Notes under the pieces: model-generated | The model's input: the letters and a program-made list of their open reading frames with translations, nothing else | Told to the model about the DNA's origin: nothing | Databases searched by the model: none | Position numbers and translations under genes: made by a program | Source of the DNA: Octopus vulgaris | Taxonomy: Eukaryota | Length of the DNA stretch: 64,000 nt | Assembly (NCBI GenBank): GCA_951406725.2 | Contig: OX597816.1 | Location: 104,470,001 to 104,534,000 of the forward strand | Direction: 5' to 3' | Shown: piece after piece, positions 1 to 64,000 of the stretch | Numbering within the stretch: position 1 is the first letter of the stretch | Layout of the letters: each line of letters opens with the position of its first letter

Positions 1-3000
1 ATTTGCCATTAAGTAATAGTTTATTGGTTAACGACCAATTCAAAAAATCAATTTATTGAAAATGATAACTTAAAGGCTAGCATTATCAAGCAAACTGTTT
101 CTTAAAAGGTCCACTGAGACTTCATTGTTGCTTTCTTTGTATGCACTAATATATCTCTTAAAATGTCTTGGGAATTGTGTAATTTTGTTTATAAAGAAGC
201 AGTAAGTAAACATGTCTATGACCATGGTGTTCACACACCCTCGCGACTATTCATATTGCTATGGTCGAGGATCAATTTGAATATGGGAAAGTTGACCGTT
301 TTGATAGCAATGGAAGAGTTTGAGTGGCTGAGAGAAAGAGAGAGAGAGAGCAAAAAGATTCAGAGAAAGAAAATAATCGGAAGTTGTAGTGTAGTGGTGT
401 GTGTCTTTGCACATCAGAAGGATTATGGTCTCGCATGTGTTCTGGGATGTTTGCGCCTGTAACGGGAGCAGTGTACCAGCTATGACGGCAATACACAACA
501 TACTTTATATGTGTCCAATATGCTGGAAATCGACTAAATCTCTAACGGGCGAGTTATTTAAATATATATTGATTTTTCTCGCTTTTGTGTGCCTATTATT
601 GCTCTTTTTCTCTGAACAACTGTTTGAAAATGATTCCTTTTAATATGTTCCTGAAATCATACAGGCACAAAATAAGCATAATTTTATTGTCTTAATCGGT
701 GGAAGGTCTCCGTAGGTTGCACTTTGCGTGGAATCAGCAGTTGACAGAAATAAAGCATGAAGTTATCCCCAAATCAGAAACCAGGCCTGAATACTTGCAA
801 CTGAAGGCTGCTTATTGCCAATTTTATTTGATGTCTTCATTCAGTTCTATTCTACATTAAGTGTTGTACTCTGAAACTAGTTATAACTCTATAGTGCTAG
901 TTGATGTTGATTTGGCTCTCATCCATTCAGTAGTTTGGTGACACTCGTGTGGATATTTCTCAAAAATTGCAATTACCTTCTCGCCGAACTTGCTTTCATA
1001 TGTGTTTAATGGAAACTCTCTGGACAACCTCGTTTTTACAGAATCTGTAACTCAAAGTACCATTTCATACACTTCAGTTTCAATCAACTTAACCTTTCCT
1101 TCTAGTTCATTGTCCAGACTTTCAGCGCTACTATATTTAGATGCATTTGTATATATATTTAGATGCATAATTGACATTCTGTGGGTATTATGCACTGTAA
1201 TTCTATAAACACTCTTCAGACACACTCCATTTGTAATAGTGGTAGACAATGTTCGATTGTATTACTACGCAAGGTGTACTAAATTTCTGAACTTGGTCCT
1301 AATAGTAATATTTAATATGCATCGTAATATCATTACTATTATTGCAATTCATAAAATATATAAATTCATCATGCACGAAATAAATCCTGTTTAGAGTTTC
1401 TGTACACTCTTTTTATAAACAATTGCTTTATTATTCACACATTAATATGTTTCCATATCATTGTACTTTCATAGCTTACCATCATTTGTCTGTGAAGCAT
1501 TTCGCTCAGAATATCAGTGCAATAAATAAATAAAAGAATGAAACATTTACGAATCTTTTTTTTTTTTCTTTATGTGGGTTTAGTGTATTTGATGTAAAAA
1601 AAAGCATAGTAGCATAATTGTAAATCGCCAGACAAAATCCCTTTTCGTATTACAATTTTTTTCTTCGTTTCATGACGCAGTTACTCTGTCTTTCATCCTG
1701 TTGAATTCGTTGTATAACTGCCTATTTATATTCGAAGATCGATTCTATATACTTCATCATCAAGCTTCAGTTTATGTGCTTGTGCCAATGAGTGAAATAT
1801 TTTTGTATTTTAACGTTCCATGTTTTCGTTACTGACCCCTTTTTTCGAGAGTTCACTGTAAATATCGTCCCCACTGGTGCATTCATTCTCTTAATTCCAA
1901 TATTCTATAAGCATTTATTTTTCACTGAATATTAAATCTCCGATATGTATTGGAAATGTAGTTACTCATATCAAAAAGGTAGGTTTAAGTTTTCATTAAT
2001 ATTCAGATACACTTTTATTTAGCTATATTGTTTCTTGTTGAATTTTAACATAATTATGTTTACCTTCTATGTCAGACTGTATAATATGTATTTAATAACG
2101 AAACTTTGTCGTTATTTTCCGTCAGTATTTTGTTTTTTGCTAGCAGGAACTAAATTTTAACAATCGGATAACCGCAATATTTTCCAGTTTACATTCTTCC
2201 TCTATCTTTGCCGTTTTGATTTCAATTTTCGTTGACCAGAGTCCATTTATATCACTTATAAGATTTATTTCATAGAAATGTTCCTCGATACATTGATGAA
2301 CTTATTTTCAAATCTTTTTATTCACAGTGGTATTTTAAATTGACTGATTACTGTGTATTTCAACTTCTAGTTGTTCGATTCTTTTAGACACTGAACGTAT
2401 GCAAACAATGAAATCCCAGATGGTCGGTTCTTTAAGTAGCAATAAGTTTTCACCGACAATGTCGTAAATCACAATAACAGAAGCTCTGTTGTTATCTTAT
2501 CAATTCTAATCAGATGGAACATTCCTGCAGCGGTCTTTTACAGAATAAAACATTTTCCTGAATCTTATTATAACCCTTTCAGTCCTAATAATCCTTCTGC
2601 TTAAATTTAAGAATTTTTATTTATCATTTTTATTAGTTTCCTATGTTAAACATGATTGTATTGCGCATGTACTGAGGTTGCTTATTTATTTGTTTATTGC
2701 TGACGGCTTTGTTTTATCAACTTGGAATTAAATTCCCCTTCATCAATTGCCTTTTCTTCAAAGGTGTTGCATATTGATGCAGATTTTCCAGAGCAAAATA
2801 ACTGAATTGCGCATGAAATATTAAGTTCTTTGTGTTATCATAATTTTTTTCTTTTATTGATGATATTCTAGGCAAATCTCTATTTACTACTCTAATGCGA
2901 ATAACAACAGTTGAGATTTGCAGTTGTTGCTTATTTTTCCACCGACATACAAACACCGTTCTACATATTTTTTAGTTGACTTTTGGTTCTATTGTTGCTT

Positions 3001-3260
3001 CCTGTGATGATGTTTGTTACTATCGTCTAGGGAAAAATTTGATATTATTTCGCTCGAATAATAAGGGGTTTGATAATTGAGTTCCACATCAAAATGTAAA
3101 GATGTTAAAAATAGTGGAAACAGATTATCAATTGAGTGGGTATAATATTTAGTTAACTTTGAAGAATAATCCTCTATGACTGGGTGAACGGTTTTGTTTT
3201 TGTGTTTGCAAATATCTTCGTAAAATTTATTCCTTCCTATTTTTATGAAAGTATCCCTCT
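1..3260 (-). pseudogene. Decayed RNF213/mysterin-like coding relic (AAA-proximal part), running off the left edge
   Basis: Manual minus-strand translation gives long protein-like frames broken by stops and frameshifts. Motifs are collinear with RNF213 as recalled from memory: ILLLGP (~1300; cf. EVLLCTP), SVASIQA/SDLGITSCFI (~755-800; cf. IVASERAGVGKSLYV), PPIKTIKL (~680-702; cf. VPLKTIRL), RP*QY...IDMFTY (~200-267; cf. QRPYQY...LDTFQY). The identity is inference and was not searched. Confidence 0.45.
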
Positions 3261-3433
3261 GTGTGTATACAGTGCAGTACTGTTGTATATGTTAATTCAT
3301 ATATTTACAGAGGACATGCTATGATCAATACATGTTATTGCACTCTATACATGCATATGCACCAACATATGTAAACGCACGTATATAAACGCAAGAGCGT
3401 GAACGAAACTAATGTACACGTTGGAAAATTATA

Positions 3434-3836
3434 ATCATTTTTACTAAAGGAACAAGGCTAGAGAGTTTGGTTGAGGAGGCCAGTCGAATAGATTGACCCC
3501 AGTATGCAACTGGTACTTAATTTATCGACCCCGAAAGGATGAAAGGCGAAGTCGACCTCGGCAGAATTTGAAGTCAGAACGTAGCGACAGACGAAATACC
3601 TATTTCCTTACTACCCACAAGGGGCTAAACACCGAGAGCACAAACAAGGAGAGACAAACGGATTAAGTCGATTATATCGATCCCTATGCGTAACTGGTAC
3701 TTATTTAATCGACCCCGAAAGGATGAAAGGCAAAGTCGACCTCGGAGGAATTTGAACTCAGAACGTAGCGGCAGACGAAATACCACTAAGCATTTCGCCC
3801 GGCGCGCTAACAATTCTGCCAGCTCGCCGCCATAAA
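3434..3836 (-). mobile_element. tRNA-derived SINE, family C (body GCCTTTCATCCTTTCGGGGTCGATAAA-AAGTACCAG), with internally duplicated body
   Basis: Minus-strand head GGCGGCGAGCTGGCAGAATTGTTAG with a GAGTTCAAATT B-box; body present twice; 13-bp TSD TTGGAAAATTATA at 3421-3433 and 3837-3849. Confidence 0.85.
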
Positions 3837-4541
3837 TTGGAAAATTATAGTTATAATGACTGACAATAATTCAGATTTGCCAACTATTTAGTCGTCATGC
3901 ACACGATTTTAAAATTTCCTCATCGCGGAACCAAAAGGGCCTAGCTAATGACGATTTCATTCCCATCTATGTCATAAGTTAAGTCAGATGAATAGCAGTA
4001 AGTAAGTCAAAGTATTTTAAATCTTTCTAAAACATTTCATTATCTATTTCTGGGTTACAGTGTGAAGAGTGTAAATGTAATGCTGTAATGTAAGTGGAGC
4101 CTGTGGGTATTTCATTTTTGTACGAAATGTTTAGTTCGTATTTTAATTCAATCATTATTTATTTTGTTTTCAATGGGACTGTAGTTTGAGATACCTAGAA
4201 GGGATGGAATTTAGTTACATGATACAGTAGCAGTAAAGAGAGCTGCCTGTAAAAGTTAGTGGTAGAGCAATTAAGTATTATATATAGCATTTGAAATATA
4301 TTTTAGGAACAGAAACACAGTATGGATGGTGAGAATTTAAAATATGGAGGTAACCGGGAAGGTTAGGATGGAAAAGTGTGACCACTGGTATATTCTAAAG
4401 AGGACATTACTCTAGTAAGATATAGATGGAATAAAGAATGATGGATTTTAGATTACTTCCTATAAGGCTACCTTATAAGTGAAGTCTACAATTTTCTTCT
4501 ATACATGAATGCTAGCAATTCAAGAATACCAAATGGATATG

Positions 4542-4839
4542 GTGGAGGCGCAATGGCCCAGTGGTTAGAGCAGCGGACTCGCAGTTGGAAGGTCGTGGTT
4601 TCGATTCTCAGGCCGGGCGTTGTGTGTGTTTATTGAGCGAAAACACGAGGCTCCAGCAGGGGGTGGTGGCGACCCCCGTTGTACTCTTTCGCCACAACTT
4701 TCTCTCACTCTCTCTTCCTATTTCTTGAGTAACGCTGTGATGGACTGGCGTCCCGTCCAGCTGGGGCGGGGGACATATACGCCACGGAAACTGGGAAATC
4801 GGGTCCATGAACCTGGCTAGGCTTGAAAACGGCGACAAA
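4542..4839 (+). mobile_element. tRNA-derived SINE, family A
   Basis: A-box TGGCCCAGTGG and B-box-like GGTTTCGATTC; 11-bp TSD AAATGGATATG at 4531-4541 and 4840-4850; homologous copies at 16682 and 34054. Confidence 0.9.
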
Positions 4840-4994
4840 AAATGGATATGATATCTCATAGTGATGATTACAATGGTAACTGAACCTCTGAATGGAATTT
4901 TTTCTCTGCACTGGTTGGTAAAATTTATGATTGCTTTTGCTACATTTCTTTCTTTCCTTACTTTCGTACTTTTGAAATTTGAAATATTGTTTGG

Positions 4995-5165
4995 TATTTT
5001 TAACTCCCTTACCAATTTTCATATTAGTGTCTTAGTCGTTCGTAGTTGCTATCGTGCTACAGTTGGTACACATTCTCCAATGACTTCACGAAATCTCCTT
5101 CGATTCCCTCCAGTCCTCTGAGTATATATTTAATTTCCACGGAATCAAAAGCTTTTTCAAATGAT
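4995..5165 (-). mobile_element. RTE-type LINE reverse transcriptase fragment
   Basis: Translates to FEKAFDSVEIKYILRGLEGIEGDFVKSLENVY and then, frameshifted, KIGKGVK, matching the non-LTR RT motifs DFEKAFDSV and KGVRQG. Confidence 0.65.
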
Positions 5166-5230
5166 AATGATGATGATGATAATAACAATAATAATAATAA
5201 TAATAATAACAATAATAATAATAATAAAAT
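5160..5230. repeat. (GAT)n/(AAT)n microsatellite
   Basis: Visible trinucleotide run. Confidence 0.9.
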
Positions 5231-5289
5231 ACGGGAAATACAGAAAGCAACAGTATAAGTCAATGCATTACGAAGTGAGAAAAGGAAGA

Positions 5290-8200
5290 AGCTTATTTTT
5301 TATGCTTAGAACTGAAGTACCCAGACATTGAAACCTCTATTGCAAACTTGGATTGAAGTGATTACAGGTTGATATGGTTGGATGTTAAGATTTTCGTAAT
5401 GATAATGATAAAGTTATTTATCCTTATATGCTATTTTGGTGCAATGCCATCTTTGTCTATGCTTGCGTTGTTGCTTTTTCCAATTTATCAGTGTTGTCTA
5501 CATCTACAGTAATACTCGTCTCAATTACTTTTATTCTATGAGAAAGATCCATAGGAAAGTCTGTTGCGCTTATCTTGATAACACACTACAGCTTAAACAA
5601 TTCTGGAAGATTCTGAAGCTTTTTCATATTCTTCAAATATCTGTTTCCCAAATAGCTTATTCTTCCTTCACATTTAGTCCGAAATTTACGCTTATGATAT
5701 ACAAGTTTTCTTATATTTATATATAGAAATTTCAAGAACTCATATAGAAATTTAAACAACTCTCTTAAATATAGAACTGAACTCATATTTTGTTGATGCA
5801 ACTTGTAATATTGCTGGTAATAGTCGAACTGAGGGAGCATTTTTTCCACAATCTGACAATGAAAAGTTAGCTATTAACCTGACAGATAGCTCATAAAAAT
5901 AACACTGGCATCCTTGATGGTGCATTTCAATCAACTTAATCGTTGTCATAAAACTTGTAATGTTAAATGATTGAAACATGAATACGTAAACTTAAGTGTA
6001 TTTTCCAACTACAGAAAATTCATAAATCGAAATGGGAAATCACATAGATATGTATAATGTATTATGAAACCGCTAGCCATAATATGGTGATAAAGTATTC
6101 ATAATTTTACCTATCTTTTTAACTAACACATTATGAACTAACATCTGGGTCTCAGGATATTTTTCTTGGAAGTAGAAATTATTCAAATCACTTATCTGTA
6201 TTCGAATAAAGTTGCAAATTTCTTCTTATGCCAAATAATATTATTATTTCAAACAAAACAAAACAATGTGATATCCTTTTTTATTAGGTTTATTCTCAAT
6301 AACTCCTAGAGTCAAAGATGCGTGCATCCCGCTAGATAATTGTCGCGAAGAATCTACAGGAATTTTCTTGAAAAGCCCTGTAAAAGGTGGTTACAATTAT
6401 CATCCGCAGACTGGCATCAAATCTACAATAGAAAAAATGGTTTCAGAACCTCGTGAAATTATCTTCAATCAAGAAATCCAAAGAGACTTCAGGACATAAG
6501 ATATTATCCCAAAACTTTTATTTCTTTTTGTCCGGAATTTCAGAAGAATTACTGTAAAATATGTGGTAAGATTCTGACAATAATTATCATCTGATATTGC
6601 TTTGTGTTTGAAGCCATTTCATTCTTTCTTTCATGTTTACTTTACAGGTAAAAGAATCCCATACAAATTTTTATCTGCAAAGTAAAAGAACGAATGTAGA
6701 CATATTTTCTTACCTTACCTGTACCTTCAATAGAGCATAACATCCGTTTCGTGTTTGTATTAGATCAACTTTTAACTTCAAATTATAATTACCACCTGCA
6801 AGATCTTATCATTGTCATTCCTATTTGTACAAACACCTTTTATTCTTCAAAAATTAAGCGTTTGGTATATATGCTTGCCTCAATATCTTTACTGGAATTC
6901 TATAAGGCTAACAATAAATGAAAGTTTATTTGAGAATAAACTTTTAAAGCATATTGTATTTTGTACCAATGGAACATGATAGCATCTCAAGAATCAATAC
7001 GAATGCTATTACCAATATTTTGATTTTACGAATGAATATTACCACAAGGATTGTTCTCGACACATCAAACAGAAGTGGGCTTTCTAATATTCCGTATGAA
7101 TGTATTATAGCGAGGTTATTTCCGTTCACAAGTGCATGTAAAATGTGAGGATGCGTTTATAACCTGTTAGATCTTGTAAGCGAGTTCAACACGGTAGATT
7201 TTAATCGTATATGGATTTTGTATTTTGTGAATTGCAAAATGTACTAAAAAGTGAAGAAAATATGTTTTCCTGTGGTTTTATAGAGGTTTACAGTTTTCCA
7301 CGTTGAAGAGGATGTCCAAGCAAGGTGCAGTAGAATCTCGTTGTGTCATTAAGGAAAATAATTTATATGTTTAGTGCTCACAATTATGAAAATGGCTAAA
7401 AGTTAATTTGTTGTCTGCAGAAAACAGAGATGCGCGGAGGATTGTATGGAGAGGAAAATTTTCCCTCTGTACATCGAAGGCATAACTAAAAAGCTGCTGT
7501 TAGTGTTATTGAGATGATCTATGAGTTCAGATCAACTATGATAGATCATAGTATAGACAAACTGATCATCCAGTCTTTTTTTCAAATAGTATATTTAATA
7601 TTAGATTAGTCACTAGCATGTTTTTTTTTTCTGTGAAATTTGGCTGCAATTTTCAGTCGGTTGATTGGCCATGAAGGAGATCACCTCTTTAACACGTTGT
7701 TGTTGACGATGATGTTGTCGTTCTTGTTGCATTATGGTGTTTTGTTGGACATCTATTTCAAGTAGATGTGAAGTTTAGATGGAAGTAATATAATATACAG
7801 TCATACGATAAATGTTTGAATTCAGTTTCAGAGATATCCGTGGATTTTGTTTTGTTTTTGTTTTATTACTTGTAAGTAATTGCTATCATGGCAAGTCTGG
7901 ACAGATTGCAACTACAGGTTTTTATATGATTGGGTTATTAAGAGTATTAATTCTCACATCAAAATGGAACTATTTTCTGATATGCGTTAGAAACTCAGCA
8001 TTTTCAATTTGAAGAAATAAGGAATATATTATTACCATCTTTATGCATCGAATGAAATTTGGGAATATTTTGTAGTATTATGTATAAGAAATGACATCTT
8101 TGAACATAATGTCAAAGAATAAAATTTCTTGAAAAATTGTGTATTTCGATACATGGATTCGTCCGAATGATTAGAAATATATCTGTAACTCACAGAGCAA

Positions 8201-9200
8201 GCCAGCAAAGAATATGGTTATTGGGAAGTGATTCGCTTGGTAAATATGAAGTTCACATTTACATAGATCTCTTGTTTAGATCTCCTGTTTTCCTATAAAA
8301 CATTGGCTTCAAAATGTGTTTTAAAATATAATTCACTTACAAATCCATGGGTTTTTGCTGTCTTGTTAACTTCGATTTAGTTTTATCAGAAAACTGAAAT
8401 TCATCATCGTTAGTAGTGATCAGTTAGAATGGAACTGTTAGAAGTGAAAAATTAAAGGGACGTGATTCCATTGTGACATGTAAGTTACGTTTATTTTACA
8501 TACGTATAAAAACATGCAAAATGAAAATTCTTTTATTAGAGGCTGTAGCTATAAATTGTTTTAATGGCCATGTTGCTTTTAGTTTACCACAAATAGAAAA
8601 ATCATTTTAGCTAAAACAAAACAAAAATAAAACCAGAAAGCATAGAATTTTTCTAAATTTGTATACTAATGTAATTCCTCGGGATGGGCTTTCTGAAAAA
8701 TACCAGATTTCCAAAGTTTGACACACAACTTGTTATGCTGAATCTAAAATTACCAGGTCTTGTTTTTGGACACAAGTTTTCTGCCATTGCACAAATGTTT
8801 CGCTACAACACTACTGTGAACGTCCACGTAATATCGTATTGGGTATACAACGAAGAGCATCATGATGAAAGTAGTGATTAAGGAGTAGGACTAGATTTTC
8901 TTGAAATGTCTTAAATATGCTTCATTTCACTGCCATTCTGAGTTACAAATTCTTTACTATTAAACTGGATTTACCACCAAATTTGGAATACTTAAAGTAA
9001 TCGTCAAATTAAGAAATTCTCTGATTTATAAAATTCTTCTAGATATAGCAATGTAACTATTTAGACCTTCTCTCACTTGAAGAATTGTGTCAACTATCGC
9101 TCAGTGAGCAGGATATAAATATTACTCATGCATTCGAATGTTCGTATGGCGTTAATTTAAGATGATGGATAGTTTTTGTTAAATATAGCATGACAGATGC
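5290..9200 (-). pseudogene. Decayed coding relic, probably the N-terminal part of the RNF213-like pseudogene
   Basis: Microsatellite-free 4 kb with broken protein-like minus frames (e.g. YLKNMKKLQNLPELFKL*CVIKIS; LYTQYDITW at ~8830, weakly like RNF213 N-terminal WHQYDDI). Same strand as, and upstream of, the 1-3260 relic. Confidence 0.3.
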
Positions 9201-9357
9201 AGCTAAGAGATAAAAAAGAACCAAACAACGTATTCTCAATATAATGCAGAGAAATATTATTTTTACTTTAGTCCTTAAAGTTATGAAGCAGATTATAAAA
9301 TACAGTATTTAATTTTTTTATATTTATCAGTGAAAGCGGAAAAAGCACTGTATACGC

Positions 9358-9548
9358 ACCTACCTACCTACCTAGTTACCTACCTGCCTACCTACCTACA
9401 TACCTGACTACCTACCTACCAACATACCTGACTACTTACCTAACTACCTGCCTACCTACCTACATAGGTAGCTACAAACATAGCTACCTACCTGCTTACG
9501 TACCTACGTACCTACGTACCTACCTACATACATACATACATACATACA

Positions 9549-9577
<29 letters not shown>
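9358..9577. repeat. Compound (CCTA)n to (CATA)n microsatellite
   Basis: Visible tetranucleotide array that changes unit along its length. Confidence 0.9.
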
Positions 9578-9579
<2 letters not shown>

Positions 9580-9874
9580 GCGTTGTGGAATTGGCAGAGT
9601 CATTACAGATTTGAATAGAATGACTGGTTGTATATGTTCCGGTTCTCAGCGATTTAATTTGAAAACGCACCCAGTTCTACTTTCAGATTCGATAAAAATA
9701 TGTAACAGTACAAAATCACGGTATGGTGAAAAGGGACGGGCAAGATTCCTTGTGTTGTCTGCTCCAACTATTGTGTTGCTTGAAAAATTCGTTCTGTTTT
9801 TTTTTTAACCATTAGTCAATCATATATACTCCTCCATTATTTATTTCTTGCATGCTTTTCACTAGCTTGTTAGT

Positions 9875-10459
9875 GCTTTGAAAGTATACATCACCGGATC
9901 TTGACACGAAAATTTCATCGAGCCATGAGGGCACTCACTAAACGAACTGAAGGCATGACTGATCTCGATTAGTGGGACCGCCTTAAAGCCTTGAAACTCT
10001 ACTCTCTCCAGCGCCGCCGCGAACGGTACATCATTTGTACGATGTGGAGAATATACCCCCAGCATTGCCCACCCGACCAGAACATTAGTTTCAAGGTTCA
10101 TCTAAGGCTGGGACCACGGGCTATACGTCCCCTGCCCAATTGAGGATCACAACATATAGGTACACTGCGACACAATTTCTTTTCTTCAGCAGGCCCTACC
10201 CTGTTTAACATTGTCCCGAAAGAGATCAAAGAGGAAAAGTATCCCGTCACCTTTAAACAGAGTCTGGACGCATTTCTTCAAGTAATACCGGATAAGCCAC
10301 CCATACCTGAATACAACTCACTCAACAAGAACTCACTACTTGAATGGACCATAAACAAAACTTGACTTAAACAGGATTTAGACAATCCTACCAGGTTGTG
10401 CTATTAAGTTAGACATGCCCAGGACCAATCTTTGGTGGAAACATATCTAAGTTTATTTA

Positions 10460-10465
<6 letters not shown>
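9875..10465 (+). mobile_element. 5'-truncated CR1-group LINE (3' end of ORF2 plus 3'UTR)
   Basis: Translates to LKALKLYSLQRRRERYIICTMWRI and HNFFSSAGPTLFNIVPKEIK...FKQSLDAFLQVIPDKP...NSLLEW, typical of CR1-like ORF2 C-termini; short TAAGTTTA tandem tail. Confidence 0.8.
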
Positions 10466-10509
<44 letters not shown>

Positions 10510-10510
<1 letters not shown>

Positions 10511-11794
10511 GAGGGGCGTTCAATAAGTAATGCCCCTGATCCACTTGAAGTTGGTCGATCTAGCTGAAATTTTGCATATGCAATTACTTATATCTCTAGG
10601 TGGCAAATTACAGCTCTGAACTAATTGTGGTTTCTGATTTACAGGTGTTTGAACTGAGTCAAGTGTGAAAAGGAGTCTGTTGAATGTCGAGCAGTGATCC
10701 GGTTTTTGTATTTGAAAGGACGCACACCACGGGAGACTTTTGAGGAAATGAAAGTAACTTATTGTGATAATGCCCCATCATATGACCTTGTAAAACGCTG
10801 GCATCGTGAATTCAAACATGGTTGGAACTCTGTGAAAACAGCTCCCAGATCTGGTCGCCTCCTTCTGCCATTGATGAGGCATCTTTCCGTCAAGTTGAGG
10901 CTGCCATTTTGGAAGATCGACGCATAACTATTCGCGAAATAGCCCATGAGGCTCAAGATTAGTACCGGGTCTGTGGAAACTATCATTCATGACCATTTGC
11001 ATATGCAAAAGGTGTCTGCCAGATGGATTCCCAGGTTGCTCACATCTTTCCAGAAGCAAGAACGCGTCGATTGCTCGAGGATGAATTTGGAGATGTGCCA
11101 AGAAGATGAGTCAAAATTTTTCAAAAGACTGATTACACAGGATGAAACCTGAGTCCATCACTATGATCCAGAGACCAAAGCCCAATCAATGCAGTGGAAG
11201 CACCGTGACTCCCCTCCTCCAAAGAAGGCAAGGGTGCAGCCCTCCACTGGCAAGGTCATGCTCACAGTCTTCTGGGACAAGGACGGAGTAGTGATGACAG
11301 ATTTCCTGGCAAATGGTGCCACAATTACAGGAGCCTATTATGCTTCATTTTTGAGGAAATTAAGAGAAGCTATCAAAATCTAGAGGCGGGGCAAGATCAG
11401 CAAAGGCATCCTCCTCCTGCAGGACAACGCTCTGGTCCACAACTCGCGTGTCGCCAGATCAGAAGCACAGGCATGCGGCTATAAACTCCTCCCCCATCCC
11501 CCATCTCTTCTGACCTTGCACCTTCTGATTTTCACCTCTTCCCAGCCATGGAGTTGTTTTTGAAAGGAAAGCGTTTCCCAGATGATGCAGCCTTGATTTC
11601 TGAAGTCACGTCGTGGCTGGAGGACCAAGCTGGTGTCTTCTACAGAAACGGTCTTCAGAGCTGCATCAAACGATGGCAGAAATGCGTAACTCTGGGTGCT
11701 TTCTATGTAGAAAAAGACTAATAACTGTGCCAAGTTTCGTTGCTCTACTGCTATGGGAAGTGGGTCAGGGGCATTACTTATTGAACGCCCCTCG
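10510..11794 (+). mobile_element. Full-length defective mariner DNA transposon (irritans-like)
   Basis: 37-bp TIRs CGAGGGGCGTTCAATAAGTAATGCCCCTGA(T/C)CCACTT with one mismatch, TA on both sides, 1285 bp long. Confidence 0.97.
10670..11721 (+). pseudogene. mariner transposase (D,D34D type), disrupted
   Basis: HTH N-terminus (RAVIRFLYLKG...KRWHREF), WIPRLL, TQDET*VHHYDPE, LLLQDNA and DLAPSDFHLF motifs across frameshifts and stops; the start ATG appears mutated to AAG. Confidence 0.93.
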
Positions 11795-11795
11795 T

Positions 11796-12033
11796 ATATA
11801 TATAGAAAATAGTAAAGAGTGAAAAAACTACAGAAGGCTTGTTTTATAAGGTTAAAGAATATATTTGAGTCATTATGTTAGAAGATTGTTATGAAATTTG
11901 TTCATACAGTAACATAGTTTTGTATGAAGAAATTTTATAACATTCTTCTAACATAATGACTCAAATATATTCTTTAACCTTATAAAACAAGCCTTCTGTA
12001 GTTTTTTCACTCTTTACTATTTTCTATATATAT
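11796..12033. repeat. Fold-back palindrome with perfect 90-bp arms
   Basis: 11796-11885 is the exact reverse complement of 11944-12033; the inner spacer is also imperfectly self-complementary. Confidence 0.95.
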
Positions 12034-12066
12034 TGAACCACGTGCTTTCACACACCAACTTTCTCA

Positions 12067-12069
<3 letters not shown>

Positions 12070-12135
<66 letters not shown>

Positions 12136-12192
12136 GTATGTATGCATGTATGTATGTATGTATGTATGTATGTATGTATGTATGTATGTATG

Positions 12193-12221
<29 letters not shown>
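12070..12221. repeat. (TA)n/(TATG)n microsatellite
   Basis: Visible. Confidence 0.95.
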
Positions 12222-12222
<1 letters not shown>

Positions 12223-12223
<1 letters not shown>

Positions 12224-12440
12224 GGGCGGAGGAACTCTTGAGAGTCAACTGCCATCCAATAAATGTCTTAGGGCTGTATCATGCGCGGGGACATAGAAAG
12301 AATCGGACTGAATACCCGATCGCGCGTTTAAACCATTGGGAGTGAAGGACTCCTAGCCTTTGTTAGGGCATCCTTCTAGGAGAGGGTAACTCAGGTAACT
12401 GGGATAACTCCGACATAAAACCTGCGGCTTTAATGGTTAA
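12223..12440 (+). mobile_element. Possible RTE LINE 5'UTR fragment
   Basis: GGCATCCTTCTAGGAGAGGGTAACTC...TAAAACC resembles the conserved 5'UTR block of RTE elements as recalled; GC-richer island. Confidence 0.35.
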
Positions 12441-12499
12441 GAAATATATAAAAGTCACAGGGACATTGAAAAAAGGTAGAGTGGCAAAAGGAGGGTATC

Positions 12500-12869
12500 T
12501 TTCATTGTTTACTTGTTAACAGTCATTAGATTGTTGCCATACCCTGAGGCAACACCTTGAGGAATTTTTAGTCGAATGAATTGACCCCAGTATTTGTTAT
12601 TGTCGAATTGCTAAGTTACAAGGGTGTAAACACACCAGCAGCGGTGGGAGGACAAACAGAGACAAAGACGCCAGCGTGGGCGCGGGCGCGCGTGCACACC
12701 CACATACGACGGGCTTCATTCAGTTTCCGCGTACCAAATCCACTCGCAATCCTTTGGTCATCCCGAGGCTATAGTAGAAGACACTTGCCCAAGGGGCCAC
12801 GCTGTGGGATTGAACTCGGAACAATATGATAGGAAAGCAAACTTCTTGCCACACAGTCACGCCTGCACC
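12500..12869 (-). mobile_element. tRNA-derived SINE, family D (CORE-like CCTTGGGCAAGTGTCTTC body)
   Basis: Minus head AGGCGTGACTGTGTGG, GAGTTCAATCCC B-box and CCTTGGGCAAGTG core; related copies at 15120, 20103, 43882 and 62366. Confidence 0.8.
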
Positions 12870-13551
12870 TATTCAACTTATATAATCATAACATGGATAT
12901 TAAAAAAAATGAATGCAAAAAAGGGTGTAAAGACTGTACAAAAATGGAGTTATATAACATAAAACAGGTACAAGTTCAGGTAAGTGACTGTAAAGTCAAT
13001 AAAACGAAAGAGGGACTGTTGTGTTGGAAGGCAGAGAGTGTTAGAACAGAAGGGTTAAAAAGTAGTTATATAACCAGTACGTGGGGAAGAAGAGTTTATT
13101 GAAGGAAGGATGTGTAGAAGGTGTGAAAATATTATATAAGTTAATCTACACGAGTTGCGAGCAAGTGTTGATGAAATCAAAGTTTCCAGCAAGTTATGGT
13201 AATAAAGCGGTGCAAGACATTGAGGAATGGTTTAGAGATTTGAGAACGAGAGCGTAGATGATCAAGGAAGGAGAATGTAAGGGAGTAGGTGAGCGAAGTC
13301 AGGAGATATAATAGAGAGAGAGAGAGAGTGTTGTGCTCACGTGTAGTTGCATGCTAGTGCATCTGTGATTGTACCTGAGTTCCACGTTTGTGTGGATATG
13401 AATGGTCAGTAGTCAGTTGAGCAGTGAGTAAAGGGTAGAGTGAGGGTTAGGGTGAGTGTATCCCTCGGCCCGTCTAGATGCATATATGTAAAACTTCCTG
13501 AACATAGAAGAGTCAATGAACAAATGAACGTAACTCATATCTTGTGTATGA

Positions 13552-13593
<42 letters not shown>

Positions 13594-14299
13594 ATGTAGA
13601 TGGTTAATGTGTGTGTATATACATACGCAGATTTTTTGTATATGCATGTGGTACAAATATGTGCTTTTTCTAGATTTTTCTGTCTCTAACGTGAATAACG
13701 AAATCAATTCATATGTGCTTGAAATTTCAGAGAAGATTTTAAATAAAATGAAATGCATTTTAGGTTTCTGACACAAGCTACGTTATTCATAAATATCTAT
13801 TAAATATATAATCAAGCCATCAAAAAACTATTTACAGACTAATCTAACCATTAGAATTAACTTTTGGTTTGCATTTAATTAGGAGATTTGCTAAAATTTA
13901 AATTCAGGGACAGAAGGATGAAGTCAACGAAGCGTGAAACTTATTTAAGAGAACCTTCCTTATTTTTTTTATCTGCTCAATGAGAAACACATGCTCTGTT
14001 CACATCTCTTTATATTTTCACATCGAGGAGTCTGAAAAATTCTTTAGCTTAAGTACATTAAATGTGTATTAGATTTTTAATCGAGACTCAAAACAGTATA
14101 TGTGTAGCCATGTGCATGACTGTCTGTGCGTCTGTATGTGCCTGTGTCTGTCAGAGAGATAGAGAGAGGTACAGAGAGAGAGAGTTTGTGTATGTTCTTC
14201 ATCGATGAAATAGCTACATGTCTGTGCCCTTCATTGATCAAATAGCAAATTTTGTGTCTCAGCATAAGTTTAGAGTTTGTCCCTAATAGATATACTTTT

Positions 14300-14760
14300 T
14301 CACCTCACTTACATAGCGACCAACATTTTCTTAATCTGGCATTAGTTTTCGGACTGAGTTTTAGTTTTTTTCTAATCCAGGTTATTTTGTCAGCATGGTG
14401 AGCAACTAAACTGAAGTTTCTGCGATGAAAACAGTTCGTCTGCCAATCGGAAGTGTGTTGGTAGCTTACTGCTTATGTAAATGCCACTTCGTCAACGGTT
14501 TTTCTGTCGCTTACGAGAAATGCAGCGAAGAGCATTTGAGCGATATCTCTTACATTGACTTTCTTCCTGACTGGAAACTCTTATGGGTGCTTAAAAAACA
14601 AAGCTTTTTCGTCGTACATCCTGGCTTTGCGTCCTTGACAATTTCGCTGAATTGTACTTCAAGTCTTTGCGCCTCAAGAGATATAAGCACTGCATTCATC
14701 CCAATTTCATCAAAGCCTTTCTCACAATACTATTTCCTTCCTTCTTGATGTGATAAAAGG
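14300..14760 (-). mobile_element. Possible decayed APE endonuclease of a LINE
   Basis: Broken minus frames (IGINAVLISLEAQR...TTKKLCFLSTH; GRR...NFSLVA...KITW) loosely follow APE domain motifs. Confidence 0.3.
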
Positions 14761-15119
14761 AGTATGTAATCTTCTATCGTACTGTAGTTAACTCAGCATT
14801 GATATTTGGTCTCCAATAGCACAAGTGCTGTATGAAGTAGCATTAATTGTAGCCCGTGAAAATAAAATGACTATACTGTAGGGTAAAAGAGATAAAACCC
14901 CAGAGAGACATTGTATAAAGACGGATATGTAGGAGTAGGAGAGAACGGCTTCGATAAATCTTACATGGTTGTAAAACTCGCCAAAATACCCTCGCTAAGG
15001 AGTGGCATATTATCTCGTTTTCAAAGAAAGCTGGTAAAGAGGATCTGACAGACTAGTACACCTTGTATCTTATGGCTCACCACTGCCAACTGTTACATGG
15101 ATTATCACCAAACTATCGA

Positions 15120-15260
15120 AATGTCGCACCAACCCCATGGTCCTGGATTCAGTCCCACTGCGTGGAACTTTGGGCAAGTGTCTTTTACCATAGCTTCGGG
15201 CCGACTAAAGACTTGTGAGTGGAATTGGTAGACGGAAACTGATCGAAACCCATGTTGTAT
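15120..15260 (+). mobile_element. SINE family D fragment
   Basis: GGATTCAGTCCCACTGCGTGG...TTGGGCAAGTGTCTT...GGTAGACGGAAACTGA shared with the other family D copies. Confidence 0.8.
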
Positions 15261-15262
15261 AA

Positions 15263-15279
15263 ATGTATAAATCTATATG

Positions 15280-15356
<77 letters not shown>

Positions 15357-16030
15357 ATATATATATATATATATACATGAACACAGAAATTTACGTGTGT
15401 GTTATGCATGTATACATTTGTATATGTATATCTACCTATCTACCTCTGTCTCTCTCTCTCTCTCTCCCTATATATATATATATATATATATGTTCATATA
15501 ATATTATACATACATTATGTATATTAATGTATGTATATATATGTGTGTGATGGTATTAATATATATGTTTGTGTTTGCATGATGATGTACTAATCTGGGG
15601 GCGAAAACAGAAAAAAAATCACATACAGTTTATGATTTTCATATAAATAATTTAGGAGAGAGTCATGCAGTACATACCTATAAACAGAAATGTCCTTCGT
15701 TCGACCATACAGGCGAGTAGGTTGAAAATGAATAAGTTGATTTTAGGTATTACAAGTGCCATATTGTGATGGCGACTGAAAAAGCGACTCTTCGGTATAC
15801 GTAAACCATATTTATCTTGTACAAATAAAGATATGCAAATAAAGATATGCATATACATACATAAGTACATACATACATGAAATACATGCATAGATTCATA
15901 CATTCATTCATACATGCACACATGCATTCATACATACATACATGCATACATACATCCATACATACATACATACATACATTCATACATACATACATACATA
16001 CATACATACATACATACATGCATACATGCC
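15263..16030. repeat. Microsatellite cluster (TA, TG, TC, CATA)
   Basis: Visible. Confidence 0.9.
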
Positions 16031-16681
16031 TATGTGTGGGGAGGGTATGCAGGTAGACACTCGCAGTTCGAGGAACACCATTTGACAATTATTTTTACTG
16101 AATGCTGTCGTTAGATGCATTGCAAGATTGTCTGTTTGAGAGACAGGGAAGCGCTAGGTATCAATAAGGAAACTTGAGAGAGTTTTGCGTATGACCGAGT
16201 TGAGATGCAGAGCTATCCTAAACTTGTAATGCAAAAATGAGAAGAAAAGCTGATGGGTGCTACCGAAGAAATGCTGGCATGCATAACGTATACATCAGAG
16301 TTAGGAGATAAATGAACACACGCAAATATGACCTCCAGTACTTCATTTGTCTTTTCAACAACTAGAGGGGCTTGTTGAACCAAACTTAAAGTTAGATCAA
16401 CGAAGGTGTAGCCTATGATCAATCATAGTCAAAGAGTGCAAATAAATTAAAGATACAAGTATATCCTAGAGGATCATTTAGGTTTTAATGATTTTTCATA
16501 TTTCCTCATTTGTCGATTATGCTTGTGAAGAATAACATAACTACAGCTATTAGACCATCATTGTTTCAAAACTTTTGTATCCACAATTTTCAGGGTCGGG
16601 ATGGGTAGTCATTAATGTTTGTAATAATCAGAATGATGTATCATTATAATAGCATTTATGCAGGCACTATTTGCAAATGGC

Positions 16682-16972
16682 GTGGAGGCACATGACCTAG
16701 TGATTAGAGTAGCGGACTCGCAGTCGAGGAATCGCGGGTTCGAATCTCAAACCGGGCGATGTGTGTGTTTATGCGCGAAACACCTAAGCTCCACGCGGCT
16801 CCGGCAGAAGGTAATGGTGAACTTCTGCTGACTCTTTCGCCACAACTTTCTCTCACTCTTTCCTCCTGCATCTTGCAGCTCACCTGCGACGGACTGGCGT
16901 CCCATCCAGGTGGGGAACCTATACGCAAGGGAAACGAGAAACCGGTCCTATGAGCCAGGCATGGCTTGAGAA
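16682..16972 (+). mobile_element. SINE family A
   Basis: GTGGAGGCACATGACCTAGTG...GGGTTCGAATCTC head; body shared with the 4542 and 34054 copies. Confidence 0.88.
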
Positions 16973-17594
16973 CATCTGCATATGATCATAAGAATATTAT
17001 TATAAATGACAAAATCATCGAGACAGTATTTAAAAACTGAATAATTTATTGTTAAATTCTTGTAGAAAATCACATTGTTTGTCACGTAATGTATCTCTAT
17101 TTTCATTTCTGCTTGTATTTTGCAATTACTAAATCTTCCGTTATTTGCCTTTATGATTTTTTGGCGGGATGAGCGCAGAGGCAGAATATCTTGCTGAAAC
17201 CTGCCGCATAGATACTAGAGGATGATCAAATTTACTAACGCGCAAGCAAGTAATTTTCTGGCTAATAGCGAAATATTATAATTGCTTGCATAGCAGAAAA
17301 TAACGATGCACGCTCGTATGTACGTATGTACACGCTTGTATGTATGTATGTATGTATGTATGTATGTATGTATGTATGTATGTATGTATGTATGTATGTA
17401 TGTATGTATGTATGGGTGGGTGGGTGGTTGGGTGCATGGATGGATAGATGGATACACGCATTCATACACACAAATATAGTACATTTTTGTACTTATATTA
17501 CAAGAAATGAGAAATCAGGTGCTGAAAGAATTGTTACAGCTCGGGATACATTTTGCTAATTAAGAAAGACACACTGATTGTATACTCACTTAAG

Positions 17595-17775
17595 ACGGCG
17601 TGTTGGCATAATTGATAGTGCTTAGTGGCATTTGTTTCGGGTTTTTACATTCTATGTTCAAATTCCGCCAAGGTCGACTTTTGCCTTTCATCCACGCAAA
17701 GTCGATAAAATAAGTACTATTTATCACTGGGGTTGATCTAATCTGTTTAATCCCTTGCCCTAAATTGCTTGCCAT
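17595..17775 (+). mobile_element. SINE family C
   Basis: GTTCAAATTCCGCCAAGGTCGAC...GCCTTTCATCC...GTCGATAAAATAAGTAC. Confidence 0.75.
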
Positions 17776-20102
17776 GTGCGAGTCAACTTATCTAATCAAT
17801 GTTCTGGACTGTTGTTGGATCAATCAATCATATCGTTTCCTCATCTATAACTTACCCTAATTTGTTCTACGTTTGTCACAAACTGATTTTTTTCTGCGTT
17901 TTATCCTCGCTATTTGGATTTTATTGAACGAACATTACGTGTGTGTATATGTCATTATTATTGGAGTGTTTTAGTGTGTTTATGTGTTGTGTATTTGCTG
18001 TGTGGATGTATTTTGCGTATTTCCGCATGATTTCGTGTGAGTACCTGGCGAAATAGTAGGTTGTTCTTTTCAACTGTCATTCGTTGGGGATTTTGAAAGT
18101 TTTACATTTTTGTGTTTTGAAAACTACATCCTTATTTCCACCCTAAAATGGAAATATGAATTCTTTAACAGCTGGAAAACAATTGGAGAAGGATGGCATG
18201 CTATGTGAATGATGCAAAATAAATATATATTTTCTACTGAGTTAAATTGTAACTTCTCTACATTACTAGGTTTCTATTAAAGTTTATTAATTTGTTAGAT
18301 TTTATCCCAAATTAAGAATGATCTACGGTTTGGTGAAAAACATTCTAGTTAAGATCAACTTTTCTTTCTAATGCTGTCAACAATTATATTATCTAAACAG
18401 TCCTTGTCAAATTTAAGATTGGGGCATGTGGGTTAAGGAAGATTTGGCTGTTATTTACACCACATCGAACGATTAGTAGAATCTGTTCAATGATGTATTT
18501 TTTATGTGCGTGTTTTATTTTCTAATGGATTATCGAGAATATTTATGAAAAAAAAAAAACGTATTGCAAAGATCAGCTTAAAAGTGAACATGTATAGCCT
18601 GTGTAGATTTGTGTGAATATGTGTGTGTCAGGATTTCTGGGTTTAGGTGTATGTTTGTGTTTGAGAGCGTGGTAGTTTTTCCGATTAAATTCGTCACTGT
18701 GTAGGAAGCGATATGCCATTATGTATATAATCGTCGCTTTACATTTCTTTTCGTTATTGTTAGTCGATTGTCTGCTTTGAGTAGAAGTTTCAAAATTAAT
18801 GAGAATTCCTCCAGCGATCTTATGTCTGTTTATATATTTAATTTCTTAAACATGGTGTGTTATCGATTATGGCTTCCTTATAGCGAAGTGGGAATGTGTT
18901 GATGAAGAAGTTCGCGTATAAAGAACTTCTGAATTCAGGTAAATGGAAAAGTATCTACGGAAATTAATGTCAGTTCTATCAATATATTTCTTATGGTATT
19001 GTATGAGATATCATGTTATTGTAGATCATATTTTGTTATATCATTTTATTGAGTGAAAGAAATACCTCAAGCTTTATACTTGGATAGTATATGACATACA
19101 CATGCAAAATATATGAGGTCTAACATTGGTTATTGATGTCACCGACTGTCTCTGAAAATTATGGTGCTAAATTCGTTCCACACGTATTAGTGAAGTTATC
19201 ATTGGAGCTGATTGTGTTTCAAAAATGTATGAATATTAATAAGAAATTTTAGATTTGCATTGATTTTATTCAATTTAAGCTGTCCTGAATTATTTTTATG
19301 GCGTTTAAAATATGTAAGAATATCATTATTAAATCTTAATGGTTTTTTTATTGTTTGGTTTTGTAAGTATATCAAGTATAGTTTAAATGAAAAAAATTTT
19401 CGCAATTCCTTAACAATTTGTAAAATTATTTAATCACTAATCAAATCAGGCTTTAGAAGATTGTTTTCGCTGACGAGGTTTAATACCACTGAAATATTTA
19501 TTTGACTACGATTTTGCCTGCTGTCAAAGACCGAATTCTGTTTTCTGTACAATTAAATTTTGGGTTTTTTTTTTAAATACTCTTTCCTATGCGTTGATAA
19601 TCGCTAATAAATCCGCCGATTTTGGAATTTCCTCTCCAAATAAAAGGCAAATTTCCTTTCCTCGATTATGTTTTGCACCCTATGTCACCACCTCCTGAAA
19701 TACATAAAATTAGCATTATTCATCTCACGAATTATTTTTGCATCAACTTTAATCCGTTTTGTTATTTTGGATCTTCATTTAAAATTCAAGATTGTATTTA
19801 ACTTTGAATTCGAACTTGAATTTTGTAGTAGACTGAATTTTAATGAAATATATTTCCTTAATTTTTTTTCTTTTATTATTATCCGTTCTTTTCTATTAGC
19901 ATACGAAAAGATATAAATGGGAGTTCATGATGAACAGTAATTTATTACAAATTCCTAATTAGTTAAATCAAATTGTTGATTTATTTCCTAAAATAATACA
20001 ACCTTAAATCACATTCGAAACGTTTATGTACTTAGCTACTATGTGCATATATTTGGGCATATATTTATTGTCTTATTAAAAAGTCTGTTTGATAATATAA
20101 TA

Positions 20103-20420
20103 TACAGGCGTGGTTGTGTGGTAAAATGGTTGCTTTCCAACCATGTGATGTTTGTTTGAGTCGTACTGTGTGGGAGTTTAGGCAAATGTCTTCCAACATA
20201 ACCAATGGGAGATGAAAATCTTGTGGGAGGATTTCGATGACGGAAACTGAGAGAAGACTGTTGTATATATGTATATATAAATATGTGTGTCTTTCAGTTT
20301 TTTTTCGTCTCAACTACTACCTGATAACCGGTGTCGGTTTGTATATTTGACAGAAAGAAACCGATAATATAAAGACCAGGCATAAAATTATAAGTACAGT
20401 CGGCCGATTTCTTCGAACAA
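20103..20420 (+). mobile_element. SINE family D (diverged)
   Basis: AGGCGTGGTTGTGTGGTAA head, GGCAAATGTCTTC core, ACGGAAACTGA. Confidence 0.7.
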
Positions 20421-20479
20421 ACATGAATATGGCTTTGAGACCTGAATTATGTAAAAGATAAAAACTACCCACTCCACCT

Positions 20480-21166
20480 ATGTTCAGCGAATACCATAAA
20501 TGAAGCACGGATAAACAAGGAAAATACTTTCATGCAAAAGTACAAACCAAGACTTAACAGAGAACATACTCAAATAACTATTCACACACAAAATTCATTC
20601 TGCCACTTATCATGACGAAGTTACACAGCTAACAACCCAAATTTTAACCATTGGACTACATACAAACGACCCCTGTCCATTCTCCCACCAGACAGATTAA
20701 ATTTGGACTGTCTTGATTATAACTGAACATGTTCACTCAACCGTGTCGGCATTCATTTTAGGCACAAAATATACTATCACGTGACGCTAATACAGACGTA
20801 GCAGGAAACGTACAAAAGGTTATAAACTTAATTATTTGTCCGTTCTCTACAAACACTTGACAGAAAACATTCAGAGCATTGATTTTGGGGACTTATTCAG
20901 TCAACCGTGTCAACTTACGACGCCAAACATTGTCACTTGATGCTAACACACGAACGTAGCGGGAAGCCTACAAAAATTTCTAAGACCAGTCATGTGACTA
21001 TCCTCAATCAATCGAATCCTATTCAAATCATATACTAATTTGAGTCCTCCCTATAAAAACAGGGAAAACTTCAAACACTAGTAGTTAGAAGAAAGATAGC
21101 TGCAATATAAACCACGTCTTTGTAGTTAAACATTTTGAAAATCAGTGTTAACTGTGAAACCGGTTA
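20480..21166 (+). mobile_element. Penelope-like element 3' fragment (GIY-YIG C-terminus plus pseudo-LTR region)
   Basis: Translates to NEARINKENTFMQKYKPRLN (E..FI..YKP.LN end of GIY-YIG); ends with hammerhead 3' half GAAACCGGTT at 21156-21165 just before (TA)n; internal ~165-bp imperfect direct repeat at ~20737 and ~20901. Confidence 0.7.
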
Positions 21167-21169
21167 ATG

Positions 21170-21213
<44 letters not shown>

Positions 21214-21257
21214 CACATATATATATATATATATATTTATGTATGTATATATATATG

Positions 21258-21313
<56 letters not shown>

Positions 21314-21438
21314 GAGAGAGAGAGAGAGATTCCGATGGTACTTAAGTTGAGGCACCAGAATTTAGTATGGTATTATCCATACAATTTCAATATAAAGTAA
21401 TTAAAATGAAAATAAGCAACACGGATATCCAGAGGTAA

Positions 21439-21525
21439 TGCAGTACGATCGTCTCATGCAACTCCATTTAATTGAACACTGCAGTCATTACATCAATTTA
21501 AAATGTAGACCAATCTTCAGCTGCA
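21439..21525 (-). ncRNA. Degenerate type I hammerhead ribozyme
   Basis: Minus strand reads TGCAG-CTGAAGA...GAGA-CGATC-GTA-CTGCA: 5-bp stem I, palindromic stem III ACGATCGT, GAAA mutated to GAGA. Confidence 0.6.
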
Positions 21526-21534
21526 CAAAGACAT

Positions 21535-21679
21535 AGAATTTAATGAAATTAGAACAGATTGACACATTAGTATAATTATACCTAAAATCTCCATGAAGTT
21601 AAGGAGATAGACAAAGAACATATTGTACTTAGGTATAATCATACTAATGTGTCCATCTGTTCTAATCTAATTAAATTCT
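21535..21679. repeat. Inverted repeat with ~51-bp arms
   Basis: 21535-21585 versus 21629-21679, reverse complement with few mismatches. Confidence 0.85.
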
Positions 21680-21994
21680 GCAACCATACTCATGTCTCAT
21701 TACTACTTCCTGTAACTATCTTTGGGAATTTACCATGCAAAGCCTTCTCTTGCCAGTCAGATAATCCCTATGTCTTATTGTGACTCTAGCGGCTCTTAGT
21801 ACACTTTCTTCACTATTACCTATATACTTGCGTTTATAAGAAGCGTCTAATGGGTATTGTACGATACAAAGAAGGTGATATTTCGAACGCAGTATTACTG
21901 TTAAAACAGCAGAAATAATGGGTAATATTACCTTTATAACATTATCTAATTTATTTACATTTGACGGATATCTATCCTCCTCTTCTTTGTTGTT

Positions 21995-22040
21995 AACACA
22001 ACGCTTCGCCTGATATACCCACCAGCCTTCATCAGGTGTC
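21995..22040 (-). ncRNA. Minimal type I hammerhead ribozyme (one core substitution)
   Basis: Minus: GACAC-CTGATGA-AGGCTGGTGGGTATATCAGGC-GAAGC-GTT-GTGTT. Confidence 0.7.
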
Positions 22041-22181
22041 TTGGGGAAATTTCAAACCTGGGTTCTCATTCCTAAGGTATTTTTTTATGTTGTTGTTGTT
22101 GTAGTCGGGTAGTCATGATGGGTTGGGCTTTGTATATTTTACCCCAGTGTCACTTTGATGGCATGCACTGCTCTTTCACTC

Positions 22182-22251
<70 letters not shown>

Positions 22252-22298
22252 TCGTGAAATACCTTAGGAATGAGACCCTTGGTTCGAAATTTCCCCAA

Positions 22299-22344
22299 GA
22301 CACCGGATGAAGGCTGGAGAGTTTATCAACCGAAACGTTGTATT
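22299..22344 (+). ncRNA. Minimal type I hammerhead ribozyme (one core substitution)
   Basis: GACAC-CGGATGA-AGGCTGGAGAGTTTATCAACC-GAAAC-GTT-GTATT; loopless palindromic stem III AACGTT. Confidence 0.7.
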
Positions 22345-22609
22345 AACAAGATGAGGATATAAATAATGTACATAATTCCTCAACTCTTAAATATAGAACT
22401 ATATTACCTTTATAAGACGGAAAAAGTTGTCAACAAATAGCCATTGGAGTTGACCCCATATTCCCTAAGACACCGGCTGAATGCTTTGGCATTAAGCTAA
22501 ACTACCCCCTGACAACTTATCCACCGATTTTAGACGCTAAATAGATAGCTTATTGAAATGTAATGACCACGTATGTATAAATAAATAAACTTACATTTGT
22601 TTTTAATTA

Positions 22610-22750
22610 GAAGCGTCAAATGTGTATTACACGATACAGAGAAGATAGTGATATTTTCGAACGCAGCATTGCCGTTAAAACAGCAGAAATAATGGGTAAT
22701 ATTAGCCTTACAAAACAGAAAAGCTTGTCAACAAACAGCCATGGGAGTCA
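22610..22750 (+). repeat. Direct-repeat copy of 21840-21939 plus 22416-22450 (empty site)
   Basis: AAGCGTC...TTAAAACAGCAGAAATAATGGGTAATATTA...TTGTCAACAAA.AGCCAT.GGAGT is contiguous here but interrupted in the upstream copy. Confidence 0.85.
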
Positions 22751-23600
22751 CTTTTACATAATCCAATATATTATTTCTTTTTAGTTTCGTTATTTTGCTG
22801 AAATAAGGCGACCTCAGCTGCGTATTCAACTGAGCTAACTATGAAAGTCTGGACGAGGAAGGAAGTATCTGGGTTCCTGAAGTTACAGTTTGTAGTGGAT
22901 GCCTGTTGTGGCTTAAGTGTAATAATGTTTTTCATTTTGGGGCTATAGTTGTTTCTAACAAAATTTTGTATGTATGTATGGGCACTGGATATCTTGCCCA
23001 GGCTTCTCTCTCGATCATGTCAATAGGGTAGTGACGGTTTGTGAGATGCTGTGAAAGACTTTTTGAACTTGAAATTGTAAGTCACGCAATCGCCAGTCGG
23101 GTAAGAGGGCGCCACGGTGAACCTAGTTGAAGCCAACCGCGGGTGCAATATTAATTAGCATGGGTGTTGCTATGAGCAACGTTTTGGGATAGTTTTTCTC
23201 GGTCGCGAGTGGACAGTGGTCATGTATGTGTGTATGTATGTCATTACTCAGTTTTATTTCAAGATTTCTTGCCAATAGAGAATTTCAACAATACCAACAG
23301 AGTATTTTACATATATGTATATATATGTGCCGCATTTCGAGTCAGTGGATGTTCACATTTGTATGTTTTGTTTTATGTATGCATTTTCATGCATGTCTAG
23401 ACAGGTACACATATACTTAAATGATAAACTTCTGGAAAGTTTAAAAGAATTTAACAGATTCAGTGGTAGCTAGGATCTATAGTCTTCGAATCAGCTCTCT
23501 CCTTTCTGGTTTTGAGAAGCCTTATTTCTCAAGATTGAGTCTTAAACAGTGTGTTACATATCCCACTGCCTCAGTAATTACAGGTATAAGCCTGAATTTA

Positions 23601-23935
23601 GTGAAGGCGCATGTCTCAGTGGTTAGAGCGTCGACCTTACGATCGTGAAGTTATGAGCTTGATTCCCGGACCGGGCTGCGTGTTGTGTTCTTGAGCAAGA
23701 CACTTTATTTCACGTTGCTCCAATTCAGTCAGCTGCAGAAATGAGTTGCGACGTCACTGGTGCCAATCAGTATCGGCCTGTGCCTTTCCCTTGGATAACA
23801 TCGGTGGCGTGAAGAGGAGAGACTGGTATGCATGGGCAACTGCTGGTCTTCCATAAACAACCCTGCCCGGACTTGTGCCTGGGGGGATAACTTTCTAGGT
23901 GCAATCCCATGGTCATTTGTGACCGAAGGGGGTCA
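23601..23935 (+). mobile_element. tRNA-derived SINE, family B
   Basis: GTGAAGGCGCATG.CTCAGTGGTTAGAGCG head and TGTGTTCTTGAGCAAGACACTT body; second copy at 46402. Confidence 0.85.
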
Positions 23936-24076
23936 CCCAAGCCATAACTTAATTTGGATAGAATAACTGTAGTTTTCTCAATATTTCAGCCTAAGTATTT
24001 TTCTCTTCTCTAAACTTTTAGCTTTATGTTAACATCAGTTGGGTAGCTGATTTCCACCACTGTACACAGATTATCT

Positions 24077-24535
24077 TATGTATGTATGTATGTATGTATG
24101 TATGTATGTATGTATGTATGTATGTATGTATGTATGTATGTATGTATGTATGTATGTATGTATGTATGTATGTATGTATGGATGGATGGATGGATGGATG
24201 GATGTATGTATGTATGCATGCATGCATGTATGTATGTATGTATGTATGTATGTATGTATGTATGTATGTATGTATGTATGTATTTATGTCTTTATGTATG
24301 TAAGTATTTATGTATGTATGTATGTCATTATTCAGTTCATTTCAAGATTTCTTGCCAATAAAGAACCGGTTTCTAACCTAGATCCATGTTTCCTTTATTG
24401 GAATTTAAACATCAACAACAGGGTATTTTTGTTTGTATGTATGTGTGTATGTATGTATGTATGTATGTATGTATGTATGTATGCATGCATGCATGCATGT
24501 ACGTATGTATATATGTATGTATGTATATATGTATA
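24077..24535. repeat. (TATG)n/(GATG)n microsatellite blocks
   Basis: Visible; source of the MYVC ORFs. Confidence 0.95.
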
Positions 24536-25047
24536 AGCTCAATCTGTTTTTCTTATAGCATTATACTGTTCAAAACAGAGAATAATTACTTTTTTAAAAC
24601 ATATAGTACACAATGAATACAGGCCTAGATATCTTGCAATTTATTCAGATGAACAGCCTCATATCTTGACATCTTCATTGCTGACTGCCATATAATTTGA
24701 AATGTTTATTAATATGAATTGTATTTTCTGATAGCAGCTTTTACAGTGCATTTTAACACTTATGTTTCGAACCCTCTTAAAACCACGCAGTTAAGTGTTT
24801 ACTTGTTAAAATTCCCTTAGTTGATCCAGTGGAGCTTATAGATTAAACATCAAGGATAAAGGAAGATTGAGTGGTGGGAAGTTTTCTTTTTAATGCTCTA
24901 GATATCTTGTAACTTGCATATAATATACTTAGAGATTTTATTGAATTATGAGTGGAGTGTAAGTACAATGAATATTTTAAATCTTCCTTCAATTATTCCA
25001 TGTTCATCGTTCGAATTGCTTTCATTATTTTCGCTATTAATAATAAC

Positions 25048-25262
25048 ACGGCAAGCTGGGAAAATTGTTACCACGCCGGATAAAATACTTAGTGACATTT
25101 TTCTGAATATACTTCCTGTGTTCATATATAGCCGAGGCCGACTTTGCCTTTCATTCTTTCGGAATCGATATAACAAGTACCTGCTGAGTACTGGAGTTGC
25201 TGTAATTGACTATGTCCCATCCTCCAAATTTTGGCACTTGTGTATATAGTAGAAAAGAATAA
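25048..25262 (+). mobile_element. SINE family C (diverged)
   Basis: GGCAAGCTGG...GCCGAGGCCGACTTTGCCTTTCATTCTTTCGG...AAGTACC. Confidence 0.7.
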
Positions 25263-26845
25263 TTAAATAGTAAACTAACTGCATGAAAAATAATGTAAAC
25301 AAAACTTTTCGAGGAATCTTTTTAGTGAGTCCTGAGAAGAAATTCAGTGTGGAATCATTGACTGCGGTGGAAATAGCGGCCAAGACACCTTTAAATCATG
25401 CTGTGCCGTCTTAGATAAAGAGAAAGATAGATTTGATAATGTAGTTGTAGTTACAATATTTTTGAATAAAGAAGGTAAAAAAAAAAAAAAACTTTTGATC
25501 ATAGGTCATTTGAATAAGGGCCGACATAGGCAAATCTCTTCAATTACTAAGAGCAGTAGCAGTCATGACAACAACAACAACAAGAGCAATTCCTTTTTCT
25601 TCTAATTCGATCTCAGTAAACACGTTTTCCAACTTCTATTTCTATTCTATTTAGAAATAATATTTGAAAGATCGTTTCCTGGCAAAATATTGTTCACATA
25701 CTCTAGTGTTTTGTTTTGTTTCATAATTTTTAGTATTGTTATTAAAGTCTGTATTATCTTCGTGACAACATCGTCGAGTCATATCAAAAGTGTGATATGT
25801 ATCAAATCTTAAGTTGTTAATTAACATAATCACAAGACTAGAATTGAAATTCTGAAAGTCTGTGACACAGACATAACTTACAATGCTGATGTAAGGAGTA
25901 ATCAACAAAGCCTCTACTCGGACGATTGTCGTAATAAAAGTAACAGCCAAATCTTCTAAAGGCACACATTGCTCGAAGAAATCATATACAGGTTCTGCTA
26001 GAAATAGCAACCGAGTCTCATTAAACGCTTACTGCAACGTATCAGAAGAGATAATGTGGTTCTGGTTTCTATACTTTCCATCATCAGTATGAAAAAATTG
26101 GCATTAAATGTAGCTAAGCACCACCAATATAGTCAGCAACAACGACAAATACAAGTACTGAAATGACAAAAGATAAGGTTGTCGGGGCTGGAATAACTTT
26201 GATTATAGTTTTGCCCTACAGTGCCGACCTGGAGCTAAAGAATAATATTATTGCTAAAATTAAACATTAAAAAATATTTCCTTCTTAAATGCTATCATAT
26301 TCTTGTTGCTCCAGAGCAACAAGAATAAATTAAATTAAATATCCCTTTATAGAAAAGTGTGCAAATAGTAATGTACGTATGACTGTGTGGTATGAGTGCG
26401 TGTGTGTGTCTGTGTGTGTGTGTGCTTGTGTGTGAGATGGCAGGAATTTTCATGTTTGCTTGATTTAAATAATTTTTCTTTTATATATTTTTTCAGCAAT
26501 GACCGACGTTTGAAACACTGTCATTTTGTTAGTTCTTCAAAGACGTCGTTGATTACTGGAACTGACAGTTACAATGTTTTCTTGTACTTCCAAGACTACA
26601 GTTTTCAAAGGCAATCAAGGAATGTTAATTACAACCAGGATAGATCTGTCCGATTTTAATTTAGTAAGTAAACTAATTTCGATCATGTTAGCTGATAATA
26701 TATATTACATGTCTCAAAATCAAATTATAGAATCAATCTTTTAGCAAATTGTTTGATCCTCCTGAAACATGTAATCTGCAGTCCAAAAGCAAAACGGGAA
26801 ACGAGACAATACCCAAAAATATATAATATATATATATAACAAGTG

Positions 26846-26923
<78 letters not shown>

Positions 26924-27294
26924 AGAAAGATCAGAGGAAAATGCTAGGTTGTTGAAAAAGTAATGTTAATAAGACACTAGAAATGCTACTGAAGAAACTG
27001 ATAAAGGACATTAATAAAAATAAAAGCAAAAGAGGGAAAATTTGAAAATTGTGAAATAATATTTATGAGACCCATTTATTGCAAAGAGAATGAAAAGTTC
27101 CGAAATCTCCCATCTACAGAAGGTAAAATTTAGTTTGAATGCAATATTTTGTACAAATGGAAGAATATAATAAAGTTCATAAGTAATTATGAGCAATCGG
27201 CTATATATATATATATATACTGAATGGAAATAGTATTAAAATAAAAATCTATTAATCACATCTCTGGAAGAAATTCGTGAGAACAAAATTTAAA

Positions 27295-29326
27295 ATGTTC
27301 TACAAAAAACCGTTAAAGTCTGCATCATTAGCGACAGAGACTAAAATCACAAGACCGAATGTTAAAGTTTCTAATCATCAAACTGAGACGGAAAGTAACC
27401 CTACCGTTTTGAGGAAGGTTATCTATTACCAGAACCGGTTTGTTGTGATAGATACCGTTCAGAAAAATGATCTGTCTCCGTCGCTTCCTAAAAATTCCCA
27501 AAATGATACAGTCGAGGATAGTACGGCCATTGGTTCTTCTAGTGAAGCAAAAGGTGTTAAAAATAATACTGATAACGGTAGCACAAGATTCTCCAAATTG
27601 GCAACTATTGATGAGGTTCCGACGGAAAAAGAGGAAAGTTCATTTGAAATTAGTGAGGACCTTGCTGAAAGAGATAAAAACAATACAAATAAAAAGAATA
27701 TGCAAGATAAAAATAATGCCTATCTGTTAAGTAATAAAAATAACATTCTGTATGATAATGTTGAAAATGCTTCTAACTGTTCATTTTTGTGGTCATCACA
27801 CCCCAGTCTTAGTTCTTTAACTCTGGCAAAGACCCCTTCCGAGAGCAGCCTGATTGATAGCTACGAGGCGATCGTCTCTAGTAGTTCAAAAGTTGTATGT
27901 CCATTAGCGAGTGTAAATGTTATTCAAGCAAGCGACGTTGACTTACTCGGTAATGTGACAATGACAGCGGCAGCTATAGCCGCTGCGATCAGTGGCATCA
28001 CTATCAATATTTCAAATACAACGACAGCTGCAGTAGCAGATCCCCAGGTAACCTGCAGCACCGGAAAATTGCTAGAGCGCGTGCGCACTGAAAAAGCTGA
28101 TGCCAGTCACTTGCCTACATTCCTGCCATCAGCCGGCTTGGCCTCACCAGCAGACGACGCTTTCAGTTCGCATGAAGACGCGTCCGATCTCCGCAGCCAC
28201 CATCGGCTTGATAGCGCTGTCACGGACAGCACAGCCGAAGATTCACCGAGCAAAAGTAGTGAAAACAGCACTAAATCTCCAGATAGCCAAGATAACATTT
28301 TTCAAGGAGTTCCCACTTATAAATCACACACTCAAAGAGAAAGTGAACGAAGCTACAATTACGATTATCAAGGTGAACAGAGAGAGAAAACAGAAGAAAA
28401 AAAAGAAGAGGAAATAGAAGCAAAACGAAATAAAAAGGACAGCTGTAGAAGGAAAGAATTTAAAAGAAATAAATACGGACGACACAGCACGGGTGTGAAT
28501 GTAACTTTTCCTGAAAAAAATGTCCTTAAAGATTCAAAACATTTTAAATTGACAGACTGTGATAACGACGATGTCAGTGGTGATAAGAGAGTTTTAAAAG
28601 AAAAGCAAATCGGCGCTACAGATAGAGGAATAATAATTACATCAACAACAGTAAAAGCAACAACGGTAACGAAAAGAAAACCAACATCAAAAACAGCAGC
28701 AACAGCAACAACAACAACTGTCAGAGCAGACGCAGTAGCAAGATCATCACCAGCATCAACAGCATCAGTAGCAGCAGCATCCCCAGTTACCATGGATACG
28801 CGGAGCATCGAGATAATAGTGAACGATGAAAACGAGACAAGTCATGTAGGGTACAGCAGCAGCAGCAGAGGTGGCGGGGGCGGCGGTGCAGCAGGAGGAG
28901 AAGGAGGAGGATGCAGAAGAAGTAGGGAAGGAACTGGAGATGTAGACAATTTCAACAGCGACGGTGAACCCGGTAATAGTAGTCGTGTCAGTGGCGTCCG
29001 CTCCCTCAGCGGAGGGTCGCTCCCATCTGGTGCATCTCTGAACGCAACCAAGGGACGGACTTCGGTGAAAAGAGCTGCGAGTCGGAACAACAGCAGGGCT
29101 TCTATCCAGAATAAAAGCAGTATGGAGAAGAACATGACATGGAAAAGGATATCAAAGATACTGTTAGATGACCGGATGGGTGATATTGATGACCGTGAGA
29201 AGGTACTAAACCTAGATGAACCAGGGCAGTACCGAGTGTTGAAGAAAGTACTAAATATACTTTTTGTCACCATAGGGATCGCTCTGTTACTGGCCGTTAT
29301 TGTCGTTGTTATCTACACTGCCATAG
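27295..29326 (+). CDS. First coding exon (677 codons + 1 nt) of a probable type II single-pass membrane protein
   Basis: Uninterrupted 2-kb non-repetitive ORF from AAAATG; S/T/K/E-rich disordered region, then basic residues and the hydrophobic helix VLNILFVTIGIALLLAVIVVVIYTAI; ends at AG|GTAAGT (phase 1). Family not recognised. Confidence 0.85.
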
Positions 29327-29354
29327 GTAAGTTGACGCATTCGTTTTCTCTCCT

Positions 29355-29585
29355 TCCACCACTGTCACCACTACCACCACCACCACCACAACCACAATGC
29401 AATCATTGTCATCACCACTACCAGCAACACCACTATCACCACCACCACCACCATTTAATTTCCACCACCGCAAGCACCACCACAACCACTCCCATCACTA
29501 CGCCCACCACCATACGATCACCACCATTACCTTCACTGCTCCTACTACCATTCCCCCACCACCACCACCACCACCATCACCTCCA
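29355..29585. repeat. Degenerate (CAC)n repeat at the intron start
   Basis: Visible; explains the poly-H/P/T ORF tail. Confidence 0.85.
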
Positions 29586-30299
29586 GCTTTCGATAGAGAT
29601 CGTTAAAAACTTATCTTCTTGCTTTATTAGTTGTTGTTTACATGCTGATGAAAACATTACGACGCACGCAGTAAACCCATCCTTACGCAAAACGCACGTA
29701 CGACCAACTACCCAACGTATAAACTAAATTACAGACATAAAAATGCATAGACACAGTCACACGTCTACATACAAGTGCTCGCATAAACACTTATGCAAAC
29801 GTCTACATACAGGTTACACGCTACCGTACATATTGGCAAACGAATGGTTGAGTCATGTTGTATAATATATTTTCATTGCACAACGAAGTTGACCGTTCTG
29901 ATGCAGCGTGTGTGCACACACATGTACGCACGTACACACGCATGCGTGCACACACGACCAAACGCGTATGAAAAAATATATATATATACACACACGCATA
30001 TATATGTATATGTGTGTTTCGTGCATGTATGTGTGACTGTGTTTAGAAACACACAAACAAAACATGCATAGCGTTATATATATAATGCGACTTCGTGAAT
30101 TTCTATTATAAGGATATACACAAGAGCTTACCTACGTTCATAATAGGAATCTATCGGTATAGCTCGTGTATTGAGTATGATATAACAACTGTACATACGT
30201 GTACATGAGTGACTGTATGTATGTATATGCGAGTGCCTATGTGTGTGTACGCACGCATGTGTGCGAGTGTGCTTGAGTCTGTACATTTCACATCGGTCG

Positions 30300-30306
30300 T
30301 GTGTGA

Positions 30307-30359
<53 letters not shown>

Positions 30360-30577
30360 ATGTGGCTGTGTATATGTGTGTGTGTGTGTGTGTGCATACA
30401 GAGATTATATACAGACCCATGTTTTATATATGAAAAAATAAATAAATAAATAAATAAAAAAAAATATATATATATATACACGCGCGCAACAACGCGACTA
30501 TACACAATTGCATTCTCGCATACATACATATAGATACATACGTAATACGTATATAAATACATATATATATGTTGTGT

Positions 30578-30608
<31 letters not shown>

Positions 30609-31167
30609 AGGTGGTTCGATTGCACAATACTTATATGAATATATGTGTGTGTGTCAGTGCGTATTTATATATATATGTAGATATATGGATATAGGTACAT
30701 ATGTATGTATACATGTATGTATGCATACATGTATGTATGCATGACTATGTGTATGTATGTATTATGTATGTGTGTGTGTATGTATGTATGTATGTATGTA
30801 TGTATGTATGTATGTATGTATGTGTGTGTGTATGTAAGTATGTATAGTCTATACTGAATTCCTCTACAAAGTAACCTCGCTCGCTTGCATACTTGTTTGT
30901 GATCGGAAGAATAGCTTTGATGACATCTAGCCTAGTTTGGTTATGAGAATTTCAAACATATCTGGACAAAATATACACTACGAGAGTGCACTCACACATG
31001 ACAGACAACATAAAACGCGCACACACACGAACATACACAGATATATACATGCACACACACCGGGAAAGACGCATACAAACTCGTCACCTACGCACGAACA
31101 AACAGATCTGTAACAACGTATTTTAAAACATGCATACACGCAAGTATTACATACTACAACAGTAAGA

Positions 31168-31235
<68 letters not shown>

Positions 31236-31429
31236 GTGTGTGTGTGTGTGTGTGTATGTGTGTAGTATGGTGCAAACACAAAAGAAAGCATGCAGAAAGA
31301 AGTATTCCTGTGTTTGAAGTTATGTATGAGTGCATTAGTATCTGTGATATTGTGTTTGACTATATGTACGGACAAGTATGTAAGTACGCATATATGTGTA
31401 TATATTTGTACAAACACACACACGCACAT

Positions 31430-31462
<33 letters not shown>

Positions 31463-31828
31463 AGGAGTGAGAGAGAAAGACAAGAAGAGGGAGAGGCGGG
31501 GGAGGAGGAGAGAAAGCGAAAGTATTGTAATATGTAGAAGAATGCAAAAACTGCTTCTATTTCCAAATACACTTGCAACGACGTGAATTGTTTTGTACTT
31601 ACTTAATAAAATATTTTTTATATCTTTCTCTCATTCGGTATTTCTTCAATGAGGTATCTATGTATGAGTACACACACATACACACGCGCACACACAAACG
31701 CACACACACAAACGCGTACACACAAACACACACACATACACACGCGCACACACAAACACACACAAAGACACCCATACTCACATGTGTGTATTTATATAAC
31801 TATATACATGCAATTGGTACAATGCATA

Positions 31829-31924
<96 letters not shown>

Positions 31925-32112
31925 CATACATACATACATACATACATACATACATACATACATACATACATACATACACACGTGCGTACTCATATTTCCG
32001 TATGTATGTGCATATACATATGTAAATATATGAATATACGTACATACCTTTATGTATATATAAGTATGTATGTATGAATGGATAGATAGATATATAGATT
32101 GATAAATATTTT

Positions 32113-32195
<83 letters not shown>

Positions 32196-32200
32196 GTGAC
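30300..32200. repeat. Dense microsatellite field (TG, TA, TATG, CA, GATA)
   Basis: Visible. Confidence 0.9.
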
Positions 32201-33184
32201 AATATGTATTTACATATATATGTATATATGTATGTATCTAAAATAATTATATTTATTTATGCTACGCGATTATATCACACAGGTGTGAGATGAAATTAAG
32301 CGAAAGAAATTTCGTAGTTGAATTCGATAGAATCAAATATTCTTTTATACAAACCGGAGATTGAGTGCATCGCAACTCAGAGTTTCTCGTGGCCGATGCT
32401 CGGGTGACTAAACTCACATTAACGAAGCTTTCTTTTACACATACATTTCAATTGAACATTTTCGAGTCGCACTGAAAGGATTTGAGCTGTTTATTCAAAT
32501 ATGTGCATTTAACAAAATTATGTAAAAAAAATGTATATAATGGGCAAAATATATATATATAAACTCTACAAAAAATGTATCAAAATTTAGAAATTCTTCA
32601 TAAATGTTCTTTGCGGGCACTCATAAGAATTAGTATAATTCGAAATCAATTAAGGAATCGGTAATGAAGTAACCGTTTAGAAAGGGTACAAACTCGTGAA
32701 TGAAGTATGTGAGAGTATATGGTTCTTCGACAAAGAATTTCCGCCGAATTCGTAATTTAAATTTTGGGTGTGCGTTACTATTTGAGATATAAATAGCTTA
32801 TAACTTGGCTGATGGCTGCTTTAGCTAAAAGGGGTTCGTTCAGGTCATGTCAGTCATATTAGTCATGTCATGCCAACCGTAGGTCATTGCAAGACACCTG
32901 TTTTAAGTGTTTTCCTATTACAATGCAATAGGATTGGGCGCGGCTTGCGGAATGCTCGCACTCACGTACGCAACCTACACACATACACGTGTTTGTACAC
33001 AGTCACTCTGCCTAATACACATATACACACACACGCACACACGTATGCACACGTGCACATATGTGAAATATGCATGTATGCAGATTACACAGAAACATAC
33101 ACGCAGACATACGGACATACATTTTTATATACAAATGCATATAGTCAAATGTATGCCTCCTATAAATACATATAAATATGAATA

Positions 33185-33253
<69 letters not shown>

Positions 33254-33280
33254 GAGTATATATCATTAACATTATTATTT

Positions 33281-33390
33281 GTCGACTTTGTTTTTCATCC
33301 TTTCGTGGTCAAAAAAATTAGTGCCAGTTGCTGGGGTCAATCTAATCGACTTAGCCCATTCCCCGAAATGTCTGGCCCCCCAAAAATGTG
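33281..33390 (+). mobile_element. SINE family C 3' fragment followed by (ATC)n/(ATT)n
   Basis: GTCGACTTTG...CATCCTTTCG.GGTC...CTGGGGTCAATCTAATCGAC. Confidence 0.7.
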
Positions 33391-34053
33391 AAATCATCAT
33401 CATCATCATCATCCTCATCCTCATTATCATTATCATCATCAACATCATCATCATCATCATACTCATCATCATCAATATAATCATCATCGTCATTATTATT
33501 CCTATTCTTATTCTTCTTATTGTTATTGTTATTATAATTATTATTATAAAGCAAAAGTTACACAGTGACTGAAGAGACGAGAGTTTCAGACATTGACACT
33601 TTTGCATATACACACACACACATATAGCTATAATCATGAATACGTAGCTCACACAAGCAAGTGCATATGCACGCACACGCACACTTCGAATTAAAATTTA
33701 TAATATGTGATGATATGGTCCCGTATATGGTATACTCGCATAAACGAGCAGCAAATGCATACAAGTGTATGCAAAAGCATGTGAATGTTCTCATCAATGA
33801 TTTGATTATAAATTTCTGCGCAGACAGAGACCAGTGCATGCATAACAATTATACAGAAATGCAATGTAAAAAGCAAAAATAGAAATCTATAATGATTATA
33901 ATGTATAATGAAGTCCCAAGCGGGGACGCTCAGAAAATTTTGAGAATCGCCTAAAGACACTGGATTGTTGATATGAAATATAAGAGCCTTACTCTGTGTT
34001 AACACACACATACACACACATACTCGCACATAAGTATCTACATATATGTTCAA

Positions 34054-34390
34054 GTGGAGGCGCAATGGCCCAGTGGTTAGGGCAGCGGACTCGCGGTCGG
34101 AGGATCGCGGTTTCGATTCCCAGACCAGGCGCTGTGTGTGTCTATTGAGCGAAAACACCTAAAAAGGCTCCACGATGCTCCGACAGGCGGGGGTGGAGGG
34201 GAGGGGACCCTATTGTACTCTTTCGCTACTACTTTCACTCACTCTCTCTTCCTGTTTCTTGAGTAACCCTGCGATGGACTGCGATGCGTCCTGTCCAGCT
34301 AGGGGGAAACACATACGCCACAGAAACCGGGAAACCGGGCCCATGAGCCTGGCGGCTAGGCTTGAAAAGGGCGACGTTTATCGTTTTAAT
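34054..34390 (+). mobile_element. SINE family A
   Basis: Head nearly identical to the 4542 copy; 9-bp TSD TATGTTCAA at 34045-34053 and 34391-34399. Confidence 0.9.
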
Positions 34391-35011
34391 TATGTTCAAA
34401 CATATTCATATACATACATACACATATATATAAACATATGGGGGTGGTGCGCACGCGTATATATGTATATGTGTGTATGTGTATGCGTGGAACATACAGA
34501 AATTACGCAACAAATGCGTAAAGAATGTATACAATGAACATTTTCTATTATTTTAAGGAGTGGCTGGTAATCGGTAAAACTTCGTACTAAATAGATAAAT
34601 TTTAAATGTTGTTATAGATATTTGAAAACAAAAAAAGCGGACGTTTGTGAAAATTAAAGGGTATGGTGAATGCATAAATGCATTATTAGTAAAATGTATA
34701 AATGAATCAATATATAAAATAACATTTCTGCTTATACCTACACGCGTAAAGTCAATCTCACAAAATATTTATAAAATACATGAATAGAAGTAAAAACATA
34801 AAATAAAATTAAATTATGGAAAAGTACTCAATGAAATCTAAAGAATACACATCCATATACATCTACACACGCACACGCACATGCACATCACATCATATAT
34901 TTATATGTACATGTACACACATACATGCTAGCTCACACACACACACATACACACACACACGCACCTATATATAAAGAGAGACAGACAGACAGATAGCAGA
35001 CAGACAAACGT

Positions 35012-35101
<90 letters not shown>

Positions 35102-35539
35102 TGATTGATAGATGTTATACGAATAAATGTTATAGGAATGGGGTTATAGCAATAATTATTATGCTATTGTAGTCCCATCCCAATTAAATAGTGAAGCGTA
35201 TGCGATTATGCGTATGCACAAGATTGTGAACGTAATGATTATAAGCATGCGGTACATACATATTTGAGTAGGACATTTAGGATTGTACAGTGTAATATAG
35301 TATATGGGTGCTGAATTTTGAGGCTGCAGGATGTTTCTTACAAAGAGTAAACCATGGTATGCAGAATATAAGATACAAGCTTCGGGTGTTGTATGGGGAT
35401 TCCAGCATGTAGGCTTGTAGCGGGGTTTGGTGTTAACTGGATTTTAGTGTACGTGAATATGTAGATAATAAGCCTTGGCTGACAAATTTTTAAATATGCA
35501 CTGGCATTTTCAATGGCAAATTAAAATGCCTGTACATAT

Positions 35540-35830
35540 TTTATGTTTGGGGTCAGTCGAGGATGGAAAATAATGTCCAACTTCTCCACGGTACATAGGT
35601 TGCAGTGCCTATTTTGTAAGTAAGTTATTGTGAGATCTATTCAATTGATCTCAGTGCCACAGTTCGGTTCTCAATACGAAACCATATGTAGTTGTACATA
35701 TTTGTTTTTATATTGTACTATTATCTAAAAGGTTATAGGTATTCAGTATAATAACAAATTCAAATGACGGGAAGTTTAATTAATTTTACAGGAAGGTCTG
35801 AAACAAGAATCTATGATTGTTGGTCTCTTA
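35540..35830 (-). mobile_element. Penelope-like element GIY-YIG C-terminal fragment
   Basis: Minus frames give NYIW and CNLCTVEKLDIIFHP (C.LC..EK..I motif of PLE endonucleases). Confidence 0.55.
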
Positions 35831-35849
35831 TTCAGAGACACACATACCC

Positions 35850-39790
<3,941 letters not shown>

Positions 39791-41844
39791 ACAAATATAA
39801 AATTCCATAAATTCGTACATATATAAACTTAGGCAATACTAGATGTGTTTGGGCTAGTATTAATCTCGGTTATGTCTAACTAAGTTGTATCACCTGTAGC
39901 AGCTTTTAAAGTCATATTCTGTTGCCCGGAGCCGACTCGTTATCGGGGAACTTGTTAGCAAAATCATCACCGGCAATCGGAGATTTATCTGGTCCTTCTT
40001 CAAAGAATTTGCGCATTACCCTCACAAAGTTATGGAAATGTGTTCTTCTTTGCTTTATTTCGGGACAATGGGAGAGAGACCAAGGCCATTCGACGTTGAA
40101 AATATGCCGCAAATTTGGTAATATACTATAACAGCTGTTATATGAAAGGCGCGCAGTCTGCAAGATCCTAGATCGAGTAAATATTTATCATGATGCTTAC
40201 ATTATTTATACAGAGCTGATACTGTAGTCTCCACATTCTAGTTCTCATTAATTACAAATGATGTAACGTTCATGGCAACGTTGTCCGTACGATAGCTTAG
40301 AAAGTGAAACTAGATAGAAACTAATAGAGGGAGTGCTAGGAATACAAATAGGCCGATTTCTTTAGAATTTCTTGGCAGACTTCTACATTTGTCTCTATCT
40401 CACTTTCCATCGTTACTGTTGCTCACATCTATAATCAGCATTACATTAATTATTTGTATTTGTATTGTTCACCAGTCTCTGCCTTTCTCATTCGCTCTAT
40501 ATCTTTCCATATCTGTCTCTGTCTCTCACACTTTTGTTTCCCTTTTTTCAAATGTATATGCACACGAATTCACAACCATACACATACACAATTATTACTA
40601 CACGCTCATATGTATGCAACAAATTCACATAAATACACATCACATGTATATACATAGACACATACACACACACACACATACACAAACGTACACACACACA
40701 AACACTCATACATAGAAATTTGATTAAACATGATCCACACAGGATTGAAGCATATCAAATTGGAGCACACCACAATTATCGGCTAGACATATATAAATAT
40801 ACATACAAACATGCACATATATATATGCATATTATATATATATATATGCATGTATGTATGTATATATATACCTATATGTAGAAATAGATATAGATACAGA
40901 AGAGAAAGCTTAAAAATACCAATAAACAAAAAACTGACAAAGACCCACCAGAACAATTGACATGTAATTGTATACGCCTATATGTGACTGTTTGTGCATA
41001 TGGATTCCTTGAAATGTAAGTGTGAGTACTTGTGTGATGTTCAACATTGGATATGGACAAAACGCACAACATGAGCATACAACTGTACGGGAATTCCTTT
41101 CTTCAAAGCAAATAGCAAATGCATCTTGTTTAGCAGCAGTTCAGCTGTCATTACATAAGTCTATAGTCAAGGGTTTTCCAACTGAATATCACGTATTTCT
41201 CGTTTATTAATGAATACATTGTCTCATATGTCCTTACAATTTAAGTTGAGATTTGAGGAAAATTTAGTGGTGAGTGACACCGTAGGGGACCCTTTGCTGA
41301 TCCACTTCGATGTCACTCGTCAGGAAATATTAATTTTATAATGACAAAGTCAAACTTGTAAGCAACAACAGTAGCAAAAGCAGTAATGCATGATTTCAGT
41401 ACAATAACAGAGGTTTGGGAAGAGAAGGATCGATTAATTACTTAACGGATACTTTCATCTGCGACCACGAAAATGAAGCTCGTAGTGATTTGAAATCTAG
41501 CTGTAAAAAGATAACACTAAATTCCATAAAGTAATTTGTTATATATTTTAACAGTTCTGCCAGTTCAATGCCTTCAGAAATGATATTTATAAAATCTTGA
41601 ATAGGAACGAAACAAGAAATAGTGGATGGACGAACAGCAGTTATCTACCCCATTATGTTGAATAATACTTCATTGTATTAATTCACAGAGAGAGGGGGGG
41701 GCAACAAAACTAACCTTCGTAGGATTTGAACTCAGAAGGTGGGGGAAAATGCTGCAAAGCATTACATCCAGCTCGCTGACGATTTAGCGAATCCACGACC
41801 CGAATGATAACAACAACAACAACAACAAAAATAATAATAATGAT

Positions 41845-42048
41845 CCGTTTTACTGTGGGCACAAACCGGCATTTTGGGATATGGGGCTAGTCGAATATAT
41901 TGACACCACCGCTAAACTGTTACTTTATTGACCCTGAAGGATGAAAGGAAAAGACAGCCTCTGGGAAATTTGAACCGAGGACGTAAGGACGGACAAAATA
42001 GTGCTGAGTATTAAGTCCGGCGTACTATGTATTCTACGAGGTCGCCGT
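41845..42048 (-). mobile_element. SINE family C (diverged)
   Basis: GAAGGATGAAAGG...AATTTGAAC...GGTCGCCG is the reverse complement of the family C head and body. Confidence 0.65.
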
Positions 42049-42068
42049 CTTCTTAATAATAACAATGA

Positions 42069-42128
<60 letters not shown>

Positions 42129-42134
42129 GCGAAC

Positions 42135-42235
42135 AGGTAGCAGAATCATTAGCACGCCGGGCATATGCTCAGTGGTATTTCGCCCGTCGCTACTTTCCGA
42201 GGTCGACTTAGCCTTACGTCCTTTCGGTGTCGATT
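42135..42235 (+). mobile_element. SINE family C 5' fragment
   Basis: GCAGAATCATTAGCACGCCGGGC...GGTATTTCG...CCGAGGTCGACTT. Confidence 0.7.
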
Positions 42236-42249
42236 AATTATTATTATTA

Positions 42250-42905
<656 letters not shown>

Positions 42906-43317
42906 CTTGCAAAAACATATATGCTTCTGTTTGGGAGCGTTAGTGAATCTCGATTCGGGTTGACGGTTCACAAACAGTGTTCTTTTAAAATTCGGCGAAA
43001 ATTATCAAATAAAGGAAATAAAGTATAGTTTCTTTAGCCACTGGATCCTATATATAAAGGAGCCGTTGAGGTAACGAACCACGAAAGCTGGTTGGAATTC
43101 CCTAAGCGACGAGTGGGTCTCTGCGTGTGCGCACGTTTGTACATATGTTTGTGTGCGCGTGCACGTGCGTTGTGTGTGTATGTGTTTGTGTCTATTGGTG
43201 GCAATGTCGTCGTTTATATTAGGATTTTTACTCTACAAGTTCTTGGTCGTTTTACAGAAGACTTACAAGTGTAACAAGTAACATACTTGACTATAAGCAT
43301 TGTAACACACTTTAATC

Positions 43318-43436
43318 CAGTAGTAGTCGTAGTAGTAGTAGCGGCAGCGGTGGTGGTGGTGATGGTAGAAGTAGTCGTAGCAGCAGCGGCAGTAGTGGTG
43401 GTGGTGGTAGCGGCGGCGGCGGCAGCAGAAGTAGTG

Positions 43437-43476
<40 letters not shown>
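43318..43476. repeat. (GTA/GTG/GCA)n trinucleotide repeat
   Basis: Visible. Confidence 0.9.
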
Positions 43477-43881
43477 AGAAGATCCAATCCAATATCTAGC
43501 TTGGCTGGGTTTACAGCTGGTAAGCACATAAGATAATTATTCTGGAGTTCCCACGTTTTTTCCCCATTCACCGCTACCTGTGTGAATAATGACATTAGTT
43601 CAGTGGATTGAAAAATTTAGAAATAACGTGGAACAAAATTGGCATTTGATGTTTTTGATTGCGCTGTTTAGGTTCTGAGTTCAAATCAATCCAGGATCGA
43701 TTTTTCCTTTCATCATTCTGTGGGTCGAATAAAATAATGTAACTGTCAAATAACGAAGTCGATGTAACCGAGCATTAGAAGGAACCATGGTTTTGTGGTA
43801 ATATTTGAAATCGGAAATGCTAAGTATTTATGACATTATATACATATATACATACATGAATGCATACATGCATACATATGC

Positions 43882-44040
43882 GAGTCTCCTTTCAGTTTCC
43901 GTCTACCAAATCTACTCACTATAACCCTGGGCTAACAGGGTTATAGCACGAGACACACAAGGTACCACGCAGTGGAACTGAACTAGGAACCATGTGTTTA
44001 GGATGCAAATTTCTTATCACTGAGCTTCGCCTACGCCCTG
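43882..44040 (-). mobile_element. SINE family D
   Basis: TTCAGTTTCCGTCTACCAAATC...CACGCAGTGGAACTGAAC on the plus strand. Confidence 0.75.
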
Positions 44041-44639
44041 TTAATAATGATAGTTGAAATATGTATAAAAGCAGAAAACGAATTACTAGGATTTGAATAT
44101 AGTCGATTAAACGAATCTCAATACTTGACTGGCACTTAATATTATCGAACACACAAAGTGCAATATATATATATACCGAAATACAATTTTGTTTGGCGGT
44201 TTAAGTTCTGCCAATCCAATACCAAAGCCAATATTAATAATTCTGGTATTATACCAACTAATTTATAAGCGCGTGTCTACTTGGAAAAGATAAAACATAG
44301 AAATGATGGAAAAATTCTAAAAGATATGTACAGAATAGTAAAATTAATAGTGAGATTAATAATCAAAAAAACATAAATATGTCTATTCATATCCAGGTAA
44401 TAAACTATAGTTTCAATATAATAACTTAGAAGATAAGTGGAGTGAAAAGACCTGCTGGAAAATCCAAATACCAGGTGGGTCTAGAAAGCGTTTAATAATG
44501 CAGCATGTGAAAGAGATAATTTGAAAAATTTACATTGACATGTTTGTATGCTAACCTGTATGATTGTGCGCGTGAGTGCATAAGTCCGCACTAATACATA
44601 CAAAGAAACACATACACACACACAAACACACACACACAA

Positions 44640-44670
<31 letters not shown>

Positions 44671-44912
44671 TGTATGACAGCATGTAGCTATATCTATCAA
44701 TCTATTTATCTGTATCTATTTCTCCACTCTCTCCTCTCTCTCTCTCTATCTCCTCATCTTTCTCCTCCTCCTTTTTCTCTCCGTCTTTCTATGTATATAT
44801 ATAAACACACATGTATGTTTGTGTATGTATATATATAGAGAGAGAGAAACTAAAAGACAGATAAATATAGATTTATAGGCATAAATTTCAAAAGTATATA
44901 TAAAAATATATA

Positions 44913-44983
<71 letters not shown>

Positions 44984-45039
44984 CTATGCATGTATCTACG
45001 CACACATAGACATATATATATATGCTCTCACACAACGGA

Positions 45040-45900
45040 ACTAGATATCTACGGATTAGTGCTCAGATCAGATCGGATTCCTAAAATCCAGTGCCAAATA
45101 TTTGAGGACGTAATCTAAGTAAAGGAAAGTTGGCTACAAGAAACGCAAGGTTCGAGCTACTGAAATCGAAGAGGATACAAATGATGTACTGACAGTCATA
45201 TACGGCATGAAAGTATTTATAAATAATTTACACAATTAAACATGAAAATATAATCAATCGGCAATCAGGAAGATAGTCCATAGTAGTTCATCAAAAATAA
45301 GTAGACACCCAGATTTCATACGCGCAGAAAAACAAGTACTAAAATGAAAGTTACAAGGAATCATGGGAGGCACATGAAGCATATCAATAACAGTGCAAAT
45401 CACTTTCAGGAAGTTGTGGGTCTTGTTGCTAGATCCACAAAATCCTGTCTGAAGGCTGGCGACCTTTGGAAAGTCTGAAATTGGCTTACCATGTTTATAG
45501 CGGAGACAAATGAGAGACAGCTTGAAGTTTTACGCCTAGGCAGTAATAAAATAATATAATCATTGCATGACTAACACCTTTGGTTGATCCATGTATTGTG
45601 TGGTATCTGTCTGTATAGGGAAAGTACATTTAGGTTTTTTTTTTTTTTTCGTGGTGGTGGAACGTAGTCAGATGGAGGAAGTAGTTTTCATGGCTTTTCC
45701 CGGAGACTCCGAGACATGTTGTGGGAAGAGAGAAAGATATCTGAAAACTACATATTTGGCCCAAATAATTGCAATGAAGTTCAAGTGGCACGTGGTAGTG
45801 CTAAACTGGGTGATGGTTTATATCTACCACTAAAAATATGATGTTGGCTAAAAGGAGTCGAAAATTACTTAATGACACGAATTGTGGATTGGCATCATTT
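45040..45900 (+). mobile_element. Very decayed RTE-type RT region
   Basis: Scattered remnants resembling CSDQI, GL.INK, YLG...GGT and KW.GH in collinear order. Confidence 0.3.
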
Positions 45901-46025
45901 AACGGCGGGATTATCGATGGAGGAAACTGTAGTGGTGGTGGAGAAACTGTGGTGATCCTTTTTTTCTTTCTGTTTTTCCAAAATTTTCTAAAGTGTTTAA
46001 TGTGCTGGTAATATTACTTAAATAA

Positions 46026-46232
46026 GGCGGCGAGCTGGCAGAAACGTTAGCACGCCGGGCGAAATGCTTTACGGTATTTCGTTCTGAGTTCAAATTCCGC
46101 CGATGTCGACTTTACCTTTCAACTTTTCAGGGTCCATTAAAATAAGTACCAGTTACGCACTGAGATCGATGCAATCGACTTAATCTCTTTGTTTGTCCTT
46201 TCTATGTTTAGCCCCCTGTGAGCAATAAAGAG
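46026..46232 (+). mobile_element. SINE family C
   Basis: GGCGGCGAGCTGGCAGAAACGTTAGCACGCCGGGCGAAATGC...GAGTTCAAATTCCGCC...AAGTACCAGTTACGCA. Confidence 0.85.
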
Positions 46233-46401
46233 ACAAATACTCCTTCTTGTCTTGTTCATGGTAGTGTTTTTGTTAATGAGAGAATGTTGACTGACTGGTA
46301 GAAATAATTGCATAGTGGTTGGACTTTTAGTGATCACAGAATTAGTTAATCTCTAAGTTAATTTGGAGGATTGCCATTAATTACATTAATATATATCCAC
46401 A

Positions 46402-46601
46402 GTGAAGGCGCATGGCTCAGTGGTTAGAGCGTCGAGCTTACCATCATGAAGTTGTGAGTTCGAATCTCGGACCGGACTGCACGTTGTGTTCTTGAGCAAG
46501 ACATTTTATTTCATGTTGCTCCAGTTCAATCAGCTGTAAAAATGAGTTGTAATGTCACAGGTGTCACGCTGTATCAGCTTTTGCCTTTCCCTTGAATAAC
46601 A

Positions 46602-46602
<1 letters not shown>
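46402..46602 (+). mobile_element. SINE family B, 3'-truncated
   Basis: Matches 23601-23800. Confidence 0.85.
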
Positions 46603-46656
<54 letters not shown>

Positions 46657-47689
46657 GTATGCTAACACACACACGTAGGCATATACATGCCATCACAGGC
46701 ACGTACACATGCGTATAGAAACGTACAGGCGCGTTGTTATCATATGCGTATGGGTTGTTTAAGTAAGCATGGTCAGTTAGATATCATCTATCTCAAACAA
46801 GCTATAATTAAACCCAGAGTTTGGTGGATTCGCGTCAAAGCTCCAGTAACGTTTTAAAAGAAGTCACTAAAAAGAGGGGAAATCACAGCTAAAGCTGTCT
46901 GAGCGGAGGTCTCCTCGATCAGGACTGACCTAAAACCTACCAAGACAGTTTTCAAAATATAACCCATGAGCACGCATTGTGACTGTTTTATATGTTGCAG
47001 CTGTGTGCGTACATAATTATTGATGTATATGAGTCAGTATGTTGTATATGCGTATGCACATGCATATTCATTGTATATTACTGGTGTCGGTGATGAGTAT
47101 TTCAGTTATATGATCTACTGAACTACGTTATATTGTGATGTAAGCAGTTGAATATTTCACAATAACGTTAACCTCATCCAGAATTAATTACAAGTAGAAT
47201 ATATTCCACGGATATCCACAAGTTTTACGTATACAATGCCTATTTTCTCTGTTAATCCTTTTGTTTTTCACTGTCACCCGTATTTTCATCGAAAATATGG
47301 TAGATGAGAATCACCCAACGTGCGTTGCGTGGGTCTATGCCGTCACTGAATGATTATGCATATATTGCAAAGTAGAAAGAATTACTCACCGCCACATAAC
47401 CATTACACATACGCTCGCGCGCGCATTCTCTCTTGTGCAAACACACACACATTCAACTATGGTAGAAACCACTAGCTCATACAAGCTTTCAAGTGACGAC
47501 TAAAGAAGCAAATACGTAGACACCCACACACATGCACGCACGCACACGCACTCTCACACACACACACAAATAGTCAAATACACACCGTTTTTCATACTCG
47601 GACTTAAATTCTGAATCTAATAGAATGAAGGATGTTTTACTGAGAAAAATGTTGGACTCTGGTCCAAAACTGAACTAGATTGATATGTT

Positions 47690-47900
47690 ATTTAATTTTT
47701 CCACGCTGTCTGGTGAAATAAGATAATGTAGAATTAAGGGCATTTTCTAAAAGTAAGGAGAAACGTCATCTCTGCATGGCAATACATGATGTGGGAATAT
47801 ATTCCAGAAGGTGCTGCAAAAACTCTTACATTCACCATTTTTGGTAAGCGTTTCAACGACAAATTCACGGTGAATACCGGTTAAATCTATGATGCCGATT
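47690..47900 (-). mobile_element. Possible Tc1/IS630-like transposase N-terminal HTH remnant
   Basis: HREFVVETLTKNGECKSFCSTFWNIFPHHVLPCR resembles the N-terminal HTH of such transposases; weak. Confidence 0.25.
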
Positions 47901-48229
47901 GAAAGAAAAATAAAGCATAAAGGTAACTGAAAATTAAAACAGTGACATAAAGACACTGTAACCATTTACATACTTCCCTAGAAAAAGGGTGCGACCTAAA
48001 AACCAATGGGGCAATTTTCTGCCTCCCCCTGTAATACACCTTAATGACTTGGATAAATTCCATCGAACAAGCAAATGTATTTACAGGATTCTATATGAAA
48101 GCGACTTTTTTTTAGCTCGTTTTATGTTATATTCCCGACAGACGTTAGCGCACATATTTCATGTTGCATGGTTATATAAATATAAATGTGTATGTATGTG
48201 CGTGTGCGTGCGTGTGTGTGTGTGTGTGT

Positions 48230-48274
<45 letters not shown>

Positions 48275-48374
48275 TGTGTGTTCGAGAGTGTATTCTCAAA
48301 CAAGAACACTATCGACAGTGACATCGAAGTTTAATTGGCCGAACATTCGAAGGTCACTGTCGATAGCGTTCTTG

Positions 48375-48424
<50 letters not shown>

Positions 48425-48889
48425 CGGTGCTACAGTATGGCTGCAGTTAAATTACTGAAACAAGTCACAGAATATAAGGATATATAAATGTGTGTGTGTA
48501 TGTGTGTGTGTATGTATGTATATATGTGTGTATGTATGTATATGTATGTATATGTATGTGTATGTATATGTATGTGTATGTATGTATGTATGTATATACA
48601 TATGTATGTATGTATGTAAGGTGACGCAGCAGCATCGTTACTTCGCCGGCCAAAATTCGTCAGCATTTTGTACGCCTTTACATTCCGAGTTCAAATTCCG
48701 CCTATGACAACTTTACTATTCGTCTTTTAAGGATCAATGAAATAATATTAGTTGAACACTGAGGTGGGTGTAAATAGCACGGATCTGTAAGAAATTCATT
48801 CAGTGTTTCATGGCATGGATAAAAATTGTCACTGTAGACTATACACAAAATGGCTGCAGCCCACTGACTGAAAGCATGTTATTGAATCA

Positions 48890-49026
48890 TTTTTTTACCG
48901 GTTTCACATTATTAAACTAGCGTAAAAATAGCAATTTTTCCCCAGGGCTACTTCGGTCTCGGAAGGTTTTTCCCACATCCGAGTGCTAGATGATGTTGCC
49001 CATGTTGGTATATATTTATATATGCA

Positions 49027-49061
<35 letters not shown>

Positions 49062-50700
49062 CGCATACACACATATACACACAATTAAAACAAGAGCTAC
49101 CTATAATTTGGTGCTAGATGTTACCTTTAATTGGTGGATTTATATAACATGTGGTATATCTCCAAGCAACCTTACAGGCATAACTATTTGATGCATTTGT
49201 ATATGGCATAGATTTCTTAATTTCATTGTATGTTATGTGCATTTACTCTTCGGATCCCATACATGACTAGCCAACCTTGTTGCCTTATTTTTGTCACTGT
49301 GTCGGAAACAAAACTGTTGTTTGCATAACGGCTTTAAAAGTACCTTCGCATAAACTAATGTAATTTTTTTCTCAATTATATTGTTTTGGAACATTGCTGT
49401 AACTTTGGTTTCATAAACAATTGCGTTTATTAAACACGCCTGATCAAGAAGGCAAAATCCAGCGTCTCACCAGTTACAATTGGGATTTGGCTCTTCATGT
49501 GACTTATGAGTGATAATGTCCTTCGTATTAGGGCAGGAGATGTACGAAATGTTTACCGAGCGTCTATTAAAAGACTTCCTGTATTTGTGGTTTGTTGGAA
49601 AATGCTTATTTAATAATACCGGGAATTTGTTGCCTAGGTTAGTTTTAATATTTAAGGAGAAAGTGGAGATAAACCATACTATTTTCCAAGGAATATTTTT
49701 ATGTATATTTTTAACAGAATGGTTATATAATATCAAATCTTTGAAGCCGCTTTTAGCTAGAACACTCTTATAGCGTGGGGCTGATTTATTAGAAATTTCC
49801 TTTGAAGAGGATAGATTAGATATCCTAGTACTGATGTTAGCTATTAAGTTTTTAAACACTATTTGGCAGTAATGAGTCTGACAGGACTGTTTATGTATAT
49901 ACGTGAGATTCTCATTAGGTTTATAAGGAGGTTTATAAGAACTTGAGTTTAAGTCTAGAGAAACATCTAAGTAATTTTGAGGCCTAACTGACTAGAAGTA
50001 TACATGAGTTTTTTCTTAAATTTATTGGGTGTATGTCCACCACAGTCGTAAGTTATGCTCAAACCATCGTTACGGTATAAACCAATGTCGTGGGTTTGGA
50101 ACTTAGATCTCAAAGTGTCTGTTCTATAGAGACCTACAAGATCACGGTCCAGGTCTATGTGATCAATATTAACATAATTTTTTGCGAACCGAAACGTCTT
50201 ATCTAACAACAATCTCGATATCGAGGAATAATAAACAACAAAGTCAAACTGCTCTATGCTTATCTTTTAAATTCCTAAACCAATGTATGACTGTGCTGGT
50301 ATTTGCTATTGTTATAGTTTAGTAGTCTGATATTAATATGTCTCTTATTTTTTTTAGCTATTACAGTTCTGGCTAGATTTAAAATCTGCAAGAGGGCTTA
50401 TAATTAGAATTGGGTTTGCGATCTTTTAAAGTAATAAAATCTTCTTGTGTAGCTCAGCATTCTAACCTATCAGTAATTTTACCTTTTTTTAGATAGGAAT
50501 TTAGCCTCACCGATAATATCATTGTATCTACCTATGTTAACTTGCCTGTATTTAGAGAAAGGGTGTCGTCGTGCAGTAATTTGTCATTAAAATCAGTATT
50601 GACTACATACAGATTATTAGTCTCGTCAGAAAATACAAATTTGTCTATAGAACTTTTAAAATTTCTAAAATCAGATTTTAGTTTGGCTTGAAAAGGGTTA
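48890..50700 (-). mobile_element. Decayed Penelope-like element (RT plus C-terminal GIY-YIG)
   Basis: In order: [11 protein letters not shown] (ADKT motif), IGLYRNDGL (YRDD), KIVWF...KHFPTNHKYRKSFNRRSVNISY, CNW*...CLLDQACL, IVY...YISLCEGTFK (GIY-YIG); hammerhead 3' half GAAACCGGTA downstream at ~48896-48905. Confidence 0.9.
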
Positions 50701-51076
50701 TACCACTTACACATCTTTATGTACATACATATATACATATACCTATGTATATATGTATACATATACACATTTGTACATTTATACATATATATGTATACAC
50801 ATGTATACATATAAGTTTGTATATATGTATATGTATACGCACATATACACACATGCATATATGAATGCGCTTATGTAGGTATTTACGTATGTATGTATCA
50901 TCATGTTCACGTTATCTTCAAAATCTTAGTCAATGTGCGTTAGTCAATCTTTGAATAAAAAGCCACCGTTGCATGATTTAAGCAACTGCTAACAAAATCA
51001 CAATAAGTATTAATATTTATATGTATATTGCGTCCTTTGTTCAGCCAACCTTTTCTTATTAGCTAATTGAATACTC

Positions 51077-51107
<31 letters not shown>

Positions 51108-51970
51108 TAAGCGCGTGTGTTTGAGTGTGCGTGCCCTTGCACACAAGCATTTTCTTGATTTTCTTGTTATGTCTGTAGCCTACAGCACATTATTTTCATT
51201 GTAACTATTATTATCATGTCTAATATTGCTTTTCTATTAATTTATTTCACTCTGTTTTTACAAAATGCGATTATGTCAAGTTATCTGCTTATAACTGCTA
51301 GATTAGAAATTAAGAAATTTTACCCGAAAGATTACATTTAAGCTTCAAATTGAAGCTAGTTTAAATATATTTACTTGTCTCTGATTGTTTTCACCTCTTT
51401 AGTGTGAGTTTTGCATTTTTCTATCGCCACAGCTGATATAGACGTCCGAAGACATAGAACGCTGTGAATCCACCGAAGAGTTCGAACAGTGGTGACTTGT
51501 AACTCGCAGTTTGTTTTATCTATCATCGTAGACTCAGCTATGATCACGATACTTAAATGTGAAACAAACCAATGTAGATGAAGATAGGTCAGGAAATTAC
51601 TAAGCAGTTCAACACTGCAATGTTACATTCCTGCATGCAAATCCTCGTATCTTGAGAAGTTTGCTAAGCTGCCTACGCGAGAAATATTACAAGACGGATG
51701 AAATAGGCTCAACGATGCTCCATATCGTGCTCACCATGATGGCATACATGACAATTTGGTTTCTATCCCATCATATATGTATTCATACTATGATATGATA
51801 CAATCTTGGCAGATCATTTCATGTTACTCATGTTATGTCTAAAAAGCACTCATGATATAATATATAATATATATATGTGTCTGTGCGTATGTTTGTGTGT
51901 ATTATATATATACATCTATGTTTATTATATATATATGTATATGTATATATATATATTTGTATGTTTGTTT

Positions 51971-52032
<62 letters not shown>

Positions 52033-52172
52033 TAAACTGATGATAAATAAACACATATATACATATATATATATATATATAAATATATATATACATATAT
52101 ACACATATATATACATATATACATATATATATATATAAATATATATATACATATATACACATATATATACAC

Positions 52173-52231
<59 letters not shown>

Positions 52232-53679
52232 TATATATACATATGTATGTATTTGTGTATATGTATGTGTGTATGTGTATGTGTGTGTGTTTGTATTATA
52301 TGTATGCATGCGCACACATAAGATTTAATCATACTCTCACTACGTTCAACTGTTACTCTCCCTTCCCCGTCTTGTGCTAAATTTGTCTCTTATAGCAATC
52401 AGATTGTTTGCCACGTAATTTGTTTATTAAATATAAAGAGTTTCGCAAAAGAAAGCAGCAATTTTCATTGATTTTATAGAGCACAAATAGCTTAATGAAA
52501 ATGTCTTAACCCAAAAATCAAACCTGGGTCATGATCCTGGTTCACAGCGTTCTCGCTAGCTACACTAATATGTTCAATATTACTATTGATATATATATAT
52601 ATATATTAGGAGCTACTTTCACGCCGACTTTACAGTACAGATTATGAATATTACAATATTTTCTTCTTTTCAAAATAAAAGGTACTATTCTCCATTTGTT
52701 TTATAAAAGACTTCGCGGTCCCCTGGTCGTGCTGTCTTAAACTATAACAGGGAAAACTGGAAATAAAACAAGTTAATGATTTTTTAAAAATAATTATTAC
52801 AATATTTAGTTTCTTCCCTCTAATTTTTGAGTTCAAATAACAGAGTCAGATGAACAATTTATCCCTACTAAGCTATGTGGCAGGTATGTCTTAGGAGTTG
52901 ATTTATGGACTAGATATTTCCCTACATCTTGGTTATTTGCTAGTGTGATAAGTTGATATTTATTGCTTTAGGCACAGTTGCTGTAGGTATAAATTTAACA
53001 GATGTAGCGAGCCAAATTCATCTCTGGTACTTAGGGTCATCCGGCAGTTGAAAGGCCAAGTTGATCAGGGCAAGTTTTACGCACAGAATAATGGAAGATA
53101 TATTGGCAAAGAAGCCAGTCTGGTGCAACACCGATCATGGAAATATTTACGTAAGTCCCATAGACGAAATAATTACAAACTGTTGTTGCTTAGATAAAAA
53201 TGAAACTTGATTGTTGTTTTAGGGGTACGTAAGACTATAATATCAAATGTGTCACTTTCTTATTTAAGACGGTTGGGTAAATTTCGAAAAAGGCTTCTGA
53301 ACTTATTTCTAATATGTTGAACGTGACCGCTTAACTTGCTTCCATGATTGGCTTGTATAAATTGGTGTAATATTCTGCGAAAGATTGAATATATTTCAAT
53401 CTTCGTACTTTTCACGAACCTGTGTGCTGAAGTGGTGAATTTAACTGATATAATAGACACTACACTGGTTTCACCTCACAGTTCTCGAGTCAAATAAAAA
53501 ATAATTCTTTTGATTCACATTTCGTTGAGATTCTTTTACATCACTTAAAAACATATGTGCAAACGGTCGATATGTCCGAGATAACATTTTGTTAATCAGA
53601 TTACAATTTTTTAGATGATCAACCTCATTTTAGACATAAACTATTTCCTCAATATTGGTTTAGTTTTAGGCAGAAGATC

Positions 53680-53870
53680 AACACTTTTGAGGGAAAGGAG
53701 ATTAGCGATAACATCAACCTTAGTACTTGATTGGTACTTTATATATTTTAGCGACCCTAAACGGGAGAAAAAGAAATGTGACTTCCGCGGAGTTTGAATT
53801 TAGAAAGTAAAGGATCGTAAATAACAAGGCAACGTATTTTACAATGCTCTAACGATTCTACCAGTTCAAC
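53680..53870 (-). mobile_element. SINE family C (highly diverged)
   Basis: TGGTACTT...CGACCC...GCGGAGTTTGAA...CTAACGATTCTACCAG. Confidence 0.55.
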
Positions 53871-54150
53871 AACGTTATTTTCTAACTATTTACAACAGTA
53901 ACGAAGTTCACTTTGCAGCAAATACGTGGTTACTAGTTCGATCTGAAAGGAGAACACCTTGAACCACTGATTTCTATTGTAACATTGGGGCCACTAAGAA
54001 GTTGAGGGTTTTATTTGCTATAGTAGAACTATGAGGAAGCGCATTCGCATACACGCACACACACACACATATATATATATATATGTATGTATGTATATGT
54101 GTATCTTATATATGTATATATATGTGTGTGTGTATGTATGCATATATACG

Positions 54151-54181
<31 letters not shown>

Positions 54182-54262
54182 TAAATTAATGAGGGTAGAA
54201 ATTGATATTAATCAATTAAAACCAGTGGTTTTGCATATTTAAAAATTATATTACATACAAAA

Positions 54263-54801
54263 AAAATTAAGAGGAATGATCACTAAATGGGACTCCTAAT
54301 ATGCAAAATATAGACGTCAAATTGCCATTACCATGAAGAGTGTGTTCTCAAGAAAAATTTCAGCAAAACGCCAAAATGTAAAAACGAGGAAGACAAATGA
54401 AAATATACGAAATAAAAAACGATTACCTACGTACCATGGTTTCACTTGTTAATGTTTCCGGCCTCAGCCCGCCAAAGTTAAGACATTTGAAAAATAACCT
54501 CAAATATGATTTGTAGAACTTTATTCATGCTCTCTTTCGGGTGAGCGTTCTATGTCTAATTCTAGAAATTATAAAGGGAAAACTACTCTGATGATCTTGC
54601 AGATATTTACATGCGTAAATATTAACAAGTGAAATCATGGTACGTAGGTAGTCATTTTTTTATTTCGTATATTTTCATTTTTACATTTTGCTGTTTTGCT
54701 GAAATTTGTTTTTTGAGAGCACACTCTTCGTGGTAATGGCGATTTGACGTCTATATTTAGCATATTAGGAGTCCACTTTAGTGGTAATTCCTCTTAATTT
54801 T
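54263..54801. mobile_element. Fold-back PLE pseudo-LTR-like element (~190-bp arms, ~155-bp spacer)
   Basis: 54263-54459 is the imperfect reverse complement of 54614-54801; flanked by TA/TG microsatellites. Confidence 0.85.
54583..54647 (+). ncRNA. Type I hammerhead ribozyme
   Basis: CTAC-T-CTGATGA (54588-54594), stem II CTTG...ATATTTAC/GTAAATAT...CAAG, GAAA (54631-54634), TCATG, GTA (54640-54642), C-GTAG. The opposite arm keeps the perfect palindrome ACCATGGT. Confidence 0.75.
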
Positions 54802-54817
54802 ATATTTATATATGTAC

Positions 54818-54848
<31 letters not shown>

Positions 54849-55918
54849 ACACACACACACACACAAACATTCACATACCCCAATTTTACATACACATATA
54901 TTCACACAGAGTTGAAACGCTAACTCCTTTCTTCCTTTCTTCCTTCCTTCCTTCCTTCCTTCTTTATTCATCAATCACCCCTTCCTTTCTCATTATAAAT
55001 ACAAGAGTATTATTATAGTAAATTATCTCTGTAACCATGGGAGCTATTAAAATACAGAAAGCCCAGCAGCACCACCGTATCATTCTACACAACTGTAATT
55101 TTTCGCGCAGTTCCACCCAGCCGTTTGACTGCGAATCTCAAGAAAGACGGAGGCTCATACATATTTATATAGTTGATGAATATATATTATATAAGGGATA
55201 ATTTTCAAAATCTTAAGTATTTATTATACATGCATGTCGTTATGAATTTTAACGTACAAAATATGTATAGCAATGTGCCACGTGTGTTAATCTATACAAA
55301 GTTGTGTATAAATGTGTGTTTGTGCGTTTGTGTGTAGGCGTGTATGTGTTCGTCTGCATTTGGGTAACTAAATATGTACATATTTATTTACACAAGTAAA
55401 ACACACACACACACATATATATATATATATTTATACATATACACATATATATACATATACATTCGCACACCCACACACGTGCATCCATATGTATATACAT
55501 ATATACATATGTATGTATAAATACATACATATGCATACACATACTCACACATGTTTATAAGCACAAACATATTTATCTATGTTTTTCTGCATTCACGTGT
55601 GCATATGGGTATGTGTACATATATGTGTGCATACATATGTGCTCATATGTAAGTGGGTATGTATGTATGCATGTATGTATGGTTCGTCAGTATATAATAG
55701 TGTCGACACCACCTCATATGGTATTGATTTTCATTTGCATTTCTTAATTAAATTCGCACTTTCATAGTCACACTCTTGCACAGAGTTTAGTTTTTTTATC
55801 ATAGAAATACATACACACACACTGATTCACCACTTCCACGGGTATATATATATATATATATACTGTCAGGCATTGCACTGACACAATATATGCATACATA
55901 CGTATGTGTTGTTGTGTG

Positions 55919-55996
<78 letters not shown>

Positions 55997-56215
55997 TCAA
56001 TATAGGGTAAAAAAAATTTTGTAGAATTCTTTTTGCCACCAGCGGCCTAGTGGGAAAAAATTAAATAGTCATAAACCATTTTTAAGTTCAACATCACAAT
56101 CAAGGAACGGCCATAATAGGCCATTCACCGACTAGAAATAACAGCCAAAAGCTTTAACCGCAAAATAACATCAATTCCGTAAACCAGGAGAAAATTAAAA
56201 AACATTTACCTTGTA

Positions 56216-56320
56216 ATTTCTTAGACGATGCACCGTTTCATCTAACGTTTAATGGTAAACTAACCTGATTAAATTAAATCAAGCCAATCTACCATGCCCT
56301 TAGATTCATCAGTAAGAAAT
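56216..56320 (-). ncRNA. Type I hammerhead ribozyme, intact core
   Basis: Minus: ATTTCTTA-CTGATGA-ATCTA...TAGAT-GAAA-CGGTGCATC-GTC-TAAGAAAT. Confidence 0.88.
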
Positions 56321-56410
56321 AGCAAGTCGGAACAGATATTTTTCACGAGGCATTCCTCTTGCCTGGTAGCAAGAGGAATGCCTCGTGAAAAATATCTGTT
56401 CCGACTTGCT

Positions 56411-56511
56411 ATTTCTTACTGATGAATCTAAGTCTAGTAGATTGGCTTGATTAATTTAATCAGGTTAGTTTACCATTAAACGGTAGAGAAACGGTGCATC
56501 GTCTAAGAAAT
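56411..56511 (+). ncRNA. Type I hammerhead ribozyme, intact core
   Basis: 8-bp stem I ATTTCTTA/TAAGAAAT, CTGATGA at 56419-56425, GAAA at 56488-56491, quasi-palindromic stem III ACGGTGCATCGT, GTC triplet at 56501-56503. Confidence 0.88.
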
Positions 56512-56618
56512 TACAAATATAAATGTTTTTTAATTTTCTCCTGGTTTACGGTGATGTTATTTTGCAGTGCTTTTGTGTTATTTCTAGTGATGAATGGCCT
56601 ATTATAACCGTCTATTTG

Positions 56619-56619
<1 letters not shown>

Positions 56620-56695
<76 letters not shown>

Positions 56696-56830
56696 ACATG
56701 TATTTACATAAATACACATACAGGTACGCATACATACCTACATACATGCATACATATAAACATACGTACGTACATACATACATACATTCATTCATACATT
56801 CATACATACATTCATACATACATACATACA

Positions 56831-56861
<31 letters not shown>

Positions 56862-57172
56862 TGCATATGTAGCTGCAGAGATTAAAAAGCCAATTCTGCA
56901 TGTGTATCTGTGATTCACATGCCATGCAATTGAAAAACCTGAGAGGCGTTAGGTTATGTTTCAACGTCCCGTTTTCTCTGCTCTGCATTGACTTCTTTTT
57001 AAATGAATATAAGTTAACAAGATTACTTATTACCAATGAATAATCATATCAGTCAGTCAGAATAATATTTCTCTAATTTGCTATCATCTATAATATCTTC
57101 CTTTATGCAATGTCAGTGATCTGGCTGAAGGAAGTATTCGTATATAATGTTTAGAAACATTTTATCAATTCG

Positions 57173-57251
<79 letters not shown>

Positions 57252-57339
57252 TGTGTATGTGTGTGTATGTGCGTGTGTGTGTGTGTATGTATGTATGCAT
57301 GCATGTACGTATATATACATAAATCCATACATATATACG

Positions 57340-57379
<40 letters not shown>

Positions 57380-57388
57380 TACATATAT

Positions 57389-57439
<51 letters not shown>

Positions 57440-57670
57440 TATATATATACGTATATATATATATGCATATATGCATATATATATATATAAATACATATAT
57501 ATATATGAATATATTTGTATAAATATGCACACACACATATATATATATACATCTATATACATATATATATACATATATATGTATATACATATCTATCTGT
57601 CTATCTCTCTCTATCTCTAAGTGTGTATATATACATATATATGTGTGTGTGTGTGCGTGTGTGTATACGC
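56620..57670. repeat. Microsatellite field (TA, CATA, TG)
   Basis: Visible. Confidence 0.9.
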
Positions 57671-59314
57671 ACCCAAAATACATTTCCTCCTTACACGTTT
57701 ACACATCTGTTAACGTCTGTCTCTCAATGTGTCTAATCATTTACACATACGCACAAACGGAGTGGGTTAAGGCGTGAATAGGAAAAAGGAGAAAGGTAGG
57801 TGAACAGGAGAGAAGTGCAGATAAAATCGAGAAACATGATATAAGTTATCCAAGGAAATGTATTCCTTTTACGGACTTTATTCTGCTGCAAGCTTTAAAG
57901 CTTAATTTCCGTTTCTTACCTCAACTGGACGCTTTTCTTTTATCAAAGCACCAGCTACATTTGTATTGTCATCAATTTTTTTGACCACCAGAATATTTCA
58001 TGGGCACTGACTAGTCTCTCCCAGACAACTATGTGTGAACCGAATGCGTACGTGTATGTGATTGTGTACGTGTGTGAATATAATACATATGCACTCACAT
58101 ATTTACATGCGTTTATTTACTTAAAAATACTTATAGAAGCAGACATGCTGTGCAGCTAAAAATTATAGCTAGAAAACAGTCTGGTAGACGAATGCTGAAA
58201 GAAATTAAAACACTGCTAACTCTATGTCACAGAAACTATACTGAATGAAGACACCAGTCAACATGACATGAAAGTTGAGTCAACAGTCTCATTCGAAATA
58301 TATTATGTTAATAATATAATTGCTTTGAATTTATGCGAAAGTAATATTCACCGTTTATTTATTTCTCTATTTATTTATTTATTTATTTATTTATTGAGAG
58401 GATGGAAATGTTACACTATCTAGATAACGTTTCTTAGGGTTTTCTACTATTTAAAGTAGTACAGTATTTACACAACTCACTGGATCAACAACTAGCTGAT
58501 CTCAGATACGTATATTGTGAATCTAGCCTCCTAGTACATTAATGTAATATTAACGAGAACCGAAGGTTCAAATATCCACATATTGTTGGCCACGGCCTCA
58601 CCACTTCATCTCTATTATATACATTCAATGTATTACAAAATTGTATCATTAGTAGCCATCTTAACATGAGAGGACTTTATTTGTTTTCACAAACAACAAT
58701 CAATGCACATCCTTTCACTAACTTCAAACTGGCCATACAACTATTAATTAACCTTTGTACGAATAATTAATATCAAGCAAGTCATAAATGTTAACAACGA
58801 TTTCGGTGAGGTGAGTCAGAAACTGTTTACAGGTCACGCAAAATTACAAATATTTTACACATCGCTTTAGGTTATAAATCCATGAAAGAGGTCGGATATT
58901 TGTTTGAAATATTTCATTTTATATTAGAACTGATGTTGTTACCTGAGCCGTGTGTTTGCCTCAAGCACCAAATTAACCTTTTACAATCTACATAGTTGCA
59001 AACATTGATACAAGCAGATATAGACACATATATGGAAAACCTGCCTATATAATCATACAGGAATGCACAAGCAAATGCAAGCAAACAGGAAAAATGATAT
59101 CACTTCATTAGTTTTGTGGAAATAAATGAAATAAAAGCAACAACAATGGTAGATATTAATCACGCCAGTTCCCTGTATTATTTACTTCATTAAGATGTTT
59201 CTATCATGGAAGAGTTTAGGACAAATAAAACATTCTCAATAACATCAATTACTTGGTTTTTTCCTTACTTCTTAAATACACATACATACAAACATATGAG
59301 TATACGTGTGTTCG

Positions 59315-59436
<122 letters not shown>

Positions 59437-59861
59437 AGAGAGAGAGAGAGAGATAATATATATATATATATATATATAAACACACACTTATATTTATATA
59501 TATACATATATGTATATTTGGCTATGTCTCTGTGTGTCTGTGTATGTATCCATAAACATATATACAAAAGTCCCTATATATATATGTTATATATATTTCT
59601 AAATTAATTCATGTATAGAAGTTTATTTATTTCTCTTCATCTGTGTTCTTTCTCCTGTGCCTCACTGTCGCTCTCGGCGAGTGTGACATTCTGCCAGTTA
59701 AAATAATATAAAATGTCTGCGTGAGTTCATATACATATGGTGGGGTTGCGTGCTTGTGTGTACAAATATGCGTGTAGACACGCGCGCGCACACGCAAGCA
59801 CACACACACACACACATATATATATATACTATATATGATATATTATGTATATATCCTCTCA

Positions 59862-59899
<38 letters not shown>

Positions 59900-61119
59900 C
59901 ATATATGCATACTTAGATATAATCATGCAAACATACATACGTACGCACGTACATACACACATACATACATACATGCATACATACATACATACATACATAC
60001 ATATAGTGGTTGTGACTGTTTTTACGCTGTAATACGTATCACGCCTTGATGAAACAATCGCTATGTTGTTTTATTTTGCTTATCTTAAATATGTTTGACA
60101 AGAAATAATTGAATCTATATTTTTGATTAGGAACTCAGACAACATTGAGTACAGGTTACATTGTTGATATGAAAACTAGACAATGATATTCATAATCTAA
60201 CTGAATAGGTGACAATTGCTTCTCCAATTCTATACTCATGCTATGAATATGTGACAAACATTTCAACTGTCAAGATATATGATAAGAATGTCTTCTACAA
60301 TGCCGTATGAGTAAAAAGAAAAACAGAAAGATAAACCTCAGGTTGTCTGAGTATGATTTGCGTTTTACAATTTACATTTATAGTTGATCACGTGAGATAT
60401 TTTTGTTTTAATTGTTATGTATCAAGTATTACTGACTTGTATTGTCCAAAGGATAGTATTAGCTTTTCAACGCAGTGCAAGTAATAGATAGTACTCATAA
60501 CTTATGCTGTCCCTACTGAATTATTACACTTGATACGTTTGCTTAGGGGAAACCGCAGTAAAGAGAAGAGAAAGGAAATTAAAAAAGAGTGAGAGAAAAT
60601 GGGGTAAGGCAGGGAGAGTGCCAAACGTAACGAGGAAATGTCCATGTTTAGTATATGATACATAGCAGACACGATGGAAAATAATTAGATCAAGTTTTAA
60701 TAAATTTTGTAAGAATTAGGGTCGTAATTTTCTGTTCAAATAAAACCTGGAAATAATTGAGGGAGATTACTTTGTAAAAACATCATTTCAAATCATCGTG
60801 GCTGGTAAGTAAAGTTAAGCCTATGGATCGGACATACTTTTTTTGTGCATTCTAGATTGATTTTGTGTGTAGTAAACTTATTGTAACTACATGGGAACAT
60901 GCTGTAGTGTAGATCAAATTTGTGCACAGTCATGTATCAATAATTATTCAACAGTAACGTATTTTCTAACCATGATCACGAAGTTTGACCTTTGGAATGC
61001 AGCGTGCAGTTTTGTCAATGATATAAAATGTTGATTGCCGTATGTTTTTGGGAGTGAGTCACACTTATGTGTGTGCGTATGTGTGTGTATACAATTATGT
61101 TCGTACTTATGTATGTATG

Positions 61120-61153
<34 letters not shown>

Positions 61154-61450
61154 TCCATATAATGCGAAGTCTCGTATTTGCAAATAAAGAACAGACATTA
61201 CATCTGTTGCTTTGGAGTGGTGCACGTGTTATACTGTCGGATTTCTTATTAGAAGAGGATATTTCTTTGTGCATTGGTGAAATTCAACGTTCATATGTCC
61301 TCACTGCCTGTTGTTTCCGAGGTTTCAGCTAATAAAGCTGATGTCTGGCTGTCGAAAAGAAGCCCCCACCACACACACATACACACACACACACGCACAC
61401 ACACACAAACACACGCACACGCACACACACACATATATATATGTACACAA

Positions 61451-61492
<42 letters not shown>

Positions 61493-61495
<3 letters not shown>

Positions 61496-61760
61496 ACTTC
61501 AGAAGCAGTGAACAACACGAAGTACGAAAACAAATGAGTTAAATGCGCAAGCAACGAGAGAAAAAAAATGAAAAACAGGACAAGTAACACAAATAACGAC
61601 CCTTCATCAGTTGTCAGCTGTCTATCTACTCCTCATTTCGAGCATTCGATGAAGAGTCTTTCTTTGTGTTACGTGTCATATTTTCCCTTTTCCTCTCGTA
61701 GTTAGCGTATTTAACTCATTTGTTTTTGTACTTCATGTCGTTTATTGTTTGAGACGTCCT
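61493..61760. mobile_element. Diverged fold-back element (~115-bp arms) between (TA)n runs
   Basis: 61493-61608 versus 61648-61760 reverse complement; CTGATGAAGG on the minus strand at 61601-61610. Confidence 0.7.
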
Positions 61761-61771
61761 GTGCCCATATA

Positions 61772-61822
<51 letters not shown>

Positions 61823-61825
61823 TAT

Positions 61826-61864
<39 letters not shown>

Positions 61865-62365
61865 CATATATATAAATATGAATGCATACGTGAATGCATA
61901 TATATGAATGCATGTGTGTGTTTATGCGTGTGTATGCGCGCGTGTTTGGACGTGTGTGCGTTTGTTGCTTGGCATGAACAATGTTAGGAACGAATATTTT
62001 CGTGGTTGAAATCTATTTATTTACATGTATTCTTGATTTGCTAACCGTCATTTCCACCTAGATTATCTGATGAATCTTTTATTATTTCAAAAGTATTTTT
62101 CAGAAAATATCACTTATGATATAAATTACACTAACATCTCTCTTCTCTATTCCATACTATTTGTTGTGTTAAAAATCAATAGCAATATAACTATTATTAA
62201 ACATTGTGATGATGAAAGAAATAATTTTCTAGGATTTCCATTTGTAGATTCAGACTTAAATTTAACTTTTTGATAACTCGTAACTAAACCTCACTCAATT
62301 ACGCACTAAAGGATGACAGCTGAAACGGATCTCAATAAAATCTAAGATGCAAATCGGGATTTAAA

Positions 62366-62498
62366 TAGGCGTGGTTGTGTAGTAAGAAGTTTACGTCCCA
62401 ACTACATATTCAGGGTTCAGTTCCAATACGTGGTACCTTGGGCAAGTGCCTTGTTGTGAGTAGATTTGGTAGGTGGAGACTGAAAGAAGCCCGTCGTA

Positions 62499-62500
<2 letters not shown>
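62366..62500 (+). mobile_element. SINE family D
   Basis: AGGCGTGGTTGTGT...GGGTTCAGTTCC...CCTTGGGCAAGTG...ACTGAAAGAAGCCCGTCGTA. Confidence 0.8.
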
Positions 62501-62530
<30 letters not shown>

Positions 62531-62537
<7 letters not shown>

Positions 62538-62643
62538 ACCGACCAGGCTATCAGATGTTGCTACACATCGCTGGTCACAATGCGTTTCGCATTGTTTTAG
62601 CCTGCAAAAATGACGCCACCCCGCTGGCTAAGCGAGCAGGCCA

Positions 62644-62645
<2 letters not shown>
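62531..62645 (-). mobile_element. Second copy of the ~112-bp structured element
   Basis: Reverse complement of 39323-39434, again within (TA)n. Confidence 0.8.
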
Positions 62646-62708
<63 letters not shown>

Positions 62709-62731
62709 TACATGTATATGCATATATATAT

Positions 62732-62765
<34 letters not shown>

Positions 62766-63804
62766 GTATATATATGTATGTATATATGTATGTATATATA
62801 TGCATGTGTGTATATATATACACAGACAGAGAAAGAGAGAAAGAGATACAGAAATAGCTGGAGAAAGTACAACCGATACCAATATATCTAAGTTGCTCCA
62901 TATATATCAGGTAGAATCCTGAACACTATGTCTGACAATGCATCAAAAACTGATATGAGTAAAGGGGAACGAGACTTTTCTATGTCCTCTATTTTTTTAT
63001 CTTACCACGAATTAGTCATTCTCCTTGAGTAAATATTCCTTTTAGCACACTGGTGGATCCGGTAGAAATATAAGCCTAGCTATCGTACATAAATGTTCAT
63101 TACATGTTACTTAAGTTCATACACTTTAGAACCAAACTGGATATTTCATAAGTTCCCGACAACAAGATTAGATAATGAAACGGTCAACCGGTATCTCACT
63201 TGTTTGTCAGAGGACACCATTTTGAAAGTTTAAAAAAAAAAGGTGAAATATATCACACATAGGAAATCTCCAATTCTGATTGGATATACGAGCATTTATT
63301 AGCACTAAGAATTGATAATCATCGGATAATTGTCTTTAGGATACATTTTCGACAGTCAGTAAATCAGACACAAGTTGTAATTCGTTTTTTGTTACCATCT
63401 TTGCAAATGGCGAAGAGATGTCTATAGATGTTACGAGGTGATATGAATACTATTTCATGATTTAGAGTGTAGAAAAATTAATTAGTGATAAGATAAACCG
63501 AGGAGATAATTTACTAATATCCAATGTTGTTGTTGTCGTAGCTTATGCTTTATCATTGTTGAATATGGTTTGGAAAGTTTTTGAAATCCTGGTTCTATTT
63601 GTTAGTGAGATTAACATTGAATATGAGTCACAAATTCGGTTCCCACCGTGTATGGTGTTCAAAGTTTCAGTGACCATGGCACAGTTGTTTAGTTAGAAAC
63701 GATTAAAGAGTAACCTGCCAGAATGCATAGAATGCCGGCCCCGAGTTTTGATTGGTGTAATACATTCTCCATTCATGTAGCATGTAGTGTTTTCTGTTAT
63801 GCTT

Positions 63805-63975
63805 TATTTGCTTGGATCATTTGGACTGCGGCCATGCTGGGACAGTACATTAAACTACCCCAGTCCTTATTTTAATACCTGGTACTTATTCTATCGGTCT
63901 ATTATACTGAAGTACTAAGTTATAGGAAGTGCACAAAACACTGGTTCTCATGCGGTGGGGAACACAACGAAAACA
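63805..63975 (-). mobile_element. SINE family D 3' segment
   Basis: Resembles 12520-12670 (GCCATGCTGG...CCCCAGT...CTAAGTTA...GCGGTGGG). Confidence 0.55.
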
Positions 63976-64000
63976 AAACGTCGCTTGAGTTATATATGAT

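Follow-up and report, generated by a model that had tools for sequence, protein, structure and literature searches.

The palindrome at 55992-56620 of the window (the whole 64,000-nt stretch of Octopus vulgaris DNA analyzed here) is an eroded copy of a 491-nt hammerhead repeat, and we consider it likely that its two arms arose when one RNA was reverse transcribed twice by target priming, from a different fixed internal site each time. A more detailed reading, which we hold tentatively and give a little less than an even chance, is that a dimeric reverse transcriptase (RT) recognizes a duplicated signal (a hairpin followed by CCU-N-N-AUUG) on a single RNA, makes one start per cut (TA)n end, copies the RNA twice, and joins the copies head to head, using a template pool of ribozyme-cut linear monomers and circles. 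If true, this second reading would amount to genomic evidence of in vivo cutting by a retrozyme hammerhead and of rolling reverse transcription of circular RNA, and the insertions would be a record of the step by which Penelope elements integrate and of the life cycle of retrozymes. The window copy alone is likely an eroded, dead by-product of insertion and of little interest. Its features are as follows.

55924-55991, no strand: left (TA)n target microsatellite, read from the window sequence.
55992-56362, minus strand: "long" arm, unit nt 5-380 of the 491-nt retrozyme monomer by alignment to it, 97% identical, with its 3' end against (TA)n.
55992-56092, minus strand: tail of ~100 nt, unit nt 278-380, on the long arm only, between the two fixed end points.
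56006-56040, minus strand: hairpin directly 5' of the long end point, a putative RT start signal, with a 3-nt deletion here.
56216-56320, minus strand: type I hammerhead, near-intact; core 56312-56306, GAAA 56239-56236, predicted cut between 56224 and 56223.
56363-56368, no strand: head-to-head junction and 6-nt center loop; a perfect palindrome around unit nt 491/1 minus 3 nt on the left.
56365-56620, plus strand: "short" arm, unit nt 1 to ~270-277, 90% identical, with many small deletions and its 3' end against (TA)n.
56411-56511, plus strand: type I hammerhead, damaged, with the stem II closing base and ~5 nt lost; core 56419-56425, GAAA 56488-56491, predicted cut after 56503.
56592-56612, plus strand: hairpin directly 5' of the short end point, a putative RT start signal, damaged here.
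56621-56687, no strand: right (TA)n target microsatellite, read from the window sequence.

Self-comparison of the window recovered an inverted repeat at 56107-56611 (89% identity over 520 nt), and folding of the palindrome gave z = -36.8 against 20 shuffles; the ~500-bp hairpin of the original prediction is thus present, with its loop at 56363-56368. The element is larger than that hairpin, and its arms are unequal: the left one reaches as far as 55992, exceeding the symmetric part by ~100 nt, and (TA)n adjoins both outer ends. Each arm is shorter than one 491-nt unit, and no ORF of at least 150 aa was found over the locus. Of 250 positions compared, 25 differ between the arms, which have two private changes in common. 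With arms that start at unit nt 5 and nt 1, the window copy belongs to the in-phase class of insertions.

The hammerhead elements and cut sites lie where they had been predicted (plus strand, CUGAUGA 56419-56425, GAAA 56488-56491, and GUC 56501-56503; minus strand, CUGAUGA 56312-56306, GAAA 56239-56236, and GUC 56226-56224), and both motifs have the 8-bp stem I, the long stem II domain (62/66 nt), and the near-palindromic stem III that had been described. The claim of an intact ribozyme on each strand holds for the minus arm, which passes a strict descriptor (CUGANGA, GAAA, NUH core, three stems, stem I open) as the family does, but not for the plus arm, which fails it. The plus arm reads TAGA-GAAAC where the family has TAGATGAAAC, so that the stem II closing base is missing, and ~5 nt of stem II are missing as well. 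The cost of the active fold was +6.1 kcal/mol for the plus arm versus +3.2 kcal/mol for the minus arm and the family, and folding of a plus-arm dimer did not yield a double hammerhead. The plus arm might re-register with an extra A after A9, a variant found in a viroid. Covariance models did not bear out the hammerhead call: Rfam gave no hammerhead at the gathering score or at an E value of ≤10, and scans of the window, the locus, and locus L007 reported no hammerhead family. The Rfam models were probably defeated by the long stem II (an insert of ~60 nt). Because Rfam reports no hammerhead, support for the motif comes from family conservation and not from Rfam.

The original prediction further proposed that the antisense arm masks the ribozyme in a self-masking ribozyme/double-stranded RNA switch, or that the palindrome itself is the mobile unit. 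Masking is borne out by the predicted fold, in which opening costs 111 to 117 kcal/mol; in transcription of either strand, the antisense copy precedes the single ribozyme. A switch is another matter, and we regard this model as highly improbable. The long hairpin could feed small-RNA pathways, but the arms differ at one-tenth of the compared positions, the plus ribozyme is eroded, and the fold offers no alternative state, since a duplex of ~250 bp could not be toggled. With one ribozyme per strand, the window copy cannot release a monomer, and in any read-through transcript both ribozymes would be trapped in the folded duplex, which makes the copy a dead end. In the family, moreover, the inversion junction falls at positions all along the unit, and the palindrome geometry is therefore not propagated.

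That the window palindrome is an assembly artifact seems to us extremely unlikely. No junction-spanning contig was found in four public DNA runs, and 56565-56614 was uncovered in three of the four; moreover, the small deletions of the right arm resemble sequencing errors in hairpins, and such error may explain part of the erosion of that arm. Against an artifact, the locus has the exact long and short ends of the family, each in its own (TA)n, and a one-sided tail of ~100 nt is not an expected product of artifactual fold-back. Short-read contigs of runs X1 and X2 contain minus-to-plus joints of the same kind elsewhere.

A search of the octopus's own genome (2.8 Gb, 227 contigs) yielded 1,678 first-look candidates for the repeat, of which 40 were scored and were spaced 491 nt apart in arrays; the tandem period of the family arrays ranged from 484 to 495 nt. 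An exact 27-nt hammerhead-core motif had 955 matches in the genome, and its reversed control had none. We used a natural monomer (L007:1010-1500) as the coordinate system, in which the predicted cut falls after nt 146. Folded as a circle, this monomer had z = -5.2 against 25 shuffles. Both core motifs were retained in 202 of 211 hammerhead copies, among which N7 was represented by all four bases and the cleavage base was C or A. Across 16 chosen, related variants from this and a sister family, 95.8% of 544 cells paired, and 6 of 34 pairs were changed on both sides; given the relatedness of the variants, the shuffle control for this alignment does not amount to a probability. Stem III was near-palindromic in most variants. 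The lowest-energy fold of the monomer was inactive, with the core paired to stem III, and a family dimer was predicted to adopt a canonical double hammerhead. Judged from sequence, the hammerhead motif is under constraint in the family, and self-cleavage is predicted.

No ORF of at least 200 aa was found inside the family arrays, and the unit is low in GC as read from the sequence. At the family level, the unit has the makeup of a non-LTR retrozyme, and the window locus holds less than one unit per arm; no RT plus GIY-YIG ORF lies in the unit, which is accordingly not an autonomous PLE. Comparison across the family supported the earlier view of a type I hammerhead akin to those of PLE pseudo-LTRs and retrozymes. 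The suggestion of a nonautonomous retrozyme-like unit stands insofar as this is a retrozyme family, but the mobile unit is the 491-nt monomer and not the palindrome. These sequence features fit a non-LTR retrozyme with a Penelope-type head-to-head layout. Contigs of four presumed-RNA runs from three studies contain the unit, some of them bridging the cut site, and such contigs carry no information on strand, ends, or circles.

To describe the insertions, 140 further loci were fetched beyond the first set. The least biased set comprised 96 consecutive matches to the short-end pattern on contigs C1, C2, and C3 up to 90.6 Mb, a choice that misses subfamilies with variant short ends. Of these 96 insertions, picked by the short end (unit nt 277), 80 were two-armed, and the partner arm ended at nt 370 to 392 in 75, at nt 260 to 285 in none, and elsewhere in 5. 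The 16 without an automatic partner included two with tiny long ends and one three-piece structure. The tail was on exactly one arm in 75 of 80 insertions, with no clear case of a tail on both arms or on neither. Two other selections, scored by eye, gave the same picture. Among 37 loci taken from the first-listed hammerhead matches, 27 were two-armed, always 5' to 5', and 10 were single-armed; an end at nt 272 to 282 was paired with one at nt 373 to 392 in 26 of the 27, the remaining locus having a nonstandard partner. When loci were picked by the long end, 15 of 20 were two-armed, each of the 15 with a short partner. Either arm could be the longer one (30 versus 50 insertions), and arms reached 7 to 8 units. 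Both end points lie 12 to 16 nt 3' of a conserved hairpin and have a short motif in common. The family shows the insertion signature of EN+ PLEs, with a head-to-head inverted copy, a one-sided tail, and a (TA)n target. The inversion junction falls at a differing unit position in nearly every insertion. Because the junction position differs between insertions, the palindrome is built anew each time.

Two side observations concern the long end. Single-armed insertions of the hammerhead-picked set kept it in 9 of 10 cases (by eye). Genome-wide, exact long ends numbered 922 versus 465 exact short ends, a difference that stems partly from short-end variants.

The two arms of an insertion resembled each other more than they resembled other copies: in 51 loci with a shared segment, arm divergence within a locus had a median of 0.39%, versus 5.5% between loci. 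Locus-private variants were found in both arms in 21 cases and in one arm only in 124, the latter mostly in a few eroded loci. Such sharing is expected of two copies of one RNA, but it could also reflect gene conversion between arms. At the junctions of the 80 two-armed insertions, overlap (microhomology) was mostly 0 to 4 nt. Both arms started within 10 nt of each other in 21 of the 80, compared with a permutation mean of 3.7 and maximum of 12, and the other 59 were out of phase. Arm lengths were correlated (rho of 0.67, and 0.62 without the in-phase cases), and the long arm exceeded the short by 106 ± 10 nt in 17 of 75 insertions.

These data bear on a fold-back or self-priming origin, in which a single primed cDNA (or, as has been proposed for PLEs, an antisense template) folds back on itself and is extended into a perfect palindrome, with later asymmetric deletions and gain or loss of units producing the offsets. 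Self-priming is the published proposal for such junctions in the text of PMC3846280 available to us. It predicts both the in-phase junctions and the correlated arm lengths, which on this count weigh against two separate primings; the near-constant length difference in 17 of 75 insertions, the near-identical arms, and the center of the window copy, which looks like a perfect palindrome minus 3 nt, also speak for it. We nevertheless judge it unlikely. Most junctions were out of phase, and the longer arm could be either one. Barring large one-sided deletions, the long arm was too short to have served as template in 14 of 75 insertions, never extending as far as nt 277, and the short arm was too long to be its copy in 34 of 75. 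Furthermore, the short end, like the long end, meets (TA)n at a constant position that follows a conserved hairpin and motif, and this arrangement is more easily understood as a priming site than as a stop site.

In-phase long palindromes (window 56365-56620 and loci L059, L060, and L149) were eroded by small deletions. The arms were more than 5% apart in 3 of 6 in-phase long palindromes versus 1 of 31 offset insertions (P = 0.01). This erosion could be due to hairpin mutagenesis or to sequencing error.

We then consider where the arms stop. Over 171 arms, first-pass stops occurred at 6.4/kb at unit nt 147 to 176 versus 1.6/kb at nt 117 to 146 (22 versus 5; P = 0.002), the 30-nt interval having been chosen after the peak was seen in an overlapping, partly biased set with its bias around nt 130 to 156. 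The rate at nt 177 to 206 was 2.0/kb, and in later passes the rate at nt 147 to 176 was 2.4/kb (versus the first pass, P = 0.025). The excess lay 7 to 27 nt from the cut; no arm stopped at nt 147 to 152, which counts against the reading with two primings. A second stop peak lay at the 321-366 hairpin. The cut site was crossed by 105 of the 126 arms that reach nt 176. By insertion, it was crossed by neither arm in 26, by both in 39, and by one only in 10, and other thresholds gave a similar association. The stop pattern is consistent with a template pool that contains cut linear monomers together with circles or uncut multimers.

It is possible, although on balance doubtful, that no circle is involved and that tandem arms come from uncut linear multimer transcripts, the pile-up at nt 147 to 176 reflecting RT stalling at the ribozyme structure or A/T-rich microhomology; this would be compatible with two primings. 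The frequent crossing of the cut site and the second pile-up agree with it. So does the finding, in the part of PMC11167929 consulted, that the hammerhead of PAc (Poseidon of Anolis carolinensis) is dispensable in vitro and that no RNA ends were seen at its cut site. On the other side, the excess was limited to the first pass, and since stalling would act on every pass, this counts against stalling. The likeness of the two arms of an insertion in crossing or not crossing the cut argues in the same direction, although the association also holds at other thresholds.

The search for a partner enzyme returned a PLE of the Hydra clade in the same genome, with a 2,590-nt unit, an intact 708-aa RT/EN ORF, and a 67-nt tail (L216:4210-6799 on contig C11; loci L173-L216). 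It is young and very abundant, with many copies 99 to 100% identical, and protein searches of the genome were dominated by this one Hydra family. Its assignment follows the clade definition in section 11 of PMC8557442 and rests on motifs (<3 kb, C-terminal EN, RWK, DKT, CxCX5C, CxxC, CxH, and (TA)n insertion); the GIY-YIG match in the L216 protein was weak (E = 0.013), and no PDB match to the protein was obtained. In 17 of 17 clear insertions its arms ended at unit nt 168 and 235, with four more degraded or truncated (by eye). The Hydra PLE had no DNA similarity to the retrozyme monomer, no canonical hammerhead in its pLTR under the strict descriptor, and no hairpin-motif ends; a structured stretch between its long end and the ORF (unit nt ~240 to 320) had no Rfam match. 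Since it obeys the end rule yet lacks similarity to the retrozyme, the rule belongs to the PLE machinery, with the partner itself unproven, and the Hydra PLE is a candidate partner only. An older PLE family was rejected as the autonomous partner, having no similarity to either retrozyme. No pLTR homology was found to these two PLE families, out of many in the genome, and no ORF-bearing body was found in 20 loci picked by the long end alone. For the reading with two primings, this is a point against: no enzyme among the families compared matched the retrozyme, and the Hydra family is dissimilar in DNA, ends, and hammerhead.

The rule also extends to a sister retrozyme of 475 nt, 73% identical to the monomer, with 1,832 first-look candidates (L057:4740-5200; L221-L250). 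In its hammerhead, the first pair of stem II is mismatched. Both of its ends have nearly the same motif after a hairpin, and the hairpins are kept despite changed sequence. Of 30 sister-family loci fetched, 15 were two-armed, and all 15 paired a short with a long end (by eye).

Under the mechanism that we propose, unpaired tandem units at a source locus would be transcribed and would self-cleave, probably as double hammerheads joined by the palindromic stem III; the products would be linear monomers, some of them then ligated into circles. A Penelope-like RT/GIY-YIG protein supplied in trans, probably as a dimer, would cut both strands of the (TA)n target, whose sequence is the same on either strand. 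One 3'-OH would prime at unit nt ~380 and the other at ~277, each 12 to 16 nt 3' of a hairpin and through 2 to 4 nt of AU/TA pairing; the long site may prime first. Each cDNA would extend toward the RNA 5' end, stopping near the cut on a linear monomer and copying tandem units on a circle or multimer, and the two cDNA 3' ends would be united by end-joining. If the two cDNAs ended at one template position, as with nt 5 and nt 1 here, a near-perfect palindrome would form and erode later. Two RT subunits on one RNA would often be halted at the same template end or block, and such shared stops would explain the in-phase and the offset classes alike. The family offers a small noncoding substrate for studying this process: the RNA is 491 nt long, its two start sites are mapped, two hairpins are candidate signals, the target is symmetric, and young insertions number in the hundreds.

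Several other elements were seen in the window and around the fetched loci. The window contains five further fold-back elements (11796-12033, 54252-54812, 61435-61818, 21535-21679, and 21990-22349), with hammerhead-like core remnants in those at 21990-22349 and 61435-61818; such palindromes are thus common in the genome. A decayed PLE fragment at 49242-50738 (minus strand) is 26 to 40% identical to the Hydra protein. An open frame of 823 codons at 27256-29727 (plus strand) is of low complexity, contains a hydrophobic segment with an apparent splice donor after it, had no Pfam match, and is probably a host exon. Several unrelated type I hammerhead families with a palindromic stem III occur in the flanks of fetched loci (L007:2493-3263; L153, L071, L131, L100, L111, and L065), some of them likewise head to head.

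The consulted sections of PMC8557442, PMC11167929, and bioRxiv 10.64898/2026.07.22.740005 describe as open questions the way in which PLEs generate inverted copies tailed on one side, the role of their hammerheads, and whether retrozyme circles are transposition intermediates. Already known are retrozymes as PLE derivatives, an inverted copy with a one-sided tail of 30 to 40 nt, (TA)n targeting, and two internal starts. The literature searched, older key papers and supplements aside, does not describe the strict rule of one site per side, a tail of ~106 nt bounded by a duplicated hairpin signal, or a first-pass excess of stops at the cut site.

As portrayed in the available text of Cervera and de la Pena (2020; PMC7229834) and of Li, Clavereau, and Pollet (2026; bioRxiv 10.64898/2026.07.22.740005), metazoan non-LTR retrozymes are likewise noncoding, low-GC tandem units with one type I hammerhead each, dispersed as dimers to multimers, with a palindromic stem III suited to dimeric cleavage and a proposed PLE-driven mobility. 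The octopus unit, at 491 nt, is larger than the 150 to 450 bp given in PMC7229834 and lies inside the 51 to 972 bp of the bioRxiv report. It is unlike those retrozymes in its stem II domain of 60 to 66 nt and in the systematic head-to-head arrangement of its arms, which have two fixed ends; the text of PMC7229834 at hand never uses the word "inverted," and a head-to-head description was not found in the corresponding portion of the bioRxiv report.

EN+ PLE insertions, as covered in the sections seen of PMC8557442 and PMC3846280, likewise have an inverted 5'-truncated copy beside partial tandems, a tail at one end, a (TA)n target, and palindromic junctions. Their tail is 30 to 40 nt, compared with ~106 nt here, where there is also no ORF. 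In these sources the tail is described as optional or as lying "often at one end," and the layout is explained by EN-mediated resolution or self-priming, whereas in the octopus family exactly one arm is tailed in nearly every two-armed insertion.

The closest experimental counterpart is PAc, studied by Frangieh et al. in 2024 (PMC11167929). According to the consulted part of that work, two internal RT start sites define its tail, the target is AT-rich, the enzyme cleaves and extends both strands in vitro, and a dimer is predicted. PAc starts in an AC-rich stem-loop without target homology and showed no strand difference in start site in vitro, which stands against two strand-specific primings; for the same reason, that work leaves the strict one-each rule unexplained. 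In the octopus family, by comparison, the starts lie 12 to 16 nt 3' of a hairpin at AU/TA microhomology, with one site per side.
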